From a virus, in the IMG/VR virus record IMGVR_UViG_3300026493_000016, positions 64,001 through 128,000 of that record: 64,000 nucleotides of DNA; one strand, written 5' to 3'. Within the stretch, counting starts at the first letter, position 1. Each line of letters begins with the position of its first letter. The translations under genes and the position numbers were made by a program. Shown here piece by piece: positions 1-64,000 of this stretch. The notes under the pieces were generated by a model that worked only from the letters and a program-made list of their open reading frames with translations, searched no databases and had not been told where the DNA came from.

Positions 1-74
1 GACATAAACGCGATACTCATAAGACTGATATAGATAATGGATAACGCTGTAGTGATATTCTTTAATAGTTTCAT
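1..74 (-). CDS. small hydrophobic protein (partial, runs off window)
   Basis: ATG at 72-74 after AAAGGGGA SD; MKLLKNITTALSIIYISLMSIAFM...; not in ORF track. Confidence 0.45.
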   Translation of the reverse strand, partial: MKLLKNITTALSIIYISLMSIAFM

Positions 75-77
75 AAT

Positions 78-200
78 TTATCCCCTTTTAAACATAATGT
101 ATGCAAATGCTACTAACAAACACCACACTAACGGAGGTCCTAGTAGAACTACCGCTAGTACACCTAACCAGAAATCCGGAATAGTGAAACTAATGTCCAT
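78..200 (-). CDS. 40-aa membrane microprotein
   Basis: MDISFTIPDFWLGVLAVVLLGPPLVWCLLVAFAYIMFKRG; GGAGG SD; TAATG overlap with upstream gene. Confidence 0.55.
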   Translation of the reverse strand: MDISFTIPDFWLGVLAVVLLGPPLVWCLLVAFAYIMFKRG

Positions 201-373
201 TACTTATCCTCCCCGAACGCTTTATTTACTGCGAAGCGGAGACCGATTAATTCACACATCCTATCATCGGTATGACCGTGTTCTTCTTGTACATTGTCCC
301 AGAATTCGAAGTACTCTTCCTTAGTTGCGTTCTCACTTAACCAAATTAGCTTGTCCGCTTGCGCTGGTGTCAT
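200..373 (-). CDS. 57-aa hypothetical protein
   Basis: MTPAQADKLIWLSENATKEEYFEFWD...; AAGGAGG SD; coupled start/stop. Confidence 0.6.
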   Translation of the reverse strand: MTPAQADKLIWLSENATKEEYFEFWDNVQEEHGHTDDRMCELIGLRFAVNKAFGEDK

Positions 374-582
374 TAGTTCTCCTCCTTAATCTCTGCTCGT
401 AAGAACCACTTCATGTCCGATACGGCTTGTTCGACTTTGTCTAGTTCACCTAGCATACGTTGTACATCCTGTTCTGTATATAGTTGTACTTCCGCCTTAG
501 CTAGTGCACTGTCAATCTTACTAATCTTCCCTTGAATAAAATCCTGCATTGCCGCTTTCTCCTCTTTCGTATACTTACTCAT
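373..582 (-). CDS. hypothetical coiled-coil protein
   Basis: ORF track, AAGGAGG SD. Confidence 0.7.
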   Translation of the reverse strand: MSKYTKEEKAAMQDFIQGKISKIDSALAKAEVQLYTEQDVQRMLGELDKVEQAVSDMKWFLRAEIKEEN

Positions 583-683
583 TATTTACCCTCCTTAGCG
601 TTATAGATTAACTCAGTAATCTCAGCAACAGTATTCTCTGTTTGAATGTACATTATGCCACCACCCTTCAATAATCTAGTGAG

Positions 684-866
684 CTACTTACTCTCTTTGT
701 GTTTCTTAACTTTTAGAGCCACATAAGCCCCGATACCACCTAACAATACGTAGAATAGTAGAGTTGAAATGGATGGGAATAGCTGGATGATAATATTAGC
801 GACGGTTAACCCTCCTATAATAGCAAGAACACCTACAATAGCTTCCTTAACCTTGTCCGGTAACAC
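684..866 (-). CDS. small two-TM membrane protein
   Basis: two hydrophobic segments; own promoter and SD. Confidence 0.65.
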   Translation of the reverse strand: MLPDKVKEAIVGVLAIIGGLTVANIIIQLFPSISTLLFYVLLGGIGAYVALKVKKHKESK

Positions 867-896
867 GTTAACTCCTCCTCTCTTTAACTTACTTTT

Positions 897-925
897 ATTC
901 TATCACACACCCTATCAATTTGCAA
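897..925 (-). promoter_or_regulatory. sigma-A-type promoter
   Basis: TTGCAA-17-TAGAAT with TG extension. Confidence 0.7.
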
Positions 926-932
926 GCACTTT

Positions 933-1812
933 TTACATTTTTCCTTCCCTAACTTTTTTAGCCCATGTAGAGATAGTTCCTAGCGGTACACCTGTTAATC
1001 TACTAATTTCTTTGTGTCCGCTGTTTCTAGCTCGCAGTAGCTCGATACACAGGTTTTTATCACCTACTTGTGGTTTTACCCCTCTACTAGACGGTAATGC
1101 TTTATCGCCACCTACCATGCGTCTAAGGTTGCGCAATGCATCTAACTCAATATTCTTTACTGTGTTCTTTGTAACTCGCATTTCACTGGCGATATCAATC
1201 TGCTGTTCGTTATCAAAGTACAGTTTAGAGATAATGTACTTCTCTTTAGAAGGGAGTCTATTAATCAAATCTCGAAGTGCAACTCTATCGTCTACGGGCA
1301 TCTCATTTGAGGTGATAATATCTCCCAGCGTAACTGTATCCGAATTACTATTACTCTTACTCGTCTTAATTTCACGGTCAATATGCATTGGTTCGAATGC
1401 AGGTAACCACGCCATCGCATCTTGTAATTCTTCTATAGAACAATCTAACTCTACCATTAATTCTAGATTTGTCAGATTTGATATCTCCATCTTACGTAAC
1501 TTTAGTACGATAGGCTCTAGTCTGACAGGTATTTTAAATCCTTTTGTGTCTCTCATAAAGTTTTTTTAGTACGCCTTTCATAGACGTTGTTAGATACGTA
1601 ACTAGTTCGAATCCTCTGTTTACATCAAAGGCTTGTACTACTTTAAAGAAGCATTGTGATAGTTCTTGGTACGCGTCATCCTGACTATTCTGGTTTACTT
1701 TATGCTTGTTAATCAGTGACCACATTAGTCCATTGTACTTAATAAACAATACCTCCATTGCATCTTCGTCTCCACCTTGTGCTCGTAAAATTAGTTCTTT
1801 GTTTTTAATCAT
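933..1812 (-). pseudogene. SigF/SigG/SigB-like (sporulation-type) sigma factor split by a 1-nt frameshift; extra C-terminal HTH
   Basis: 5' ORF from ATG 1812 (SD GAGGGGGAG): region 2 ELILRAQGGDEDAMEVL...FDVNRGFELVTY; 3' ORF 933-1556: regions 3-4 LRDLINRLPSKEKYII..LYFDNEQQIDIASEMRVTKNTVKNIELDAL; removing one A from the A7 run (T7 at 1561-1567) fuses them as KGVLKNFMRD, 292 aa. Confidence 0.85.
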
Positions 1813-1843
1813 CTGTAACTCCCCCTCGATAACTGATAAGTTA

Positions 1844-1872
1844 ATAGTATCATAGAGCTCAACAAATTGCAA
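1844..1872 (-). promoter_or_regulatory. sigma-A-type promoter of the SigF-like gene
   Basis: TTGCAA-17-TACTAT, TG extension. Confidence 0.65.
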
Positions 1873-1883
1873 CATATTTTTAC

Positions 1884-1910
1884 AAAAAAAAAAAGAGGCG
1901 TTAGCCCCTT
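1884..1910 (-). terminator. intrinsic terminator
   Basis: AGGGGC-TAAC-GCCTCT followed by long U run. Confidence 0.75.
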
Positions 1911-2541
1911 AATTTTGTTTTACTGTGAAGCGAGTGCTCCCTCCATGATAAATTTTAGCGGATTCGATTCGTTCTTTAATGTCCGCTGACATATTGCTCT
2001 CTTTCATTAGAGCACGTAACTTAGTAGCGTCAATTTTTAGTGCAACTACTTTATTGAAATTGTGAGTAGCAAGAATGTCTCTAACAGCCTTCATGTCGTA
2101 CGTCGTGAAGTTGTTTGTTGAACCTGTCTTCTCTGTATGTGACAATTTAGCCTCAAATCCGTCAATACCCATTACGTTATTCAAGTTGTGCAGTTCCATA
2201 AAGTTCTGGATACGTTTTTTAATCTTATCTTTCTTTGTTTTAGCTGCTGACTCCTCTTTTGCCGCCAAGCTGTAATCTTTAATAGCTTTTTGGATGTCCA
2301 TAGGTACCTTAACTTCATCACTTTTAAACACCGCATGCTTGTCCGTTACGTCAACCCATCCAGAAGTTACGAACTGACGTACAACGTCTTCCATTGTGAA
2401 TTCCTCATTATACACATTTGTTGTAGGCTCTTTAGTTGGGTGATTTACATCGATTGTTACCGTTACTGCTCCGTCACGGTTAACCTCCACAAACACTACC
2501 TCACCAGTTGCAATATTCTTTAACATTGTTTTTTTATTCAT
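1909..2541 (-). CDS. hypothetical protein (C-terminal half weakly Gam/Gp157-like coiled coil plus beta)
   Basis: ORF with SD; fold is a guess. Confidence 0.7.
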   Translation of the reverse strand: MNKKTMLKNIATGEVVFVEVNRDGAVTVTIDVNHPTKEPTTNVYNEEFTMEDVVRQFVTSGWVDVTDKHAVFKSDEVKVPMDIQKAIKDYSLAAKEESAAKTKKDKIKKRIQNFMELHNLNNVMGIDGFEAKLSHTEKTGSTNNFTTYDMKAVRDILATHNFNKVVALKIDATKLRALMKESNMSADIKERIESAKIYHGGSTRFTVKQN

Positions 2542-2764
2542 ATTTTTTTCCTCCTAATAGTCCATTTTTAACTTCCACTAACAAGTTGATAGCTAAATCA
2601 TACTTATAGATAGCCACCTCTGCCCATGCATAATTCTTAGCCACACGCGATAGGTACTCCGCGTTTCTATCCCCACCCTTTTGATTATCCAGCATATCCT
2701 TTCTTCGTTTGTTCTTAGCTTTCATTTCTGATAACTCATAGTGTAAGTGGTCTAGCGCGCTCAT
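2534..2764 (-). CDS. helical-hairpin hypothetical protein, paralog of 2766-2960
   Basis: LHYELSEMK..KRRKDML...YDLAINLL. Confidence 0.65.
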   Translation of the reverse strand: MSALDHLHYELSEMKAKNKRRKDMLDNQKGGDRNAEYLSRVAKNYAWAEVAIYKYDLAINLLVEVKNGLLGGKKYE

Positions 2765-2765
2765 A

Positions 2766-2960
2766 TTAACTCGCCCCTTTCATAATATTTAACGCTGCCT
2801 CTAAGTCTTGAATCTTCATCTCATCCATAAACAAGCCATTACGAACACTCTGCCGATGTGGGTGGTTGTCCTCTTCTCGGTTCAACCATAATTTACGGTG
2901 CTTGATTAACTGCTTAAGTCGGGTAATCTCCTGCTCTAAAATATATTGTGCGTGTGTCAT
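2766..2960 (-). CDS. helical-hairpin hypothetical protein
   Basis: LEQEITRLK..KHRKLWL...DLEAALNIM. Confidence 0.65.
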   Translation of the reverse strand: MTHAQYILEQEITRLKQLIKHRKLWLNREEDNHPHRQSVRNGLFMDEMKIQDLEAALNIMKGAS

Positions 2961-3676
2961 TTGTATTGCACCACGATGTTACTAACATCCTCTTTAGGTA
3001 CGTAGATATCTACTAATATGTCCTTTCCTTTTAAGATAACCTTACCTGCAATTTTGGTTACATCCGACTCAGTAAGGATAATTCCTGCTTGTAACTCACC
3101 AGATGCTTTCATAGCATTTAGTTTGTCAATTACCTCTTGAGCTGTCTTATTATCTACTTTAGCTACGATTGGTTTACCTGAGTAGGTTACACCACCAGAA
3201 GCCATAGGGTCGTACCCTTCATCAACAACACCGATAGATTTATTTCTTTTAGCGTTAGGGGCAATACCTTTCTCTGAGCGACGAACGACCGCTCTTTCAT
3301 CTAATATATCATACACCGTCTGGTAGTTAACTCCAAACTTCTTAGCGATATCGAGTACAGGTTTACCTACAATGTACAAGTCTGTGATACATTTCTTTTG
3401 GTAATCACTAAGCTCTAGTATACGTTGTGCTGATTCTCGTTTGTAAGGTCTGCGACGCTTTTCAATACCGTTACGACGTAATATACGGTAAACCTTTCCG
3501 GCAGAAAGTTTATGTTCATTCATAATTTTTGTTACATTTTCACCTTCAACATATTTCTTGATAACCGATTCCTCTAACTCTATTGTTAAAGCTTCCTCTG
3601 AACCCCAAGATGCTGTAACAGCACCTTGAATTAACGTTTCTTTCTTAACGTCGTTCTCCATATCAATTACTGCCAT
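2957..3676 (-). CDS. tandem HTH DNA-binding protein
   Basis: two repeats YVEGENVTKIMNEHKLSAGKVYRILRR / YIVGKPVLDIAKKFGVNYQTVYDILDE. Confidence 0.75.
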   Translation of the reverse strand: MAVIDMENDVKKETLIQGAVTASWGSEEALTIELEESVIKKYVEGENVTKIMNEHKLSAGKVYRILRRNGIEKRRRPYKRESAQRILELSDYQKKCITDLYIVGKPVLDIAKKFGVNYQTVYDILDERAVVRRSEKGIAPNAKRNKSIGVVDEGYDPMASGGVTYSGKPIVAKVDNKTAQEVIDKLNAMKASGELQAGIILTESDVTKIAGKVILKGKDILVDIYVPKEDVSNIVVQYK

Positions 3677-3707
3677 TTCTTTCTCCCCCTATTTTATCTA
3701 TGATAAT

Positions 3708-3736
3708 ATGTTAACACGAAATCTATAGTTTGTCAA
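3708..3736 (-). promoter_or_regulatory. sigma-A-type promoter
   Basis: TTGACA-17-TAACAT with TG. Confidence 0.7.
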
Positions 3737-4088
3737 TAGCATTACTCCACGAAATAGTTAATCTGCTCATGTATTGTCTATCACCATCATTAGCATATGC
3801 AGGTGTCACTGTGTAACCCGCTTTTCTAAAACGACGTGTTAGAATCATGTAATGCTGGAAGTTATCAAACATAACTCTAGATACTAGATTCCCTTCGTTC
3901 TTAGTAAAGACTACACTAAATTCACCTTTACTAACAGCTTCCTCGATACTACCTAAAAGATAGTTAACTAGAGAAGCTTCAGTTACGTTATTCCTTTTTA
4001 GTATTTCCAATACCGACCTGTTACGCATGGTATACGCACTCTCTAATCTCCTAACTTGTTCCGGTATTTCTATGCTTCTATTAGTCAT
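3723..4088 (-). CDS. hypothetical protein, paralog family A
   Basis: IEEAVSKG...FRKAGY...ISW pattern shared with 4868 and 13457. Confidence 0.7.
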   Translation of the reverse strand: MTNRSIEIPEQVRRLESAYTMRNRSVLEILKRNNVTEASLVNYLLGSIEEAVSKGEFSVVFTKNEGNLVSRVMFDNFQHYMILTRRFRKAGYTVTPAYANDGDRQYMSRLTISWSNAIDKL

Positions 4089-4365
4089 TGTCTAACTCCC
4101 CCGTTCCATTACAAGTTTCACAATCCCAGAATGCATCATCTCCGCGGTCTAGACAAACGCCTTTCCCGTCACAGTTCCAACATGTACGTACAGGTATAAC
4201 CTTCTCAACTTTAACTTCCCAATCTTCCAGAGCAGACTCCAAATCTAGCTCTCTCATCATCTCGTTAACATCGTCATCAATCATTTCCTCGATTGATTCT
4301 GGTAACTCATCATCCATAGTTTTAAATTTTAACTTAACTGTAAAGGTTACTTCGCGCTCTCTCAT
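4081..4365 (-). CDS. protein with DnaJ-type zinc finger
   Basis: CWNCDGKG...CETCNGTG. Confidence 0.7.
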   Translation of the reverse strand: MREREVTFTVKLKFKTMDDELPESIEEMIDDDVNEMMRELDLESALEDWEVKVEKVIPVRTCWNCDGKGVCLDRGDDAFWDCETCNGTGELDND

Positions 4366-4868
4366 TATTCTGCTCCTCTCAATTCATTCTCTTCGTAGGC
4401 ATAGTTATCTTCCCTAGACAAGTTATAAAGATAGTGACCTTTCTTGTTAGGGTCTAGACTACGATAAACATCTGTAACAAACGCTGTATCGTATTTGCTA
4501 TTTTCTAGAGACTCGTAGTATACTACATCACCAACTTGAAACTTATTCGTCTCCTTCAGTTCTGTAATATCATAAACTTGCATCACAGGTAGTAGAGATA
4601 AATCGTTTATACCAATATTATATATCACCCAGAACGCATCGTCAATAGAAGATTTCATAGTATCATAACTAATCATAGAGACTCTCTGACCTTTAACTGT
4701 GCTGAGCTTAACCATTACATCCCTATTAGAGAATTGTTCGAATCCTCTAATAAACAATACATCCCCATTAACTAGCGCATCTAGTTTATCTTCTAGTGTT
4801 GTAAGCAACTCAAAACTCATAATCTCCCACGCTGTGTCAAAACCAATATCATTAAAATCAACTGCCAT
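4365..4868 (-). CDS. hypothetical protein (C-terminal SH3-like, FQVGDVV)
   Basis: ORF with coupled start. Confidence 0.7.
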   Translation of the reverse strand: MAVDFNDIGFDTAWEIMSFELLTTLEDKLDALVNGDVLFIRGFEQFSNRDVMVKLSTVKGQRVSMISYDTMKSSIDDAFWVIYNIGINDLSLLPVMQVYDITELKETNKFQVGDVVYYESLENSKYDTAFVTDVYRSLDPNKKGHYLYNLSREDNYAYEENELRGAE

Positions 4869-5236
4869 TACTTGTCATCTCCCTTTTCTAATGTAATCTT
4901 TTCCCATGATACTAATATATGAGGAGGTGTATCCATACCACCAACTAACTTAGACTCCAGTGCCGGAGTATATTTCATTGAGTACCCCTTATTCTCAAAC
5001 TCTTTAATAATATAATTAAATTCGTCGTACCTGTTGAATAGTGTGAATACCGGAGATAAAACATCGTATTTATCTGCACTTAATAAACATGCTGTATTTC
5101 CGCGTTTGGCTGATTCATCTATCTCCTTTACAATTGATTCCCTAATATCTTTTGCTATACCCGTATCTATTACAGTTCTGTGCAACGTTGATACGGTTCT
5201 CATTGCGTTTGCATGAGGGATGTCTGCGTACATCAT
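4868..5236 (-). CDS. hypothetical protein, paralog family A
   Basis: IDESAKRG...FENKGY...VSW. Confidence 0.7.
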   Translation of the reverse strand: MMYADIPHANAMRTVSTLHRTVIDTGIAKDIRESIVKEIDESAKRGNTACLLSADKYDVLSPVFTLFNRYDEFNYIIKEFENKGYSMKYTPALESKLVGGMDTPPHILVSWEKITLEKGDDK

Positions 5237-5466
5237 ACTAACTCCTCCAACTCCTCTAATACAGTTACTTTACTCCAGTCACCTGCACTATGGTATTTAT
5301 CTTTCAAAATACTAACCTCATCTAAGAACTCGCTGTACGTAGCTCCATCTGAGTAGCACCAGTCTAACACACCTTTCAATTCTAGTAGAACACTCGTCTT
5401 GCTCCAATCGCCATACTCGGCATACTTATCGTACACCTTATTAATATCATCTTTAAAGTTAATCAT
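5233..5466 (-). CDS. small protein with internal duplication (DKYxxxGDWSKxxVLxEL x2)
   Basis: DKYAEYGDWSKTSVLLEL / DKYHSAGDWSKVTVLEEL; start moved to ATG 5466 (SD AAAGGGG). Confidence 0.65.
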   Translation of the reverse strand: MINFKDDINKVYDKYAEYGDWSKTSVLLELKGVLDWCYSDGATYSEFLDEVSILKDKYHSAGDWSKVTVLEELEELV

Positions 5467-5654
5467 TCTTGTACACCCCTTTAAAATATCTGAACACAAG
5501 TGCTGATACTGCGAAAGATAAGGTAATGACCGCGTTCGTTACTGTTGTCTCTTTAAAAGAAACACCTAAGGAAATCGCACCCATAAACACCGCTGCTGAC
5601 TCTAGTTCTCTAAAAATCTTGTATTTCAATTTATCTCCTCCTTAACTTACTTAT

Positions 5655-5693
5655 ATCTTAACATAGAAAAAGAGCCCCGTCAAGGACTCTTTT
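5655..5693 (-). promoter_or_regulatory. sigma-A promoter whose -35 box is the loop of an intrinsic terminator
   Basis: AAAAGAGTCC-TTGACG-GGGCTCTTTTT; TTGACG-17-TAAGAT. Confidence 0.75.
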
Positions 5694-5707
5694 AAAAGTT
5701 TTTTCTA

Positions 5708-6403
5708 TTAAATACCGAATGCTTGCATTGCATCTTTAACTCTTCTATCTTCTTCCGTTAAGTCTAAGTTCTCGTAGAATGACTTCTCTGCTAACTCTAG
5801 GTCTGCGAATAAAGCATCATGATGTTCTTCCGGAACGTACTTCATAACCACTTCAGTTAATGCTGATTCCTTTGCTCTTACTTTAATAGACATTTCTTTT
5901 AATGCTGAGATTGATAGACCGCCTAAAGCGTTGTTTGTAATCTTAGCTTTAACTTCCATAGCTTTGATTGCTAGAGGGATATCGATAATATCAAACTCTT
6001 GTAATCCTACAAATGCTTTAGCGATAACTGTATCTAAGAACTCTACATCATTGAATACGTTGTTCACTTTATCAACTGCACCGAAAGGCATTGCTGCTGC
6101 CTGTGATTCTTCATTAAACTCTTGTACTCTCTTATCATTAATATATGTTACATTGTCACGCTGCCTTTTGTCAAGTAAAGAGATTAATGGGACACCTTCT
6201 GTAATAGCTTCTTCACGCTTCTTCTTATAGTTTGTTAGAGAAGATTTACTGATAGAGAATCCTTGGTCCTCACAGAAAGCAATAATGTAGTCATAGGTTC
6301 TACCATCGTCTAGCATATTATCAACCTTAGTTACTAGTTTCTTATTATTATACAGTTGCACCAATACTGAACTTGCTTGTAAATTCTTTTTATCTTTAGT
6401 CAT
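5708..6403 (-). CDS. conserved Herelleviridae-type protein; N-terminal HTH resembling DUF3486/Mu gp27 (possible terminase small subunit)
   Basis: VDNMLDDGRTYDYIIAFCEDQGFSISKSSLTNYKKKR; late-type promoter upstream. Confidence 0.6.
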   Translation of the reverse strand: MTKDKKNLQASSVLVQLYNNKKLVTKVDNMLDDGRTYDYIIAFCEDQGFSISKSSLTNYKKKREEAITEGVPLISLLDKRQRDNVTYINDKRVQEFNEESQAAAMPFGAVDKVNNVFNDVEFLDTVIAKAFVGLQEFDIIDIPLAIKAMEVKAKITNNALGGLSISALKEMSIKVRAKESALTEVVMKYVPEEHHDALFADLELAEKSFYENLDLTEEDRRVKDAMQAFGI

Positions 6404-6505
6404 CTTAATAGTCTCCTTCTGACCTTAATGGTCTACGTTTTTAGAATATCTTGCATGAATTATATACCTTGAGAATGCTGTCATTACAGCTGTCTTGGCT
6501 TCTAC

Positions 6506-6518
6506 ATCTAATATAGCA
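6506..6518 (-). promoter_or_regulatory. putative late promoter (-10 only)
   Basis: TGCTATATTAGAT with no sigma-A -35; identical 12-mer upstream of the holin. Confidence 0.55.
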
Positions 6519-6666
6519 GATAGGTTACCCTGTTTGGAACGTAAACGTAAATTCATTAAAAAGAACCACTACTTTGTTATGTATTTTAGGGAACTACTAT
6601 GTTTACGATATTGAACAAAATACAGGTCGTACAAGATAATCGTAAACAGAGCAAACAAGACAAAAT

Positions 6667-6697
6667 AAAAAGCCCCACTATATAGTGAGACTTTTTT
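6667..6697. terminator. hairpin with flanking A/T runs, probable terminator
   Basis: AAAAAGCCCCACTA-TA-TAGTGAGACTTTTTT. Confidence 0.55.
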
Positions 6698-6700
6698 AAC

Positions 6701-6910
6701 CTAAAACTTCCTAGTTTTAACAGAATTTAATAACTTTTTCCATAAGTCATAGTTAATATGTGTAGCTGTATGAATTACAAGACCGCCAGATAATAGTCCG
6801 AAGAACCCAATACATCCACCAATCCAGATACTAGTATTATCGTATCCATCTCGACTAAACGGGTTTATACTAATCATGTTAACCTCGCCCCCATCTTCAG
6901 CATACGACAA
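6701..6910 (-). CDS. small membrane protein (start uncertain)
   Basis: hydrophobic IWIGGCIGFFGLLSGGLVI. Confidence 0.5.
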   Translation of the reverse strand: MSYAEDGGEVNMISINPFSRDGYDNTSIWIGGCIGFFGLLSGGLVIHTATHINYDLWKKLLNSVKTRKF

Positions 6911-7137
6911 TCTAGGTCAGTAGTCTTACGTTCAGCATCTGCGATACGTCTAACCATCTCTAGTTGTTCTTTCTCCTCATTTAACTGTTGTAAGATAGAG
7001 CTAAGGTACAACATCTGGTCACTATTCTCTTGCATTTTAGCTGATAGAGTTGACTGTTCTCTGGATTTTGCACTAAGTCTCAAAATAGTTTTGGTTATCT
7101 CTTGATTCAAATTATCTAGAGTCTCTTTGATTTCCAT
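6874..7137 (-). CDS. coiled-coil hypothetical protein
   Basis: ORF track. Confidence 0.6.
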   Translation of the reverse strand: MEIKETLDNLNQEITKTILRLSAKSREQSTLSAKMQENSDQMLYLSSILQQLNEEKEQLEMVRRIADAERKTTDLDCRMLKMGARLT

Positions 7138-7139
7138 GA

Positions 7140-8003
7140 TTACACCTCGAAATAAAGAGTAATTGACGTATCTAACTCGTCATTATTTAACTCAATGTAC
7201 TTTTCATTTGTAATTCCGTCTGTATCAACGACGATTTTGTTAACACCTTCCAAGAATAACCCTGTAATTGATGCGGTAGAGTCTTCAGATTCAATGTTAT
7301 ACCCCTCGGAACCAACTCGTTTACGAATACTCATCATCTCTGTACGAGGTTCCATCGTAACTAACGTCGTTGGAGTATCAATCATCATACCTGTGAAGGC
7401 TTTTCCTGTAACATTTTTGCTAGATAATAAATCTAAGAACGTTTTGATGTCTTTAATTGTCGGTTCACCTGTAGATAATAGCCCAATAACGCTATTAAAG
7501 TTAGCATCACCGATGATTAATGTGATTTCTTGGTCAATATTTAGCTCATCGATGAACATTGTGTCCTTAATTTTAACCTCGTACACCTTATACTTATTAA
7601 TTGTGTGAGGTTTGATGACCACATTAGGGTTTTCTAGAGAAACAAACATATCAGCTGTGAATAAACTCATGTGATTTGTAATCTTTTCTTCTAAATGAGG
7701 TTTGTCCATTACATCTCCCTCAGAAATGTACCCCATAACATCACCTTTACCAGAAATTTCGAACATGTTTAACGTTAATTCTAATGCTGGGAAGTCGTTA
7801 TAAGGTAGTCGTAAGAAGAACCCAATGTCAATTCTATTACTATCAATCTTAGTTAGCTCTTTAATGTAGAAGCTGCGAGTGATATGGTTCTTAGCAAAGT
7901 AAGCATTTGTGTAATGAATACCTAAAATCTTCATATCACCGTACGTTAAAATTTGTTTAACTCGGTCCAGTTTAGTTGTTTCTGTAATGATTTCGTTTGT
8001 CAT
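7140..8003 (-). CDS. hypothetical protein
   Basis: 287-aa ORF, SD AAGGGGAG. Confidence 0.8.
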   Translation of the reverse strand: MTNEIITETTKLDRVKQILTYGDMKILGIHYTNAYFAKNHITRSFYIKELTKIDSNRIDIGFFLRLPYNDFPALELTLNMFEISGKGDVMGYISEGDVMDKPHLEEKITNHMSLFTADMFVSLENPNVVIKPHTINKYKVYEVKIKDTMFIDELNIDQEITLIIGDANFNSVIGLLSTGEPTIKDIKTFLDLLSSKNVTGKAFTGMMIDTPTTLVTMEPRTEMMSIRKRVGSEGYNIESEDSTASITGLFLEGVNKIVVDTDGITNEKYIELNNDELDTSITLYFEV

Positions 8004-8478
8004 GTGCTATCTCCCCTTTGGTTTTCTTAACGAAGGTATCGTTTCTCGTATAAGCTTTACGTTCTCCAGACTCCTTAAGTACTTTAGTCTTATAAACTAT
8101 CATAATACTGCGTCCTCGGAACGTCCTTTGTACCCTTATACTAACCTTACCAAGTATCGTTGTACCTATTTTAACATAGTATACACTATCAAGGCAAGTT
8201 AAAGTTACAACTTCTCCGTTTCTTTTTGGTACTAGCCTGATAATGTCGATACTAGTTCCGGTATGCTTAGCTACTAACTCTAGTGCATACTTCTCTTTAA
8301 ACTCCACATTACGCTCTGTGACGTTCTTAAACTCTTCAATGAACTCTACACGGTAATTACCGGAACTCTTCTTCAGTACGCCTTGCATAGCGTTACGTCC
8401 GTTGTCATTTAACCCGTTCATCCCACGAGCACCTAATCCGCGGGAATGTGAACGAGAATTAAAACTACTCTTCTTCAA
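7972..8478 (-). CDS. basic hypothetical protein
   Basis: 168-aa ORF overlapping neighbours. Confidence 0.7.
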   Translation of the reverse strand: MKKSSFNSRSHSRGLGARGMNGLNDNGRNAMQGVLKKSSGNYRVEFIEEFKNVTERNVEFKEKYALELVAKHTGTSIDIIRLVPKRNGEVVTLTCLDSVYYVKIGTTILGKVSIRVQRTFRGRSIMIVYKTKVLKESGERKAYTRNDTFVKKTKGEIAHDKRNHYRNN

Positions 8479-8731
8479 TTGACATCATATCCACATAAGT
8501 CTTAATCTCTGCATATCCGAAGTCAGTGTACGATTCAACTAAGGCTACCATTTTGTCGTACTCCTCATCCCAACCAGTAATATCACATAGTATCTGCATA
8601 TGGTGTGCTATATGTGAGTACATCATCATATCTCCTGCAACCTTAGCGATAAATTCACGGGTAAAACCGTGGAACGACAAGTCAACTTTCTTTTTACATG
8701 TGTGACACGCTATAGTATAGTTTGTGCTCAC
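8465..8731 (-). CDS. possible zinc-binding protein
   Basis: CHTC...HIAH. Confidence 0.6.
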   Translation of the reverse strand: MSTNYTIACHTCKKKVDLSFHGFTREFIAKVAGDMMMYSHIAHHMQILCDITGWDEEYDKMVALVESYTDFGYAEIKTYVDMMSIEEE

Positions 8732-8925
8732 TATAACCCTGCCTCCTCAATCTCTTTATCTGACATGGTAACAACACTATCTAGAGTTAAATCTGCCTCT
8801 AGAATATCATCCTCATAAGTTTTCCCTGCTCGGATAAGGTCTTTCACTTCATCAATACTATCTGCTTTAACATAGCAATCAGAACGAATTGTTTCCGTAT
8901 ATTCTACTCGAACCCACTTAGCCAT
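8731..8925 (-). CDS. hypothetical protein
   Basis: start MAKWVRV after AAGGAGGAG. Confidence 0.6.
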   Translation of the reverse strand: MAKWVRVEYTETIRSDCYVKADSIDEVKDLIRAGKTYEDDILEADLTLDSVVTMSDKEIEEAGL

Positions 8926-9310
8926 GGAACTCCTCCTTACATGCATCACACTCTTCTTTCGTGTACACTCTCTTCATAATAATAGTTTCATATGGGAATG
9001 TCGACCATAACTCATTCGCGTGTTTAGGGCATAAGGCTTGATGCTGTTTTAATGTTAGTTTTTTCTCATGGACTATATTTGCCGCCACAGTTATTGCTTC
9101 TTTACCGTCAAAGATAACAACGGCTTTCCCTTCGCTGTAGCTCTCTTCGTCGAACGCATGAAGAATGGCTACTTCTGTACCTTTAGGCATATCGACTGCT
9201 CTCATATTATTTTCATCTCGTAAAACAATGGAATTTTGTAATATGTGTGTCTTCTTCACTAGAACGCCTCCGTTGAGCTGATTACAAGTGGTTCTTTCAC
9301 GTTCATCCAA
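8918..9310 (-). CDS. hypothetical protein, C-terminal CxxH/CxxC (true start probably GTG 9259)
   Basis: LCPKH...ECDAC. Confidence 0.55.
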   Translation of the reverse strand: MDERERTTCNQLNGGVLVKKTHILQNSIVLRDENNMRAVDMPKGTEVAILHAFDEESYSEGKAVVIFDGKEAITVAANIVHEKKLTLKQHQALCPKHANELWSTFPYETIIMKRVYTKEECDACKEEFHG

Positions 9311-9762
9311 CCAATCGCGTACCAGAATGGGACTTTAAAGTACTTACTGTTATACACTTCAACCAACTCGAATCCGAATGTGTGGAAATCTCGTAAAGGC
9401 ACGTCATTAACATCAAACAACATTGTTTGGTTCAATGATACTTCTCCTGCGTAATACTCTTCGATGTCCTCTTGGTCTATTCCGCATTCTTCTTTATAGA
9501 ATCGCATAGCCTCGTCTTCATCACGAGCTGCTACATGGTCGCAGTCATTCATTTTGTATACACGGAACATACGTGTATCTCTCGGTACGTTATTGTCAAC
9601 TAGTTTCATACCGACTGCTGCAAACTGGTCCTGTAGCACTTCAATGTCTACGTAGTTATACGCATACCCTGTTTTATTAACAAAGTCGTTGTATACCTCT
9701 ACCATTAATGTTGTATCGGAACCACAACCACCTACTGTAACTGCATGTTTACGTTCTGTCAT
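9259..9762 (-). CDS. hypothetical protein
   Basis: 167-aa ORF, AAGGAGG SD. Confidence 0.7.
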   Translation of the reverse strand: MTERKHAVTVGGCGSDTTLMVEVYNDFVNKTGYAYNYVDIEVLQDQFAAVGMKLVDNNVPRDTRMFRVYKMNDCDHVAARDEDEAMRFYKEECGIDQEDIEEYYAGEVSLNQTMLFDVNDVPLRDFHTFGFELVEVYNSKYFKVPFWYAIGWMNVKEPLVISSTEAF

Positions 9763-9763
9763 A

Positions 9764-10342
9764 TTAGTTTTCCTCCTTAAAGTTTATACGCCCAGATTCT
9801 GTTCCATTTAAGTTAACCTCTTTTAACTCACCGTTAATAGGTATAAAAAGTCTAGTCATGTAAACCTTTCCGTCTTGCACGTATTTCAGCAAGAAGTTAG
9901 TAATTGACATATCGTTATACTTAGCGAGGTCTTTGATTACTGCTGATGAATTCTTAAAAGTTGTAGCACCAACACCGATATCTAGGTATTCGAAGATGTC
10001 TACATACCATCCGTTTAGGATAGCTTCATCGTCGTCATTTAAGTCATCTTCTAACCAGCACAACATGTCATGACCATTGACTGTAGCTGTATGTCTAGGG
10101 ACCCCTAAATTACTTCCTACAGGATTACTCCATCCAGCATCTTTCCAGTTACTATCGTCAATACACATATCATTTACTAGTTTAGCATAGTCAGCCGGAG
10201 TTAATGATGCTACTTTAACTTCTTTTGTGTGGCTGATAAACTTTAGATGTGTTACTGGTTTGATACCTAGTCGGTAAAATTGCTCCTCGATGTCTCCGAT
10301 TGTAAATACCTCAATTTGCCCTACAACTTCTAACTTATCCAT
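9764..10342 (-). CDS. hypothetical protein
   Basis: 192-aa ORF, GGAGG SD. Confidence 0.7.
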   Translation of the reverse strand: MDKLEVVGQIEVFTIGDIEEQFYRLGIKPVTHLKFISHTKEVKVASLTPADYAKLVNDMCIDDSNWKDAGWSNPVGSNLGVPRHTATVNGHDMLCWLEDDLNDDDEAILNGWYVDIFEYLDIGVGATTFKNSSAVIKDLAKYNDMSITNFLLKYVQDGKVYMTRLFIPINGELKEVNLNGTESGRINFKEEN

Positions 10343-10634
10343 TAATTTTATCCTCCCATTTGTTTAGTTTCTGATTAAACATAGCATTGAATCTAGCGTC
10401 ACTCACATTATATCGATGTAATAGTGACTCTACTACCATACTTACATCTACCAATTCTTCGATAACATCATCTCTGCCTTTAGCTTTGTACTCGCACCCT
10501 TGAGCTCCTTTGAAAGATAGTATTGCCTGAGCTACCTCGCCAACTTCCTCCATAAGCTTTAACACAATTTCCTCAGATGTTTTCGTGTTCATTTCACATA
10601 GACGGTCTAATTTAACCCTATCTAATGTTGTCAT
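10335..10634 (-). CDS. mazG: MazG-like nucleotide pyrophosphohydrolase
   Basis: KLMEEVGEVAQA...IEELVDV (EExxE..EExxD all-alpha NTP-PPase motif), KLNKW end. Confidence 0.88.
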   Translation of the reverse strand: MTTLDRVKLDRLCEMNTKTSEEIVLKLMEEVGEVAQAILSFKGAQGCEYKAKGRDDVIEELVDVSMVVESLLHRYNVSDARFNAMFNQKLNKWEDKING

Positions 10635-10658
10635 GTTATCTCCTCCTTAACTAACTCT

Positions 10659-10687
10659 ATCTTACCATATTCTCTTTTGTTTGTAAA
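10659..10687 (-). promoter_or_regulatory. sigma-A-type promoter of mazG operon
   Basis: TTTACA-17-TAAGAT with TG. Confidence 0.65.
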
Positions 10688-10851
10688 CTACTAATTTAAA
10701 TAATTCCAAAAATAGATAGAACTACGAGTATTAATATACCTACAGGGAATCCTACAAGAACCATTACAATACATTTACCCATCTCTTGAAACACCATATG
10801 CTGCCGCTCTATCAGTTCAATGTCCTTCTTTGTTCTAAACATAGTAACCTC

Positions 10852-11586
10852 CTACTGGAAATAGTATTTGTTTAATGTCTTCTCTGGATGCATCTTACCA
10901 TTGATATACATATTACATAGTAGATGCTTAGCTCTATCTGGTCCTAGACGCTCTACAATATGTGATGCAATCTGACTCTTCTTCATACGAGAGCTGACAC
11001 CAGACTGAACAAGTAGTCCGTTCATACCGATTGCTCCTCGGCTATCTGCGGAACCTACTTTAGCACCATCACCGGATAATGTAGATACTTGTCGTTTAAA
11101 GGAACCAGCAATGTTAATAAGCTCCTCTTTCCAGAACAATGAGTTAAATGCTGCCTTCACATCATGTCTAGGCGACGGATAAGCCTCACTGTACATACCA
11201 AGAATACCTTCACCACGGAACTCGGTATAAGCAATAATACCTACTCCATGATGCTTGTACTCTTTAATAATAGCATCTACCTTTTCAACGTGCTTATCCT
11301 CGCACACAACATACACTAGGTCGCATATCTTGCTGTATGCTCTAAGCTGTTTATTGAGCCGTGTAGTCGAGTCTCTAGCTGTCTTAACTTCCACTCCTAT
11401 TAGTATACCATCACTACGGAAGATTAGCAAGTCTGCAATTACTGAGTTGATGTCGATACCTTTCTCACTAAGGACAACAGACTGCATCCCCTTAAAAGGT
11501 AGGAACAGTCGTTTATTATTTAAAACGAGCTGCTTCACATCATCCTCATAGAATGATTGTTTAGTAGACATATTCACCCTCCCCAT
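10852..11586 (-). CDS. PD-(D/E)xK nuclease-fold protein (sce7726/MmcB-like)
   Basis: SEK...IADLLIF...GVEVKTARDSTTRLNKQLRAY. Confidence 0.75.
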   Translation of the reverse strand: MGRVNMSTKQSFYEDDVKQLVLNNKRLFLPFKGMQSVVLSEKGIDINSVIADLLIFRSDGILIGVEVKTARDSTTRLNKQLRAYSKICDLVYVVCEDKHVEKVDAIIKEYKHHGVGIIAYTEFRGEGILGMYSEAYPSPRHDVKAAFNSLFWKEELINIAGSFKRQVSTLSGDGAKVGSADSRGAIGMNGLLVQSGVSSRMKKSQIASHIVERLGPDRAKHLLCNMYINGKMHPEKTLNKYYFQ

Positions 11587-11842
11587 CGATGCGTGACGTT
11601 AGTCGCATTAACGCATCCGTATAACTATACCCGTATACATTGTATCCTTTATTCCAAGTAGGATTTGTGATATAATACTCTATCCACTTACTCTCTACGT
11701 CTAACCATCCTTTTCGTCTTTTAATCTCATAAGGGTGGATAGCCACTGCGATGACTTCTCCTCGTATTAGGATTTCACTATAGATAGTCTCTCCCGTCCA
11801 CGTTCGATAGTAGTATCTTTTATTTTTAAAAAACTTAAACAT
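11561..11842 (-). CDS. hypothetical protein
   Basis: ORF with SD. Confidence 0.6.
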   Translation of the reverse strand: MFKFFKNKRYYYRTWTGETIYSEILIRGEVIAVAIHPYEIKRRKGWLDVESKWIEYYITNPTWNKGYNVYGYSYTDALMRLTSRIDGEGEYVY

Positions 11843-11974
11843 ATTATCTCTCCTTACATTTTAGGTCGTATTGTAGTTCTGCGATGATGTAAGCAATTGC
11901 GTCCTTTCTGTTCATTCCTGATGCATCTATAAATTCTTGAAGTATCTGGTCGAATAGTACTTTTCTATCTTCTG

Positions 11975-12232
11975 TCATAGCTTAGCTCCTATTAAAGTAT
12001 CATATAAGTCTTGCTTAGACTCTAACGCTGCTAACTCTTCCTCTTTCTTCTGCGCCAATGTACCAAAGTGAACAACAGAGTTCCAATAGCTGCGATTAGC
12101 TGCATCTTTTATAGCGTTTCTGATGTGTTTAATGTCTTTCTTGATTAGCTCAATGTTACAGGTCTCATCAGGGATACCGATAATCTCATGCTTCCAATCA
12201 TTCGTAAAAGAAGTACGCTTTTCTGAGCTCAT
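11975..12232 (-). CDS. UVR/ClpC M-domain-like microprotein
   Basis: IKHIRNAIKDAANRSYWNSVVHF. Confidence 0.6.
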   Translation of the reverse strand: MSSEKRTSFTNDWKHEIIGIPDETCNIELIKKDIKHIRNAIKDAANRSYWNSVVHFGTLAQKKEEELAALESKQDLYDTLIGAKL

Positions 12233-12386
12233 TTAATCTCGCCTCCTCTTCTCTAATTCCAGCTAAAGCGGACCACATACCTGCATCAGCAGCCATGGTA
12301 GCCATTCTATCTAGCAAACTTAGTTTATGTTTAATCGCACGCAACTCATTCAAACTAGTAGTGATAAATTCATGTGGATTACTCAT
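12198..12386 (-). CDS. UVR/ClpC M-domain-like microprotein
   Basis: ELRAIKHKLSLLDRMATMAADAGMWSALAGIREEEARLNE. Confidence 0.6.
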   Translation of the reverse strand: MSNPHEFITTSLNELRAIKHKLSLLDRMATMAADAGMWSALAGIREEEARLNELRKAYFFYE

Positions 12387-12589
12387 CGTCCGAACCTCGC
12401 TTCACGTTCACTTTTTCTAGAGCGCAATTCATACTCCATAGCTCGTGCCTTTCTAGACAATCGTTCAACCTCTGACCAGAAGCTATTACGTACTGCTCGA
12501 ACGATGTCGTCTTTTGTTTCATCTAACACTTCATAAATCTCCTCGTCTGTTGCAGCATTAATTAGCTCTCTCGCTTGTTCTGGTGTCAT
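12383..12589 (-). CDS. UVR/ClpC M-domain-like microprotein
   Basis: LDETKDDIVRAVRNSFWSEVERLSRKARAM. Confidence 0.6.
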   Translation of the reverse strand: MTPEQARELINAATDEEIYEVLDETKDDIVRAVRNSFWSEVERLSRKARAMEYELRSRKSEREARFGR

Positions 12590-12819
12590 TTACCTTCCTC
12601 CTCAATATCAATCCATAATGGGTGATTCTTATACTCTCCTTCAAACTTTCGATATGATGCATATTTACCTGTACCTATTTGTAATTGTTTAACTCCGTCT
12701 TTCATTACAATAGAGCCCCTCCACGCGCCGTTACACACATAGAATTTAGTTCCGACAGGTAAACTACTAATAATCGTTTTCGTGCCTCCATACGGATTAT
12801 ATTCTTCTCCGGTCATCAA
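12586..12819 (-). CDS. small SH3-like hypothetical protein
   Basis: LPVGTKFYVCNGAWRG. Confidence 0.6.
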   Translation of the reverse strand: MMTGEEYNPYGGTKTIISSLPVGTKFYVCNGAWRGSIVMKDGVKQLQIGTGKYASYRKFEGEYKNHPLWIDIEEEGK

Positions 12820-13453
12820 TTTCTTCCAACCCCTTATCTAGAACTTCGTAATATCGTGACAATGGACTACTTACGTTTTCGTTACTATGTTCTAGGTCAT
12901 AAAAATCTGATATAAACTCTCCTTGCTGCATAGATAGAGCTTGTACAATATTCTTGACTCCGACAGAGAACTCATTAAACCAGTGCACATCATTAAGATG
13001 AATAAATACTCCTGTATATTCACCTCGAACCATAACCATTTCTCCTCCGCGAGGTTTAAGTACATCAGGTTCTCTCTCGTAGAAACCTTGTCCACGTCTA
13101 CCGGATAAAGTAGACACACCGTTTACAATAGGACATACGAACAAGGGGTCATCGATTACCCATTTCTTCTTATACTTAGCGGGTAGTTTACTATTCGCCC
13201 ATGCACCTAAAGTTGTATTAAGACTGAATGGGTTCATTCGTTCACTTTTAGATGTTGCTTTCTTTTTAGGTGTGACACCTTTCGGATGCGGAGTATGCGC
13301 CTTGAACACAATTGCGTACATCGTACCGTCATGTTCCTTGATAAGGTCTACAATGTAGTGAGGTTCCCCTCCTACACTGATTGCACCTTGTTTTGTATAT
13401 CGTAAATACTTACCTGACAAATGTGGCATTGCATTCTCGATAACACCTATCAT
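12797..13453 (-). CDS. hypothetical protein
   Basis: 218-aa ORF, GGAGGTG SD. Confidence 0.75.
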   Translation of the reverse strand: MIGVIENAMPHLSGKYLRYTKQGAISVGGEPHYIVDLIKEHDGTMYAIVFKAHTPHPKGVTPKKKATSKSERMNPFSLNTTLGAWANSKLPAKYKKKWVIDDPLFVCPIVNGVSTLSGRRGQGFYEREPDVLKPRGGEMVMVRGEYTGVFIHLNDVHWFNEFSVGVKNIVQALSMQQGEFISDFYDLEHSNENVSSPLSRYYEVLDKGLEEIDDRRRI

Positions 13454-13456
13454 TCA

Positions 13457-13804
13457 TTACACCTCCCATTGAAATTCTAACCCGTATACTCCTAACGTGT
13501 CATTTCGTTTTCGGTATACTTTTATCTTGTTATAATGAAGCTCCTCGATTATCATTTGACGGATAATTTTCGACTCAAATATACATCCAATTCCCATCTC
13601 ATTTGCGTTATCCTTTGGTAACATGTACTGTGTTTTACCTTGTCTCGCTTCATGAATTAACTCAGTTTTGATAACGTCATAGATGTCTTTAATAGCAATC
13701 CCGTAATCGATTAGTTCTTTTTCTCGAACTAAGTGTTTCAATTCGATTCCTAATGGTAAATGAAAACCTTCACCTTCATCATGTACATGTTTCTCTAAAG
13801 TCAT
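13457..13804 (-). CDS. hypothetical protein, paralog family A
   Basis: LIHEARQG...IIEELHYNKI...FQW. Confidence 0.7.
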   Translation of the reverse strand: MTLEKHVHDEGEGFHLPLGIELKHLVREKELIDYGIAIKDIYDVIKTELIHEARQGKTQYMLPKDNANEMGIGCIFESKIIRQMIIEELHYNKIKVYRKRNDTLGVYGLEFQWEV

Positions 13805-14070
13805 TCTACATCCTCCTCACAATCGCGAATGTATGCTTCTAAATCTTGAATTAGTAGTTTAGCTGTTTCTGGTGTAAGGTTAACAGACGGATTCTCTCCT
13901 GATTCGTCTTCAGATGTGTAGTGCATTTCAATATTAAATGCGAATCGCTGCTCTTCATCAAAAGCTGTTCCTACTTCTATAAAATCGTCACCAGATGTCA
14001 CACAGTGTAATCTACGATATAATCCTCCGTTACCTCCATCTACAAAATAACCTGTTTTAACGTCACTCAC
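13801..14070 (-). CDS. hypothetical protein, paralog family B
   Basis: SVNLTPETAKLLIQDL. Confidence 0.65.
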   Translation of the reverse strand: MSDVKTGYFVDGGNGGLYRRLHCVTSGDDFIEVGTAFDEEQRFAFNIEMHYTSEDESGENPSVNLTPETAKLLIQDLEAYIRDCEEDVE

Positions 14071-14099
14071 GTTATCTCCTCCTTAATTATTATATTACT

Positions 14100-14128
14100 A
14101 ATATAGCACACTATTTTAAAAAAGTCAA
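14100..14128 (-). promoter_or_regulatory. sigma-A-type promoter (also carries TGCTATATTAG)
   Basis: TTGACT-17-TATATT directly after terminator U-run. Confidence 0.7.
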
Positions 14129-14145
14129 CAAAAAAGAGAGACTTT

Positions 14146-14529
14146 TTAAGCCTCTCCTCCCATTTTCTTAATATCTCTTTTTAAGCTCTCTTTAAACTTC
14201 TTCTCATTTCGCTTAACTACGATTGCCCAATACCCGAGAGCAGTGTAGTGAGCTACTATGTTTTTAATAAAGAATAACGAGATACCAAACGCCATAGCTG
14301 TTAAGTAATAGATTTCGATAAAGTTAAAGTAGAGTTGTGTGTAAAAGAAGGCAAACACAATCTCAGCTACTAAAGTTAATCCGAAACCTAGCAATACTGT
14401 CCCATATAGTGGTGTCTCTCCTTTAGTTTTAATCTCTTTAAACTGTGCTACAACGCCTAGCAACTTCAACCCGTAGTTAACGCCGATACTCGCTGCGATA
14501 ACACATAATACTAAATCGATATTCGTCAT
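14146..14529 (-). CDS. multi-pass membrane protein
   Basis: three hydrophobic segments. Confidence 0.75.
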   Translation of the reverse strand: MTNIDLVLCVIAASIGVNYGLKLLGVVAQFKEIKTKGETPLYGTVLLGFGLTLVAEIVFAFFYTQLYFNFIEIYYLTAMAFGISLFFIKNIVAHYTALGYWAIVVKRNEKKFKESLKRDIKKMGGEA

Positions 14530-14915
14530 ACTAGCTCATACCCCGTTTCATCCATCTTAACATTCTCTACGATAGCGTATTTATTTCCTGATTGGATTAA
14601 TAGCTCTTTGATGAATTCTTTCTTAGGTACATACTCGCATCTAAATGGAGTGTACACGTTACGAACTGTTCTAGCTAACTCTTTACTTGGATACATCTTA
14701 ACAACACAAGATACTAACTGTCCACTAGCCTCGCAACATGATAGTTTTGGTTCCTTACTATCTTCCAACTTAGCTAATCCATGGTTAATCGCCGCTGTAA
14801 CTGGGTGTACTTTCCCGTCCTCTGTGTGCCATACATCTTTATAACATACTAGTCTTCTAGTCATTCTATTACCTCCTAAGGGAGCCAGCTTATGCCAGCT
14901 CTCCGTTTTCTCCAA
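14526..14915 (-). CDS. hypothetical protein (start uncertain)
   Basis: ORF track. Confidence 0.6.
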   Translation of the reverse strand: MEKTESWHKLAPLGGNRMTRRLVCYKDVWHTEDGKVHPVTAAINHGLAKLEDSKEPKLSCCEASGQLVSCVVKMYPSKELARTVRNVYTPFRCEYVPKKEFIKELLIQSGNKYAIVENVKMDETGYELV

Positions 14916-16167
14916 ACATTAGTGTAGTAGATTCATATGTTTCCTTACCGCGATATAACACAACAGCAGACTGAGATGGCATTGTTGCTGGTAGGTTCAG
15001 CGAGCTACTATAGTCGTTCTCTCCTACTGGTGACGATACTTGATAATGCATGCGACCGAATGACTCTTGTGTAATGTCTAGGTAATGTAGGTGACCAGAG
15101 AATAAGATTTTAATAGTTTTACCATTCTTCATAAACACTGGAATCTTCTCTTTTGCCTTAGGCATCTTGTCCCCATGTGTACCTACTACACGATGACCTA
15201 CAACCTCGATATCAAACATATCATTCTTGTTTCGGTTGTCAGTAATAACTACGTTAGGCATCTGGTTCAACTCTTCTTGAATCATAATAAGCGTGTCTAG
15301 GATAATGTACTCGACATTATTATTTGCTAGATTATCATTCTTATTCTGGAAGAATCGTGAATGGTTACCTGTAATCATGCTGAAGTGTACCGTATGGTTT
15401 TCTGATAGGTCGTTAAGCATTTCTACGAACAATCTGATAGACTTGCTAATCTGTGCTGCCATGTGAAACTCCAAGTCGAATGACTGTGTATTACGCATTA
15501 CTTGGTTCTCGATTATATCACCTAAGAATAGTACATGAATCTCGTCGAATACGCGAGTATCCATCTGCTGCTTAGCCCAACCTACTACACTATTAATCGA
15601 GTTCTGTAGTCTCTCGAAGTTGTAGTCACCAGTACGACTGTGGAACGTTTCAAGACCTACGTGCCAATCGGAGAATGCTAGAATCAATGCTTTCCCATTC
15701 TCAGCAACCTTAACATTCTTAGGCTCGGCTAAGTACTTAGGTGTTGGTAAGTCTTTAATCTCTGCTACGATTTCCTTTTTAAGGTCATCCATTAAGATTT
15801 TAAGAGCTGTACCTTCACGTTGTACTTTCTTGTATTCTCGTAAAAACTCCGTTTGTTTCTGTCTTTCCATAATGTGAGGTGTTACCATAGAGAACACATT
15901 CTCCTCTACCACAGCGACCTCATTACCAATTGGTTCGATGTTATCTACGGTTAAATCACCGTTCGTAGCTGCCATGTAAATAGCTGCAAGTGATTCACTG
16001 TTATTAATGTCATCGATACAAAACTGTAAGTCCTCTTTCGTTACCTTATCTCGTCCTAGTCCTGTTAATAGTTTATTTACAAGCGTGCGGTCAATTACCC
16101 CGCGCTCACGCTTGCTATATCCCATTAGTACTGCAATCACATCTTCGTATAGTTCAATCTTCTTCAT
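14890..16167 (-). CDS. calcineurin-like metallophosphoesterase
   Basis: DWH, GDII, GNH, HGD, GHLH motifs; N-terminal helical domain. Confidence 0.88.
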   Translation of the reverse strand: MKKIELYEDVIAVLMGYSKRERGVIDRTLVNKLLTGLGRDKVTKEDLQFCIDDINNSESLAAIYMAATNGDLTVDNIEPIGNEVAVVEENVFSMVTPHIMERQKQTEFLREYKKVQREGTALKILMDDLKKEIVAEIKDLPTPKYLAEPKNVKVAENGKALILAFSDWHVGLETFHSRTGDYNFERLQNSINSVVGWAKQQMDTRVFDEIHVLFLGDIIENQVMRNTQSFDLEFHMAAQISKSIRLFVEMLNDLSENHTVHFSMITGNHSRFFQNKNDNLANNNVEYIILDTLIMIQEELNQMPNVVITDNRNKNDMFDIEVVGHRVVGTHGDKMPKAKEKIPVFMKNGKTIKILFSGHLHYLDITQESFGRMHYQVSSPVGENDYSSSLNLPATMPSQSAVVLYRGKETYESTTLMFGENGELA

Positions 16168-16327
16168 TCATTAACACTCCTCGTTTAATTAGTTCTTCTT
16201 CAGCTGCTTTCATACATTGGAAGAAGTGAGCTCTATTTATCATGTTCCAAGGGGAATCGTCTAAGAATGCTGCTTTAAAGTCTCGATATACCTTCAGTAC
16301 CTTTTCGTCTGACCATCCGTCGTACAT

Positions 16328-17275
16328 CTACTCACCGCTCTCCGCCATGGCTTTAATCGCTGCTGCAATTACGTTAGCTGTGCCAGTAGGCAAAAACATT
16401 GTCCCTACATAACCAGAACCTGTAGTACCATCTTTCATATTAGCTGCCGCAAAGAACTGTTCGACTGTTACACCTTTCGTTCGTACTTGAACCATATCAG
16501 ATGTACGGGTTGTGCTAGCTACTAAAGTAACGCCATTCTCTCCACCGATATCCTTAAGGTTCCGGTGAGCCACTTCGTTTGTCCAGTCTTCTGCGTATAC
16601 AGTGCCAACTTGTACAGGTTCTCCATTAATGTTAATCATCATCCACTTCGTTTGCTGTCGTTTCTTCTCTACGAAGTCTGACTGCTGCTTAAGTTGACTC
16701 TTGATAACTGGTAGATTCTCTTTCATAATCTCCTGTAACGGCTTGTCCGCTAATACAGCTGTGATGTTACGACCGAATGCTCGATACAGTGCCATTAAAA
16801 TCTTGATACTATTATTCGTGTCTACGTCCTTCCACTGTTGATACTTAATACTAGCATGGATAACATTCATATCATTTTTAGAGGTATCTTGTACATTTTG
16901 GAATGTCGTCATTTCACTAGTTAATAGCAACGTTCTTAGGTAAACAATAGGTGGAAAGTCCGAGCTTACTACAGAGCGTCCTACACTAACTTTCTTTCCG
17001 TAAGTGTTAACGTGTATAAAGTCGCTAAACGGATTGTTCAGCGGCTCGATAGCCTTCTTAAAATCTTCGTTATCGAAGATAGGTAACCCGATAACAATAA
17101 TCTTACTTACCAACTGTGCTTGTGTCCCTAATGCGTGTATATCAAGCTTGTCCACAAATTCAACATCAACTTCGTAATCCGGTAGCATACGCTTAATTAC
17201 CGGAAGTGTAATTGTATTCATGAAGTTATCTTTCATGTACAACTTCACTATTTCTTTTTCCATTAGTATCCCCAT
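16328..17275 (-). CDS. hypothetical protein, degenerate DHH/DHHA1-like architecture
   Basis: C-terminal VQVRT..GSGYVG resembles DHHA1 SxRS..GGGH; no DHH triad visible. Confidence 0.55.
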   Translation of the reverse strand: MGILMEKEIVKLYMKDNFMNTITLPVIKRMLPDYEVDVEFVDKLDIHALGTQAQLVSKIIVIGLPIFDNEDFKKAIEPLNNPFSDFIHVNTYGKKVSVGRSVVSSDFPPIVYLRTLLLTSEMTTFQNVQDTSKNDMNVIHASIKYQQWKDVDTNNSIKILMALYRAFGRNITAVLADKPLQEIMKENLPVIKSQLKQQSDFVEKKRQQTKWMMININGEPVQVGTVYAEDWTNEVAHRNLKDIGGENGVTLVASTTRTSDMVQVRTKGVTVEQFFAAANMKDGTTGSGYVGTMFLPTGTANVIAAAIKAMAESGE

Positions 17276-17742
17276 CCTCCATAAGTTCTAGGTTCCATCG
17301 CTGTGTGTCTGTGCTCTCTCGTATACACATCAAGGTATCTCACAAAAGTTAGCACACCGTTCTCGACTGTGTATTGTTTCTCTATATCCCATTCCTCGTA
17401 GTGCTCATACATGTAAATAACTTTTTCTGCTATTTTCGCTAAGATAGTGTTCATGAAGCATTGTATTTCACCATCGTAGTTTTTAAGAGCGAAAATAAAC
17501 TCCCACTCTCTCGTTTCTTTATTTAGCGTGTTGACGTTGTGTTCTCCCCATTCATCCGGCATATATGCAGGTGACATGGAAGGTACTTGGTCTCCACGGC
17601 TCTTATTAGCCAGCGTCTCTACGAAAGGGAAAGCTTGAACTGCCTCACCCCATTCACCATCGCTGTCGATAACATGCTCGACTAAAGGTAAATACTCTTC
17701 TTTCACTACAATCTTAGCTCGTAACCCTGTGTAGTTACCCAT
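17263..17742 (-). CDS. hypothetical protein
   Basis: MGNYTGLR...ALKNYDGEI; promoter and SD. Confidence 0.75.
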   Translation of the reverse strand: MGNYTGLRAKIVVKEEYLPLVEHVIDSDGEWGEAVQAFPFVETLANKSRGDQVPSMSPAYMPDEWGEHNVNTLNKETREWEFIFALKNYDGEIQCFMNTILAKIAEKVIYMYEHYEEWDIEKQYTVENGVLTFVRYLDVYTREHRHTAMEPRTYGGWGY

Positions 17743-17772
17743 AATATCCCTCCTCTTTTAATCTACTAATCT

Positions 17773-17801
17773 ATCTTATCACACTAATTCTGTAATGTCA
17801 A
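17773..17801 (-). promoter_or_regulatory. sigma-A-type promoter
   Basis: TTGACA-17-TAAGAT with TG. Confidence 0.75.
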
Positions 17802-18201
17802 CATAATTCTTAAATTTAATTTCTTCTGTTTCTGTGATTGTGAAGAAAGTAGGTTGTAGTTCATTCTTTTTCATCCAAGTGATAAATGTATCGGTTAACA
17901 TGTCACTCAGCTCGTGTCTCATATCCATTGACACTCCTGATAAGAACCCTTCTGCAAACTCACCGCACTGGTCATATACATCTTCTTGCACTTCATCGAT
18001 AGCGTGGTCACCACAAACACCAATAGACGGTTCAGAAACCTTTCCTACAAACAACGCTGTCCAACCCATCTCAGTAGCATGCCTTACTCCCTCTAAAATA
18101 GCCTCTTCACGAGAATCAAACATATCATTACCCCAGTAGTCACATGACTGATGATTAAATGTCCATTGCTCTTTTTCACTTACTGCTTTTAACTGGTCCA
18201 T
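17779..18201 (-). CDS. acidic hypothetical protein
   Basis: FDSREEAI motif, AAGGAGG SD. Confidence 0.75.
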   Translation of the reverse strand: MDQLKAVSEKEQWTFNHQSCDYWGNDMFDSREEAILEGVRHATEMGWTALFVGKVSEPSIGVCGDHAIDEVQEDVYDQCGEFAEGFLSGVSMDMRHELSDMLTDTFITWMKKNELQPTFFTITETEEIKFKNYVDITELV

Positions 18202-18227
18202 TCTAACTCCTCCTTGTTTACGGCAAT

Positions 18228-18284
18228 AAAAAAGTAGATACCGTTTATAGTATCTACTTTATCACACTCTATTAATTTTGTCAA
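18228..18284 (-). promoter_or_regulatory. sigma-A promoter whose -10 box overlaps the 5' arm of a terminator
   Basis: TTGACA-17-TAAAGT; hairpin AAAGTAGATAC-N8-GTATCTACTTT plus U run. Confidence 0.75.
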
Positions 18285-18299
18285 CTACTAAATTTAATA

Positions 18300-18812
18300 T
18301 TAACCTTGTTCTCCTGTGCCACCTTCAGTTTCTCCGCCGCCTTCTGGTGGTGTAGCAGGTGTTGATTCGACTGTTGTTTCTTCGATACGGAAGTCATTAA
18401 CTCCAAGAGATAATGTGCTGTCAGCGAAGTCTAGGAATGCAAGAACCATCTCTTTATCTACGTTATCTGCTGCGACATCCACGTATACGTCAAAACCAGT
18501 ACCATTGTATCCTTGGCGACCATTTGTGTTCTGACCAAGAGCAAATACGATTTTTGTTCCATCAACGTAAACAACTGGTTCAGTTTCTTTAAACTTCAAT
18601 TCTTGTGCCTCATGGTCAATGTACGCAGGTAGGATAGATTTCTTTCCAGCTACTGTCGCTACTTTAAACACTAATTGACCTTGAGCTAGTGAGGTAGTAT
18701 CCCCAATAGATGGTAAGTACCCTTCGCTACGAATATGTGCGAATAAGATATCACCGTCTGATAGTTTTGCTGTTTCGCTTTTTAAGAACTCCGATACTTT
18801 AACAATTGCCAT
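18300..18812 (-). CDS. probable virion protein (Pro/Gly/Glu-rich tail), co-transcribed with holin
   Basis: position after sigma gene, late-type promoter upstream, C-term TPATPPEGGGETEGG. Confidence 0.6.
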   Translation of the reverse strand: MAIVKVSEFLKSETAKLSDGDILFAHIRSEGYLPSIGDTTSLAQGQLVFKVATVAGKKSILPAYIDHEAQELKFKETEPVVYVDGTKIVFALGQNTNGRQGYNGTGFDVYVDVAADNVDKEMVLAFLDFADSTLSLGVNDFRIEETTVESTPATPPEGGGETEGGTGEQG

Positions 18813-19105
18813 TATTTAGTCTCTCCTTTTTCTAGTTCAATTTGTTTTGCTGCGTGTTCTCGTAATCGTGCTTGTTTTGTTACTGCGTTATTTTTCCAAG
18901 CCATCTGACTAGCTGAACCGAACAACAGGACTGCGGATACAATATCGTACGTTACGTTTTGGTCAATTTCTAATCCTAACTCATGTCCGCATAAGCGAGC
19001 AATAGCGTTAATTAGTGCAACACCGAAAACGATGAAACGAACAATCGTGGCAGCACCAATCTTAGGCGCGGACTCAGGTACAAATACTTCGTGTTTATTT
19101 TCCAT
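18812..19105 (-). CDS. holin, SPP1 family
   Basis: ATIVRFIVFGVALIN...AWKNNAVTKQA signature, two TMs. Confidence 0.88.
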   Translation of the reverse strand: MENKHEVFVPESAPKIGAATIVRFIVFGVALINAIARLCGHELGLEIDQNVTYDIVSAVLLFGSASQMAWKNNAVTKQARLREHAAKQIELEKGETK

Positions 19106-19128
19106 TTATATCATCCTCACTTTCTACT

Positions 19129-19140
19129 ATCTAATATAGC
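19129..19140 (-). promoter_or_regulatory. putative late promoter (-10 only)
   Basis: GCTATATTAGAT, same as 6506-6517, no -35. Confidence 0.55.
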
Positions 19141-19142
19141 GC

Positions 19143-19463
19143 TTAGTGTATTTCGATGTCAGACACTAACCTACTAGACCAGTAAACACGTGCTACGGAA
19201 TCACTAGGGGTTACGATATCGAACCACCTACCAGCAACATCTCTACCTTCTGCAACAATACCACACGTCACATCGGCGTAGTCTAGATAACCGATTATGA
19301 AGTGAGTTGGTACTTCGTCATCCTCATCAGGAACTAGCTTAACCTCTTTCACATCAGCGGAACCGTTATACGAATCGATTGCATCTTCTACAACTTCTTT
19401 AACCTGCTCTTCTGTCCAGTTATCTACGTCAAACCATACATCTACAGTCACCCGTGCTTTCAT
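19143..19463 (-). CDS. hypothetical protein
   Basis: ATGA overlap with sigma gene. Confidence 0.65.
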   Translation of the reverse strand: MKARVTVDVWFDVDNWTEEQVKEVVEDAIDSYNGSADVKEVKLVPDEDDEVPTHFIIGYLDYADVTCGIVAEGRDVAGRWFDIVTPSDSVARVYWSSRLVSDIEIH

Positions 19464-20107
19464 CCGTTTCGCTCCTTTATCATATCGTGTAGTCTAGTTC
19501 GTAACAGCTCTTTCAAGTCTGCGAGCTTCTCTTCTATGAGCAATGCAGGTACTGCACCATCTCTAGCGTACTTAGCTACTAGAATCTTAATGATGTAGCT
19601 ATCTGTATTCTCACGAACTAGCAATGTTAAGATATCTCTATCAATCTCGTCTAGTTTAACTCCGTATAACGCAGCCTCTAGTACTTCCATTTCTTCTAGT
19701 AATGAATCCATAGATTCGTTCATCTCTATTAAATCCGTCACATCGAAATCATGTTTCGTAGTGAATACGCGGCTCTTGTCTCTATAGTTATTCTTGATGA
19801 AGCTGTTCTTGACACGGAGCTTTAACTTGTTATCTACGTAGAACGGGAAGTCTACCGGACCATTAATATCATACTCCTTAACCAGTCGTAGAAACTGCTC
19901 AGATATATATGACATCAACTCTGCTCTAGTAGCTTCATCTGGGATGTATCCTTTATACTTGTTGTACACTGACACTCTCAGATTCTTGTATTGGTGAAAT
20001 AGTTGCTCTGGGTCCCGCGAGAACACACCGTTAGTCTCCTCAACATTCTTAAGGAACCCAGCACCATTTAAAATCTTATTTGCTTCTTTTTCTAGGTCTC
20101 TACTCAT
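19460..20107 (-). CDS. phage RNA polymerase sigma factor
   Basis: LFHQYKNL...ELMSYISEQFLRLVKEYDINGPVDFPFYV region-2-like; syntenic two genes after recA as in Herelleviridae. Confidence 0.82.
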   Translation of the reverse strand: MSRDLEKEANKILNGAGFLKNVEETNGVFSRDPEQLFHQYKNLRVSVYNKYKGYIPDEATRAELMSYISEQFLRLVKEYDINGPVDFPFYVDNKLKLRVKNSFIKNNYRDKSRVFTTKHDFDVTDLIEMNESMDSLLEEMEVLEAALYGVKLDEIDRDILTLLVRENTDSYIIKILVAKYARDGAVPALLIEEKLADLKELLRTRLHDMIKERNG

Positions 20108-20118
20108 CTAAACCACGT

Positions 20119-20478
20119 TTAGAATCCATCCGGCAACATTCCTTTCGATATTGTTTTTACACCCGTCTTCTTACACAAGATATCTGAGTAATGGATTGTT
20201 TGAGGTATCTTGACTAACTCCCCTTCAATGTATCCTTCAGCGTACCCTGTAGCCCATCTATCGAATGCCTTTGTGAGATGCATAACAGACGTTTGAACAG
20301 CATAAGCTGTCTTTACTTCTACTATAACAGGTAGTTTCTTAGAAATCAAATGTTGCATTTCTGTTTTCACTACTGCATATGAAGTTGGGGCTTCATAAGG
20401 TGTGATTTCTAATCGCTCTCTGTACGTTTCTAGTAATTCTGTTACTAAGTCCATATTTGATGCTTTGGTTACTTTCAT
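20119..20478 (-). CDS. conserved hypothetical protein between recA and sigma
   Basis: ORF, synteny. Confidence 0.75.
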   Translation of the reverse strand: MKVTKASNMDLVTELLETYRERLEITPYEAPTSYAVVKTEMQHLISKKLPVIVEVKTAYAVQTSVMHLTKAFDRWATGYAEGYIEGELVKIPQTIHYSDILCKKTGVKTISKGMLPDGF

Positions 20479-20520
20479 CCAACCCCTCCTTAAAAAATCA
20501 AGAGAGAGGAACCCCTCTCT

Positions 20521-21768
20521 CTATAACTCTAGTACTGCATTTAATTTTTCTGAGTCAATCTCACTTAACTCATCATCGTCGTCTTCTGGAGCTTCCTCAT
20601 CCGGTGTGATATCACTGATATCGTAGATAGGGTCAATCCAGTTGTCTAACTTAAGGATTTCATTGTTAGATGCTGGGAATGGTTCCCCTCGACTACCAAA
20701 CTCTTCCCAGATTAGACGATTTAGAAGTTCGGCACGTACTTTGTTACCTTCCTCTTCATTTCGTAACCAATCTAAGAATCTAGCTGTCTGCATCTTGTGT
20801 TCGTTACCCTTAAGGTCAACGTAAATGTAACTTTGACCAGATTGTTTAGCGATACCACAATCGATAGCTTGATGAACCATGTTGTACTCATAATCGAAAC
20901 CAGTGTCAGCGATTAAGTAGATATCCTCTTCCTGCATTGGTCGAGCTACTTTGTTTTTACGGGTACGAATACCTGCGATATGTCCAATACGCTCTTCCTT
21001 ACCTTTGATTGTCTTCTTAATAGCTTTCTTCTGTTTAACTTCCCATCGTTGAGACATTGCGTGTTCCCAAGCTTTACCGCCAGGGGTTTTGTATTGTTTT
21101 ACAAAGCTCATACCACCGATATCATCACGAACTTGGTTAATCCCGATGAACATTGCCTTAGACTCTGCAATCAATGGAGATAACTTCGTACATAACTGTG
21201 CTAGTGCGTTGGCTCGTGAGCCGACATCTTTCTCACCGAAGTCTTTTTCGTACTGGACCATAGATGGTGTTTGTCCTAATGAGTCCCAGATGTAAACGAT
21301 TGGACGATTAGGTGCTTTCTCTTCGAAAGTTTTAAGTGTCTTGGCTACTGTTTTACCAACTTCCTCAATCGTTAATGGTCGACCAGCTTTAGCGTCTGGT
21401 TCTTTAATCATAATCTTCTTAGTGTTGATACCTAGAGTAGTTAGTCGGACCTTATCGCTCGTACCCTCTACATCAATTAGAACTACAATACAACCTAACG
21501 CGGATGCTACACGTGCGATGTGATGTGTCATAGTTGATTTACCACCTGATGGGATACCTGCAATCTCAATCATACGTCCGAACGGTAACCCTCCACCTAA
21601 CGCTCTATCTAAGCGTGGGAAGAATGTCGGTAACCAGTCTTTTACTTCCGCGAAACCAGAGTCTTGTAGTAATACCAGACCATCAGATTCACTTGTCAAC
21701 TCACTCATATCGAAGTCTGCGGATAAATCTAAAATAGGTCCTTTACCTTTAACTTTAACTTTTGCCAT
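20521..21768 (-). CDS. recA: RecA/UvsX recombinase
   Basis: LDRALGGGLPFGR, Walker A GIPSGGKS, IWDS, INQVR, TPGGKA. Confidence 0.95.
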   Translation of the reverse strand: MAKVKVKGKGPILDLSADFDMSELTSESDGLVLLQDSGFAEVKDWLPTFFPRLDRALGGGLPFGRMIEIAGIPSGGKSTMTHHIARVASALGCIVVLIDVEGTSDKVRLTTLGINTKKIMIKEPDAKAGRPLTIEEVGKTVAKTLKTFEEKAPNRPIVYIWDSLGQTPSMVQYEKDFGEKDVGSRANALAQLCTKLSPLIAESKAMFIGINQVRDDIGGMSFVKQYKTPGGKAWEHAMSQRWEVKQKKAIKKTIKGKEERIGHIAGIRTRKNKVARPMQEEDIYLIADTGFDYEYNMVHQAIDCGIAKQSGQSYIYVDLKGNEHKMQTARFLDWLRNEEEGNKVRAELLNRLIWEEFGSRGEPFPASNNEILKLDNWIDPIYDISDITPDEEAPEDDDDELSEIDSEKLNAVLEL

Positions 21769-21791
21769 TTAATTTCCTCCTAATGTTGTAT

Positions 21792-21828
21792 TTCCTCCGA
21801 AGAGGAGAGTAGGTATTACCCTACTCTT
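21792..21828 (-). other. paired RNA hairpins between ssb and recA, one with a cUUCGg tetraloop
   Basis: GAGTAGG-N6-CCTACTC then CCTC-TTCG-GAGG on minus strand. Confidence 0.6.
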
Positions 21829-22891
21829 ACAGTCCCGCCTCGTCAATCAATGCATCGATGTCGACAGCATCTAAATCGTTAAGGTCGATTTCTGTATCAT
21901 TAAGAGGTGTCTCTAAGTCAACGCCTTCTAGGTCATCTACTTTAACTTCTTCTGTTTTTACAGGAGCTGCTTTGACAGGTTGAGTTGCTGTAGTTGCCGC
22001 TTGAGTTTGATAAGGGTTTGTAGCTTGTGCTGTGTTTGCTGGTGTTACTGGTTGGTTAGTAGTAGCAGGTGCTGATTGACCACCTTCTTTGGGAACATTT
22101 GAATCAGGGTCGTTACTGTTTTTCCCTTCCAATACATCCGCAAATCGTTGCACCCAGTTTAGTCCATTCTCTAATAACTCAGTTGCACGACCATGGAACG
22201 ATAAATCTTCCAATTCATTCTGCCATCCTTCACCTAATGGAGGTAGCTGGTTTTGGTAAACTGTAACAGGTGCTTCCATTTGACCTTGTTTAGGCTTCTG
22301 GATTAAGACTGGTGAACCCGCATTAGGGTCTAAGAATGACAATTGACGACCGCCAGCTAAACGCTTATCAGTTAATGATGAATTGATAGTTTTCATAGCT
22401 GAGTGAGGTACATCGAATAATCGAACAACTAACTTACCCTTCTCGTCTCGCTCTTGTTTTTGAGTTCCATCTGGATTCTCAATGATTTTAACACAGTTAA
22501 CTGTGAAGAACTGCTTAGGTTTTTGTTGTCCGCCGAATGGAGTAGGAATCATCTCCTTAGCTGTCCATTCGTCAATCTTAGCATCCAAGAATAAGCTACC
22601 GTCTTTCTTACCTGTTAATGTAAAAGTATTAGATAGTTTCTTTTGGTTCTTAGTTGTTGCTTGTAAGAAGATTTTACGGCAGTGTTCTGCAAATTTACCA
22701 TATAAATCAGCCGATGGTAAGATTTGAATGAATACTTCCGGTTCGTCCTTGCTTAAGAATAGACGTTTATGTTTAGCTGTAGGATAAACAACCTTAGGGT
22801 TGTTACCACTGTTACCAGAACCTCCACGTCCACCTCCAGAACCTTCTAATTCCTTACGTTGTTGTTCAATAATATCTGCAAAGTTTACCAT
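21827..22891 (-). CDS. ssb: single-stranded DNA-binding protein (gp32-like)
   Basis: IQILPS core, low-complexity linker, acidic tail DIDALIDEAGL; upstream of recA. Confidence 0.82.
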   Translation of the reverse strand: MVNFADIIEQQRKELEGSGGGRGGSGNSGNNPKVVYPTAKHKRLFLSKDEPEVFIQILPSADLYGKFAEHCRKIFLQATTKNQKKLSNTFTLTGKKDGSLFLDAKIDEWTAKEMIPTPFGGQQKPKQFFTVNCVKIIENPDGTQKQERDEKGKLVVRLFDVPHSAMKTINSSLTDKRLAGGRQLSFLDPNAGSPVLIQKPKQGQMEAPVTVYQNQLPPLGEGWQNELEDLSFHGRATELLENGLNWVQRFADVLEGKNSNDPDSNVPKEGGQSAPATTNQPVTPANTAQATNPYQTQAATTATQPVKAAPVKTEEVKVDDLEGVDLETPLNDTEIDLNDLDAVDIDALIDEAGL

Positions 22892-23064
22892 TATTCATTT
22901 CTCCCTTGTTTTATAATTTTTGGTTTTTTACGTCCTCTTTGGGACAGCTGTTTAAAAGGGTTTAGCTACCTTTTTTCATCTCTCTGTACCTCTACCCTCC
23001 TTTAGTAGTTTGTAAGAATCCCTTCTTACTATTTCTATATACCATCAATCTATCAAAAAGGTAA
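22892..23064 (-). promoter_or_regulatory. ssb promoter and structured 5' leader
   Basis: TTACCT-17-TATATA (23036-23064, TG extension); leader hairpins and possible pseudoknot, then A-rich tract and GGGAG SD. Confidence 0.55.
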
Positions 23065-23144
23065 CTACATTGTGGTATTTTTTAATTTACTTTCTAAATA
23101 CTCTAATGCCCACTCGGAACCATCATCAGATAAAGCATAGTCTA

Positions 23145-23351
23145 CTACTTTATCGATAATACATTCGATAGCTTCATCTCGTGTATACTCATCTGCGTTG
23201 TACATATTAATCGTTCTTTGGACTTCGTATAACATGGTAATTCACCTGCCCCTCCGCAGTTGTCGCACACTGCATCATAACCTGTTCCATATCCAGAAAA
23301 GCCACTGCCACCACAGACAGTGCACTCCTCTGTAATTATTTTCTTATCCAT
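23145..23351 (-). CDS. DnaJ-type zinc-finger microprotein
   Basis: CTVCGGSG...CDNCGGAG. Confidence 0.7.
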   Translation of the reverse strand: MDKKIITEECTVCGGSGFSGYGTGYDAVCDNCGGAGELPCYTKSKERLICTTQMSIHEMKLSNVLSIK

Positions 23352-23752
23352 TATTTATCCCCACTAGTACGCAGCTTAATATCGGGGATAATCTCCTCTG
23401 GACGGAATACAACTTTGTAATGATATGCATCTTCGTATTTAGCATCTGTTTGTTCGATGAAGTAACTTACATTGTCGCTAAGACCTAAGTAATGCTTCTT
23501 ATACGTGTTGTCTTTTGTTTTACATGTTACAGTTACCTTCTTAGCGTCTGATGCATCCATAGCACATAACCCTTCAATAGATAACAGATACTTGTCTGTA
23601 ATACCGTTGAAGAATACTACTCGGCGTTGCACCTCAAAATTATCTGCTGATTCTGATAGGTTCTTAGAAACAGTGTCTGCCTCATTGGAACATGCTGCCA
23701 ATCCTGTTAACGCCATTAATGATATTAAACCTGCAATAATCTTCTTTTTCAT
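23351..23752 (-). CDS. lipoprotein
   Basis: signal peptide with LAAC lipobox; ADNFEVQRRVVFFNGITD motif common in phages. Confidence 0.85.
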   Translation of the reverse strand: MKKKIIAGLISLMALTGLAACSNEADTVSKNLSESADNFEVQRRVVFFNGITDKYLLSIEGLCAMDASDAKKVTVTCKTKDNTYKKHYLGLSDNVSYFIEQTDAKYEDAYHYKVVFRPEEIIPDIKLRTSGDK

Positions 23753-23767
23753 AATAAACCCCTCCTA

Positions 23768-23998
23768 TTAGTTATCTAGTAAAGATAGTTCCTTTTGTAT
23801 TCTAGTACTTTCTAAAATCTCTCTAGCTTTTCTAAGGTCATGTATAACGCTGTCGGGCTTCTTCGTACCGTCCATGTTGTGCGTACACTTCGTGCAGTTA
23901 GAAGATAATTCCCCATCTTCACATATACATACATCGTTCCACCCACCTTTATATATTGTCCCTCTATTGGTTGAATACGCTCCGTCGTAAGTGCTCAT
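23768..23998 (-). CDS. Cys-rich hypothetical protein
   Basis: CIC...CTKC. Confidence 0.55.
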   Translation of the reverse strand: MSTYDGAYSTNRGTIYKGGWNDVCICEDGELSSNCTKCTHNMDGTKKPDSVIHDLRKAREILESTRIQKELSLLDN

Positions 23999-24263
23999 AA
24001 TTCTGTTTCGCCTCCAATTTAGGAATTACTAATTCTTCTATAAACATCTCACATAGCTGCATGTCTGTCATATCTGGGAAGCATCCGTCCTGTTTTGCCT
24101 CCTGTGCAAGACGGTACGCGTACCCATAATAAAAGTACACCTTTTGCTCAGACGTCATCTGTTCTCTAATTGCCACTAAACACACTCCCCGCTTTATGTC
24201 CGTATTGTGAATCGTTAGCCAACTGCTTACCGATAGATTGAAGCATGTTGCTACGTTGTTCAA
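23964..24263 (-). CDS. hypothetical protein (true start probably MTSEQK, ~24158)
   Basis: ORF track; 5' part overlaps next gene. Confidence 0.5.
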   Translation of the reverse strand: MNNVATCFNLSVSSWLTIHNTDIKRGVCLVAIREQMTSEQKVYFYYGYAYRLAQEAKQDGCFPDMTDMQLCEMFIEELVIPKLEAKQNYEHLRRSVFNQ

Positions 24264-24654
24264 ATGCCTTTACAATACGAGATGTACGACCTAAAATCTG
24301 TTCAAATTCTATTACACGTTTACGCTGCTGGTCATATTCAGTTCGAGTCTTAATATAAGCATCGACGGCATCCTTTGTAGGTTTCTCGCTTTTGGCTTTG
24401 ATTTCCGCTCTCGCTGCGGCGTCCAGCGTGGCTACTATCTGCTCTAGTTTTAGTTCTTGGCGTTCTAGTAGGTAACGTACTTTCTCGTGCAGAGCGGACC
24501 AATAGACGTATTTAACAGGTTGCTCTAACATCTCCTCCTGTAAGTTTACAGGGTTAATTTTTAACTCTTCTCGCAAATCGAACGATTCTACTAACCCGTT
24601 TGTATCTTTAATAGTAATCTCATCGAAATCGAGGAAATCTACTGGAATGTTCAC
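24166..24654 (-). CDS. UvsY-like recombination mediator
   Basis: ELKINPVNLQEEMLEQPVKYVYW...KPTKDAVDAYI coiled coil; near ssb/recA. Confidence 0.7.
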   Translation of the reverse strand: MNIPVDFLDFDEITIKDTNGLVESFDLREELKINPVNLQEEMLEQPVKYVYWSALHEKVRYLLERQELKLEQIVATLDAAARAEIKAKSEKPTKDAVDAYIKTRTEYDQQRKRVIEFEQILGRTSRIVKAFEQRSNMLQSIGKQLANDSQYGHKAGSVFSGN

Positions 24655-25262
24655 TCGACATCCTCCTCTGGTTCTACGTAGTCTTGTAATAAACTGTAAT
24701 CTAAGCTGTCTTTTAGAGGACCGTTACCTTCCTTTAGTGGTACAAAGTCAAACTTATCTAAGAAGTCTTCGACATAAACCCAATACTTTACTAGCACTGA
24801 TTTCCTGTCATAAAACTCAATACGGAATGCTTCGTTATCTTCCTCTACGATAACAACAACTTTCGTGTCAAAACCACCGTCACGCTCGTCCTCGTAACCG
24901 TACCAGAATGTTAGATTTGTGTAAGCCACATGGTTCTCTAACAGGTCTTGCAAGATTCTTCGTTGTTCGCGATAAATCTCACCTGTTCGCTCTAAGTTAT
25001 CTCTTAATCTAGTTCTTAGTTTTAGAGTAGGTTTCTGTACAATGATAAACTTCTCTAATGCTTGTTCTACAGTCATTAACACATGTTCACCAGTTTCTGC
25101 TACTATTGTTCTAGCTCTATGTGCCTCTTTTATATCGGTGTCTAGTTTCTTTGCGATATCTTTTAGCAACACATTAGCCCAATGTGACTTAGCTAGTAGA
25201 ACCTCTTTGTATACCTCATTCTTGACGAAATGTTCGTTTGTTTCACCAGTATACCTTAGCAT
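24651..25262 (-). CDS. hypothetical protein, N-terminus paralogous to 25430-25705
   Basis: YTGET...F.KN..Y. Confidence 0.7.
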   Translation of the reverse strand: MLRYTGETNEHFVKNEVYKEVLLAKSHWANVLLKDIAKKLDTDIKEAHRARTIVAETGEHVLMTVEQALEKFIIVQKPTLKLRTRLRDNLERTGEIYREQRRILQDLLENHVAYTNLTFWYGYEDERDGGFDTKVVVIVEEDNEAFRIEFYDRKSVLVKYWVYVEDFLDKFDFVPLKEGNGPLKDSLDYSLLQDYVEPEEDVE

Positions 25263-25417
25263 TCTTCTTCCTCCGTTTCCTCATCGTCATGCATGTACCA
25301 AAGGTCACAATCCTCCGGTGTTACGGGTAACAGTAGAAGGAACACACCTTTACTAATCTTTTTATCTACAATATCTTTATGCTTGTACATACACTCGTCG
25401 CAAATATGTCCGTACAT
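25256..25417 (-). CDS. 53-aa Cys-containing microprotein
   Basis: MYGHICDEC...EDCDLW; AAGGGGGAG SD; not in track. Confidence 0.55.
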   Translation of the reverse strand: MYGHICDECMYKHKDIVDKKISKGVFLLLLPVTPEDCDLWYMHDDEETEEEEC

Positions 25418-25429
25418 GTTAACTCCCCC

Positions 25430-25705
25430 TTATAAAATATAGAATACTTTTTGCCAATAACCGTTATCTACTACTACTGGTCGTCCTTCTTCATCGATAA
25501 AGATAAGGTAGCCCTCTGTACTTTCTTCGTATTCATCATCCACGTCTGTCTCGTTCATTGTTTTTAAGAACTCTTCTTCGGTTAAGTTAGCCCACTCTGT
25601 GTGACATCGTTTAATAGATTGATAGATGTGATTCTTCTCAAACTGCACTACTTTCTTGCCATTTTCGACATACCATTCAGTTTCTCCAGTATAAATAGCT
25701 TTCAT
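25430..25705 (-). CDS. hypothetical protein
   Basis: MKAIYTGETE... Confidence 0.65.
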   Translation of the reverse strand: MKAIYTGETEWYVENGKKVVQFEKNHIYQSIKRCHTEWANLTEEEFLKTMNETDVDDEYEESTEGYLIFIDEEGRPVVVDNGYWQKVFYIL

Positions 25706-25706
25706 A

Positions 25707-26021
25707 TTAAATTTCCCCTTTCACTTTATCTTCGAATTTAATAACCCATTGGTCATCATCAACTTCTAAGAAGAATAACTCGGTCTTGATTATACTTGAA
25801 TCTAACACCTCAGCTGTAGCCCTAGTAACGATGTACATAACACCGTCAATGTTAACTAATTTACCCTTTCTAAGGTCTTCATGAGATTTATCTGTAGTAT
25901 GACCATACTTTATGATACCTTCATCCCCTCGTAAAACCCAAGAGTAGTTATACTCATCTCCTTTAAGTCTAACCTCCGTTATCGTTAACCGTCTTTCTCT
26001 AGCTATATACACGCTACACAC
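25707..26021 (-). CDS. hypothetical protein, paralog of 26014-26307
   Basis: SWVL...II..G...DG..YIV. Confidence 0.65.
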   Translation of the reverse strand: MCSVYIARERRLTITEVRLKGDEYNYSWVLRGDEGIIKYGHTTDKSHEDLRKGKLVNIDGVMYIVTRATAEVLDSSIIKTELFFLEVDDDQWVIKFEDKVKGEI

Positions 26022-26307
26022 TCCTATCCGATTTTAATAGTTCAGTAATTTCCCCACCGTGAATCGTGTTTAAGAATGTTGAAAACTTTGTTTCTCGTAC
26101 GTTCATTAAACCTTGTAATCCAAAGCTCGTCCCTGATACGATATACCTTGTCCCATCCATAGTGTACGAGCGTCCTTGATTAAAAAAGAACTCCCCTCTT
26201 CCTTGGTCAATTATATTTTCATTCGCTTGCATCAATACCCAAGATGATTCTTTTGTTTCTTGGTGCTTAAACTGTTTTAACGTTAGTTCTTGTCTGCAAG
26301 ATGGCAT
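26014..26307 (-). CDS. hypothetical protein
   Basis: SWVL...II..G...DG..YIV. Confidence 0.65.
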   Translation of the reverse strand: MPSCRQELTLKQFKHQETKESSWVLMQANENIIDQGRGEFFFNQGRSYTMDGTRYIVSGTSFGLQGLMNVRETKFSTFLNTIHGGEITELLKSDRSV

Positions 26308-26540
26308 TTAATAAACTCCTCCTCCGTCTTATTTGCTAACTCTACCAATTTCCTTCCCATCTCTCTAGCATTAGATGGATGTAGATATATGATACCGCTC
26401 TCGTAAATGTAATCGGTTATGTCTAGTTCTATACTAGCCTCAAGCGTTTTATCTTTTCGTTCCTCTACATAACCTGATACAGCTACGTAAGCCTTGTCCG
26501 TACCATCTATATCGAAACAATCAATCTGTTTCCTCCTCAT
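26283..26540 (-). CDS. hypothetical protein, paralog family B
   Basis: IYLHPSNAREMGRKL. Confidence 0.65.
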   Translation of the reverse strand: MRRKQIDCFDIDGTDKAYVAVSGYVEERKDKTLEASIELDITDYIYESGIIYLHPSNAREMGRKLVELANKTEEEFIKCHLADKN

Positions 26541-27186
26541 GTTCTACCTCCTTATCATAGCATGGTTTTTGAATGATGTCAACACTTTCTTGAAATTCTT
26601 GTGACACTTCAAAACAAGCTGCCATTTTAGCTAAATCCCTAGTTTCATAGAAAACATCCCATCCCATAACACGTCTACCTTCTCGATATCCGTTAGATAA
26701 CGCTTGTTTTGATACATCAATCTTGACTGCTAGCTCTGCCCATGTATCCGCTTTGTGTAGTTCCCCTCCTTTTTCTACACCTTTTATCATGTATGCTGGA
26801 GGTGTGTCACCTACATACCACATTCGCCAACCCATTATCTGTTCCCATTCCTTGTTTAACACCTTACTTACTGAGTTGCGAGATAATCTGTTGTCATCTG
26901 CGAACACTGATGCGTTATCATGTATCGTAATCTCATTTTCATAAGGGTCATAAACATAGAATGGTAGTTTAGTTTGGTTAGGTAGTACACGTAGTACAAA
27001 CATGTCCCTATTCGCACTACCTGTCATGTCACCTATAATATGATAGTAACCTTCCATCATAATTATTTCTGTTAGTGGATACGTCTTTATATATTGTTTA
27101 CCTGTAAATGTATCTGTAGCTAAGAACGTTACTGTTGATGTTAGCGGTCTTCGGATTTTAGATACGTACGCTATTTTCTTGTTCAT
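26521..27186 (-). CDS. protein with two NUMOD1-like DNA-binding repeats, no nuclease domain seen
   Basis: HDNASVFADDNRLSRNSVSKVL...IMGWRMWY / ADTWAELAVKIDVSKQALS...VMGWDVFY. Confidence 0.6.
   Translation of the reverse strand: MNKKIAYVSKIRRPLTSTVTFLATDTFTGKQYIKTYPLTEIIMMEGYYHIIGDMTGSANRDMFVLRVLPNQTKLPFYVYDPYENEITIHDNASVFADDNRLSRNSVSKVLNKEWEQIMGWRMWYVGDTPPAYMIKGVEKGGELHKADTWAELAVKIDVSKQALSNGYREGRRVMGWDVFYETRDLAKMAACFEVSQEFQESVDIIQKPCYDKEVEHEEETD
26554..26582 (-). promoter_or_regulatory. sigma-A-type promoter inside 3' end of upstream gene
   Basis: TTGACA-17-TATGAT with TG, immediately followed by AAGGAGG. Confidence 0.7.
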
Positions 27187-27548
27187 CAGAAGTTCTTCGC
27201 CGCATCTAAAATGTCATCGTAATCTACACCAGCTTCATATGCTGCCTTTAACGCAATATCTAACTTCTTCTTAGCTTCTTCGATTTTGTGTTGCTTTTGT
27301 TTCTCAATAAAGTCCTCTAACTCTTCTAGCGTGTAATCATATAGATTAGGTACGGTATACGTCTTACCCCATCTAGATTGCAATAATGTAGAAATAATCA
27401 TGTGCACACGCTGCTCATTTAACATAACATTTGCTGATTCCCCATCTGATGTATCCGTCATCAACAACGATGCGTATAAATCGTGCGCCCCATCCTCTAA
27501 TTCAAATTTACAACCTAAGTGGTCTGCGAAAGTTAATTTTACCGCCAT
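27186..27548 (-). CDS. hypothetical protein, paralog family B N-terminus
   Basis: NVMLNEQRVHMIISTL. Confidence 0.7.
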   Translation of the reverse strand: MAVKLTFADHLGCKFELEDGAHDLYASLLMTDTSDGESANVMLNEQRVHMIISTLLQSRWGKTYTVPNLYDYTLEELEDFIEKQKQHKIEEAKKKLDIALKAAYEAGVDYDDILDAAKNF

Positions 27549-27578
27549 GTGTATCTCCTCCTTGTTTGGTATAATATT

Positions 27579-27607
27579 ATTCTATCACACTATTTATAGT
27601 TTGTCAA
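27579..27607 (-). promoter_or_regulatory. sigma-A-type promoter
   Basis: TTGACA-17-TAGAAT with TG, after terminator U-run. Confidence 0.75.
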
Positions 27608-27625
27608 TAAAAAAAAAAGAAGAGA

Positions 27626-27832
27626 TTATTTCTCTTCTTCTACGTAGTACCCATATTCCCATTTAACTGTTTCTCCGTGATACTCTATTGCGTTACAATT
27701 CTTACATTTAGTACCTACTAGATGATACACGCGATTATCATCCCCGATACGCTCGGAGTGGATTGTACGCGATGTTTCGGTAATATGTTTATGCTTGCAA
27801 AATTGACGCTTAATAAAATCAACGATTTTCAT
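27626..27832 (-). CDS. small zinc-binding protein
   Basis: FCKH...CKNC. Confidence 0.6.
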   Translation of the reverse strand: MKIVDFIKRQFCKHKHITETSRTIHSERIGDDNRVYHLVGTKCKNCNAIEYHGETVKWEYGYYVEEEK

Positions 27833-27968
27833 CCCATTCTCTCCCTTATCTCTTTAGTAGCCATTTTGTTTAATCTTTCTAGTAGTTTTTCTAAGTCTAG
27901 TAAGTCATCCCAATCCGCTTGATATAGGTCTAATTTCTTTGTTTGTCCTAATAATTTAATTAATTCTT

Positions 27969-28166
27969 CTATCTTACCCATCTGTTTCCCCACGCTCCTT
28001 CCTCCATCCGTATTGCTAGTTCTGTCTCTAAGTTCTCAGTTAACTTCTTAGATAGAGAGGTAAGACGTGCTAAGTCTTCCCAATCCATCTCTTGTATATT
28101 GTTAGTTAACAAGCGCTGTGTATACTCTGTCAGGTTTCTTAAGTGATTAACGTTTTCTGTATGCAT
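27969..28166 (-). CDS. helical microprotein (UVR-like DWEDLARL)
   Basis: ORF overlapping pol stop. Confidence 0.55.
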   Translation of the reverse strand: MHTENVNHLRNLTEYTQRLLTNNIQEMDWEDLARLTSLSKKLTENLETELAIRMEEGAWGNRWVR

Positions 28167-31100
28167 CTTTATTAGCCTCCATTAGATTAATAAACTCATC
28201 GTACTTCTCTTCTGTTAACTTACCACAGTTCTTACAGTTTTTCAAGTGTTTCTTTTTCATATGGTAGTCACAATATCCTTTAACTGTAGCGAAAGTAGAT
28301 AGGTCTTCTGCATCGTAGTCTACCATATCATTGTAAGTGATACCAATCTCTGCATCAGCTGTTACTGGGAATCTAGTACGTTCTCCTTCCCAATCGATAT
28401 ATAACCAGTCGATAGGTAAATTTTCCATTACGTGAACACCAATCTTAGCCATTTGTTTAATCTCTTCTGGTGGGCAATCGATTACGATACTATCGTGTAC
28501 TGTCATAACGATACGAGAACGTAAGTTTAGCTTCTCGATAATCTTGTTGATTAGGATAACTGAAGAGTTTGTTAAGAATGCGCCAGTACCCTGTACACGT
28601 GTATTGTTCGATTGACGAAGTGCCTCGTTCTGTTTACTTTTATCTTTAGAGAAAATATCTCGAAGGTTACGAGTGAATCCTTGTTTCGTTTCGATATATC
28701 CATGGTCACGTACAAACTGCTTGTTACCTTCGATGTATGCTTCTACCGTTGGTTTCCCTGCGAAGAAGTCTTTAAATAGCTGCTCTGCCTCTTCTAATGT
28801 CATGTCCCACTTCGGCGCGAAGGACATCGGTACCTCACCATATACTACACCGAACGATACGGCTTTTGCTTTTGTACGTTCATCATCTGTGATTTCATCG
28901 ATAAGCTTCTTGAATGTTAATGCTGCTGTCTCTTTATGGATGTCAGCACCTTCAATGAACGACTTAATCATTTCATAGTCACCAGAATCTAATGCTAGAA
29001 TACGAGATTCTAAGGCACTATAATCGAGCTGGATTAATGCTCCGCCATCGAATGATGTAACGAACTCTCGTTTAATCGGGTTGATATAGTCGAATCGAGT
29101 AATATCACCAGACTTCCTTGGTAAATTTTGTAAATTAGGACCAGCTGATGATAACCGAGATGTCGCTGTACCTGTAGGATTGAATCGTCCGTGTAATCGT
29201 CCATCCGCATCTACCATTTCCAAGAACTTATAAGTGAATGATTGTTTACGAGTTTTAACTAAAGAATACTCTAGGTAAATCTCTGCAAGTTCTTTATGTT
29301 CCGGATAGTTGTCCTTAATGTACTCGAACGCTGTCTTATCCGCTTTAAAGTGATACCATTCTGCCTCATGCTCTGTTATGTTGTTGTTTAAAGCAGTATC
29401 TGTAAGATACTCTCGGTTAAATGGTAACTGTACCTCATTGATAAGGTACCATGCGCGTTGTTTGTCATCTGAAGATGCTGGATTAAACTTTCGTTTCTCT
29501 GGGTCCATAAGTTTAGTTCGCAATTTCTCAGTTTCTGGGTCACGCTCTGCTTTTGGTTTAGCAAACTCTTCTACACCCATCTGGTACAGTTCTTCTTTGT
29601 AAGCTTCAACATCCTTCGACGTTTTATATGTGCGTATAAGCTCGATTAAGCGCTGTTCTTCTGCGATGTATATCTCAGCCATATGTTTCACATAAGGGAT
29701 GTCTAATTGGACGCCAGTAGCCTCTAACTTAGCTAGTACATTAGTTAGTTCTACATAATGGTTCGAGTACAGGTCAATCTTCTTCGTTAACCCTTCATCG
29801 TGTGCTCGTTTATCTAACGCGTTGTAGATACGTAAACACACATCAACGTCACCTGCTGCATAAGGACTTAGCATTTCAAAGAAAGGAATCCATTCATAAT
29901 TAAAATCACTACCATCAATTTCATTACGCGGACTCTGTGGTGTTCCGAAATCGGGCATCTTAGGCTTCACATATTTTAAATCCTGCTGTTTTAATAGAAG
30001 CTCACCAATCTGCTCCATAATGGTAGGGTTATCCTCTTTTGTTTTCATGTCTTTCTTGTAAGCTGTATTCTGTTTCTTGAGTACTTTTACTACTTCTTTT
30101 AACTCTTTAATCTGTGCGTTAGCTTCTGCACGGTCAAGTGTACATTGTTCTTTCCATTCATCCTTAAGTTTGTCGATACGCTTCTTATCTTCAGCGAGAG
30201 CATTCTTCTTAAAGTTTTCCTTGAAGTCTTCTAGCTCTCTATCATATCCGCCCATATCTGTAAATTCATATGTTAAGTCTGATAGTCGTAAAGAGTCTTT
30301 TACTTCTTGGTTGACTAGTAGCCAGTACATAACCTGTGTATCTCGGTTATTATTAAACACTGTGATGTTTCTAGTTAAACGAAGGAAGCGAATATCGAAC
30401 TTAATATTATGCCCGACTTTAATCTGTTTAGAACCTACGAACTCTTCTACGAATTTATAAATCTCAGCTAACTCTCCTAGATTCCAAGTGAAACATTTAT
30501 GCTGCAAAGGTATGGTGACACCTTGTCCCTCACGCCACGATAAGCTAATACATAAAGGTTTAGCTCCTACCTTCTCTGCACTTAATGTGTTAGTCTCTAA
30601 ATCCCATGCAACTACAGGAGCATTAACAATCTCTTTAGTGAATATCTCACGTACACGTGCAATCGTGGTAACGTCCTCGTACGTCACTTTCTTAGGCATG
30701 AACGCTGAGTAACCATCCTCTACATATTTCTTTAAGATACCCATATCTGCCACTACTAAGTTAGTAATCTTAGGCTGGAACAACAAATATTCCATAGAAT
30801 AAGTAGGGAGAATCCAACATTCATGTGTCTCGTCTGTTAATTTAGATGTGATAATCTCTCGTCTAGGCACACCTCGAAGTTTAGAAATCTCTGATTTTCC
30901 TATTGTAGCCTTACACGACATATTACCCATCGGAACAATAACATCGGGTTTGTCTTTAATAACCCGAGCTGAGAACTCTTCGTATAACGGGTTTGCTTCT
31001 TTCTGCGTTACGGGTACGTATGATACTGCTTTCTTATTTCTATTACGCGTACGGACCTTAGGGACACGTTTAAACGCGTAATCGATGTACCACTGGTCTT

Positions 31101-31248
31101 GTTTAAGGTTCAATCCTTTCTTACCTACCAGAGCTGCTAGTGTTTTACCTGCTTCAGTATTGTGGTAGTTAAATTCTAGTTCGTTTGTTCCGCGCTTCTG
31201 TTTGAAGTGCTCTTCGCGGATGTGGTCTAGCGCAAACATAATTTTCAT
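28147..31248 (-). CDS. polA: DNA polymerase family A with N-terminal UDG-like and 3'-5' exonuclease domains
   Basis: DLET exoI, GHNIKFD exoII, YAAGD exoIII; motif A DYSALE, B RTKAKAVSFGVVYG, C VHDS; uninterrupted. Confidence 0.97.
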   Translation of the reverse strand: MKIMFALDHIREEHFKQKRGTNELEFNYHNTEAGKTLAALVGKKGLNLKQDQWYIDYAFKRVPKVRTRNRNKKAVSYVPVTQKEANPLYEEFSARVIKDKPDVIVPMGNMSCKATIGKSEISKLRGVPRREIITSKLTDETHECWILPTYSMEYLLFQPKITNLVVADMGILKKYVEDGYSAFMPKKVTYEDVTTIARVREIFTKEIVNAPVVAWDLETNTLSAEKVGAKPLCISLSWREGQGVTIPLQHKCFTWNLGELAEIYKFVEEFVGSKQIKVGHNIKFDIRFLRLTRNITVFNNNRDTQVMYWLLVNQEVKDSLRLSDLTYEFTDMGGYDRELEDFKENFKKNALAEDKKRIDKLKDEWKEQCTLDRAEANAQIKELKEVVKVLKKQNTAYKKDMKTKEDNPTIMEQIGELLLKQQDLKYVKPKMPDFGTPQSPRNEIDGSDFNYEWIPFFEMLSPYAAGDVDVCLRIYNALDKRAHDEGLTKKIDLYSNHYVELTNVLAKLEATGVQLDIPYVKHMAEIYIAEEQRLIELIRTYKTSKDVEAYKEELYQMGVEEFAKPKAERDPETEKLRTKLMDPEKRKFNPASSDDKQRAWYLINEVQLPFNREYLTDTALNNNITEHEAEWYHFKADKTAFEYIKDNYPEHKELAEIYLEYSLVKTRKQSFTYKFLEMVDADGRLHGRFNPTGTATSRLSSAGPNLQNLPRKSGDITRFDYINPIKREFVTSFDGGALIQLDYSALESRILALDSGDYEMIKSFIEGADIHKETAALTFKKLIDEITDDERTKAKAVSFGVVYGEVPMSFAPKWDMTLEEAEQLFKDFFAGKPTVEAYIEGNKQFVRDHGYIETKQGFTRNLRDIFSKDKSKQNEALRQSNNTRVQGTGAFLTNSSVILINKIIEKLNLRSRIVMTVHDSIVIDCPPEEIKQMAKIGVHVMENLPIDWLYIDWEGERTRFPVTADAEIGITYNDMVDYDAEDLSTFATVKGYCDYHMKKKHLKNCKNCGKLTEEKYDEFINLMEANKDAYRKR

Positions 31249-31268
31249 TAAATCTCCTCCTTGCTACT

Positions 31269-31297
31269 ATAATACCATAATATCATAAATCTGTCAA
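31269..31297 (-). promoter_or_regulatory. sigma-A-type promoter of DNA polymerase
   Basis: TTGACA-17-TATTAT with TG. Confidence 0.75.
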
Positions 31298-31314
31298 TAC
31301 AAAAAAGAGAAGAG

Positions 31315-31458
31315 CTATTTGCTCTCCTCTTTCTCTTTCATTCTCTTTTTCATTTCCTCGATACGGTCTCGACAATCACAGCAACATCCGCCTTGAGTTC
31401 TATGAATCACTGGATAAACTTCGATACCACAAGCATCACATGTAGGTCTATAACTCAT
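31315..31458 (-). CDS. 47-aa zinc-finger microprotein
   Basis: MSYRPTCDACG...GCCCDCRDRIEE; not in track; AAGGAG SD. Confidence 0.6.
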   Translation of the reverse strand: MSYRPTCDACGIEVYPVIHRTQGGCCCDCRDRIEEMKKRMKEKEESK

Positions 31459-31459
31459 A

Positions 31460-31741
31460 CTACCAACTCTCCTTATCTACTATAATACGTTCACCTTCTG
31501 TGTATGTTTTGTATACGTAATAGTAGTTAACTTTGTTAGTGTTGATGTTTATGTCATTAAACGTAATCCACTCATAATTACTGTTGTTATCGCAGAAGTC
31601 GTTGAATGACTCTGTCTCTACGTTTACAATAGACTTCATGCTACCATCATCGAATACAAAGTGTAATGTCATTAACACCTTTTCTTTTTCTTCAACTACT
31701 TCTTCTACTTTCTTCTTCTTAAAAAAGTTTAGTATCCACAT
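31460..31741 (-). CDS. hypothetical protein (B' of duplicated pair)
   Basis: start MWILNFFKKKK after AAGGAG. Confidence 0.65.
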   Translation of the reverse strand: MWILNFFKKKKVEEVVEEKEKVLMTLHFVFDDGSMKSIVNVETESFNDFCDNNSNYEWITFNDININTNKVNYYYVYKTYTEGERIIVDKESW

Positions 31742-31742
31742 A

Positions 31743-32219
31743 TTAAATCTCCTTCCAGAACGTCGCGTTCTTAAGGATATTCTGGATGTCAACTAAGTCT
31801 AATTGATGTAACTCATACAATAAGTCATCTACAGACACAGGTTTATAATTACCATCATCTAACATTGGAATATCCATCATACGTGTTTCCTCATGTTCAA
31901 CAATAACTAGTTTCTTACCAGCAGTCATTACACCTGCTAAATCTGTCTTCTCCATAATCCAGTCACTGTATTTTGCTTTCACATGGTTGTATTCTTTTGC
32001 TTCACTATAATATTGGTAAACGAATGTTCCTTGAGCTAATACCGCGAACGGTAATGAGTTATCGTGCTTTTGTTCTTTATTTAACATATCCCAGTGAACA
32101 ATATTACCTTCAATAATCATGTACGCGTCTGTAGTGCCTTCTTTGCGATACCATCCTTTTGTGAGATGCGGTAATACTGCTAACCCTACAAAAAATTCAC
32201 CTTCAATTCTATCTGCCAT
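31743..32219 (-). CDS. hypothetical protein (A', paralog of 32437-32931)
   Basis: GLA..., DIQNILKNATF. Confidence 0.7.
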   Translation of the reverse strand: MADRIEGEFFVGLAVLPHLTKGWYRKEGTTDAYMIIEGNIVHWDMLNKEQKHDNSLPFAVLAQGTFVYQYYSEAKEYNHVKAKYSDWIMEKTDLAGVMTAGKKLVIVEHEETRMMDIPMLDDGNYKPVSVDDLLYELHQLDLVDIQNILKNATFWKEI

Positions 32220-32437
32220 TATTTAATCTCCTCCTTAGTAATGTTTGCTTCACCTTCAAAGAACATAAAAGCAATCGAGTCTAATGGTAGTGCAAAGTAA
32301 TCAGATACTAGTAAACCTTTAAATGTGTTAGTTCTCTTGTTGATATACTCATCCATATCCTTAGCCATTAGACGTACACTATCTTTAATCTCCCTACCAT
32401 CTTTAGTAAGGATAACCACAATATATGTGTTAAACAT
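32219..32437 (-). CDS. hypothetical protein (B)
   Basis: coupled TAATG. Confidence 0.65.
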   Translation of the reverse strand: MFNTYIVVILTKDGREIKDSVRLMAKDMDEYINKRTNTFKGLLVSDYFALPLDSIAFMFFEGEANITKEEIK

Positions 32438-32931
32438 TACTTCTCCCCCTTAATCAACTTCTTGAATTGAGCGTGGTTTATACCTACTACAAATGTTGAG
32501 CTATTAAGTATCTCAGATACATCTTCTGATGCGAATTCTTTTGATACATTCTCTAGGAACTTAGCCAACGACACTCCTCTGTTACCATATATCGCCGTAT
32601 AGTATTCATGTGTACATCTAACCTCGTTAAACTGTTTTCTTGCTTCCTCGAAATTAGATTCTGTACTACCACTTAGGTCGTAAGGCACCAGTTTTGCGTT
32701 ACCGGATACACTCATGCTCATCCCTAGCAACTTGTCAAAGGATATCTCACTTACATAGTCGCTAGACAGTACACCATTTTGTGTGAATCTAACTTTTCGT
32801 AAGTCATTATTCTTAACGTAGTAGTACTCGTGGTAACCTCCATTAAGACCTGCGCTTAGTACATGCCCATCTAACATCGATGTTAAGGCTAACCCAGTTA
32901 CTACTCTACCTAAATTAATCTGTTTGTACAT
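32437..32931 (-). CDS. hypothetical protein (A)
   Basis: GLA..., DVSEILNSSTF. Confidence 0.7.
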   Translation of the reverse strand: MYKQINLGRVVTGLALTSMLDGHVLSAGLNGGYHEYYYVKNNDLRKVRFTQNGVLSSDYVSEISFDKLLGMSMSVSGNAKLVPYDLSGSTESNFEEARKQFNEVRCTHEYYTAIYGNRGVSLAKFLENVSKEFASEDVSEILNSSTFVVGINHAQFKKLIKGEK

Positions 32932-32963
32932 ATTATCTCTCCTCCTCTTTCTTAACTGTCTTT

Positions 32964-32992
32964 ATCTTACCATATGTTTCTAGTAAGTACAA
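32964..32992 (-). promoter_or_regulatory. sigma-A-type promoter
   Basis: TTGTAC-17-TAAGAT with TG. Confidence 0.6.
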
Positions 32993-33018
32993 CCCCTAAA
33001 ATAAAAAAAAAGAGAAGA

Positions 33019-33252
33019 TTATTCTTCTCTAATAAAAATAGGAACAGGGAAGTTATCGAAATCCCATACAGACCGCTTACCACAAGGTCTACATATGAAT
33101 CTATAATAACGTTCGCTCTCAATATATCTAACTTTACTTTCTGCTTTAATCATACCAGCACTACAGCTAGGGCAAAATACCTCACAAGTTTGTTTACTTT
33201 TCTGCTTGTCTCCACCGAAAAACATATCAACTATCTTTTTCATTACGTTCAT
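33019..33252 (-). CDS. zinc-ribbon protein
   Basis: CPSC...CRPCG. Confidence 0.65.
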   Translation of the reverse strand: MNVMKKIVDMFFGGDKQKSKQTCEVFCPSCSAGMIKAESKVRYIESERYYRFICRPCGKRSVWDFDNFPVPIFIREE

Positions 33253-33553
33253 GCTTCCACTCCTTTGCAGGTATTCTAATAGATTCCAGCTTTTTAAGCA
33301 GCTGCGGCTTCACTACGTACGTTTCTTCTCTTGTAACATATCTTTCGTTGAGTTGGTCCCAACACTTCTTCTTCGGCAGCTTAACCATGTCTAACGTAAG
33401 GGATTTACCTAACTTAACTTTCTCGCCACTTAGTAACGCATCTTCGATAACATCCTCTAGTAATTTAAGTACATCGTCCATATCCCCTAATGTATATCCG
33501 CCGTTATAGGCAATACGTCGAGCTAGTTCTTGTCGATTCACTAGATTGTTCAT
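33227..33553 (-). CDS. HU/IHF-like DNA-binding protein
   Basis: NRQELARRIA...IEDALLSGEKVKLG...VVKP pattern; syntenic upstream of pol. Confidence 0.82.
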   Translation of the reverse strand: MNNLVNRQELARRIAYNGGYTLGDMDDVLKLLEDVIEDALLSGEKVKLGKSLTLDMVKLPKKKCWDQLNERYVTREETYVVKPQLLKKLESIRIPAKEWKHERNEKDS

Positions 33554-34320
33554 CTCACACCATCCAGAATTGTGACATTATGATTATACTTAAACTTACG
33601 GTTTTTCGTATCTACTAGACACTCAACCTCGTTAACATCAAATGCGTCATCACAAACAATCCAAATATTCATCTTCCAAGTTGATAGCGGTTCTTGAAGG
33701 TGACAGAAACATTTGTATTTGTATTCCGGAAGCACGTAGAACTTACCATCGCGTTCTTCATAATATTTGCTGCGTTCTTCTGTAATCTCTTCAGATTCTA
33801 AAGCTGGGAAACTAATACGCACCTTATCGACATGGTACCGTAGGTTGTGAAGGCTAAATAGATAATCGTACACATTTATATCCGGAAGAACGATAGGTGC
33901 GTCTACGACCGTGCTAGTAGCCATAGAAGCCAATCTAACATTCTCCACTTCATCTGCTGTGTATTCTTTCTTCGGTCCATAGATAATCTCCGATTCTGGG
34001 ACACCTGCTAGTTTGTTAATTACATGTACACTTGCTTTACCTGTTACATAATATTGGATGAAACCGCCGTGGTCGAATACTAAATTGTTTAACGTATCAT
34101 CACCGTATCTTTGCTGGTATACTAGGTACTTATTCTCATCTCGTTCAGTAATGATTGATGATTTGTCTTTTAGTTCACCTAGCGTATGGTAAAGCTCTTC
34201 TGCGTTTAATGCAGTCACCTTGATACCTTCTGCTTCTTTTTCTACTGTTGTATAATTAGCGTTAACACTTCGGTCCGAGTTATGGATGTTAACTGTTCTT
34301 TTTCTCACGTTCTTTGCCAT
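33550..34320 (-). CDS. conserved hypothetical protein upstream of HU
   Basis: 256-aa ORF with SD and TGCTATACT -10. Confidence 0.78.
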   Translation of the reverse strand: MAKNVRKRTVNIHNSDRSVNANYTTVEKEAEGIKVTALNAEELYHTLGELKDKSSIITERDENKYLVYQQRYGDDTLNNLVFDHGGFIQYYVTGKASVHVINKLAGVPESEIIYGPKKEYTADEVENVRLASMATSTVVDAPIVLPDINVYDYLFSLHNLRYHVDKVRISFPALESEEITEERSKYYEERDGKFYVLPEYKYKCFCHLQEPLSTWKMNIWIVCDDAFDVNEVECLVDTKNRKFKYNHNVTILDGVR

Positions 34321-34559
34321 AGTATGACCTCCTATTTGTCTATACTATTAGTATAGCACAACATAAAAAGTACAACAAAATAGAGTCCTTTTTAGGGGAC
34401 TCTACTTCATTCCAGTTAGCACAATTGACGTGATAATCATATCTTGTTTTGTGTATTGGATACGATGGATAATCTGCTCTAGCATTGTTAGGTTCTTTGC
34501 ATCCAAGCTAGCGTATCGTCGTTTGTTATCGGCTGTTACGTAAGATACAGAGTATGTGT

Positions 34560-34826
34560 TCATCGGTATAAACTCTCTTTCTCTTTTACTAGATGGTTAA
34601 CTAATGTGTCTTTTGCTACTTTAATCATCTTCTCCAGATTCCCTACTGTACAGTCGTTAATCTTAATCATTTCTACCTTCGCACTCATCGTTAATGCTAC
34701 TAACGCGTTCTGTCCTTCCTTAGAAGAACTAACGATTACACACTCTCCTATACTGACTGTGAACTCATTAGAGTTCGACACTAAGTTTGAAATCTTCCCA
34801 CTCATCTTCGCAATTGCATTCAACAT
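34560..34826 (-). CDS. hypothetical protein (start uncertain)
   Basis: ORF track. Confidence 0.5.
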   Translation of the reverse strand: MLNAIAKMSGKISNLVSNSNEFTVSIGECVIVSSSKEGQNALVALTMSAKVEMIKINDCTVGNLEKMIKVAKDTLVNHLVKEKESLYR

Positions 34827-34992
34827 GGTAACTCTCCCCTACTGGTTGGCAGTCACACTGTGTTAGCTCCTCTACTAACTCCTCTTCTGTTGTATGAAGT
34901 AAGTTTTCTAATGTGTAAGTGCCAACTCTGTTTTTCCCTTTATCGTTTGTTATAACAATCGTTACGTACTGCGTATCTAATGACCTAAGCAT
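34768..34992 (-). CDS. Cys-containing hypothetical protein
   Basis: CDC...CNC. Confidence 0.55.
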   Translation of the reverse strand: MLRSLDTQYVTIVITNDKGKNRVGTYTLENLLHTTEEELVEELTQCDCQPVGESYHVECNCEDEWEDFKLSVEL

Positions 34993-35357
34993 TAAATCTT
35001 CTCCTCCAGCTTGTCCATCTGTTTCTTAACTTCAACTAACTCGGACAGTGTTCGCATTTGTGTAGACATATTAAAGTTTGTTTTACGGGAGAACATATCT
35101 AATAAGATATCTATTTTTGTCTTACTATGTCTTTGCTCTAAGATGAATCTCGTCATATGTGCTTGATATCTAGGTTTCAAGTTGTCGAAATGGTCTTGTA
35201 GGTAATAAGCATATTCGTATAACTCGTTCTCTAAATCTTCTCGTACCGAAGACGGACAATCGAGCTGGTTAGGGGTTGCATTATCGAACCCCTCCTCACT
35301 CTCATGACAACAACTATCGAATGCTTGGAAGCAACAATACTTGTTATTGCACTTCAT
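34992..35357 (-). CDS. Cys-rich hypothetical protein
   Basis: MKCNNKYCCF...CC...CPS; start at 35357 after GAGGAG. Confidence 0.6.
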   Translation of the reverse strand: MKCNNKYCCFQAFDSCCHESEEGFDNATPNQLDCPSSVREDLENELYEYAYYLQDHFDNLKPRYQAHMTRFILEQRHSKTKIDILLDMFSRKTNFNMSTQMRTLSELVEVKKQMDKLEEKI

Positions 35358-35619
35358 AGTTAGCAAACTCCTCGTTAATGATGTCTTGCAGTTGCTCTTC
35401 ATCAACCTTACCATTAAACGCTAGAGAAGCAATCTCTTCTACGAACGCTTTTGTTGGTCCTGCAACAACTGTGTTGTTCTCCTTGATTGCAGACACGATT
35501 TCTTTCGATTTACGGAATGCTGCTACTTTACCAAACCCATAATCTCCGCCTTCTGCTAGGTTCGCCTCGATGCGCTCCTGTAATTGTTCTTGTGCCTCTT
35601 TTTTAGTTAATGTTTTCAT
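35344..35619 (-). CDS. hypothetical protein
   Basis: GGAGG SD. Confidence 0.65.
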   Translation of the reverse strand: MKTLTKKEAQEQLQERIEANLAEGGDYGFGKVAAFRKSKEIVSAIKENNTVVAGPTKAFVEEIASLAFNGKVDEEQLQDIINEEFANYEVQ

Positions 35620-35649
35620 ATTGTAAACCCTCCATTTTTTTATTTGTTA

Positions 35650-35928
35650 TTATTTTACTAGTAATTCTGCTAACTCGTCTAACTCTTCTGGGTGGAATTT
35701 AATTGAACGCTTAAGTTCAGTTCCGATAACTTCGTCAGCATCTGCATCTTTTGGAACTTCAATCAAAATAACCGTAGGTACAGAAGCTAATTCGTAATGC
35801 GCTGCTACTTCTGGTCGTTCCTCTACATGTACTGCTGTGTGTGCAACTTCTAGTTCATTCTCTAGGTAATTACCTACTGCTTGACATGGTGCGCAAGGTG
35901 TTGTGTATAACTTAACTAGCTTCTTCAT
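35650..35928 (-). CDS. thioredoxin/NrdH-like redoxin
   Basis: CAPC active site, SVPT cis-Pro motif. Confidence 0.9.
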   Translation of the reverse strand: MKKLVKLYTTPCAPCQAVGNYLENELEVAHTAVHVEERPEVAAHYELASVPTVILIEVPKDADADEVIGTELKRSIKFHPEELDELAELLVK

Positions 35929-36330
35929 TTACTTTACCTCCAGATATTTTTTGAATTGATTAACTAGAATGTCATGTTTATAGACTTTAAATTCGGCTGT
36001 TTTGAATCCGGCTTTACGTACTGCATCTACACGATAGTGACGTGACTCTTCTAGATACAGCGTGTTAATTGCATCTACAAGTTTGTCCACTTCTTCTTTC
36101 ACTTTATTAGCTAGTTTCTTTTCTTGTAGGGCTACATGTAAACGTCGTAGAATCTCTTCTGTCTTTATGATTACATCCTTCGTCTCGTTTACCGTATCTT
36201 TAGTTAGTACATCGTTAAGAATAGCTGTCATTAAGATTTCGTCTTCCATAGGGAAAGCACCTGCTTTATCACCTACTACAATTTTCATTACGCGTTCTGC
36301 TTCTTCTTGTGTAAATTTATGTTCTGTCAT
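35929..36330 (-). CDS. hypothetical protein
   Basis: ORF track. Confidence 0.65.
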   Translation of the reverse strand: MTEHKFTQEEAERVMKIVVGDKAGAFPMEDEILMTAILNDVLTKDTVNETKDVIIKTEEILRRLHVALQEKKLANKVKEEVDKLVDAINTLYLEESRHYRVDAVRKAGFKTAEFKVYKHDILVNQFKKYLEVK

Positions 36331-36556
36331 ATTCTGGTCTCCCCTTCATAATGTTTTCGTAGTCTTCGTCTGTATCATTTGCGTAATTAATCTTTAAATC
36401 GTCATCCCATTCAAACTCAGGTGACTCTTCATGAGAACTAATTTTAACACTAAAATCTGAACGTTGAATCGTTCTCTTAATCTCGTGTTCCACTTGTTCT
36501 GCACTAAAACCTTCGTAATCTGTAACGTACATCAAAATCTTGTGTAATTTAGCCAT
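36317..36556 (-). CDS. hypothetical protein
   Basis: ORF track. Confidence 0.6.
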   Translation of the reverse strand: MAKLHKILMYVTDYEGFSAEQVEHEIKRTIQRSDFSVKISSHEESPEFEWDDDLKINYANDTDEDYENIMKGRPEYDRT

Positions 36557-37001
36557 TGCCCTCCCCTTTCTTAAAAGCTTCTCTTGCTAGATAAGCAAAG
36601 TTATCAATCTCTTTTTGTCTAGGGTACCCTTCAAACTTAAACCTAGTAACAATGTTGTACTTACATAACATTCGGTAAAAGTAATCTTGAGCTCCGCAGT
36701 AATGTAGATACTCGCTTCTCCCACTACCAAAAAGTATAACACGTTTTCCTTTCAAAGTCAATAGGTTTTTTCGATATTTTTCTAGAAACTTAGGAAAGTC
36801 TGGTTTTAGTTGATAAGATGGATAGTAAGATGGTGTACCTAAGAATACGATATCAGAGTCGTCTATCGCTTTCTGGATGTCTTCCGGATTAGAGTGGTTA
36901 CCTGTCATATCATAGATGTAGGTAAACTCTTCTTCTCTCATACTAGCTAATATTCCTACTGTATTACCTTTGAGAGAATAGTAGAGAAGTGTGGACTTCA
37001 T
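36549..37001 (-). CDS. flavodoxin (RNR-associated)
   Basis: YYSLKGNT FMN loop, LGTPSY, FGSGRSEY..YCGA. Confidence 0.88.
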   Translation of the reverse strand: MKSTLLYYSLKGNTVGILASMREEEFTYIYDMTGNHSNPEDIQKAIDDSDIVFLGTPSYYPSYQLKPDFPKFLEKYRKNLLTLKGKRVILFGSGRSEYLHYCGAQDYFYRMLCKYNIVTRFKFEGYPRQKEIDNFAYLAREAFKKGEGNG

Positions 37002-38110
37002 TAGAAGTCCATCTCTTCCTCTTCTGACTTATGTTTGTATCCGATAGCGTTACCCTGTAGGAAATCGACCTTAGACGCAATCTCGTTACTGCCAGACATC
37101 TTAGAACCGTACGTTACAATCCATTTAGCTCGTAACTCACCATTGTCTGGGAATGGCTCCTGCATACCTGCATTGCGGCAAATTAAGTTTGCTAGATACT
37201 CAGCGTAGTTATGGTACTCATCGATTGACATTGTATCGATGTCTTTATATAACCATTCTGTCCAATCCTTCTCTAACTCTACTGCTGTTTGAATGAACGA
37301 CAACGCCCAATCCATATTCTCTTTTGTGTTTAAAAATTGGTTTTCTTTAATCAAGATTTGAATGATGAAACCGAATACTTCGCTATGTTGGTTTTCATCA
37401 GCTTTAATTAAGTTAATCATATTGTTCGACTCAATCATCTTATTATCTCGAGCTAATGAATGGAAGTACACGAATCCACCAGAGAAGTATAATCCCTCTA
37501 GAATCTGGTAAGCTACTAATCCTTTAAAGATACGTAGGATTTCCTCTTCTGTGAATGTGATAGGCTCATTCTTTGCTAGTTTCTCGCGGAACAGGTCACA
37601 CATGTCTTCTAGTTGTTTAATGATGTGATTGTTACGTTTAGCTAACAATGGTAGCTCCTGTACCTTTGCAAAATATTCTTGTTTCCTTTCGAAGTTAATA
37701 ACCGAACTCGTCATATGTTCGTATGAAATATTATGTGTCGTTTCAAACGATGCAATTAACGTTAATACGGAACGTAAAGCTGGGTCAGATGTTGTCATGA
37801 ATAACATCGTTACGATATCACTAGCCATCGAGTCTAACCAGTTAAGCATGCCTGATACGCGCTCATATACGACTCTCTCATCTTCTGTTAATACTAGTTT
37901 GTACTGCTCGATATCTTTACCCATACGAACTTCTTCTGGAATCCAATACTCACCATATAGCGCTTTCTGGAAGTCCATCCACTTGTCTACTAACTGGTCG
38001 TCCCAATTTCGAATACCATTCGCTACGCCGCCAAAGATACGTGTAGCTCGGTTAGGTGCTGATGGGTTGTATAATCTAAATGGTTTTTCTTCTGTTACAG
38101 TGTTGAACAT
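37001..38110 (-). CDS. nrdB: ribonucleotide reductase class I beta subunit
   Basis: WIPEEV, metal ligands D..ETTH, radical Tyr (ISY), LEGLYF, DENQH. Confidence 0.93.
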   Translation of the reverse strand: MFNTVTEEKPFRLYNPSAPNRATRIFGGVANGIRNWDDQLVDKWMDFQKALYGEYWIPEEVRMGKDIEQYKLVLTEDERVVYERVSGMLNWLDSMASDIVTMLFMTTSDPALRSVLTLIASFETTHNISYEHMTSSVINFERKQEYFAKVQELPLLAKRNNHIIKQLEDMCDLFREKLAKNEPITFTEEEILRIFKGLVAYQILEGLYFSGGFVYFHSLARDNKMIESNNMINLIKADENQHSEVFGFIIQILIKENQFLNTKENMDWALSFIQTAVELEKDWTEWLYKDIDTMSIDEYHNYAEYLANLICRNAGMQEPFPDNGELRAKWIVTYGSKMSGSNEIASKVDFLQGNAIGYKHKSEEEEMDF

Positions 38111-38121
38111 TAAATCGTCTC

Positions 38122-38427
38122 CTATTCTCTGTTGAATTTATATAAGAAATCACTAACTTCCGAGTACACTTCATTGTCATCACAGTGAGAATCACCCATG
38201 ACTGTATGTGCATCGTCTAGTAAGCTATACATTGTATTAATCTTCTCTTGCAGCTTCTCCTCTTTATCTTGTAATTCTTCAATACGATGAAGAACAGATA
38301 GAATGAACTTACTCCCTGTCTCTTCTGACCATTTCTCTCCATGGCGTAGTACACTTAACTGTCCTGTTCCTTCGTTAAAACGAATCGTATACTTACCATT
38401 TTCTAAATCTACCTTTCTGATAGACAT
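38122..38427 (-). CDS. hypothetical protein between nrdA and nrdB
   Basis: LENGKYT...VLRHGEKW. Confidence 0.7.
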   Translation of the reverse strand: MSIRKVDLENGKYTIRFNEGTGQLSVLRHGEKWSEETGSKFILSVLHRIEELQDKEEKLQEKINTMYSLLDDAHTVMGDSHCDDNEVYSEVSDFLYKFNRE

Positions 38428-38446
38428 ATACTCTCCTCCTTAAAAT

Positions 38447-38510
38447 AAAAAATAGGTACCATAGCTTTCGCTACAATACCTAATATACACTATATCTTAT
38501 TATTTGTCAA
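38447..38510 (-). promoter_or_regulatory. sigma-A promoter abutting the 5' arm of a GAAA-loop terminator
   Basis: TTGACA-17-TATATT (38482-38510); TAGGTATTGTAGC-GAAA-GCTATGGTACCTA-U6 with GU pairs valid only on minus strand. Confidence 0.75.
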
Positions 38511-38790
38511 CACTTTCTTTTTCTAAACTAGTAATATTTTCGAACGTTACTATTTCTCTATCCATTTCTTCGAAATTCTTACACATATACATATACTTGC
38601 CTTCACCTTTATCCATGTCTACGTATAACGTTGCCGAGTAATAATACGTAGGGTCTCCTTGCACCATATCAACCATGGCATGATAAAATCCGTTAAGGTC
38701 AAATATCGCTAAAGTAGAACCATTAGTATACTCCAGCTTGTAACCTCGTTGAACATATTCGTTAATAATCTCGATGATAGATTTATACAT
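38500..38790 (-). CDS. hypothetical protein between nrdA and nrdB
   Basis: start MYKSIIE after AAGGGAG; GCTATATTA element upstream. Confidence 0.65.
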   Translation of the reverse strand: MYKSIIEIINEYVQRGYKLEYTNGSTLAIFDLNGFYHAMVDMVQGDPTYYYSATLYVDMDKGEGKYMYMCKNFEEMDREIVTFENITSLEKESVDK

Positions 38791-38847
38791 ACTACCACTC
38801 CCTTCTCTTATAATATAGCGAAAGAGTGGACCTAAATCCACTCCATA

Positions 38848-41202
38848 TTATCCCTGACACATTGGGCAGTCAGCTGGTTTTTCTCTATCTTCTGTGTGAG
38901 TATAATAGACTGTTTTCATACCTAATTTCCATGACATTAAATCTAATCGTCGTAACTCAGAAGGTGGTGTGTTCTCACTGATGTGCATATTATGTGAAAT
39001 AGCTTGGTCTACGTATTTCTGTGCTGTCGCAATATGCTTTAACGCCCAACCCTCATCCATATCGAAACCGGATTTGTATAACCATTTTGTTTTATTATTA
39101 TAGTTTGGAGGGGCTACTAGAACAGTGATACCTGACTTAACCTCTGTGTAAAGTACATCGTATAATGGGTCTTCAGCAGGTGAGCCGTTCATAATAATAC
39201 TATTAGTAGCTGTTGGTGCTGTCGCTTTAACATAACCGAATCTAAACGCAGTAGCTGCCATCTTACGATACTCAGTCCACTCTGGACCTGTGAATCCTCG
39301 TTTGTCGAAGAACGCGCCTGTCTGCCAGTCAGAGCCCTCATATAGTGGGTATGAACCTTTCTCTAATGCAATCTTGTACGATGCTTTAATAATTGCTTTT
39401 AGGTAGCGTTTATGGAAACGTTCGATTTCATCTGAAGCCTTATCCGATTCCCATGGGATACCTTTGTTTGTTAAATGTGTTACTGTACCTAGTACACCTG
39501 CACCAACTGCATTATATTTCGTGTTGGTAATACGTGCCTGACCAACTGAAAGCCTTCCTTGTGCGATTACATTGTCTAACATTCGCATTTGAATTTCTGT
39601 TAGGTCTTCATACTCTTCATCACTTAAGTCTGCTACATTATGCATAACTTGAGATGATAGATTACAAGTAACTAAATCACCTGCTTCAACCTTATAGACT
39701 ACTTGTCCTAACTCGTTATCGTCATTCTCGATTAACTTATCATAAGACATATTCATTACAATCTCTGTACATAAGTTAGAACCTAACGGCATCCCTGCAT
39801 GTGGGTTAGTGTTCATACGAGCGCTTGTATCGCTGTAATACATATAAGGAGTACCTGTAGTCATACGAGATGAACGAATCTTCTTGTATACTTGTCGGAT
39901 ATCTAGAACTTCCTTAATCTCTAAATCTTTTAATTTCTCTGCTTTACGATACCAGTATGTGAATGCGTGGTCATGAATATTAGGTTCTTCGCCATCTTGC
40001 AGCAACTTTTTATCGTACTGTAAGTTAAGGTCTACACCTAAGCGTTGGCGTACTTCACGTGGGTCGAATAATGTTACTGGTTGTACTTTATCTAAGCGAC
40101 GCATAAACTCATCAGGAATACATAAACCTGTTGTAATCGATTGTGCTCGCTTCTCCTGTGTACCAGTTTTTAATCGTAACTCTAGGAATTCCATTACGTC
40201 TGCATGCCAGATTGGTAGATAAAGAGCAATACCTGCTTTACGTGTACCTGTCTGGTCAACATACTCTGCTAATCGAGATAACATTCCAGCTGGATGTACA
40301 ATACCATTATTAGCAACTTTGACACCACGGATACGAGCGCCACGAGCTCGGAGGAATCCACCGTATACTCCTAGACCAGAACCATTCTTAGAGAATAGCG
40401 CCACTTGTTTTAATACATCGAAGATGTTATCTAAATCGTCGTCCATTGTTACGATGTGACAAGATGATAATGAACCATGTGGTCGTCCAGAATTCTTTAA
40501 CGTAGGCGTAGCTTGTCCAATTAAATGATTAGCTAATGCTAGATAACCTTTTAATACCCGTTCCATACGTTTCTCTTTTGGCTCTAATCGCATCAAGTAT
40601 AATACTGATGTTAACAGTCGTTCCTGTGGTAACTCTACTAGGTTTCTATCTTTGTTGTGCACTAAGTAAGTAGCTGTTAGTGCGGATAGACCAGCATAAC
40701 TAAAGTTAACATCTTTTGCTGGGTCAATCATTTCACCAGCTTCCTCTAATTCATCACGTGTATAGTCTTCTAGTAATGAAGAATCATATAATCCGCGTTC
40801 GACCATCGCTAGTACATGTGAAGCGTAGTCGCCATAACCTTCGCGATAATCAAACCCCCGTAATTTAGATACACCTTTATACTTAGCTCGTAAGTCTACT
40901 GCTGCTACAAAGTTTAATAAAGGTAGATTATCTTTCGTTACACGAGATTGTGTCTCTCGGATTAGGTAACTAAATAATCTGTCTGCCTCAACTGTACTTT
41001 TTGCTTTAATGAACGAAATGACCGCGTCCGTAATTTCTTGCAACTCAGCGCTATCAATCTTCTCTAAGTCTTTTGTAACTTCGATGATACTATCTACAAA
41101 GTTTACGAAACGTTGTTCATCAAACTCTTTGCTCTGGATGTACGTCCCTCGATTCTTTGTAATCATTGTTACCTTCTTTTCTGTCTGCTTTAATGTGTCC
41201 AT
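38848..41202 (-). CDS. nrdA: ribonucleotide reductase class I alpha subunit
   Basis: ATPTL.NSG, LSSC, SNLCTEI, TCNLSS, APTATNS, KTVYY, C-terminal CPMC; ATP-cone-like N-terminus. Confidence 0.96.
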   Translation of the reverse strand: MDTLKQTEKKVTMITKNRGTYIQSKEFDEQRFVNFVDSIIEVTKDLEKIDSAELQEITDAVISFIKAKSTVEADRLFSYLIRETQSRVTKDNLPLLNFVAAVDLRAKYKGVSKLRGFDYREGYGDYASHVLAMVERGLYDSSLLEDYTRDELEEAGEMIDPAKDVNFSYAGLSALTATYLVHNKDRNLVELPQERLLTSVLYLMRLEPKEKRMERVLKGYLALANHLIGQATPTLKNSGRPHGSLSSCHIVTMDDDLDNIFDVLKQVALFSKNGSGLGVYGGFLRARGARIRGVKVANNGIVHPAGMLSRLAEYVDQTGTRKAGIALYLPIWHADVMEFLELRLKTGTQEKRAQSITTGLCIPDEFMRRLDKVQPVTLFDPREVRQRLGVDLNLQYDKKLLQDGEEPNIHDHAFTYWYRKAEKLKDLEIKEVLDIRQVYKKIRSSRMTTGTPYMYYSDTSARMNTNPHAGMPLGSNLCTEIVMNMSYDKLIENDDNELGQVVYKVEAGDLVTCNLSSQVMHNVADLSDEEYEDLTEIQMRMLDNVIAQGRLSVGQARITNTKYNAVGAGVLGTVTHLTNKGIPWESDKASDEIERFHKRYLKAIIKASYKIALEKGSYPLYEGSDWQTGAFFDKRGFTGPEWTEYRKMAATAFRFGYVKATAPTATNSIIMNGSPAEDPLYDVLYTEVKSGITVLVAPPNYNNKTKWLYKSGFDMDEGWALKHIATAQKYVDQAISHNMHISENTPPSELRRLDLMSWKLGMKTVYYTHTEDREKPADCPMCQG

Positions 41203-41235
41203 GCAATCTCTCCTTTTATTTTTGTCTAGACTTAT

Positions 41236-41264
41236 AATATATCAGATTAACTTCCATGCGTCAA
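41236..41264 (-). promoter_or_regulatory. sigma-A-type promoter of nrdA
   Basis: TTGACG-17-TATATT with TG. Confidence 0.7.
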
Positions 41265-41436
41265 GTGATATTTTCTCCGACCACCCACACTTTTCTGGTT
41301 TTCTTTTAACGAATACTGAAAGGATTGAACCGTCTGGGTTAAACTCAACTTCAAACTTCTCAATTCCTTGGTTTTTAATCTTTTGTTTGTTAATCATTAC
41401 TCCTAGAATAGGTTCTTCGATAACACTTCCCATCAT
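41242..41436 (-). CDS. hypothetical protein
   Basis: ORF track. Confidence 0.5.
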   Translation of the reverse strand: MMGSVIEEPILGVMINKQKIKNQGIEKFEVEFNPDGSILSVFVKRKPEKCGWSEKISLDAWKLI

Positions 41437-41660
41437 AACACCCCCCTTACTAAATCATCCATGTCTTTCTGGATTGCATCGATAAGCTTTGTATCATACA
41501 CATGAGAGTGTACAGCTTGCATTACAAGTGTCACTAACTCTAGTCCCTTGTGTTCGTTCAATCCGATGTTCTGGATTACTTGAACCTTTCTATCCATTGA
41601 CAAGTGCTTGTCTAGTACGGCTACCACTTTTTCAGCTAATACATTATTGTTTGACATCAT
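41433..41660 (-). CDS. hypothetical protein
   Basis: ORF track. Confidence 0.6.
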   Translation of the reverse strand: MMSNNNVLAEKVVAVLDKHLSMDRKVQVIQNIGLNEHKGLELVTLVMQAVHSHVYDTKLIDAIQKDMDDLVRGVL

Positions 41661-41673
41661 AATCCCCCTACTA

Positions 41674-42237
41674 CTATTTGTTTAGTATATCCCAGTCTAC
41701 ACCTCTATAGTAATCCCAGATGACATTCTTGTCAAACGATGTGAACCCTTCTAAAGTTGTCATGAGTGTATCAAATTGATTTTCTTCTTCTCGAATATCG
41801 TCGAACTTGATAAGTTGTCGTGATACAGGGAATTTACCAGCTAACTCATTATACACTTCTTCAATGTATGGGAGTACTACGTAAATACTATCACGATTCT
41901 TAGACCACATTAAACATGGGACTAATCCTATATCCGCACAACGTCGAGCATCAGTTACAACTTGTTCCCAATAGCTCTTAATCTTACCAGAGCTCATGAA
42001 TACGTTTTTAACTTCTACACCTTCCTGTTTCTTTGCTTCATGAACAAACACGTTCTTAGAGCCTACAGGGAATGTAATGTCACCATTCATACGCATGTCA
42101 GAACCGAATCGGAATCCACCTGCACCGGACTGTGGTACACGTTGCACATTCTCACCAGACCATGCTGTAAGTTCTTTTGCTAACTTAAGCTCAAAACCTG
42201 AGCCTTTGTTTCTTGCGCCTCTACCTTGACTAGCCAT
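41674..42237 (-). CDS. Holliday junction resolvase (Hjc-like PD-(D/E)xK)
   Basis: KGSGFEL..A, RVPQSGA, GDI, HEAKK; syntenic. Confidence 0.85.
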   Translation of the reverse strand: MASQGRGARNKGSGFELKLAKELTAWSGENVQRVPQSGAGGFRFGSDMRMNGDITFPVGSKNVFVHEAKKQEGVEVKNVFMSSGKIKSYWEQVVTDARRCADIGLVPCLMWSKNRDSIYVVLPYIEEVYNELAGKFPVSRQLIKFDDIREEENQFDTLMTTLEGFTSFDKNVIWDYYRGVDWDILNK

Positions 42238-42614
42238 TACTTAACCCACTCCTCTAATGATGCTTTGTACTCTTCCTTACCTTGCTTGATTATCTCCATA
42301 TTTCGGTTATGAATAAACTTACCTAGCAGTTCATGTAGCTCAATTACTTGGTCCTCAGACAGGTTAATATAGCAATCTTCATCACCATCAACAAAATTAC
42401 TCTGATGTATATGCAGACCTAACCACTTCTTGTCTACGTAATCTTCTTCTGTAACATCTAGTTTGATTCTCTGGTCTTCCTCATCATGCATAGTAGCTCT
42501 AATATCAAACACCATGTCATGTACTTCTATATATGATTGGCAATCCTCACAGTGATAACACTGGAAATAACCATCTTCTACAGCGTTCGTGTGTTTGCAT
42601 TTAATATCTCTCAT
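42237..42614 (-). CDS. zinc-ribbon plus family B domain protein
   Basis: CKH..CEDC; YINLSEDQVIELHELL. Confidence 0.65.
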   Translation of the reverse strand: MRDIKCKHTNAVEDGYFQCYHCEDCQSYIEVHDMVFDIRATMHDEEDQRIKLDVTEEDYVDKKWLGLHIHQSNFVDGDEDCYINLSEDQVIELHELLGKFIHNRNMEIIKQGKEEYKASLEEWVK

Positions 42615-42641
42615 TATACACCTCCTAAAAGGAAGAGAGGC

Positions 42642-43082
42642 TTACGCCCCTGCTGTTTCCGATTGTTGTTTAATAATTTCTTCTGCTTGTGCTTTTGTCA
42701 ACTCAGCAACTTTCTTATCATGAGCTTCAGCTACTTCATCAAACATCTCTTGTGTAGCACCTAATTTAATAGCTACCTCTTCTAGTACGTGAACAGTTCG
42801 CATTGTACGAGTTAATTGCTGTTCAAACTCCCCTAAGATTTGAGAGAATGCAAATCTAGCTAAGATAGTAGCATCTGCAATTGTTGCTGATGAGTTAGCA
42901 AATACAGGAATGAACCCTTCGTGCTCTTCTACTTGTACTTCTCCAGTCGAGATGTAATCTAAATAGATTTTAAGCTCCTCAGGTGTAGCTGAACCCTTTG
43001 ATAATAATTCTTTAATCGCTGCTACCTCTTCAGTTAATTGTGCTTTTGTAAGTGCTTTTAAATTTTTAGTCATATTATTCAT
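42642..43082 (-). CDS. conserved helical hypothetical protein
   Basis: syntenic between primase and resolvase. Confidence 0.7.
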   Translation of the reverse strand: MNNMTKNLKALTKAQLTEEVAAIKELLSKGSATPEELKIYLDYISTGEVQVEEHEGFIPVFANSSATIADATILARFAFSQILGEFEQQLTRTMRTVHVLEEVAIKLGATQEMFDEVAEAHDKKVAELTKAQAEEIIKQQSETAGA

Positions 43083-43392
43083 TCTCCATTTCTATATGTT
43101 TTAGTGTTTTGTAAAATTCTGGTTCGTAGTCTTCGAATGATTCTAAAAGATATCGTCTCACTTCATCCGGCATATTAAGGAAGAATATACGTAACCTAGC
43201 TTCCATCATGGATTGTACGGAGTCTATATGTTGAATTACCCCTTCTAGTGAATCTACAATTGCGTCTCCTACATCGGTTACACTTACATTCATATTCGCA
43301 TACTGTTTTTGCAGCTGCAACATAGTATGACCATCGTTGTTTAACTTAGCCTCTATCATCCCATCAATGTAATCTGTAATTCGATTTTGCAT
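43075..43392 (-). CDS. conserved helical hypothetical protein
   Basis: syntenic. Confidence 0.7.
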   Translation of the reverse strand: MQNRITDYIDGMIEAKLNNDGHTMLQLQKQYANMNVSVTDVGDAIVDSLEGVIQHIDSVQSMMEARLRIFFLNMPDEVRRYLLESFEDYEPEFYKTLKHIEMENE

Positions 43393-44201
43393 TACTTCAC
43401 TCCCGTTCCTCCATATTTTTTATCACCGCGAGCTGTCTCTGACAATCCTTCTTTAGTAATTTCTTCATACTTAGCTCGAACGATTTCTTGGAAGTGAATC
43501 TGCGCGATACGTTCTCCTTTTTCTACCATAACAGTTCCAACAGGGAATAGGTCGTAGAATAGACGTTGTTTTGCAGATGGTTTAGGTGCCACACGGTCTA
43601 CCCATGTCGCCGCATCTTTCATATTTAATTGTTCACCATTGTTTAGTAAATGTTGGATTCTAGAAATATTACCTTCTCCGAACTCTCCTGTTTTACTACG
43701 TTCTAGCCAAGCGTTCATCTCTTTCTTGAAATCTTCCATACTCTCTGGTTTACCATACACTAAGAATTCACTCTCTTCTTCGAAGAATTCACGAGCTTGT
43801 GTGATTAAATCCTCTGGAATATTTGTATAAGGAACTCGGTTACCTGATGTATCGAATACAAAGTCTACTAAGCTACTCCCTACGAATGTGTTTCGTAGTA
43901 ACACTCCAATTGTACCTCGATAACTAGCTTCGATAATACCTGTTGAGTTGGCTAAAATTAATGGAGTTTTATAACCCATTCCACTACGTGTGTTCAACTT
44001 TAGTCCATATTTAGCATCGAACTCAGTCGTGATATTCGTCGGAACTAGAATTGATTTGAATGTAGCTGGTGGTACTAAACGTCCTTCAGCTGCGTACACA
44101 TCATCACAGAAGTCATCCCCATGCGCATTCTTAGGAATTTTAGCTCCGTCCCCTAGTACAACTTTAACTGGTAATTCCGATACTTTTAATTCGTCTGCCA
44201 T
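43392..44201 (-). CDS. dut: trimeric dUTPase with large insertion
   Basis: motifs II RSG, III GIIEASYRG, IV GERIAQ, V RGDKKYGGTG. Confidence 0.88.
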   Translation of the reverse strand: MADELKVSELPVKVVLGDGAKIPKNAHGDDFCDDVYAAEGRLVPPATFKSILVPTNITTEFDAKYGLKLNTRSGMGYKTPLILANSTGIIEASYRGTIGVLLRNTFVGSSLVDFVFDTSGNRVPYTNIPEDLITQAREFFEEESEFLVYGKPESMEDFKKEMNAWLERSKTGEFGEGNISRIQHLLNNGEQLNMKDAATWVDRVAPKPSAKQRLFYDLFPVGTVMVEKGERIAQIHFQEIVRAKYEEITKEGLSETARGDKKYGGTGVK

Positions 44202-44233
44202 AATTATCTCCTCCTTGTTTTGTCTACTATTAA

Positions 44234-44262
44234 ACTATAACATATACAGTATACTTTGTCAA
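44234..44262 (-). promoter_or_regulatory. sigma-A-type promoter of dut
   Basis: TTGACA-17-TATAGT with TG. Confidence 0.75.
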
Positions 44263-44270
44263 CAACTTTT

Positions 44271-44519
44271 TTAAGGTAATGGTTTCCAGTTATATACACC
44301 ATATTTGAAGACTGCATCCTGTCCATATTTATCAATAGTTTCTGTGGTATCATCGTAGAAATCTGCTGCCGTACAATTTGCTAGATACTTTAAATCTTCT
44401 GGTGAAAATAAGTCATCGATTGCAACACAGTAATGACTTGCAGCTTTACATATAAATAGTTTAGCAGCATATTCATCCGGATAGTCTTTTTTAATTTGTT
44501 CTATCTTCATATAACCCAT
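44271..44519 (-). CDS. hypothetical protein
   Basis: GAGGAG SD. Confidence 0.6.
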   Translation of the reverse strand: MGYMKIEQIKKDYPDEYAAKLFICKAASHYCVAIDDLFSPEDLKYLANCTAADFYDDTTETIDKYGQDAVFKYGVYNWKPLP

Positions 44520-44530
44520 CTTATCTCCTC

Positions 44531-45607
44531 CTACATATATAATAATTCTAAGTTCAGTATCCCCTCTGCATCAGCTCTAATTGCATTATTTACTCTTTCC
44601 CAAGCTTTCTCAAATCCCAAGTCATTCGCGTCAAGATTATCAGGGCTATATACAAAGTATACTTCTCGTTCTGGTTCTTTTTCTCTAATCATGTTAGCTG
44701 TGCGAATCATCTCCGCTTTAGCATCTCTATCTAGATAGAGATATATTGGCTGTTTCCATTTTTGAGTTGATTTGAGGATTAAATCAATCTGGTCATTTGT
44801 GACCTGTTTACCAAACGTAACTACCGCGCCATCTGATAAGGTGGTCATATTGAAGAATCCCTCTACAATAATAATCTTGTGATTGTCTCCAACTCTATCT
44901 AATCCCATTACGACATCTTTCCTAGAATACTCCCACTCTCTCGCTGTGGCGTTAAAAGACTTAATGTACGCATCACTATCAATTGAGCGAGTATTCCAGT
45001 ACACGGGCTTACCTGCGTTGTCAAAAGTAAAAAATACGAGACTATTACGCAAAGTTAATATCTTATCATTCTCTAAATAAACAATTCCTTCTAACGTGTA
45101 ATGCGCATCACAGTTTTTAATCTGCTCAAGCGATACACCACGACCATGTAGATACTGTAGAAACGGATACGCCTCTGGATTATTAAAGTTGTCTAACAAT
45201 CTCTTACAGTTAGTAGGTGGTCGAGGACATTTCTTTTTCACATCTGGTTTTATACCCGTATCCACATCTTGTCCTCTATTTGCAATGAAGAGAAGCAATT
45301 GCTCCTCCTCAGTTAAGTCGGCACCGTATCTAGAATGAGACATGTTACCTTTCTTGTACTCTTCTGGGTCATAGTCGTACCCTTCTAGTATCTCTCTCGA
45401 TGCCTTGTATGTCACTTCGTACAGCTTCATAACAAAACTTATAGGGTATCCAGCTTCACCGCAACGTTTACACTGCCATAATCCTCTAGGATTCGTTTCT
45501 ACATAAAGTTTATGTTTGTCGTTACCACAGAAAGGGCAGTTGAAACGCATCTCACCGTTTGCCGGAACACCTATACCTAACTCTTGCTCTACAAAATCCA
45601 TAAACAT
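44531..45607 (-). CDS. DNA primase
   Basis: CPFC..CKRC zinc finger, YL..RG, TOPRIM IVEGFFN, YLDRD, DAND. Confidence 0.92.
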   Translation of the reverse strand: MFMDFVEQELGIGVPANGEMRFNCPFCGNDKHKLYVETNPRGLWQCKRCGEAGYPISFVMKLYEVTYKASREILEGYDYDPEEYKKGNMSHSRYGADLTEEEQLLLFIANRGQDVDTGIKPDVKKKCPRPPTNCKRLLDNFNNPEAYPFLQYLHGRGVSLEQIKNCDAHYTLEGIVYLENDKILTLRNSLVFFTFDNAGKPVYWNTRSIDSDAYIKSFNATAREWEYSRKDVVMGLDRVGDNHKIIIVEGFFNMTTLSDGAVVTFGKQVTNDQIDLILKSTQKWKQPIYLYLDRDAKAEMIRTANMIREKEPEREVYFVYSPDNLDANDLGFEKAWERVNNAIRADAEGILNLELLYM

Positions 45608-45622
45608 TTCAACTCACCCTTT

Positions 45623-45805
45623 CTAGTCTTCTCGTTGATTATGAATGAATAGTGCTACACTTCGCTCCCTTAACCTTGTCAATAGGTCCAGATACTCGTT
45701 CATTTCTGCTTCGTCGTAGAAGCATTCACCATGGTCTACCGTAGCTGCTAACTCTTCTACTAATTTAGTAATATAGGATTTATCTGATTTATGCATCCAT
45801 AACAC
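45623..45805 (-). CDS. hypothetical protein
   Basis: ORF track. Confidence 0.5.
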   Translation of the reverse strand: MLWMHKSDKSYITKLVEELAATVDHGECFYDEAEMNEYLDLLTRLRERSVALFIHNQRED

Positions 45806-46376
45806 CTGCTCGTGCGCTCATTCGAAGGTATGCATACGTCTCTCCGAATAAGCGGATACGGTTCTTCTCTGCTGATGTTGCCACTTCGTGGAAATTAGGT
45901 TCCTCTGTTTGCGAGTAAATATCGTTATCTGACATCAGGTGTCTTGAGTAGTATCTAGATTTTAGTAGGGACTCTAACGAACGTAAGTCAGTTAGTACGC
46001 GTAAAATAGACTCTTGATAATTTCCTGTGAATACGTAGTTACCATCATACGTTACATACCCGTTTTGTTTTGCCCACTTAAGTGTAGCTAGATTCTTATT
46101 GAAGATATCCTGACTGAATGGGATACCGTTCTTTTGTGTCAACTTCTTCGCCCGTTTAGCTCGCACTACTTTATATACATTTGCTGTTGAAAGTTTGTCT
46201 TTCGTAATATACATAAACCCTCGTGCATCTGAGTGCTTGTATTCGTATCCATTGTTCAACGGGTACCAGAATACCATATTAGTTTTCGGGAAGAAATACG
46301 ATACGTCGTCCTTTTCATTGTTTGTGTTCTCGAGAACTAGCTCGATGCTCTCCGCTGAGTGATTTTTAATTTTCAT
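45789..46376 (-). CDS. putative anti-sigma factor (Staphylococcus phage G1 gp67-like)
   Basis: WYPLNNGYEYK resembles recalled gp67 WYPLSNAYEYK; same size (~195 aa) and position between sbcC and primase. Confidence 0.7.
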   Translation of the reverse strand: MKIKNHSAESIELVLENTNNEKDDVSYFFPKTNMVFWYPLNNGYEYKHSDARGFMYITKDKLSTANVYKVVRAKRAKKLTQKNGIPFSQDIFNKNLATLKWAKQNGYVTYDGNYVFTGNYQESILRVLTDLRSLESLLKSRYYSRHLMSDNDIYSQTEEPNFHEVATSAEKNRIRLFGETYAYLRMSARAGVMDA

Positions 46377-48266
46377 TTACTTTTTTCTCTCCTCTGTTTT
46401 AATTTTAGAAATCCCTGTGTTGTCTTTTGTAACTGTTATAACCTTCTCGAATAATGATTTAAAATGACTAGATTGTGTGATTACGAACACTGTACCAACT
46501 TTATTAGCGATGTCTTTCAATACCTCAATAGATGACTCAATACCTTTTTCATCTAAAGCATCGAAGAACTCATCACATACAACAAAGTTCGTATAGTGTG
46601 ACACGATATCCTGTAATGCAAGAGAAATAGCTAGGTCAGCACGTTTCTTTTCCCCTCCGGATGCTAACTTGTAGTTCTTACCTCCTACACGGTTGGTTAC
46701 CTGCACATCAAACTTGTCCGAGTACGTTTTGTCTTTCTTAAGTGTACGAGTAGTAAAGTTCAGCTCCATGTTTTCCCCTGCTAAACGTTTAAGGAACTCA
46801 TTACCCTTCTTATTAAGCTCTGGTGTAATTAAGTCTAGTACATGAGATTTAACTCCATCGTTAGAGAATACTTTAACAACATCTTCATCTGCTAGTTTCT
46901 CTTTCTCTAGTTCGATAATCTCTTTATCTACCTTATCGATAGCGTCGGACCATTTCTTACGCTCTGCTGTACGTGGCTTTGGCTCCGGTGTTTCTTCTAG
47001 CATTTCTAATCGTGATACAACCGCATCCTTGTTATTCTTTAGTAATTGTAACTGATGCTCATAGTTTCGGATGTTGTTGTCTAGTTTTGTTATATGCTGC
47101 TGCATGCCTTGAATCTGATTTATCACGTCTCGTTGTTCTTTTCGTTTAGCGTCTAGTGCTGCGCTAGCTTTGTCCATAAGACCGGAGTATGGCTGGAACT
47201 TAAGTTCTAATTGCTTTAGCGCGTTAACGACAACTTGTACTTCTGTTTTAATGTTATTCTGTTCTGTTTTAATGTGTGAAACATCTACCTGTGAACCACA
47301 TACTGGACAAATATCTGTAGCATCAAGTGCCTTGTAATTCTTCAATAGTGTTTTCTGTTGCATTCGCAGCTCTTTATCCTTATTCGAGAACTTTTGTAAG
47401 ATGTCTTGAACCTTGGATACTGTCTCTTCCTCTTTACTTGTATCTACATTCGCTATCTCTGCTATTTGTTGCTCGAGTTCTTTCTTTGTATCCCTATCTT
47501 TCTCGATAAGACCAAAATTAGCTGCTGGATAATCGTTTAATTCTTTTACCGCTAGCTCTAATTGCTTACGTCCGTTGATGATATTATTTTTCGTAGATTC
47601 ATAGTTTGCTTTGTCATTCTGCTCCAATACATCAACTTGTGATAGTTCCCATTGCAGCTTCTCTTTTTCTTTCTTCTTATCCTCAATCTTACCTTCTGTC
47701 TCACTAACTTTATCTTTAGCAATCTGCTGCGCTGTAGAGTAGACGTCTAGCTTTAAAACCGACTCTAGTATTTCTTTCTTCTTGCTATCTGTTAAAGATG
47801 CAAAAGAACCAATACCTTCTCCCTGTGCAAATAGAATACTATTGATGAAGGTTAAGTGTGAGATACCGACAAGTTGTTCGATAAGCGTGTCTGTACCTGT
47901 GTTGCTTTTCTCAGTGATGTTAGTTCCATTACGATATACCAGCACCTTATTACCAAACTTACTATGCTTTCTATATCTAGAAATCTCGTAACGGTCATCA
48001 CCATCTCGTCCAATAAGCGTTACTTCAGTATCCTTACCAACCTTGTCATTTACAACGTCGTCACTTCCGCCACCCTTGGAAATCTTATTATATAAAACCC
48101 AACGAATCGGCTCAGCTACTAGAGATGATTTACCTGCTCCATTGGATTCGAACTTATCATCACTCTTATTCTCCCCTTCTATCAAAATAAGACCTTGATT
48201 CTCTAAGGGAATCTCAGCGTCGTTGATAGCTAGGAAGTTCTTTACAATTAACTTCTCCCAAATCAT
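46377..48266 (-). CDS. SbcC/Rad50-like recombination ATPase
   Basis: Walker A SNGAGKS, zinc hook CPVC, signature ASGGE, Walker B CDEFFDALD. Confidence 0.95.
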   Translation of the reverse strand: MIWEKLIVKNFLAINDAEIPLENQGLILIEGENKSDDKFESNGAGKSSLVAEPIRWVLYNKISKGGGSDDVVNDKVGKDTEVTLIGRDGDDRYEISRYRKHSKFGNKVLVYRNGTNITEKSNTGTDTLIEQLVGISHLTFINSILFAQGEGIGSFASLTDSKKKEILESVLKLDVYSTAQQIAKDKVSETEGKIEDKKKEKEKLQWELSQVDVLEQNDKANYESTKNNIINGRKQLELAVKELNDYPAANFGLIEKDRDTKKELEQQIAEIANVDTSKEEETVSKVQDILQKFSNKDKELRMQQKTLLKNYKALDATDICPVCGSQVDVSHIKTEQNNIKTEVQVVVNALKQLELKFQPYSGLMDKASAALDAKRKEQRDVINQIQGMQQHITKLDNNIRNYEHQLQLLKNNKDAVVSRLEMLEETPEPKPRTAERKKWSDAIDKVDKEIIELEKEKLADEDVVKVFSNDGVKSHVLDLITPELNKKGNEFLKRLAGENMELNFTTRTLKKDKTYSDKFDVQVTNRVGGKNYKLASGGEKKRADLAISLALQDIVSHYTNFVVCDEFFDALDEKGIESSIEVLKDIANKVGTVFVITQSSHFKSLFEKVITVTKDNTGISKIKTEERKK

Positions 48267-48445
48267 TCACTTTCCCTCACTTCGTAGTAATTCAAAATAT
48301 CTTCTACGTAACGCTCTATTACATTAGCGTCTACGTACTTACCGTCTAAGCGGCTATACCATCCTGTTCCTTCTTCGAAGAACACTTGCTCTTTGTTGTA
48401 GTACCCATCGATAATTCGTTTCATCATACTTTGGAACTTGTTCAT
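48263..48445 (-). CDS. hypothetical protein
   Basis: AAGGAGG SD, promoter upstream. Confidence 0.6.
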   Translation of the reverse strand: MNKFQSMMKRIIDGYYNKEQVFFEEGTGWYSRLDGKYVDANVIERYVEDILNYYEVRESE

Positions 48446-48474
48446 GTTTCTCCTCCTTTATTTGATGTAAACCA

Positions 48475-48503
48475 AATATATCATAATACCATAAAAAAGT
48501 CAA
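48475..48503 (-). promoter_or_regulatory. sigma-A-type promoter directly after terminator
   Basis: TTGACT-17-TATATT; hairpin AAGACTATT..AATAGTCTT-U run upstream. Confidence 0.65.
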
Positions 48504-48516
48504 GAAAAAAAGACTA

Positions 48517-48897
48517 TTAATTAAAATAGTCTTCGTCCATAGTTCCGTACCAGAAATCATCTTGGTAAGAAACCTTAGAGAATAATGTTCTAAGCCCTGA
48601 GCTATCTTTATCAGGTGTGATGAATAATACTTCGTGAACATAGTAAATTCCATCAATATCTGTAGTTGATGACTCTTCACGGAATTTATCACCAACCTTA
48701 ATCTCATCAAATTGTATGTCATAACCTAATGGTGTAGCTTGGTTTTCTAGTTCTCTAGTAATTAATCTTTGATTTCCAGCTAAAGCATCTAGTGTATCTT
48801 TAGCAAAGATATACGTTCCGTTATTCACCTCTACTTCTAGTTTTTCTTTTAGTTCTTTCTCTTTTTGAGTTAGATACTCCATTCTACTCATTATCAA
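48517..48897 (-). CDS. hypothetical protein between sbcD and sbcC
   Basis: ORF track. Confidence 0.65.
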   Translation of the reverse strand: MIMSRMEYLTQKEKELKEKLEVEVNNGTYIFAKDTLDALAGNQRLITRELENQATPLGYDIQFDEIKVGDKFREESSTTDIDGIYYVHEVLFITPDKDSSGLRTLFSKVSYQDDFWYGTMDEDYFN

Positions 48898-49981
48898 TCT
48901 CCGCCTTTCGTTGTTTTGCCTCTTTAATGATTGCTATCGCCTTACTCTTAGTGTGCGTAAAGAACTCATCCGTATAAGCATCAACAATATCTTCTTCCGT
49001 AGAATCTACCTTAATATCAATACGTACTTCAGATTTAAATTCTCTCTGCACTTCTATACGGGCTGTCGGCACATCCTCTGTAATTGCAGCTACCTCTACA
49101 GCTAGTTCTTGCGGGATGACAAATCGTACATAATGGTCTTTCACGGCTTGTTCAGTATTCTCATCAATCTCAGTGATGGTAATGAACTGCTTATTAGGAA
49201 TTTCAATGAATGTCGGCTTCTCGTAATATTCTCCGTTAACCAAGAACACACCTTTTACTTGTCCCTCATCAGAGAAGCTTTCTTGCAATGTGTTCCCACA
49301 GTACAACGCGTTATCCCAGTTACCGATATATTGTCGTTTATGGTAGTGTCCTAGAATAATATACGTAAACGTGTCTGGATGTAGGTCGGCAATAGAAAAA
49401 GCTCCACCTAATCTATGAGAATGACGTCCCGTCTCACTACCGTCTACACCTAAGTGAGCTACTAACATTGTAAGTTTATCTGACTGCGCTGCATGTTGTG
49501 CAAATCTATCAATCTGGTCTTTCACAAAATCAACATCATCAGAGTACGATACCGGATAGATGGTCACGTTGTCCGTCTGGTAAACTTCAAAGTCATCTAG
49601 TACAAATACATTATCAATTGCTTTGAACTGCTCTAGCGAGTGCTCAGGTATCCTAGATGAGTCAGATTGGTCATGGTTACCTACTACCATAAACAATTCG
49701 ATATCAGGTCGTTTATCCATATTCTCCTTAATAGCATTGAATCCCATATTGAAAACTAGTGATTCTACTCGCTTACGAGCGTGATAGTAGTCTCCAGCAA
49801 ACACGATATGCGCATTATGCTCATCCGCTAATTCAAATATTTTATCAATAGTATTCCACTGAGCTACTAGTCTATCAGTAGCTTCAATGTCCTTACCGTT
49901 GTAATTAAAGATTTGTGGTTTAGCGAATGTACTCCAGTTATGCCAATGGAAATCGGAGAAACAAATAATATTAGTCCGCAT
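48884..49981 (-). CDS. SbcD/Mre11-like nuclease
   Basis: SDFH, AGDYYH, GNHD, GHYH. Confidence 0.93.
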   Translation of the reverse strand: MRTNIICFSDFHWHNWSTFAKPQIFNYNGKDIEATDRLVAQWNTIDKIFELADEHNAHIVFAGDYYHARKRVESLVFNMGFNAIKENMDKRPDIELFMVVGNHDQSDSSRIPEHSLEQFKAIDNVFVLDDFEVYQTDNVTIYPVSYSDDVDFVKDQIDRFAQHAAQSDKLTMLVAHLGVDGSETGRHSHRLGGAFSIADLHPDTFTYIILGHYHKRQYIGNWDNALYCGNTLQESFSDEGQVKGVFLVNGEYYEKPTFIEIPNKQFITITEIDENTEQAVKDHYVRFVIPQELAVEVAAITEDVPTARIEVQREFKSEVRIDIKVDSTEEDIVDAYTDEFFTHTKSKAIAIIKEAKQRKAEIDNE

Positions 49982-50279
49982 TAGGATGCTCCTCCTCTAG
50001 GTGGTAATCTGTTACTGTTATTTCTTTACCACTCTTAAGAGTTAATACAAGAACACCAGATTTACCTCCACGGTAATAATCTTTAATATCTTTCGCCTCG
50101 TAATGGACTTCGTTATTCCCTCGTTTAGCCCACACAGTCACACCGCGCTTCTCTGCAAGTGTCTTTTCTTGTTTCGTAGTACTCTTTTCTTTGTCTTCTG
50201 ACTTACTTGCTGCACAACCAGTTACCACACCTACTAGTAAAGTACTAGATAGTGCTAACGCTGCTAATTTCTTTTTCAT
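49971..50279 (-). CDS. lipoprotein inserted in replication module
   Basis: MKKKLAAL...VTGC lipobox. Confidence 0.75.
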   Translation of the reverse strand: MKKKLAALALSSTLLVGVVTGCAASKSEDKEKSTTKQEKTLAEKRGVTVWAKRGNNEVHYEAKDIKDYYRGGKSGVLVLTLKSGKEITVTDYHLEEEHPNAD

Positions 50280-50280
50280 G

Positions 50281-51759
50281 TTATTTCCCTCCGACTGCTT
50301 TATTTATTTCATCACTTAAGTTAGGCATAGCTATTTTAGTTTGCGACTTCTTATGTCTATCTTTTCCGAATGACAAATCATCATTCTCCGCCTCAGCTAA
50401 TACTGCTTTATGCGCTCGTTCTTCTTCCGAACTTTGATTACCAGAACCTTCATCAAACTTGTAATCCCGTATTAGTTGTCGAGTACCATCTACAACGAAC
50501 CCCAGCATCTTATCATATACTCCTTCTGGAGGGTTACGTACCTTGTCTGCGTACAATCTCAGGAACCCTGCTTTATATTCCTCAGGTATCTGATTGACTA
50601 CTAACACCAATTCACAAGCGTTCTTCTTACGTACTGAACCTTCCATGTGTTCTGATGTTCTGATGATTGCGTTGTAGGCTGAACGGTTTAACTGTGAAGC
50701 TGCCCAAGTTACTACGTTAAAGTCTTGTGCTACACGTCGAACCTCTTCAAATAGTTTACCACCATCATCAGATTCATTACCTGTTGCATTAGGGTTACGT
50801 AGTAGTTCTGGATAATCGATAATCAATACATCCACTGGAATACCTAAACGTAACATCGCATCGGATAATAACTGCTCAATCTTTGCTAGTGTAATAGTCT
50901 GTGGTGAATAACGAGAGAATAGTAAGTTTCCTAACTTACCTTTAAGTTTGGTATAGATAGCTTGTCTTTTCTTAAACTTATCTTCGTCTAGATTATCTCC
51001 GTCGATAATATCTCCACGAGTCTGAGATAGCATAGATTGCTCGAATCGTAGCGTCATACGGTCTTTCTTTTCCTCTAAAGCTACATACAGAACGTTATAA
51101 CCTTTTTTAACGTACATCGTAGCTAGGTTAGTCATAAATAACGTTTTACCGGAACCAGATAAAGCTGCAATTAACCCTAGCTCACCTTTAGCTAATCCTC
51201 CACCGTTAAGTCTGTCTAAGTCTCTAAATCCAGTTGAAATAGTGTTACTTTGTATTGCTGATAGGAGTGCTCGTTTCTCCATCTCATCATAAAGCACGTT
51301 AAAGATTTCGTTTTGTCCTCCAGTTACGTCTAACGCCTCGACATCACGAAGGTCATCGATAACCTTTTTCTGGAACTCTTCGTCATCTAGTCGCATAGCC
51401 GACTTCTTTAGAATATCAAGACGCAAGTGTTTTTTAATGTGAGCTTCGATAGACTCATCGATTACACTATCATCACTCATATCTCGAATCTCGTAAAGGC
51501 TAGATACTGCCTCGTAATATTTCTGTTGTTTCTCTGCATCCGCTCGTTGTCTATCTAGTTTTTGCTCCACTAATGATAGTAACGTAGACTCTGTAGCAAG
51601 AGACGAATTGCTCTTGTAAAAATGTTGGATGACCTGAGAAATCTCTACATACATGTGGTTCTCTTCCAGTGTTGATTTAGGAAGTAAAGGTAAAATCTCC
51701 TTCGCAAATGAAGGTGACTCTACCCCTTTCCTAAGTATTTCTTTAATAATTGGTTTCAT
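50281..51759 (-). CDS. DnaB-like replicative helicase
   Basis: TGFRDLD..GGL, ALSGSGKT, IIDY, ASQLNR, KVRN. Confidence 0.93.
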   Translation of the reverse strand: MKPIIKEILRKGVESPSFAKEILPLLPKSTLEENHMYVEISQVIQHFYKSNSSLATESTLLSLVEQKLDRQRADAEKQQKYYEAVSSLYEIRDMSDDSVIDESIEAHIKKHLRLDILKKSAMRLDDEEFQKKVIDDLRDVEALDVTGGQNEIFNVLYDEMEKRALLSAIQSNTISTGFRDLDRLNGGGLAKGELGLIAALSGSGKTLFMTNLATMYVKKGYNVLYVALEEKKDRMTLRFEQSMLSQTRGDIIDGDNLDEDKFKKRQAIYTKLKGKLGNLLFSRYSPQTITLAKIEQLLSDAMLRLGIPVDVLIIDYPELLRNPNATGNESDDGGKLFEEVRRVAQDFNVVTWAASQLNRSAYNAIIRTSEHMEGSVRKKNACELVLVVNQIPEEYKAGFLRLYADKVRNPPEGVYDKMLGFVVDGTRQLIRDYKFDEGSGNQSSEEERAHKAVLAEAENDDLSFGKDRHKKSQTKIAMPNLSDEINKAVGGK

Positions 51760-51787
51760 TAAATCTCCCCTCTCCTAGTATGTTACT

Positions 51788-51816
51788 ACTATACCATACT
51801 TTTAAACTAATGTCAA
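51788..51816 (-). promoter_or_regulatory. sigma-A-type promoter
   Basis: TTGACA-17-TATAGT with TG. Confidence 0.75.
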
Positions 51817-52076
51817 CCAAAACCTTGACTTGTAACCCACATTATGATATGTCTACCATGTTCGTAGCACTCATGGGGGATACACTCTTTATATTCGTCA
51901 TTAAATACATACCCACCATGCCACCAATCATCAAACATCGTTGCAGCCTCGTATGAATGTTTTAGCGCTTCCGCATACGCTTCTTTATATTTAGCTTCGT
52001 AAATAATAGCAGTCTCTCTGTTTAACTTTTCCATCTGTTCATCACTAAGCTCCCCAGTAGTAATAAGTATTACCAT
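51813..52076 (-). CDS. hypothetical protein
   Basis: ORF track. Confidence 0.55.
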   Translation of the reverse strand: MVILITTGELSDEQMEKLNRETAIIYEAKYKEAYAEALKHSYEAATMFDDWWHGGYVFNDEYKECIPHECYEHGRHIIMWVTSQGFG

Positions 52077-53869
52077 AGTTTCATCTCCTCATCAATAGCT
52101 GATTGAATATCATCAGATAATGTAGATTCCTTCTTAATCTGTTCTGCTTTAATCTCATCACGCTTTAAGTCTAGTTCCGTTTTCTTGATGCTATACTTAG
52201 GTGTGTAGCCATCTATATTAGAAATAAAGCTCTCTTGTTCTAGTACAAATGGGGAGAACTCACGAGTAATCGCGTCTATATCTAGCTGACTAAATTTAGT
52301 TACAGGTACTGTGTTGAATCCGACTTCCTTAAACGCCGAATGTAGGTTGTCCCATGAAATATAATTACCTTTATACTCTTGGATTAGGTCCACAAGATTA
52401 AAGTAATTACGGTATTCGTCAATTTGAACCATGTCGCGTAACACGGTATTCCATTCAGACATTGTACCTTCTGCGTTAGGTAAGATGTACTTTCCGATTG
52501 TGTGACAAACTTTGTTATACCAATCTGTATCTTTGTTAATTGCTGACGTAGGGTTATCGTGCTTTGTCGAATTGCTCAGGTCCGCCAAAGTAGTACTAAA
52601 CATAGCCGACATAAATAGTTCTGTCTTGCTAACATCTCGTGTTCCTCTTGTTAATAATAACGTTTGACGTACGATGAAATCTTTAATAGTTCGTTGTGTC
52701 TCTTCACTAATACCTTTAGCTATCATCGTCTCACTAACACTATTGAAGTAGTTTAGCATACTTAATCCTTTATTTGTTGTAGGAGTAAAGAATGCGTCGT
52801 ACTTATTTTCTAACGTGTAGTTACTGTAATTAGTAGAAGATAACGCGTAATTACACATACGCACTATAACATCAAACTCGTACTTGTCGTAATTTGCTGC
52901 AACCTTCCAGTGTCGGAGCTCACCTTTGTCACAGTACTTAATATGATTCTTGTAAATCTCCATACCCTCAGAAGATTTAAGTGTACTTAAGTAAGGTAGT
53001 GAGTTATTCTTACCACCGAGTCTACCTGTAACAAGTGCATATCTATTCATCTGCGCGCTAAGGTACGTACCAATATCAATACCTTCCTCATCACACATCT
53101 TAATGAAGTTCTTGAAGTACGTCATTTCTTTAGAACCGAATACACCATCCTTGAACGGTGAGTAGTTTTGATTGATTTGAGGGATTTTACGGGTCATAAC
53201 AATGTACGAGCTATCCTCTTTATTCGATTCTACATTCTTCTCGTGACGTTTATTATGAGTTTCGATAGCTAGGTAAGCATAACGAGTGTACATAATGGAC
53301 ACAATGTACGCTTTAAAATCCTCTACTGCGGTAGGTGACTTCTTAAATGTATCCCATCTAGGAATAACACCTTCAATAATATCGTTGTTTGCTAGATTAT
53401 AAGCACTATCAACAGCACGGCGTTTCAATAAATCAGCTTCAATTTGCTTACTGTTACGACGCTTACGGTCAGTTTTAGGTTTACGTTTTGGAGCCATAGC
53501 TAATACTTCACCTTTAATTTCGTCTGTAGTACGTTGCTCAGGTTTCGTACCGTTAACTAAAGATGATTCTTCAGACGTAGCAAACTGAACAAACTCTTGA
53601 TTGAACACGACTAATGTCTTTCCTCCACGACCGGATTTAGACTCAACATCGCATACGCCCATCTCTTTAAGTTTGTTTAACTGCGTGCTAATAGTACTAA
53701 CAGACTTACCGACTAATTTACTCATCTCAGTCTTCGTCATTAGTACAGTCTTATCGATTGTTGTTTTAGCTATTTCTGTTAGCTCAACCAGTAATTGGTG
53801 ACAGCTAACCCCACCATTCTTAAGGAATGATGTATTAATATATATACCTTGATTCATAGTAGTTTCCAT
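52070..53869 (-). CDS. Rep-like/replication protein with N-terminal winged HTH (Herelleviridae core)
   Basis: TKTEMSKLVGKSVSTISTQLNKLKEMG...SGRGG wing; between the two helicases. Confidence 0.78.
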   Translation of the reverse strand: METTMNQGIYINTSFLKNGGVSCHQLLVELTEIAKTTIDKTVLMTKTEMSKLVGKSVSTISTQLNKLKEMGVCDVESKSGRGGKTLVVFNQEFVQFATSEESSLVNGTKPEQRTTDEIKGEVLAMAPKRKPKTDRKRRNSKQIEADLLKRRAVDSAYNLANNDIIEGVIPRWDTFKKSPTAVEDFKAYIVSIMYTRYAYLAIETHNKRHEKNVESNKEDSSYIVMTRKIPQINQNYSPFKDGVFGSKEMTYFKNFIKMCDEEGIDIGTYLSAQMNRYALVTGRLGGKNNSLPYLSTLKSSEGMEIYKNHIKYCDKGELRHWKVAANYDKYEFDVIVRMCNYALSSTNYSNYTLENKYDAFFTPTTNKGLSMLNYFNSVSETMIAKGISEETQRTIKDFIVRQTLLLTRGTRDVSKTELFMSAMFSTTLADLSNSTKHDNPTSAINKDTDWYNKVCHTIGKYILPNAEGTMSEWNTVLRDMVQIDEYRNYFNLVDLIQEYKGNYISWDNLHSAFKEVGFNTVPVTKFSQLDIDAITREFSPFVLEQESFISNIDGYTPKYSIKKTELDLKRDEIKAEQIKKESTLSDDIQSAIDEEMKLW

Positions 53870-53889
53870 GTTCTCTTCTCCTTATTATT

Positions 53890-54003
53890 TAGTTATACAC
53901 CCTAGATAGATTTGTAACATAGACAGTATAGCACATTTGTTAGTAATTGTCAAGATGTTTTGTGAATTGTCTGTTAAAGGACGTATTTAGTTGTGTATAA
54001 CTA
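53890..54003. repeat. 11-bp inverted repeat bracketing the rep promoter
   Basis: TAGTTATACAC (53890-53900) / GTGTATAACTA (53993-54003); promoter TTGACA-17-TATACT at 53925-53953 between them. Confidence 0.6.
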
Positions 54004-54016
54004 TTATAACACAGGA

Positions 54017-54850
54017 TTAAAACTCAAGGTTTTCCTCGTCCATGAACTTCTTGTCAAAGTAGAATTTACCCATAAGCTTGTCCACTACTCCGTGGAAGTA
54101 AGCGAATATAGATTTATTGAATCGTGTACCAGATTTCATTTTCATAACTAGTTCTTTAAGCGCGATGTAACCAATATGGGCTTCTTGCTCTTTGTTGAAT
54201 GCTGCTGTCGTGTTGTTTTGTAACACTACTCTCCATAGTTCTTCGATTGTTTTCGCTTTAGAGAAATAAGAGTTTGCTAGATTAGTGAAACGTGGATTTA
54301 CCCAGTGAGCTACAAATTCCGCACTCTTTAAGTTGTTTAATGTATCTTCAGTAGAGATATTATTATTACGTTGTTTATATGTTTTAAATGTTTTTGTTTT
54401 AAGGTCTTGAGTGGTTGTTTTTTTAGCCGGACATTTAACAGGTGTTTTTGCAGGTTCCTTGTTGGACTCTTCCTCTTTTACGATTGGTAGAATAGTAACG
54501 ATATTTGATGTCTGTCTCATATCTGATGGGCGCTTCATATCGTATTCTTTTACCATACCTAAATCACGAAGACGAATCATTAATCGTTGAATCGTTTTAT
54601 AGCTAACTTCTAAAATCTTAGACATAGAACGTTTTGTTAAAAAGCTCACGCCAAAGTACTTGCAGCTGTGCTCCTTAATAATCATGATAAGTTTCGATAA
54701 GTTTTGCTTCATATCCCCGCGGATATCTAATTTCTTAATATCATCACGGTAAACACGAACTACCTCGTTCATCTCTTCTACATTTTTAAATGTTACTAAA
54801 CTATTATACGTTTCCTCACATGCAACTAACTCGATGTTTGCTTTAGCCAT
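54017..54850 (-). CDS. winged-HTH protein resembling Bacillus plasmid/prophage replication initiators
   Basis: HSCKYFGVSFLTKRSMSKILEVSYKTIQRLMIRLRDLGMV..R....Q.SN, Lys/Thr-rich linker, C-terminal helical domain FAYFHGVV. Confidence 0.65.
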   Translation of the reverse strand: MAKANIELVACEETYNSLVTFKNVEEMNEVVRVYRDDIKKLDIRGDMKQNLSKLIMIIKEHSCKYFGVSFLTKRSMSKILEVSYKTIQRLMIRLRDLGMVKEYDMKRPSDMRQTSNIVTILPIVKEEESNKEPAKTPVKCPAKKTTTQDLKTKTFKTYKQRNNNISTEDTLNNLKSAEFVAHWVNPRFTNLANSYFSKAKTIEELWRVVLQNNTTAAFNKEQEAHIGYIALKELVMKMKSGTRFNKSIFAYFHGVVDKLMGKFYFDKKFMDEENLEF

Positions 54851-54887
54851 CTGTAACTACCTCCGTTGTTTTTGTAATATAATACGA

Positions 54888-54930
54888 AGTATATAATAGA
54901 AAAAGAGAAATAGCAACAACTATTTCTCTT
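54888..54930 (-). promoter_or_regulatory. promoter with -35 inside the helicase terminator
   Basis: AAGAGAAATAG-TTGTTG-CTATTTCTCTT-U; TTGCTA-17-TATACT. Confidence 0.6.
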
Positions 54931-54946
54931 AGTAGGACAATTACTA

Positions 54947-56716
54947 TTAAATTTTAACTAGTTTCACATCGAATTTCTCTTCTTTGTATAGACGTAAACG
55001 TTCTTTACTGTGGGATTTTAGTATGCGGTGAGTCATGTCAACAAAATCGAAAATTACAGTTTGGTTTCCGTCAACTCCGTTAAGTCGAAGTCCACGACCG
55101 ATACGTTGTAAAATTTGTCTCATAGATTTACCACCGTTCAGTAGAACCATACATCCAATTGAGTTAATTGAGATACCCTCATCGATAATCGTAGATGCTA
55201 CTAAGAAGTGTAACTCGTTATTATCGAATCTAGTTAACAGTTCGGTACGCTCTTCCAGTGTTAGGTCACCGTTAAGGAATCCAACTTCGTAACCTTTTTC
55301 TTGCAACATTGCGACAGCTCTGTTACCATGTTCAATATGAGTAACCGTTAGAACGACTCCGGCTTTCTTAGCTTCATAGAATGTCACTGCCATCTTAACG
55401 CCTAATCCAGTACGGTAATCATTTTCTGCGATACCGACTTTGTAGGCTTCTAGATAGTTCTCGGCAAGTTCAATATTTCGTGGTTCCTTAACTTCTAATA
55501 CTCGGATTCTAGGTTTAGAAGATATACCACGTTCAATCATCTCAGCGTTCGACACCTTTGCAATGATATTACCGAACAACGCTTCTAGTCGATGACACAT
55601 AATCGTATCTTTCGGGTCAACCGTACCCGTTAATCCGATACGGTATTGTGCATTTTCCATAGCTAGCGCATTGTTGTACCAAGTATCACCTTTCGCACGT
55701 TGACACTCGTCGGCAATTAGTACACGTACAGAGTTAACAAAGTCATTCGCTTGTTTCCACTTATCGAAGTTCTTCTTATTCTTCTTCTCTAACACTTTCT
55801 CGAATTTAACTTTGAACCCCATAAGCTCCATCTGTACTTTAGCTTGTGAGTACGTGTTATCGTAAGCTAGTACTGTAAGAGCTTCTTCAATTTCTAAATC
55901 ATTCTTCGTTTTAGGCGTCCAGTTCTTCAAGAAGTTTTTAATGAGAGTTTTTGTGTTAACTGTTCCAATGAATCTAGGGGCAATGTCCTCACTCATCTTC
56001 TTGAACATTCGTTCCTTAGCTGTTAGTGATACACCCTTCTTCGGGTCCGATAATGCAGATGCAAGTGAAGGGCTCATTGCGAATACTAGTTTCTTATTCT
56101 TCACATCGAATTTACCCTCACCGATTAAACCTGTTTCTTTAATGTCAATACCCAAACCTTCACAAATAGATTCACGTGCTTGCTGCAAGATATCTTTTGA
56201 GTGAACCATGAAGCATATTCTCTCATCTCTGTCAAGTAGTGGCTGAAGTATCTTGATTAATCCTGTTGCTTGGAATGTTTTACCTGCGTTTGTTGCTAGA
56301 TTGACAACTCCGGTTTGTTCTGCTAGGGACTGTTTAACCGATGCATATTGGTAATCGTGAAGCGTGAGCACTTCACCCTTTTTCAAAACTGTGATTTCCT
56401 CATCGATAGAATCTTGGTGAATCAGTGGTGACGGTCTATCATCTTCAATGGTATATGTCAACATTTTTATATATGTCTGCATGTGACGGATACCTTCTAG
56501 GAACTTATCAAGAAACCCAGTAGGGAATTTATCGTTCTTCATATCATAGTAGTCTGTAATTCCGTCCCAGTGTCCTAGCTTGTATACTCGTGAATGAAGT
56601 GCTTTCGGGTCCTTTAATCCAAGTTGATGATGCATGTAGTCTCTTACTTCATCTTGTAGTTTTACGTTATTCTGGAAGTCTACTGTTGTGTAGCTATTAC
56701 CTACCTTAATTATCAT
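54947..56716 (-). CDS. superfamily 2 DNA helicase (UvsW-like)
   Basis: DYQ, ATNAGKT, DECQ, GLTGT, EGISI, QRIGRGLR. Confidence 0.95.
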   Translation of the reverse strand: MIIKVGNSYTTVDFQNNVKLQDEVRDYMHHQLGLKDPKALHSRVYKLGHWDGITDYYDMKNDKFPTGFLDKFLEGIRHMQTYIKMLTYTIEDDRPSPLIHQDSIDEEITVLKKGEVLTLHDYQYASVKQSLAEQTGVVNLATNAGKTFQATGLIKILQPLLDRDERICFMVHSKDILQQARESICEGLGIDIKETGLIGEGKFDVKNKKLVFAMSPSLASALSDPKKGVSLTAKERMFKKMSEDIAPRFIGTVNTKTLIKNFLKNWTPKTKNDLEIEEALTVLAYDNTYSQAKVQMELMGFKVKFEKVLEKKNKKNFDKWKQANDFVNSVRVLIADECQRAKGDTWYNNALAMENAQYRIGLTGTVDPKDTIMCHRLEALFGNIIAKVSNAEMIERGISSKPRIRVLEVKEPRNIELAENYLEAYKVGIAENDYRTGLGVKMAVTFYEAKKAGVVLTVTHIEHGNRAVAMLQEKGYEVGFLNGDLTLEERTELLTRFDNNELHFLVASTIIDEGISINSIGCMVLLNGGKSMRQILQRIGRGLRLNGVDGNQTVIFDFVDMTHRILKSHSKERLRLYKEEKFDVKLVKI

Positions 56717-56774
56717 TTAACTCTCTCCTCTTCTTTTGTATAAATTAAGTATAGCAGAGTTAAAATTTATAAAG

Positions 56775-56806
56775 AAAAAAGAGTCCACTAAGTAGTGGGC
56801 TCTTTT
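56775..56806 (-). terminator. terminator ending the structural operon
   Basis: AAAAGAGCCCACTA-CT-TAGTGGACTCTTTTTT; TGCTATACT -10 follows at 56748-56756. Confidence 0.75.
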
Positions 56807-56976
56807 AGTTTAGTTAACAATCCTGCTAGTTCTTCTTTCATTTTTGCAACATCTTCCAAGTCTTGTTTTAACTTAATAGAGTTACGTAAATCTTGGCTCT
56901 GTTGTTCCATTTGTCTCTCCATATCAGGGGTTGGTACAAAGACCAACGCCCCAGATGAAGCTCTATATTCTGCCAT
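56788..56976 (-). CDS. small conserved tail-module protein
   Basis: SGALVFVPT plus coiled coil; last gene before helicase. Confidence 0.7.
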   Translation of the reverse strand: MAEYRASSGALVFVPTPDMERQMEQQSQDLRNSIKLKQDLEDVAKMKEELAGLLTKLKEPTT

Positions 56977-56986
56977 GCTATTCCTC

Positions 56987-59900
56987 CTATGCTCTTATAC
57001 GTTGTGTTACTGCTGCTGTGAACTTCTTAACACGAGGTCTAACAAGTCTGTTTGTAGAAGATAATAACAGTCTATACTTGACTTGCGTAAACTGTCTGTT
57101 TTGATTTGCCGCGTTAGCTTTTAAATCGTCAAGTTTGACCTGATAGTTGTATCGCATAAATTCTTGGTTGTCTACTACACTGGTTTTAATTGAGTGAGTT
57201 GTACTGCCCTCCAATGATAACCATCTGTTATCTCCATCTAACATAACTTCTGCCTTTACATCAGAACCAGCAGGTAATGCAGCACTGTACTCTAATGTTA
57301 ACGTATCGAAAGGTGCATCATCTTGGAATGTTGCTAGCGTTGTGTAAGTTGCACTTTCTTTACTTACGAAGTTGACGAACAATAAATCGTCCAGAGCTAA
57401 CATTGGAGAGATGTATCTATTAGGCTTAAACCTAGCTCGTAGTTTTACTTGAGATACAACAAAAGGTGTTGGAACACTCGCGTAGTTCGCTAAAGGTAAC
57501 CACTCACCAGAATTCACGTTACCTCCGTTATTGTCTCTGTTTAATATTTTAACTTCCCACGTACATCCTGTGTTCTCAGGTGTTAAGTAAGACGCCATTA
57601 GTAGTAATCCATTAGAATCTACATCACGCATAACATCGAACTCTACAATAGTGTCGTTAACAGTATCGAACTCAGCTGTATATATTTTAAATTTCATATC
57701 AGTGGATTGATGAACTGACCAAGATACCGCGTTAGAAGAACTAAATAGCACACCGTTTACATAAGGTTGCGATGTTACTACTGAACCATCTACTTTGTTA
57801 TTCTCACCCATTGTCGCTGTCCACATATTGTAACTAGGACTATCAGTAATGAAGACTACGCAATAGTTAACTCCTGCCTCTACCATAAGTGGGTCATCTA
57901 AAGCAATCTTTGTTTCTACTAAACCAGTGTCAGACACGTTAATCTGGTTTGGTTTAAGAACTCTCTCAGAGTACACTGTTCTGTTAGGTAGACCACCATC
58001 ACTGATTCCTCGTACTTGCATTGTAATCGGTAGTTTAGGGTCTTTCGTTGCAAAGTAAACACCGATGGAAGATACTACACGTGCTTGCGGGAATACAAAG
58101 GATTGTGCTAATGGGTCATAAAGCTGGAATGTAACGTGTGTGCGAGTTATAGTATCTGTAGTGATTTTACTTGTCCCTTGAGCTGAGAATGTTGTGATAG
58201 CTCTACCATCACCATTCGGTTTAGAAGGGTCTCCAGCTCTGTTAGTAATTACTACTTCACGTGTACCTGTTCTAATATTTTGTGGAATCTTAAACGTACC
58301 TCGGATAACCCCTTCACCATCTGATTTAGCAACACCTACTTGACCTTGAACCTCATGACCTGTAGCTGGTGTAACAGATGTACGGACACCATCAAACTCG
58401 ATATAATACCCAGACGTTAATGGTGCAAATCCATCAGCGCGGAAAGTAACATCGATAGAACGCATATACTCAATCATTTCGCTACGAGTGGTCTGTGCTG
58501 AGCTCCACATCTCACCTTCTGCTTTATCTGTTTTACTCCAACCAAGTGATGCCTCGTTCCACTGTGCACCACCTAGTAAGTTTGTATTGTCTACTAACCA
58601 CTGATTGTAGTCATTCAGTTCCCCCCAGTTAGCTTCACCTACGTGAGCCCACCAACGGTTAATATTAGTAGTTGTAAATTCTTCGTTGTATAAGGTAACT
58701 CTAGACTCATCAATCCAGTTGTCGGAAGATGGTGTAAGTTGTAATGTACCGTTAGCTTGGAATACTTGGTACGGGTTTACGTTCATAGGACTAGTCGCAA
58801 TATTCTGTACAATCTCGGCGGTCTCTTTAAATGGAGCAGTTACAATTCTACCGTTAGCACCCCACTTAGTAGCATGGGACTCATTATCTAAGAATGAAGG
58901 TCGTTTCTTTTTATCATCTGGAGTATCAGTTGGTATTGTAATGTGTGCATCATCGAAACTGAACGATACGTTTGTTTGTGCTTTATCCATGCGAGAGAAA
59001 TCGGTGAATGGGTCTACAAACAGTCCGCGTAATCGTAAAGGTTCTTGCCCTTTTTGTGCGACACGCTCAAGAGCTAACACTGCTTGATTGGCTTCTACTT
59101 GTTCTAATCTAGATTTCATAACCTGTAAATCTTCAAATCTAAGTCTCGTTACAGCAGTGTTTTTAACTACCGCCTTCTCGCTATTAGGGTAAATGTGAAT
59201 ATTACCTAGTTTAAGAGAGAATGGGTCAACGTTACGCGTGATAGTTGCTCTACCTTCTTCATCTGGCTCTCCAGAATGTAAGTAAATTTTACCATCCGCA
59301 CCTAACATAACGATATCTTCTCGAGCTAAAGCATAATCAAAGGTAACTTGTGCCACAGAACCGTCTGCGGGCTGAGAAGCTTGTTTAAATGTTATTTTAG
59401 TTGTGCTCCCTACTCCGTTAGCGTTATCTACAGTAGATACTGTATAGTCTGTAGTATCTATAAATAATCTAGAATAATCGAATGTCGCTTTATATCCGGT
59501 ACCGTCCTTAGGTCTAACAGAACCTGCGGATGTTTGCCACTCAATAAATGTAGAGCTACCATCAACTACAAAACGATAATCTGTAAAAGGTTTAAATACG
59601 TGACCTGTTTGTGTATCTAGCGTACCAATAACTATAGAACCTTCTGTACTAGGATTCATGAACTTACTATCTATAGTATCTCTATTGCTTGCAGCGTTAC
59701 GGTTAATAGCTAAATCTACTTGTCTTTGTTTACCTGATACTCTGTTTACTTTCTGTACGAAGGAACTAGCTACTGTAATAGGTACTCCTGTTCTGTACGT
59801 ATACTCGGAGTTTACTACTGTAGACACGCTCTTCTCTTTAGGTACTTGTAATAATGTTGTGGATGGTTTTTCTACACGCCACCCATTAACGTGAGCGATA

Positions 59901-60595
59901 CCTTTATCAACTGCTACAGTGATATAGTTACGAGCATCATTTTTAGGTTCTTCTTTTAGGTACATGTTGAAACCAGTAATCTGATATGAGCCTAATGTCT
60001 CGCTATCAAATGTAGCTAGTGCTTTGTTAATTAAATCCGACTCAGGTGTTACTGATTTTGTAAATAACTGACCATCGTCAAATACGTAAATAGTAGTTGC
60101 CTCGGTATCGTTATACGTTAGAACTACTTTTTCTTCTAATCTATCTGCACCTTCAGACGCGTAGTTAGCGACGTCTTGTGTTAAGTCTAACAGACTCTGG
60201 TCCATAGAAGATGTAATAATACGAGATACTAGCTTAACTCCAATCTCCTCATGACCTTTACCTGTGAACTTATCTGTTTCTTGCATCTCAAAAGGTCTAA
60301 TTTTACCTGATAAGTAAAGTCTACCACTACGTACTCGTAACCCTTTAATAGGAGCTGTTTGGTCCGCTGGGTCTGAACCTGTTCGTAAGAATTGGAAGTT
60401 CATGTCATCTTGAATGTTACCGTCTTTAAAGATACTATCACCTAGTGCACCTAAGTAGTGACTCTGTATAGACTGTAGTTCGTTTAGTTCAGATTGCTGT
60501 AAAGCTCTATCCCCTTGGAACAGGACCTGAGTCCTGTTCTGTGTGGGATTAAATCTATCGTAATAAGGTTTATCTTTAAAAATCTCTTGAGCCAT
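56987..60595 (-). CDS. baseplate/adsorption-associated tail protein (DUF4815-like)
   Basis: PYYDRF...VLF...LQQSELNELQS, GADR, FVDPF, DPLAQSF, DMKFKIYTAEF. Confidence 0.85.
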   Translation of the reverse strand: MAQEIFKDKPYYDRFNPTQNRTQVLFQGDRALQQSELNELQSIQSHYLGALGDSIFKDGNIQDDMNFQFLRTGSDPADQTAPIKGLRVRSGRLYLSGKIRPFEMQETDKFTGKGHEEIGVKLVSRIITSSMDQSLLDLTQDVANYASEGADRLEEKVVLTYNDTEATTIYVFDDGQLFTKSVTPESDLINKALATFDSETLGSYQITGFNMYLKEEPKNDARNYITVAVDKGIAHVNGWRVEKPSTTLLQVPKEKSVSTVVNSEYTYRTGVPITVASSFVQKVNRVSGKQRQVDLAINRNAASNRDTIDSKFMNPSTEGSIVIGTLDTQTGHVFKPFTDYRFVVDGSSTFIEWQTSAGSVRPKDGTGYKATFDYSRLFIDTTDYTVSTVDNANGVGSTTKITFKQASQPADGSVAQVTFDYALAREDIVMLGADGKIYLHSGEPDEEGRATITRNVDPFSLKLGNIHIYPNSEKAVVKNTAVTRLRFEDLQVMKSRLEQVEANQAVLALERVAQKGQEPLRLRGLFVDPFTDFSRMDKAQTNVSFSFDDAHITIPTDTPDDKKKRPSFLDNESHATKWGANGRIVTAPFKETAEIVQNIATSPMNVNPYQVFQANGTLQLTPSSDNWIDESRVTLYNEEFTTTNINRWWAHVGEANWGELNDYNQWLVDNTNLLGGAQWNEASLGWSKTDKAEGEMWSSAQTTRSEMIEYMRSIDVTFRADGFAPLTSGYYIEFDGVRTSVTPATGHEVQGQVGVAKSDGEGVIRGTFKIPQNIRTGTREVVITNRAGDPSKPNGDGRAITTFSAQGTSKITTDTITRTHVTFQLYDPLAQSFVFPQARVVSSIGVYFATKDPKLPITMQVRGISDGGLPNRTVYSERVLKPNQINVSDTGLVETKIALDDPLMVEAGVNYCVVFITDSPSYNMWTATMGENNKVDGSVVTSQPYVNGVLFSSSNAVSWSVHQSTDMKFKIYTAEFDTVNDTIVEFDVMRDVDSNGLLLMASYLTPENTGCTWEVKILNRDNNGGNVNSGEWLPLANYASVPTPFVVSQVKLRARFKPNRYISPMLALDDLLFVNFVSKESATYTTLATFQDDAPFDTLTLEYSAALPAGSDVKAEVMLDGDNRWLSLEGSTTHSIKTSVVDNQEFMRYNYQVKLDDLKANAANQNRQFTQVKYRLLLSSTNRLVRPRVKKFTAAVTQRIRA

Positions 60596-60607
60596 AAAGT
60601 AAGTCTC

Positions 60608-63600
60608 CTATTCTTTAGTTATTTTTATCATTGATTCGTGAACAATGTCTAGTTCATCGATGCGCTGCTGGATGTTATCTCCTTCAATATAGGGGATGTC
60701 TCCTTGTTTGTCATGAAGTATCGCGTTGCGGAAGTCGAACGATTTACCTTCTGAACCTGAGAATGGGAACACGATTCTGCTCATGATGTTAGTGCAGTTT
60801 TTAGGAACGTTAGCCTTAATGCTGTACGTTTTCCATTCTGGAGTTAAGGTAACAGTCTGGATAGCCTCCTCATGTCGGTTAGTAAAGAAGAAATGCTTAA
60901 GCATAACTTGTGTTCCTGTGTCTGCTCTTAAGTCTACACTAAATGTTACTTCTGTACCTTCTTTGATGTCCTTGTTACCATCGGTGTATCCTCCAAACTG
61001 AATGAAGGCATCTAGTGTATTTAAGCACCTAACATTCGCGTATCCTTCGTGCTGAGTGTACGCTGCGCGTGTAACCCGCATGAATCTATCAATGTTTAGT
61101 ATTGTGAATACTTCGCCTTGACCATATGGTACTTCTTTAGCTGCACTACCTCTTAATATACGGTTAGGAGTGTAAGATGGATAGTATTCTGCGATTCTAG
61201 TAGTACCTGATGGTTCATTAAAGTCACCTGCGTTCATTGTATCTTCATACGTTAATCCAGCTCTTGCAAATGTTGGAGTTTCTCGAAGATATATACCGCC
61301 GAATCCTTTGTTATCTAACATACCACCTTTTATTGTAGCTGCTAGGTAAATATGGTCTGCACCTTCTTCTCGTATCTTATCGAGCGGAACCATGTACCAT
61401 TCTTTACCTGCAAATGTTAGTTTAGGTAGTGGTCGAGGATTAGAAGGTAATGCTTCAGCTACAGGGATAATTTTCTCTAATCTCTTATAACCCATTATAC
61501 CATTGTTGATTAATGCGAAATATGTGCGGTCCTTATTATTCACCATACTTCTCATGAACTGAGCTATGTCATAGATGTTTACATTCTCACCTCTATCTTC
61601 TGGTGCATATCTCCAAGCAGCTTTATTATCTGCCCCTAGATAGATAGACGGTCTAGAAACACGTACGTAGTCACCAAAAGATTGTATGTGTATTCCACCA
61701 AATATTCTATCGTAAACATCAGGTGTTAATGTTTGTGTTGTATATATTCTCTCTTTAACGTTCATTCCTGTTGTTACACGTAACCAAGAACCTTGATATG
61801 ATATGGGTCCGTTACCTTTTGCATAATTAATTTCCGTTCCCATTCTATTTCTATTTTGACCTAATTCCGTAGCAACACCTTTAACTATCTCAACATCGAC
61901 CGCAATAGTTACGGGTTGTCCCATGAACTCTTTAAGTGCGTCGGATACTGTATAATCTTTACCTTGATTACCTACTACAGGTGCGAATAAATACTCTTCG
62001 GGTGCTTGTTCATATGGTCTGTTTAGTTCTCCTGTTGTTGGTTTTTTAATCAACATGTAATTGGCAAACTCAAACGTGTTACCAGCGTTAAGGTCGGCTA
62101 CTTCAAATCTCGCATATTGGTCATTACCTAAAGATGAGGCAGTTACCGTAAACTCAGTGAATACCCTTGTCCATTGGTTTGTGGCTCTACCGACTGTTGC
62201 TCCATTACCTATAGCAGTGTTCCAGTAGGCGTAAACTACTTTACTGTCCGTGGAAGATAACTGAGGTATTCTAACATCTGCGCTTAGTACCACTTTGTCT
62301 CCGACTTTAATAATGTCTCTATCTTTTAGTGTCCACATTTTGTATCTCATGGAGCCCCAGTTTGCGGACGTAGCGTAGACGTCACCACCATTATACTTCT
62401 GTCCTGTAGGTATACACGAATTATTTCTCCACACGTTCACTCCTTTATCTACTTCCGCAGCACCGTACGCTGTACCCCAGTCTTTTGTCCATAATAACAG
62501 GTTTCGACTTTGACCTAATGGGATAGTCTTAGGGTCTGGTTGAGATAGTCCTGCAAGTAGTTTGGCGTACTTTAGGTCCAAACTAACATTACCGGAATAA
62601 CCTTCACGCAACCTACTTCTAATGTAGATACTTACGTAACCGTCTTTACTAACGTACGTATCCCTGCTGTTTAATGGAATTACGAATGTATGCGTTTGTG
62701 TTTCGAAAGTTGCTGGGAATGTTGTTTCTGGAAATGTCTTTGTACCAACCCACGCGTTATTTGCGTAACTAAATATAGATATTTCACAACCGTTCCCGTC
62801 TCTTCCGTGTTGACCTCTAGCGACAATTGTATAACCTAAGTCTGATAAGAGGTTTTTAGATATTTGAATTTTACCATCTTCATCTTCAACACCACGGAAT
62901 ACGTGTGAGCCTATACCCTTCTCTACAACATCCGGTAGATAAAAACTAACCATAATCTGTGCTGGTCCCCATCTCTGTTCCTCAGCGACTTTGCTTGCCT
63001 CTGTTGTGATATACTTATCGTCATTCTCTAGAAGCTTATCGTAATCATCAGAAGGTATTGGTACCCAGTCAGTACTTGTAGGTACAGGTCTTATTCTCGG
63101 TTCTGTACTCGTAAATACTGTTGTACCTCTCTTAAACTCTACTTTTGTTTCGAACTTATCAACTGCAAGTCTAGTATAAGTGTTTACATCTTTGTTTGGT
63201 GTACCAGAAATACCAATGTACACATAACCATCATCACAAATGAACGATGCAATATCTTCTGGAACTATTGTGAAGATATTATCGTCATCTACTGATGTAC
63301 CTAGAACTACCTTGTTATCTACGTTGTCCCATTCATGCTTAAGTGCGTCCCATCGTCTTACAGTAAACCATGTTGGTTCCCCTGCTTTCCCTGTTGCACT
63401 GATTTTTAAATCTACTCGAACGTTTCTAATTAAGTTCTGTATAAAGTCTTGTTTCTCTTTAACGGTTTGCTTATTTGCGAAGAAGTTATCACCATATCTA
63501 TCTTCAAAAACTTTAAAAATATCGTACTGATATACTTGTGTAGGTACTGCATTAACTATTCTTACTGAGTCTGCGTTTAAGTATTGCCCATCTTCTTTGT

Positions 63601-64000
63601 TTATCTTGTCTAGTTCTGTCTTTGGCTGTGATACAAGTGCATTACTTACTGTTCTATCTCCTCTAACTATCTTTAAGTTAGTAATTTTAATCGTACCCTT
63701 CAGTTTATCGAATCTGAAGTTAGCGGATGTGTATGGTACCACTTCTCGTACTGCGAGTCTGGAGGATATATGATAGCCTTTAAAGTTACCTGCACTACTC
63801 TTAATATCCTGTGAAGCTAGTAGTCTCCAAGGATTAGAACCTTGGATGGATATACGACCATCTATAACTTCATTAGGGTCATCAGGAGTGAACTCCCACG
63901 CAAAGTATATTGTATAATAGTTGTCATCCAAATTTACAGAGGTACCTGCATTAAACGAGCCACCGAAAAGACCTTCATTTGTTGCACCTGTTCCTTTAAA
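60608..64000 (-). CDS. large tail/baseplate protein with carbohydrate-binding-like modules (5' partial)
   Basis: frame stays open to window edge (FKGTGATNEG...); CBM-like units starting RNLLLWT and NRILRGS, VTFSVDLR..TLTPEWKTYS. Confidence 0.8.
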   Translation of the reverse strand, partial: FKGTGATNEGLFGGSFNAGTSVNLDDNYYTIYFAWEFTPDDPNEVIDGRISIQGSNPWRLLASQDIKSSAGNFKGYHISSRLAVREVVPYTSANFRFDKLKGTIKITNLKIVRGDRTVSNALVSQPKTELDKINKEDGQYLNADSVRIVNAVPTQVYQYDIFKVFEDRYGDNFFANKQTVKEKQDFIQNLIRNVRVDLKISATGKAGEPTWFTVRRWDALKHEWDNVDNKVVLGTSVDDDNIFTIVPEDIASFICDDGYVYIGISGTPNKDVNTYTRLAVDKFETKVEFKRGTTVFTSTEPRIRPVPTSTDWVPIPSDDYDKLLENDDKYITTEASKVAEEQRWGPAQIMVSFYLPDVVEKGIGSHVFRGVEDEDGKIQISKNLLSDLGYTIVARGQHGRDGNGCEISIFSYANNAWVGTKTFPETTFPATFETQTHTFVIPLNSRDTYVSKDGYVSIYIRSRLREGYSGNVSLDLKYAKLLAGLSQPDPKTIPLGQSRNLLLWTKDWGTAYGAAEVDKGVNVWRNNSCIPTGQKYNGGDVYATSANWGSMRYKMWTLKDRDIIKVGDKVVLSADVRIPQLSSTDSKVVYAYWNTAIGNGATVGRATNQWTRVFTEFTVTASSLGNDQYARFEVADLNAGNTFEFANYMLIKKPTTGELNRPYEQAPEEYLFAPVVGNQGKDYTVSDALKEFMGQPVTIAVDVEIVKGVATELGQNRNRMGTEINYAKGNGPISYQGSWLRVTTGMNVKERIYTTQTLTPDVYDRIFGGIHIQSFGDYVRVSRPSIYLGADNKAAWRYAPEDRGENVNIYDIAQFMRSMVNNKDRTYFALINNGIMGYKRLEKIIPVAEALPSNPRPLPKLTFAGKEWYMVPLDKIREEGADHIYLAATIKGGMLDNKGFGGIYLRETPTFARAGLTYEDTMNAGDFNEPSGTTRIAEYYPSYTPNRILRGSAAKEVPYGQGEVFTILNIDRFMRVTRAAYTQHEGYANVRCLNTLDAFIQFGGYTDGNKDIKEGTEVTFSVDLRADTGTQVMLKHFFFTNRHEEAIQTVTLTPEWKTYSIKANVPKNCTNIMSRIVFPFSGSEGKSFDFRNAILHDKQGDIPYIEGDNIQQRIDELDIVHESMIKITKE

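Follow-up and report, generated by a model that had tools for sequence, protein, structure and literature searches.

The family of genes considered here is already known. The Bacillus phages Bcp1 and Wip4 carry homologs of the host sporulation sigma factors SigF and SigG (PMC2716549), and sporulation-like sigma factors of phages are dispensable for lytic growth, with some of them reducing spore yield (PMC9429907). Eldridge g169 turns on sporulation genes and lowers spore yield by 99%; virulence is kept when SP10 g120 is deleted, and SPO1 gp2.21 is dispensable (PMC9429907). Because SP10 g120 and SPO1 gp2.21 can be dispensed with, loss of such a gene should be tolerable for a lytic phage in culture.

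The programmed +1 frameshift of prfB takes place at CUU UGA C, with a Shine-Dalgarno element (SD) 3 nt upstream. Transcriptional slippage sites include the A9 run of dnaX (Thermus) and the T9 run of mxiE (Shigella), and efficient transcriptional slippage usually needs runs of about 9 or more.

The window, by which is meant the whole 64,000-nucleotide stretch that was analysed, comprises bases 64001-128000 of an IMG/VR virus record of 145,872 bp (estimated to be 91% complete) and is from a Wphvirus-like phage of the Bacillus cereus group (Herelleviridae, Bastillevirinae). It holds a SigF/SigG-like gene that is interrupted in an A7 run, for which a functional switch, a recoding site and a sequencing error had each been put forward by the first-pass annotation. 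We consider it very probable that the interruption stems from a +1 insertion, unprogrammed and private to this record, in an accessory sigma gene that is already known and conserved, representing either a recent null mutation or a homopolymer miscall.

The split gene and its expression signals

Two open reading frames on the minus strand, at 1534..1875 and 933..1556, overlap by 23 nt, and neither holds an internal stop. The 5' ORF, when read as 92 aa (1534..1812, minus strand), contributes 83 native residues of sigma region 1.2-2.4, followed by nine out-of-frame residues (KLYERHKRI) and a stop; it is also open as a 113-aa reading from ATG 1875. The 3' ORF of 207 aa (933..1556, minus strand) carries the remainder of region 2.4, region 3, region 4 (about 1122-1265) and a C-terminal extension. 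Pfam matches are to Sigma70_r2 for the former (1.2e-6) and to Sigma70_r4 for the latter (1.8e-9), with weak matches to HTH_23 and HTH_28 at its far C-terminus. The earlier description of two overlapping ORFs, one with sigma region 2 and one with the later regions, is confirmed by the ORF list and the Pfam matches, as is the statement that both are open throughout.

The break falls at 1561-1567, where T7 on the plus strand gives A7 in the mRNA and the letters read GTA CTA AAA AAA CTT TAT GAG, exactly as had been reported. Taking one A out of the run yields a sigma factor of 292 aa (...VLKNFMRD...). The SigF/SigG-like register that had been proposed for this corrected form is borne out by other assemblies, in which the exact 292-aa protein is present; the uninterrupted frame through sigma regions 2-4 that is broken here at 1561-1567 is unbroken in those sibling proteins. 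The PHROG family phrog_351 is matched by the in-frame form with an E value of 8e-92, by the 5' half with 2.4e-27 and by the 3' half with 6.1e-57, and the two halves occupy adjoining positions of the profile (487-580 and 576-791). As the gene is written, translation would stop once 83 native residues had been made, within the helix of region 2.4, and working sigma factor would be absent except for traces produced by random slippage. Annotators should treat the pair of ORFs as a single SigF-like gene with a frameshift (possibly mis-sequenced), and not as two genes or a recoding site.

Expression signals lie upstream on the same strand. The intrinsic terminator of the upstream gene (1882..1910, minus strand) consists of a hairpin at 1910-1893 and a T run; its 7-bp stem contains 4 GC pairs, its tail is T10, and it is invariant in 5 relatives. 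A sigma-A-type promoter follows at 1844..1872 (minus strand), with a -35 hexamer TTGCAA at 1872-1867, a 17-nt spacer, an extended TG at 1852-1851 and a -10 hexamer TACTAT at 1849-1844. The promoter scanner missed it because only 8 of the 12 consensus positions match, the extended TG aside. Relatives show no variation in the -35 hexamer or the TG, and a single variable position in the -10 (TACTAT/TAATAT). The SD, GAGGGGGAG (1819..1827, minus strand), is placed 6 nt ahead of ATG 1812 and is likewise invariant. The stretch from terminator to SD is more highly conserved than the coding sequence, and the promoter, SD and upstream terminator credited to this gene by the first-pass annotation can all be recognized and hardly vary among relatives.

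The upstream ATG at 1875, which would give a protein of 313 aa, was considered as a start and rejected. Since a reading from this ATG would run through the conserved promoter and lacks an SD, ATG 1812, behind GAGGGGGAG, is on sequence grounds the true start. The IMG gene call on the siblings is the 292-aa form. Many GenBank and Logan gene calls start at the upstream ATG and give 312-313 aa (MLQFV...), the extension corresponding to window positions 1813-1875 (minus strand); the credible start is that of the 291-292-aa form (MIK...), after the same SD. Note also that a second promoter-like site is found at 897-925 (minus strand), directly after the sigma gene and before a 60-aa membrane-protein ORF at 684-866. 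It consists of TTGCAA, a 17-nt spacer and TAGAAT, with a TG, and its -35 is the same as that of the sigma gene.

Relatives, in-frame siblings and the quality of the assembly

A megablast search with a 1.2-kb query covering the locus returned 42 Wphvirus phages of the Bacillus cereus group, with identity of at most 84% and coverage of at least 80% in each. The gene is one whole ORF in Abinadi and Hakuna, where it is annotated as a sigF-like RNA polymerase sigma factor, and in Azalea, where it is annotated as a hypothetical protein; in all three the small flanking genes around it are identical in kind. Eight database homologs of 291-313 aa are also single ORFs. When the DNA of nine relatives was aligned, all nine read TCT ATG AAA GG. 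GT. CT. AAG AAC TT. ATG (SMKGVLKNFMR) across the site, so that AAAGAA stands where the window has its A7 run and CTA AAG AAC where it has CTA AAA AAA C. Relative to the nine, the window differs by a synonymous AAG-to-AAA change and one extra A, which the alignment places in the A run. Alignment to related phages had been proposed as a check, and it finds the homologs intact and the run broken by a G in nine of nine.

The lysine codon at the break (window 1559-1569, minus strand) is AAG in 9/9 relatives while neighbouring synonymous sites vary. A/T runs of at least 7 are rare in the genome, with 24 in total and 8 of them inside ORFs; the scarcity of such runs in ORFs, together with the kept AAG, is consistent with selection against coding homopolymers.

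A large protein search returned the window's own 207-aa half (P0001) and two in-frame proteins: one of 313 aa (P0002) on a 32,457-bp Logan contig, and one of 292 aa (P0009) that the cluster listing places on two JGI/IMG contigs. Each is 100% identical to both halves, and across the junction they read ...SMKGVLKNFMRDTKGF.... By exact look-up, neither half (92 aa or 207 aa) is present on any contig but the window's own, which at the protein level makes three contigs with this allele in frame and one with it out of frame. Flanking proteins of the gene and seven long ones (492-1202 aa) have exact copies on 2-10 JGI/IMG and Logan contigs, which argues that essentially one phage has been assembled several times, with the split appearing in this record alone. 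At the DNA level, scans of viral and metagenome contigs for the exact A7 and A6/AAG junctions, scans of genome and metagenome contigs guided by the protein, and a search of plasmids gave no match. Wphvirus-like contigs are also present in assemblies of Bacillus thuringiensis isolates (e.g. OTZ48008.1).

Indels were sought by searching the complete genome (145,872 bp) with tblastn, using 347 ORFs of Hakuna, each 70 aa or longer, as queries; 306 of them had matches. Five frame-split signals were obtained. Two came from the sigma locus itself (the gene and its antisense ORF), and the other three from two unannotated Hakuna ORFs that are antisense or intergenic/non-coding, so that among the 306 of 347 ORFs with matches no second broken real gene was seen. 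A noisy, indel-rich assembly was rejected on these grounds: the sigma gene is the sole real-gene frameshift relative to Hakuna and the assembly is therefore not riddled with indels, which leaves room for one residual homopolymer error. A single ORF of 1033 aa encodes the DNA polymerase (28147-31248, minus strand), and the same holds for BCPG3 and SalinJah. Many Wphvirus records show it instead as pieces of 226-826 aa labelled "DNA polymerase II", probably because the gene is interrupted there by intervening elements such as introns or inteins.

The sequence of events that we favor for the run would begin with the synonymous AAG-to-AAA change, creating a homopolymer to which one extra A was then added in this record. 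We infer the A6 intermediate because the siblings are seen at the protein level. Either slippage has very recently inactivated a dispensable accessory gene in this phage, or the assembly contains a homopolymer miscall. The two are about equally likely, and the original warning, which rated a homopolymer error no less probable than the biological readings, stands.

That the base is real, and the gene a null allele or young pseudogene of a dispensable sigma factor produced by slipped-strand frameshift, has close to an even chance in our estimate. No other gene is broken relative to Hakuna, arguing for a low error rate, and neither the 64 A6/T6 runs nor the other 23 A/T runs of at least 7 break any gene. 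Genes of this class are dispensable in the laboratory (PMC9429907), and the prior synonymous G-to-A change created a mutable run. Such an allele may have been fixed by a bottleneck, or it may be a variant in the sampled population. Against a real insertion, secondary decay is absent, with each half matching the in-frame siblings at 100%; the allele is in frame on each of the three other contigs that have it; and the site is a classic place for base-calling error.

The miscall, under which the phage truly has A6 and an intact 292-aa sigma factor, likewise has a probability close to even. The split forms are confined to one contig and the identical in-frame protein is on three others; the sibling assemblies carry letter-identical proteins of up to 1202 aa; and both halves are perfectly preserved behind an intact promoter, SD and terminator. 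It counts against a miscall that this is the lone frameshift of its kind in 146 kb, in an assembly that is not generally indel-prone, and that two errors would be needed if the truth were the AAAGAA of the relatives. Should the additional A be genuine, the phage would be a naturally occurring knockout of a kind of gene through which phages are believed to disturb sporulation of the host, and a ready comparison partner for the in-frame siblings. If it is an error, there is nothing unusual at the locus.

Switching, recoding and the separate halves

The first-pass annotation had also suggested that the run could serve as an ON/OFF switch or recoding site, through slipped-strand phase variation, transcriptional slippage or a +1 shift at the adjacent CUU-U. 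As considered here, with +1 frameshifting at AAA-AAA or CUU-U, a functional site of this kind would tune the output of an anti-sporulation sigma factor. A7 is slippery, the expression signals are intact, and in-frame and out-of-frame versions of one allele exist in the databases at the protein level; tract-length polymorphism among near-identical genomes is the expected product of a mutational switch. The tract is nevertheless unconserved, being interrupted by a G in 9/9 relatives (AAAGAAC), and both the three annotated relatives and the eight database homologs (291-313 aa) have the gene as one ordinary ORF. A run of 7 nt is also shorter than the length usual for efficient slippage, and no long tract of the kind expected at a phase-variable locus is maintained. 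With AAG in the relatives and near-identical assemblies in frame, we set aside the proposal of a switch or of transcriptional slippage at A7, and rate programmed expression of any of these kinds as very unlikely.

For translational recoding, A7 would permit perfect re-pairing of Lys-tRNA in the +1 frame, and a low-level full-length product is possible. In the +1 frame a TAA is found at the start of, or inside, the A run, and a productive +1 slip is confined to three codons because of this TAA at the run start. A -1 frameshift on A_AAA_AAA was rejected as a candidate, since it continues as ACU UUA UGA and meets UGA after two codons. Folding the 106 nt that begin at the run gives -14.3 kcal/mol, about what shuffled sequences give (z -0.17), so that this segment holds no downstream hairpin or pseudoknot stimulator. 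Near the shift site the only SD-like element is AAAGG, ~12 nt ahead of CUU, and none stands at prfB-like, stimulatory spacing. No slow A-site codon is present either: UAU follows CUU, and UAU is not known as a pause codon. The +1 shift that had been proposed at CUU-U thus lacks both a stimulatory structure and an SD at a useful distance.

The described sites resemble the junction in that prfB, dnaX and mxiE all contain an element of the CUU-U or A/T-run type, and in that the junction joins two overlapping ORFs. They differ from it in what surrounds that element. Set against prfB as generally described, the window has neither an in-frame stop nor a rare codon after CUU and no SD 3 nt upstream; set against the A9 of dnaX and the T9 of mxiE, its run is only 7 and is conserved in no homolog.

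A narrower proposal is that the AAG-to-AAA change made an A6/A7 tract that flips the anti-sporulation sigma factor at an appreciable rate, giving mixed sigma-plus and sigma-minus populations. We regard this as very unlikely. Were it true, flipping could amount to bet-hedging between sporulating and non-sporulating hosts, and the four assemblies, three in frame and one out of frame, would have caught the polymorphism at one moment.

Two products could also be made without any change of frame. The 3' ORF might be translated alone from ATG 1556 as a DNA binder made of region 3/4 plus the HTH, or the halves might reassemble into a two-subunit sigma factor of the type of SigO-RsoA or T4 gp55/gp33. 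The 3' ORF does open with an ATG and carries a complete region 4 and HTH domains, and the extra HTH is naturally a separate ORF in Caeruleovirus. Initiation at ATG 1556 would have to rely on an SD-like AAAGG about 17 nt ahead, beyond a useful distance, and the cut falls in a predicted helix of region 2.4, not in a domain linker. In the AF2 model of P0009 this helix spans residues 70-89; K83 is the last native residue of the 5' ORF, and R87, a residue that 23 homologs share without exception, follows shortly after the break. No split is found at this place in the three annotated relatives or the database homologs, and zero divergence from the intact siblings leaves no time for adaptation. Separate function of the halves is unlikely, and the split pair as a purposeful arrangement is in our judgment extremely so; the suggestion of an independently translated 3' ORF is not supported. 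Even when the switch, recoding and split-protein readings are taken together, they remain improbable beside a private insertion or miscall.

The intact protein and its comparison with known sigma factors

The intact protein is, as judged from profile and structure comparisons, a group 3 sigma factor that is SigF/SigG-like and not an ortholog of SigF. Pfam scores exceed the cut-offs for both Sigma70_r2 (27.9-28.6 bits; cut-off 24) and Sigma70_r4 (36-37 bits; cut-off 24.1). Of the NCBIfam models, only that for the general sigma-70 superfamily, TIGR02937, is passed (60.9 vs 42.9 bits). The score for TIGR02980 (SigB/F/G) is 80.2 bits vs a cut-off of 234, that for TIGR02885 (SigF) 71.3 vs 321 and that for TIGR02850 50.6 vs 457; because these subfamily and equivalog scores are below their cut-offs, the protein was classed as SigF-like and not as a SigF ortholog. 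The best Foldseek matches were SigB, SigD, sigma-S and SigA, the fold of the phage protein being that of group 3 factors, and the closest solved structure was sigma-F of Geobacillus stearothermophilus (PDB 1L0O chain C, 6e-15, residues 4-228). GVLKNFMRD in the in-frame protein aligns with GEIQRFLRD in sigma-F. A search for a second SigF-like copy that might compensate gave a single Sigma70_r4 match in the whole genome.

Both the NCBIfam SigF models and the sigma-F structure end at about residue 232, and the AF2 model of P0009 (pLDDT 80.5) places helices at 252-261, 266-273 and 277-288. Together with the weak HTH_23/HTH_28 matches, these define an extra three-helix HTH at residues 252-288 of the 292-aa form (948..1058, minus strand), in keeping with the original claim of a C-terminal HTH that host SigF lacks. 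The extension is kept in 22 homologs, down to 23% identity, with the pattern GDRE.AI.LL...EIS..TGVP.GT. Wphvirus and many homologs of 298-486 aa have the HTH fused to the sigma factor. The Caeruleovirus phages Bcp1, Bc431v3 and Hobo have it at the N-terminus of an ORF of its own (163-166 aa; BLASTP 6e-5), which begins 2 nt past the stop of a 250-aa sigma gene. This natural pair of fused and split forms suggests that the HTH module acts together with the sigma factor.

The locus as a whole is that of a conserved group 3, SigF/SigG-like gene of a Wphvirus-type phage, with its own promoter, SD and terminator and an HTH typical of the family. Host sigma-F (1L0O_C; TIGR02885/TIGR02980) is alike in residues 4-228 and in its group 3 fold, and differs in that the phage protein has about 55 extra C-terminal residues, which make up the HTH. 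The sporulation-like sigma factor of Eldridge is matched at 27.5% identity over residues 6-288. The factors of Schwartz et al. 2022 (Eldridge g168/g169, SP10 g120, Goe3 g157) are, like the protein encoded here, SigF/SigG homologs in Bacillus phages, and the copy in the window is set apart from them by its frameshift. The SigF-like factors of Wphvirus (Hakuna gp223, AHZ10241.1; Abinadi gp155, UGO46472.1; W.Ph. gp145) are closer still, sharing the locus and its neighbours, the promoter, SD and terminator, regions 2-4 with the C-terminal HTH, and membership of phrog_351, at protein identities of 64-83%. Those factors are single intact ORFs that read CTA AAG AAC, whereas the window reads A7 and is split.

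Follow-up and report, generated by a model that had tools for sequence, protein, structure and literature searches.

Three small overlapping genes of Bacillus Wphviruses with a shared tryptophan motif: candidate hairpin docking proteins, one with a borderline likeness to the ClpC middle domain

Some of the closest described counterparts of the locus examined here belong to the regulation of the ClpCP protease in Bacillales. The residues F436, R443 and D444 of ClpC make contacts between middle domains (M-domains), and F436 is additionally needed for MecA, the F436A variant being toxic (PMC5699869). Control of the ClpCP resting state through these M-domain contacts is under active study, and ClpCP is an antibacterial drug target (PMC5699869, PMC12583610). 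The reference points for the M-domain are residues 413-451 of Bacillus subtilis ClpC, the resting state of the Staphylococcus aureus protein (9qcl, 9qqr) and the MecA-ClpC complex (3pxg). A phage protein that acts on this protease has been described: Gp53, a 25-kDa protein that modulates ClpCP of B. subtilis, attaches mainly to the N-domain of ClpC in a MecA-like manner (PMC6873191). The earlier note on the DNA studied here had cited SPO1 Gp53 as a phage ClpC adaptor, and the published description is indeed of an adaptor-like protein (PMC6873191).

We identified three co-oriented and overlapping minus-strand open reading frames (ORFs), microproteins A, B and C, which can be read directly from the sequence of a 64,000-nucleotide stretch of viral DNA (the window; positions 64,001 to 128,000 of the IMG/VR record IMGVR_UViG_3300026493_000016). 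The earlier note had reported three such ORFs of 62-85 aa, and we recovered them at the following positions of the window, with a neighbour on each side.

12586-12819, minus strand: 77-aa gene upstream of A, phrog_7629, no annotated function; its 3' end and the start of A share 4 nt
12383-12589, minus strand: microprotein A, 68 aa, phrog_5545; W38; strong SD site GGAGG
12198-12386, minus strand: microprotein B, 62 aa, phrog_5548; W38 and R45 invariant; weaker SD site GAGG
11975-12232, minus strand: microprotein C, 85 aa, phrog_5507; W50; strong SD site GGAGG
11844-11978, minus strand: gene D, 44 aa, downstream of C, phrog_5805; overlaps the end of C by 4 nt

The stop of A and the start of B overlap by 4 nt (ATGA), and B overlaps C by 35 nt. 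Gene D belongs to the coupled string with C, yet does not carry the tryptophan motif described below. Within the 35-nt dual-coding stretch (12198-12232, minus strand), the C-terminus of B (ELRKAY.FYE) and the N-terminus of C (MSSEKRT) share bases in two frames, and the invariance of these two termini is therefore partly due to double constraint.

Upstream of the block, we identified a pair of signals that may delimit its transcription unit.

14131-14161, minus strand: terminator-like hairpin (14-pair stem, then a T run), end of the upstream transcription unit
14100-14128, minus strand: sigma-A-type promoter-like site (TTGACT, 17-nt spacer, TG-extended TATATT)

The promoter-like site begins within 3 nt after the terminator-like hairpin (14161-14131); its -10 region reads GCTATATTAG and is accompanied by a good -35. 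Next come AAGGAGG and the GTG start of an 89-aa gene (13801-14070), and from this gene packed or overlapping genes extend through A, B and C to about 10696. To judge from these signals, the site at 14100-14128 is probably the start of the operon that holds the three genes, and the succession of terminator, sigma-A-type site and packed string suggests early or middle transcription by the host sigma-A.

At the DNA level, the region shares 84-90% identity with phages that include PPIsBest, Phireball and Hakuna. By this identity, with which the taxonomy of the records agrees, we assign the window to a Wphvirus (Bastillevirinae, Herelleviridae), a myophage of roughly 160 kb from the Bacillus cereus group. 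About 54 phage records, every one of them a Bacillus Wphvirus, hold genes A, B and C in synteny, and the overlaps and coupling among them are preserved across the orthologous loci examined. Set against diverged orthologs (lowest identity 40% for A, 60% for B and 69% for C), the dN/dS values of the three genes range from 0.02 to 0.65, most of them lying below 0.35, and the synonymous sites are nearly saturated; C is the most conserved, at 0.02-0.13. An SD-like site precedes each start, and each protein matches its PHROG family over the full length (A, 5545, E 3.3e-37; B, 5548, E 6.1e-41; C, 5507, E 2.8e-57). All three are real genes under purifying selection.

We additionally noted some variation in annotation and gene structure among the orthologous loci. 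In phage BCPG1, B is intact yet unannotated (locus segment 1480-1686), and in Tomato (locus segment 1228-1840) A, B and C are all unannotated, with a reverse-strand ORF called in their place. The apparent frameshift of B in Tomato falls on an N of that record, and thus provides no evidence for natural loss. In the clade of Eyuki, Azalea, Tomato and DirtyBetty, the A ortholog has 61 aa, a short end taking the place of its basic C-terminal tail, and directly adjoins B without the ATGA overlap. The shortened A of these phages suggests that the tail past about residue 58 is dispensable.

The three genes sit within a module of replication, recombination and nucleotide-metabolism genes, of which the following were identified in the window.

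28147-31248: DNA polymerase
21827-22891: SSB-like protein
20521-21768: UvsX-like recombinase
16328-17275: exopolyphosphatase
14890-16167: exonuclease
10852-11586, minus strand: sce7726-like (PD-(D/E)XK-type) nuclease, adjoining the A-B-C block
10335-10634: MazG

The sce7726-like nuclease was found in 716 phage records, from Herelleviridae of Staphylococcus, Bacillus, Enterococcus, Listeria and Lactobacillus; going by this distribution, it is a core gene of the Herelleviridae and a handy anchor for synteny. In the interval upstream of the nuclease in Bastillevirus, Caeruleovirus, Nitunavirus and Bequatrovirus (five phages), we found no relatives of A, B or C. The absence of the block from these sister genera indicates that it is a genus-specific accessory insertion and, as the same replication module is present in them, that it is not part of the core replication machinery. 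Such a pattern is as expected of host-interaction genes, rather than of core replication parts.

All three proteins share an invariant register, A-x5-W-x5-hydrophobic. This corresponds to the small-residue pair, the Trp six residues later and the hydrophobic residue six after that, which the earlier note had described and which are present in A, B and C alike. That note had also made its proposal depend on conservation of the Trp in homologs, and in the diverged orthologs neither the Trp nor its flank varies: RAVRNSFW in A; [ML]W[SH], together with A32, L41 and R45, in B; and DAA[NR]RSYWNSV in C. The pattern A[AV]x4Wx5[LIVFMY], which was defined post hoc, occurs at 5 of the 758 Trp residues in phage ORFs of at least 40 aa, and three of these five are those of A, B and C. 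The other two ORFs with the strict pattern lie at 373-582 of the window (minus strand, 69 aa) and at 30678-30938 of the genome, outside the window (minus strand, 86 aa); neither is among the top matches to the C profile.

The AF2 model of B (pLDDT 90.8) is a helical hairpin with helices at residues 4-35 and 38-56, and that of C (pLDDT 81.9) has a disordered segment at residues 1-16 followed by a hairpin with helices at 24-46 and 50-84. In both models the Trp (W38 in B, W50 in C) is the first residue of helix 2 and is placed at the tip of the hairpin. For B and for C, the models hence predict a UVR-style helix-turn-helix hairpin whose turn carries an aromatic residue. No catalytic or otherwise known domain was found in A, B or C in searches of Pfam, NCBIfam and PDB sequences; the Pfam and NCBIfam scans returned sub-threshold noise only.

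Pairwise BLASTP among A, B and C gave no match. Comparison of the family profiles with hhalign, in contrast, aligned A with C over 45 columns, W on W, at E 4.5e-5 and a score of 28.5, which none of 60 column shuffles reached (maximum 18.6), and the reversed A family scored 8.9. Among 257 gene-strand ORFs, A was also the best non-self match to the C profile. Since the A-C score exceeds the shuffle, reversed and ORF controls, we accept A and C, at the level of their profiles, as distant paralogs derived by duplication. The A-B (E 0.35) and B-C (E 0.066) alignments likewise place W on W, and are not significant.

The hairpin geometry itself is widespread. When the B model was realigned by geometry only, with VIA-align, Rop, the seryl-tRNA synthetase arm, PspA and CHMP came out at Z 8-9 and every ClpC chain ranked below the 50 best matches, indicating that the fold of B is generic. 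ColE1 Rop, PspA, the synthetase arm and CHMP3 have the same geometry as B (rmsd 1.3-2.6 A over 55-62 residues). For C, the leading Foldseek rows are likewise generic hairpins, namely bacterioferritin helix pairs, CHMP3 and T4 UvsY, and ClpC first appears at rank 38. These generic hairpins differ from A, B and C in having no sequence relation to them, and the invariant tip-Trp motif occurs in none.

The explanation that we favour, with moderate confidence and partly on the strength of predicted models, is that A, B and C are accessory Trp-tipped hairpin docking modules of Wphviruses, produced by coupled translation and acting by protein-protein contact. Each would be translated as part of a coupled string from a sigma-A-type operon in the replication module, and would form a non-catalytic antiparallel two-helix hairpin with an invariant tip Trp, as modelled for B and C. 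Docking would presumably involve the tip and the neighbouring conserved surface, and the partners could be host or phage proteins, or possibly the microproteins themselves. The host Hsp100 middle-domain network is the only specific target for which there is any support, and this for B only, which could cap the M-domains of ClpC or compete for adaptors. As helical hairpins are very common, the term "docking module" is a weak and generic claim.

An alternative, though an unlikely one, is that B mimics the ClpC/ClpE M-domain as a free-standing protein, with A and C as accessory hairpins. The W38/R45 tip of B would engage the F436/R443 head-to-head surface of the ClpC M-domains, or else the adaptor surface for MecA or McsB. 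Either the repressed resting state would be broken, leading to deregulated proteolysis, or adaptors would be excluded, and phage proteins would be protected.

The likeness that underlies this reading is confined to B. B and the M-domain are both antiparallel hairpins, comparable in length, whose tip carries an aromatic residue (W38 against F436), with an Arg seven residues on (R45 against R443) and matching hydrophobic core positions, all in one ungapped register, and the aromatic residue and the Arg are invariant in B. The differences are that the Hsp100 M-domain is an insertion in the first AAA+ module whereas B is a stand-alone ORF of 62 aa, that B has Trp in place of Phe/Tyr, and that neither the acidic residue that follows the aromatic one (the "FE" of UVR motifs) nor the equivalent of D444 is conserved in B.

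In a Foldseek search with the B model (3Di and amino acids, 350,542 PDB chains), chains of ClpC led the list, at ranks 1, 2, 4, 9, 11, 13-15, 22 and 28, with rmsd values of 0.6-0.8 A over 44-46 columns, 16-23% identity and E-values of 0.9-4; the UVR domain of Escherichia coli UvrB was at rank 49. With E-values of 0.9-4 throughout, the ranks are barely separated. For B. subtilis ClpC, the identity of 23% over 44 columns corresponds to the 10 identities found in the register that the earlier note proposed. In BFVD, the sole significant match was an ortholog of B, and an E-value of only 7e-5 for this 66%-identical protein indicates that Foldseek has little power at the length of B.

Against the M-domains of ClpC and ClpE from 15 Bacillales genomes, the B family aligned over 45 ungapped columns with E 5.8e-4 and a score of 21.8 (hhalign), with W38 on F436 and R45 on R443; the position of D444 is variable in B, so that two of the three contact residues are kept. 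The M-domain string of B. subtilis ClpC quoted in the earlier note is exact and corresponds to residues 413-451, with F436 as the tip Phe; that note had set the W of B on the tip Phe in an ungapped alignment, which hhalign reproduced independently. None of 40 column shuffles reached 21.8 (maximum 13.1) and the reversed family scored 13.4, while a true control pair, the UVR domains of UvrC and ClpC, scored 21.4, on a par with B. The B family resembles ClpC (17.8) and ClpE (18.1) specifically, as the scores for UvrB, UvrC and McsA are 10-11.5. As a single sequence, B ranked first of 598 phage ORFs (40-140 aa) against the ClpC+ClpE profile, with a score of 20.1 over 46 columns, the runner-up scoring 16.9 over 15 columns (median 7.1, 99th percentile 13.7).

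These values need to be corrected for selection, because the best ORF was picked genome-wide. A pairwise E-value of about 1e-3 across 598 ORFs corresponds to about 0.7 matches expected by chance, whereas extrapolation of the empirical tail gives about 0.02-0.05, so that the likeness of B is borderline after correction. Against the mimic reading there are also the absence of ClpC from the VIA-align top 50, and the failure of the Pfam UVR family PF02151, of custom HMMs and of the profile search of PDB sequences, all detailed below. In the ESM Atlas, B obtained scores of at most 0.81, which is chance level, and when the B profile was searched exhaustively with HMMER against 1.84e9 representatives, only B's own cluster was returned and no longer or fused relative; a word-indexed search returned two clusters. 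The phage record furthermore holds no additional Clp-linked gene (ClpP, MecA or Clp_N). On balance, B appears to resemble the ClpC/ClpE M-domain weakly but specifically, with borderline significance.

For the mimic reading there is a precedent of ClpC targeting in the related phage SPO1, which acts on ClpC with Gp53 (PMC6873191). Like Gp53, B comes from a Bacillus phage of the Herelleviridae, and would share with it the target ClpC and the competition with host regulators. Gp53, however, has 25 kDa and belongs to a host-takeover module, against the 7 kDa of B and its location in a replication module.

A further alternative, again improbable, is that A, B and C, perhaps with the flanking 77-aa and 44-aa products, form a hetero-oligomeric helical bundle that serves phage replication or recombination, for example as a mediator or loader accessory, and that the likeness to ClpC is coincidental. 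The 4-nt and 35-nt coupling overlaps kept in orthologous loci would suit such subunits, as would the paralogy of A and C, which is typical for hetero-oligomers, and the location between the exonuclease, UvsX-like and SSB-like genes on one side and the sce7726-like nuclease on the other. T4 UvsY (4zws), a recombination mediator, appears at rank 20 (E 2.7) in the Foldseek list of C, and a UvsX-like gene lies 8 kb away; the non-significant W-on-W alignments of A with B and of B with C point in the same direction. The sister genera, however, have the same replication module without the block, and the match of UvsY to C is no better than those of the bacterioferritin and CHMP3 hairpins.

Returning to the accessory docking modules that we favour, we consider next whether any of the three belongs to the UVR family, a question raised by the earlier note's suggestion that all three may be mimics. 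With PF02151, whose curated cut-off is 21.5 bits and with which true Bacillales UVR domains score 23-49 bits, there was no match at E<=10 for A, B, C or any of 10 B orthologs, nor anywhere in the six frames of the whole 145,872-base phage record, whereas 13 of 14 control genomes responded. Membership of the UVR family, for which that note had suggested a profile search, thus fails. Nor did the family profiles of A, B and C match any PDB sequence of ClpC, UvrB, UvrC or McsA at E<=10. We also assembled a custom UVR set of 48 genuine segments (UvrB, UvrC, McsA, ClpC and ClpE) from 15 Bacillales genomes; with the resulting UVR, ClpC and ClpC+ClpE HMMs, A, B and C scored at most 9 bits, mixed with shuffled, reversed and unrelated ORFs. 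The helix-2 signature of UVR domains (aromatic-E-x-A-A-x-L-R-D) is incomplete in B, which keeps the aromatic residue, the small residue at +4, I/V at +6 and R at +7, with the acidic residues at +1 and +8 not conserved; in A and C the Arg is missing as well.

By hhalign, true UVR subfamilies score 19-53 against each other. Compared with the pooled UVR profile, A reached 17.6 (E 3.5e-3) in an alignment of 46 columns that sets its W on the tip Phe, a score that none of 40 shuffles attained, and C was at null level. An unrelated protein calibrates these values: Kamfam gp200 (57 aa; locus segment 2072-2245), which occupies the positionally equivalent slot in a Bastillevirus, scored 17.9 against the pooled profile through half a helix (AQLRNGIAYLE against AELRDxIxxLE). 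We rejected it as a UVR relative, regarding the match as a half-helix coincidence that calibrates false positives; it indicates that the score of A is at chance level and that the hhalign E-values run optimistic. Chance scores near 18 against the UVR profile thus arise within 54 ORFs, which bears on the mimic reading of B as well. Of the three UVR mimics proposed earlier, then, A shows a chance-level likeness and C none.

It is accordingly very improbable that the hairpins mimic the UVR domains of UvrB and UvrC and, by preventing the two proteins from pairing, block nucleotide excision repair: A does align with the pooled UVR profile at E 3.5e-3 with the tip Phe under its W, and the UvrB C-terminal domain does stand at rank 49 of the Foldseek list of B, but A, B and C score 8-14 against UvrB-only and UvrC-only profiles, which is null level, gp200 attains 17.9 by chance, and a Pfam UVR match is absent. 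Finally, that A, B and C are non-functional ORFs with a motif shared by chance is next to impossible and effectively refuted already by conservation, since, short, overlapping and unnamed as they are, and left out of the annotation of BCPG1 and Tomato in the case of B, they persist in about 54 genomes, with a low dN/dS where dS is saturated, and have SD sites and confident folds (B, C).

The putative docking modules considered here belong to an ordinary class, that of small phage hairpin proteins. PHROGs 5545, 5548 and 5507 are catalogued without annotation, and the hairpin fold, the tip-Trp motif and the kinship of A and C are new descriptions. The comparisons also illustrate that short helical hairpins easily imitate UVR motifs, with scores of 17-18 arising by chance among a few dozen ORFs. 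Even if B leaves ClpC alone, three "hypothetical" PHROG families still gain a fold, a tip-Trp motif and, for A and C, a relationship. If the likeness of B to the M-domain does reflect its function, B would be the first known case of a protein that acts on the head-to-head contact of the M-domains, and would provide a compact natural tool to probe or deregulate ClpCP. The Herelleviridae would then attack ClpC at two sites, the N-domain through Gp53 and the M-domain through B.
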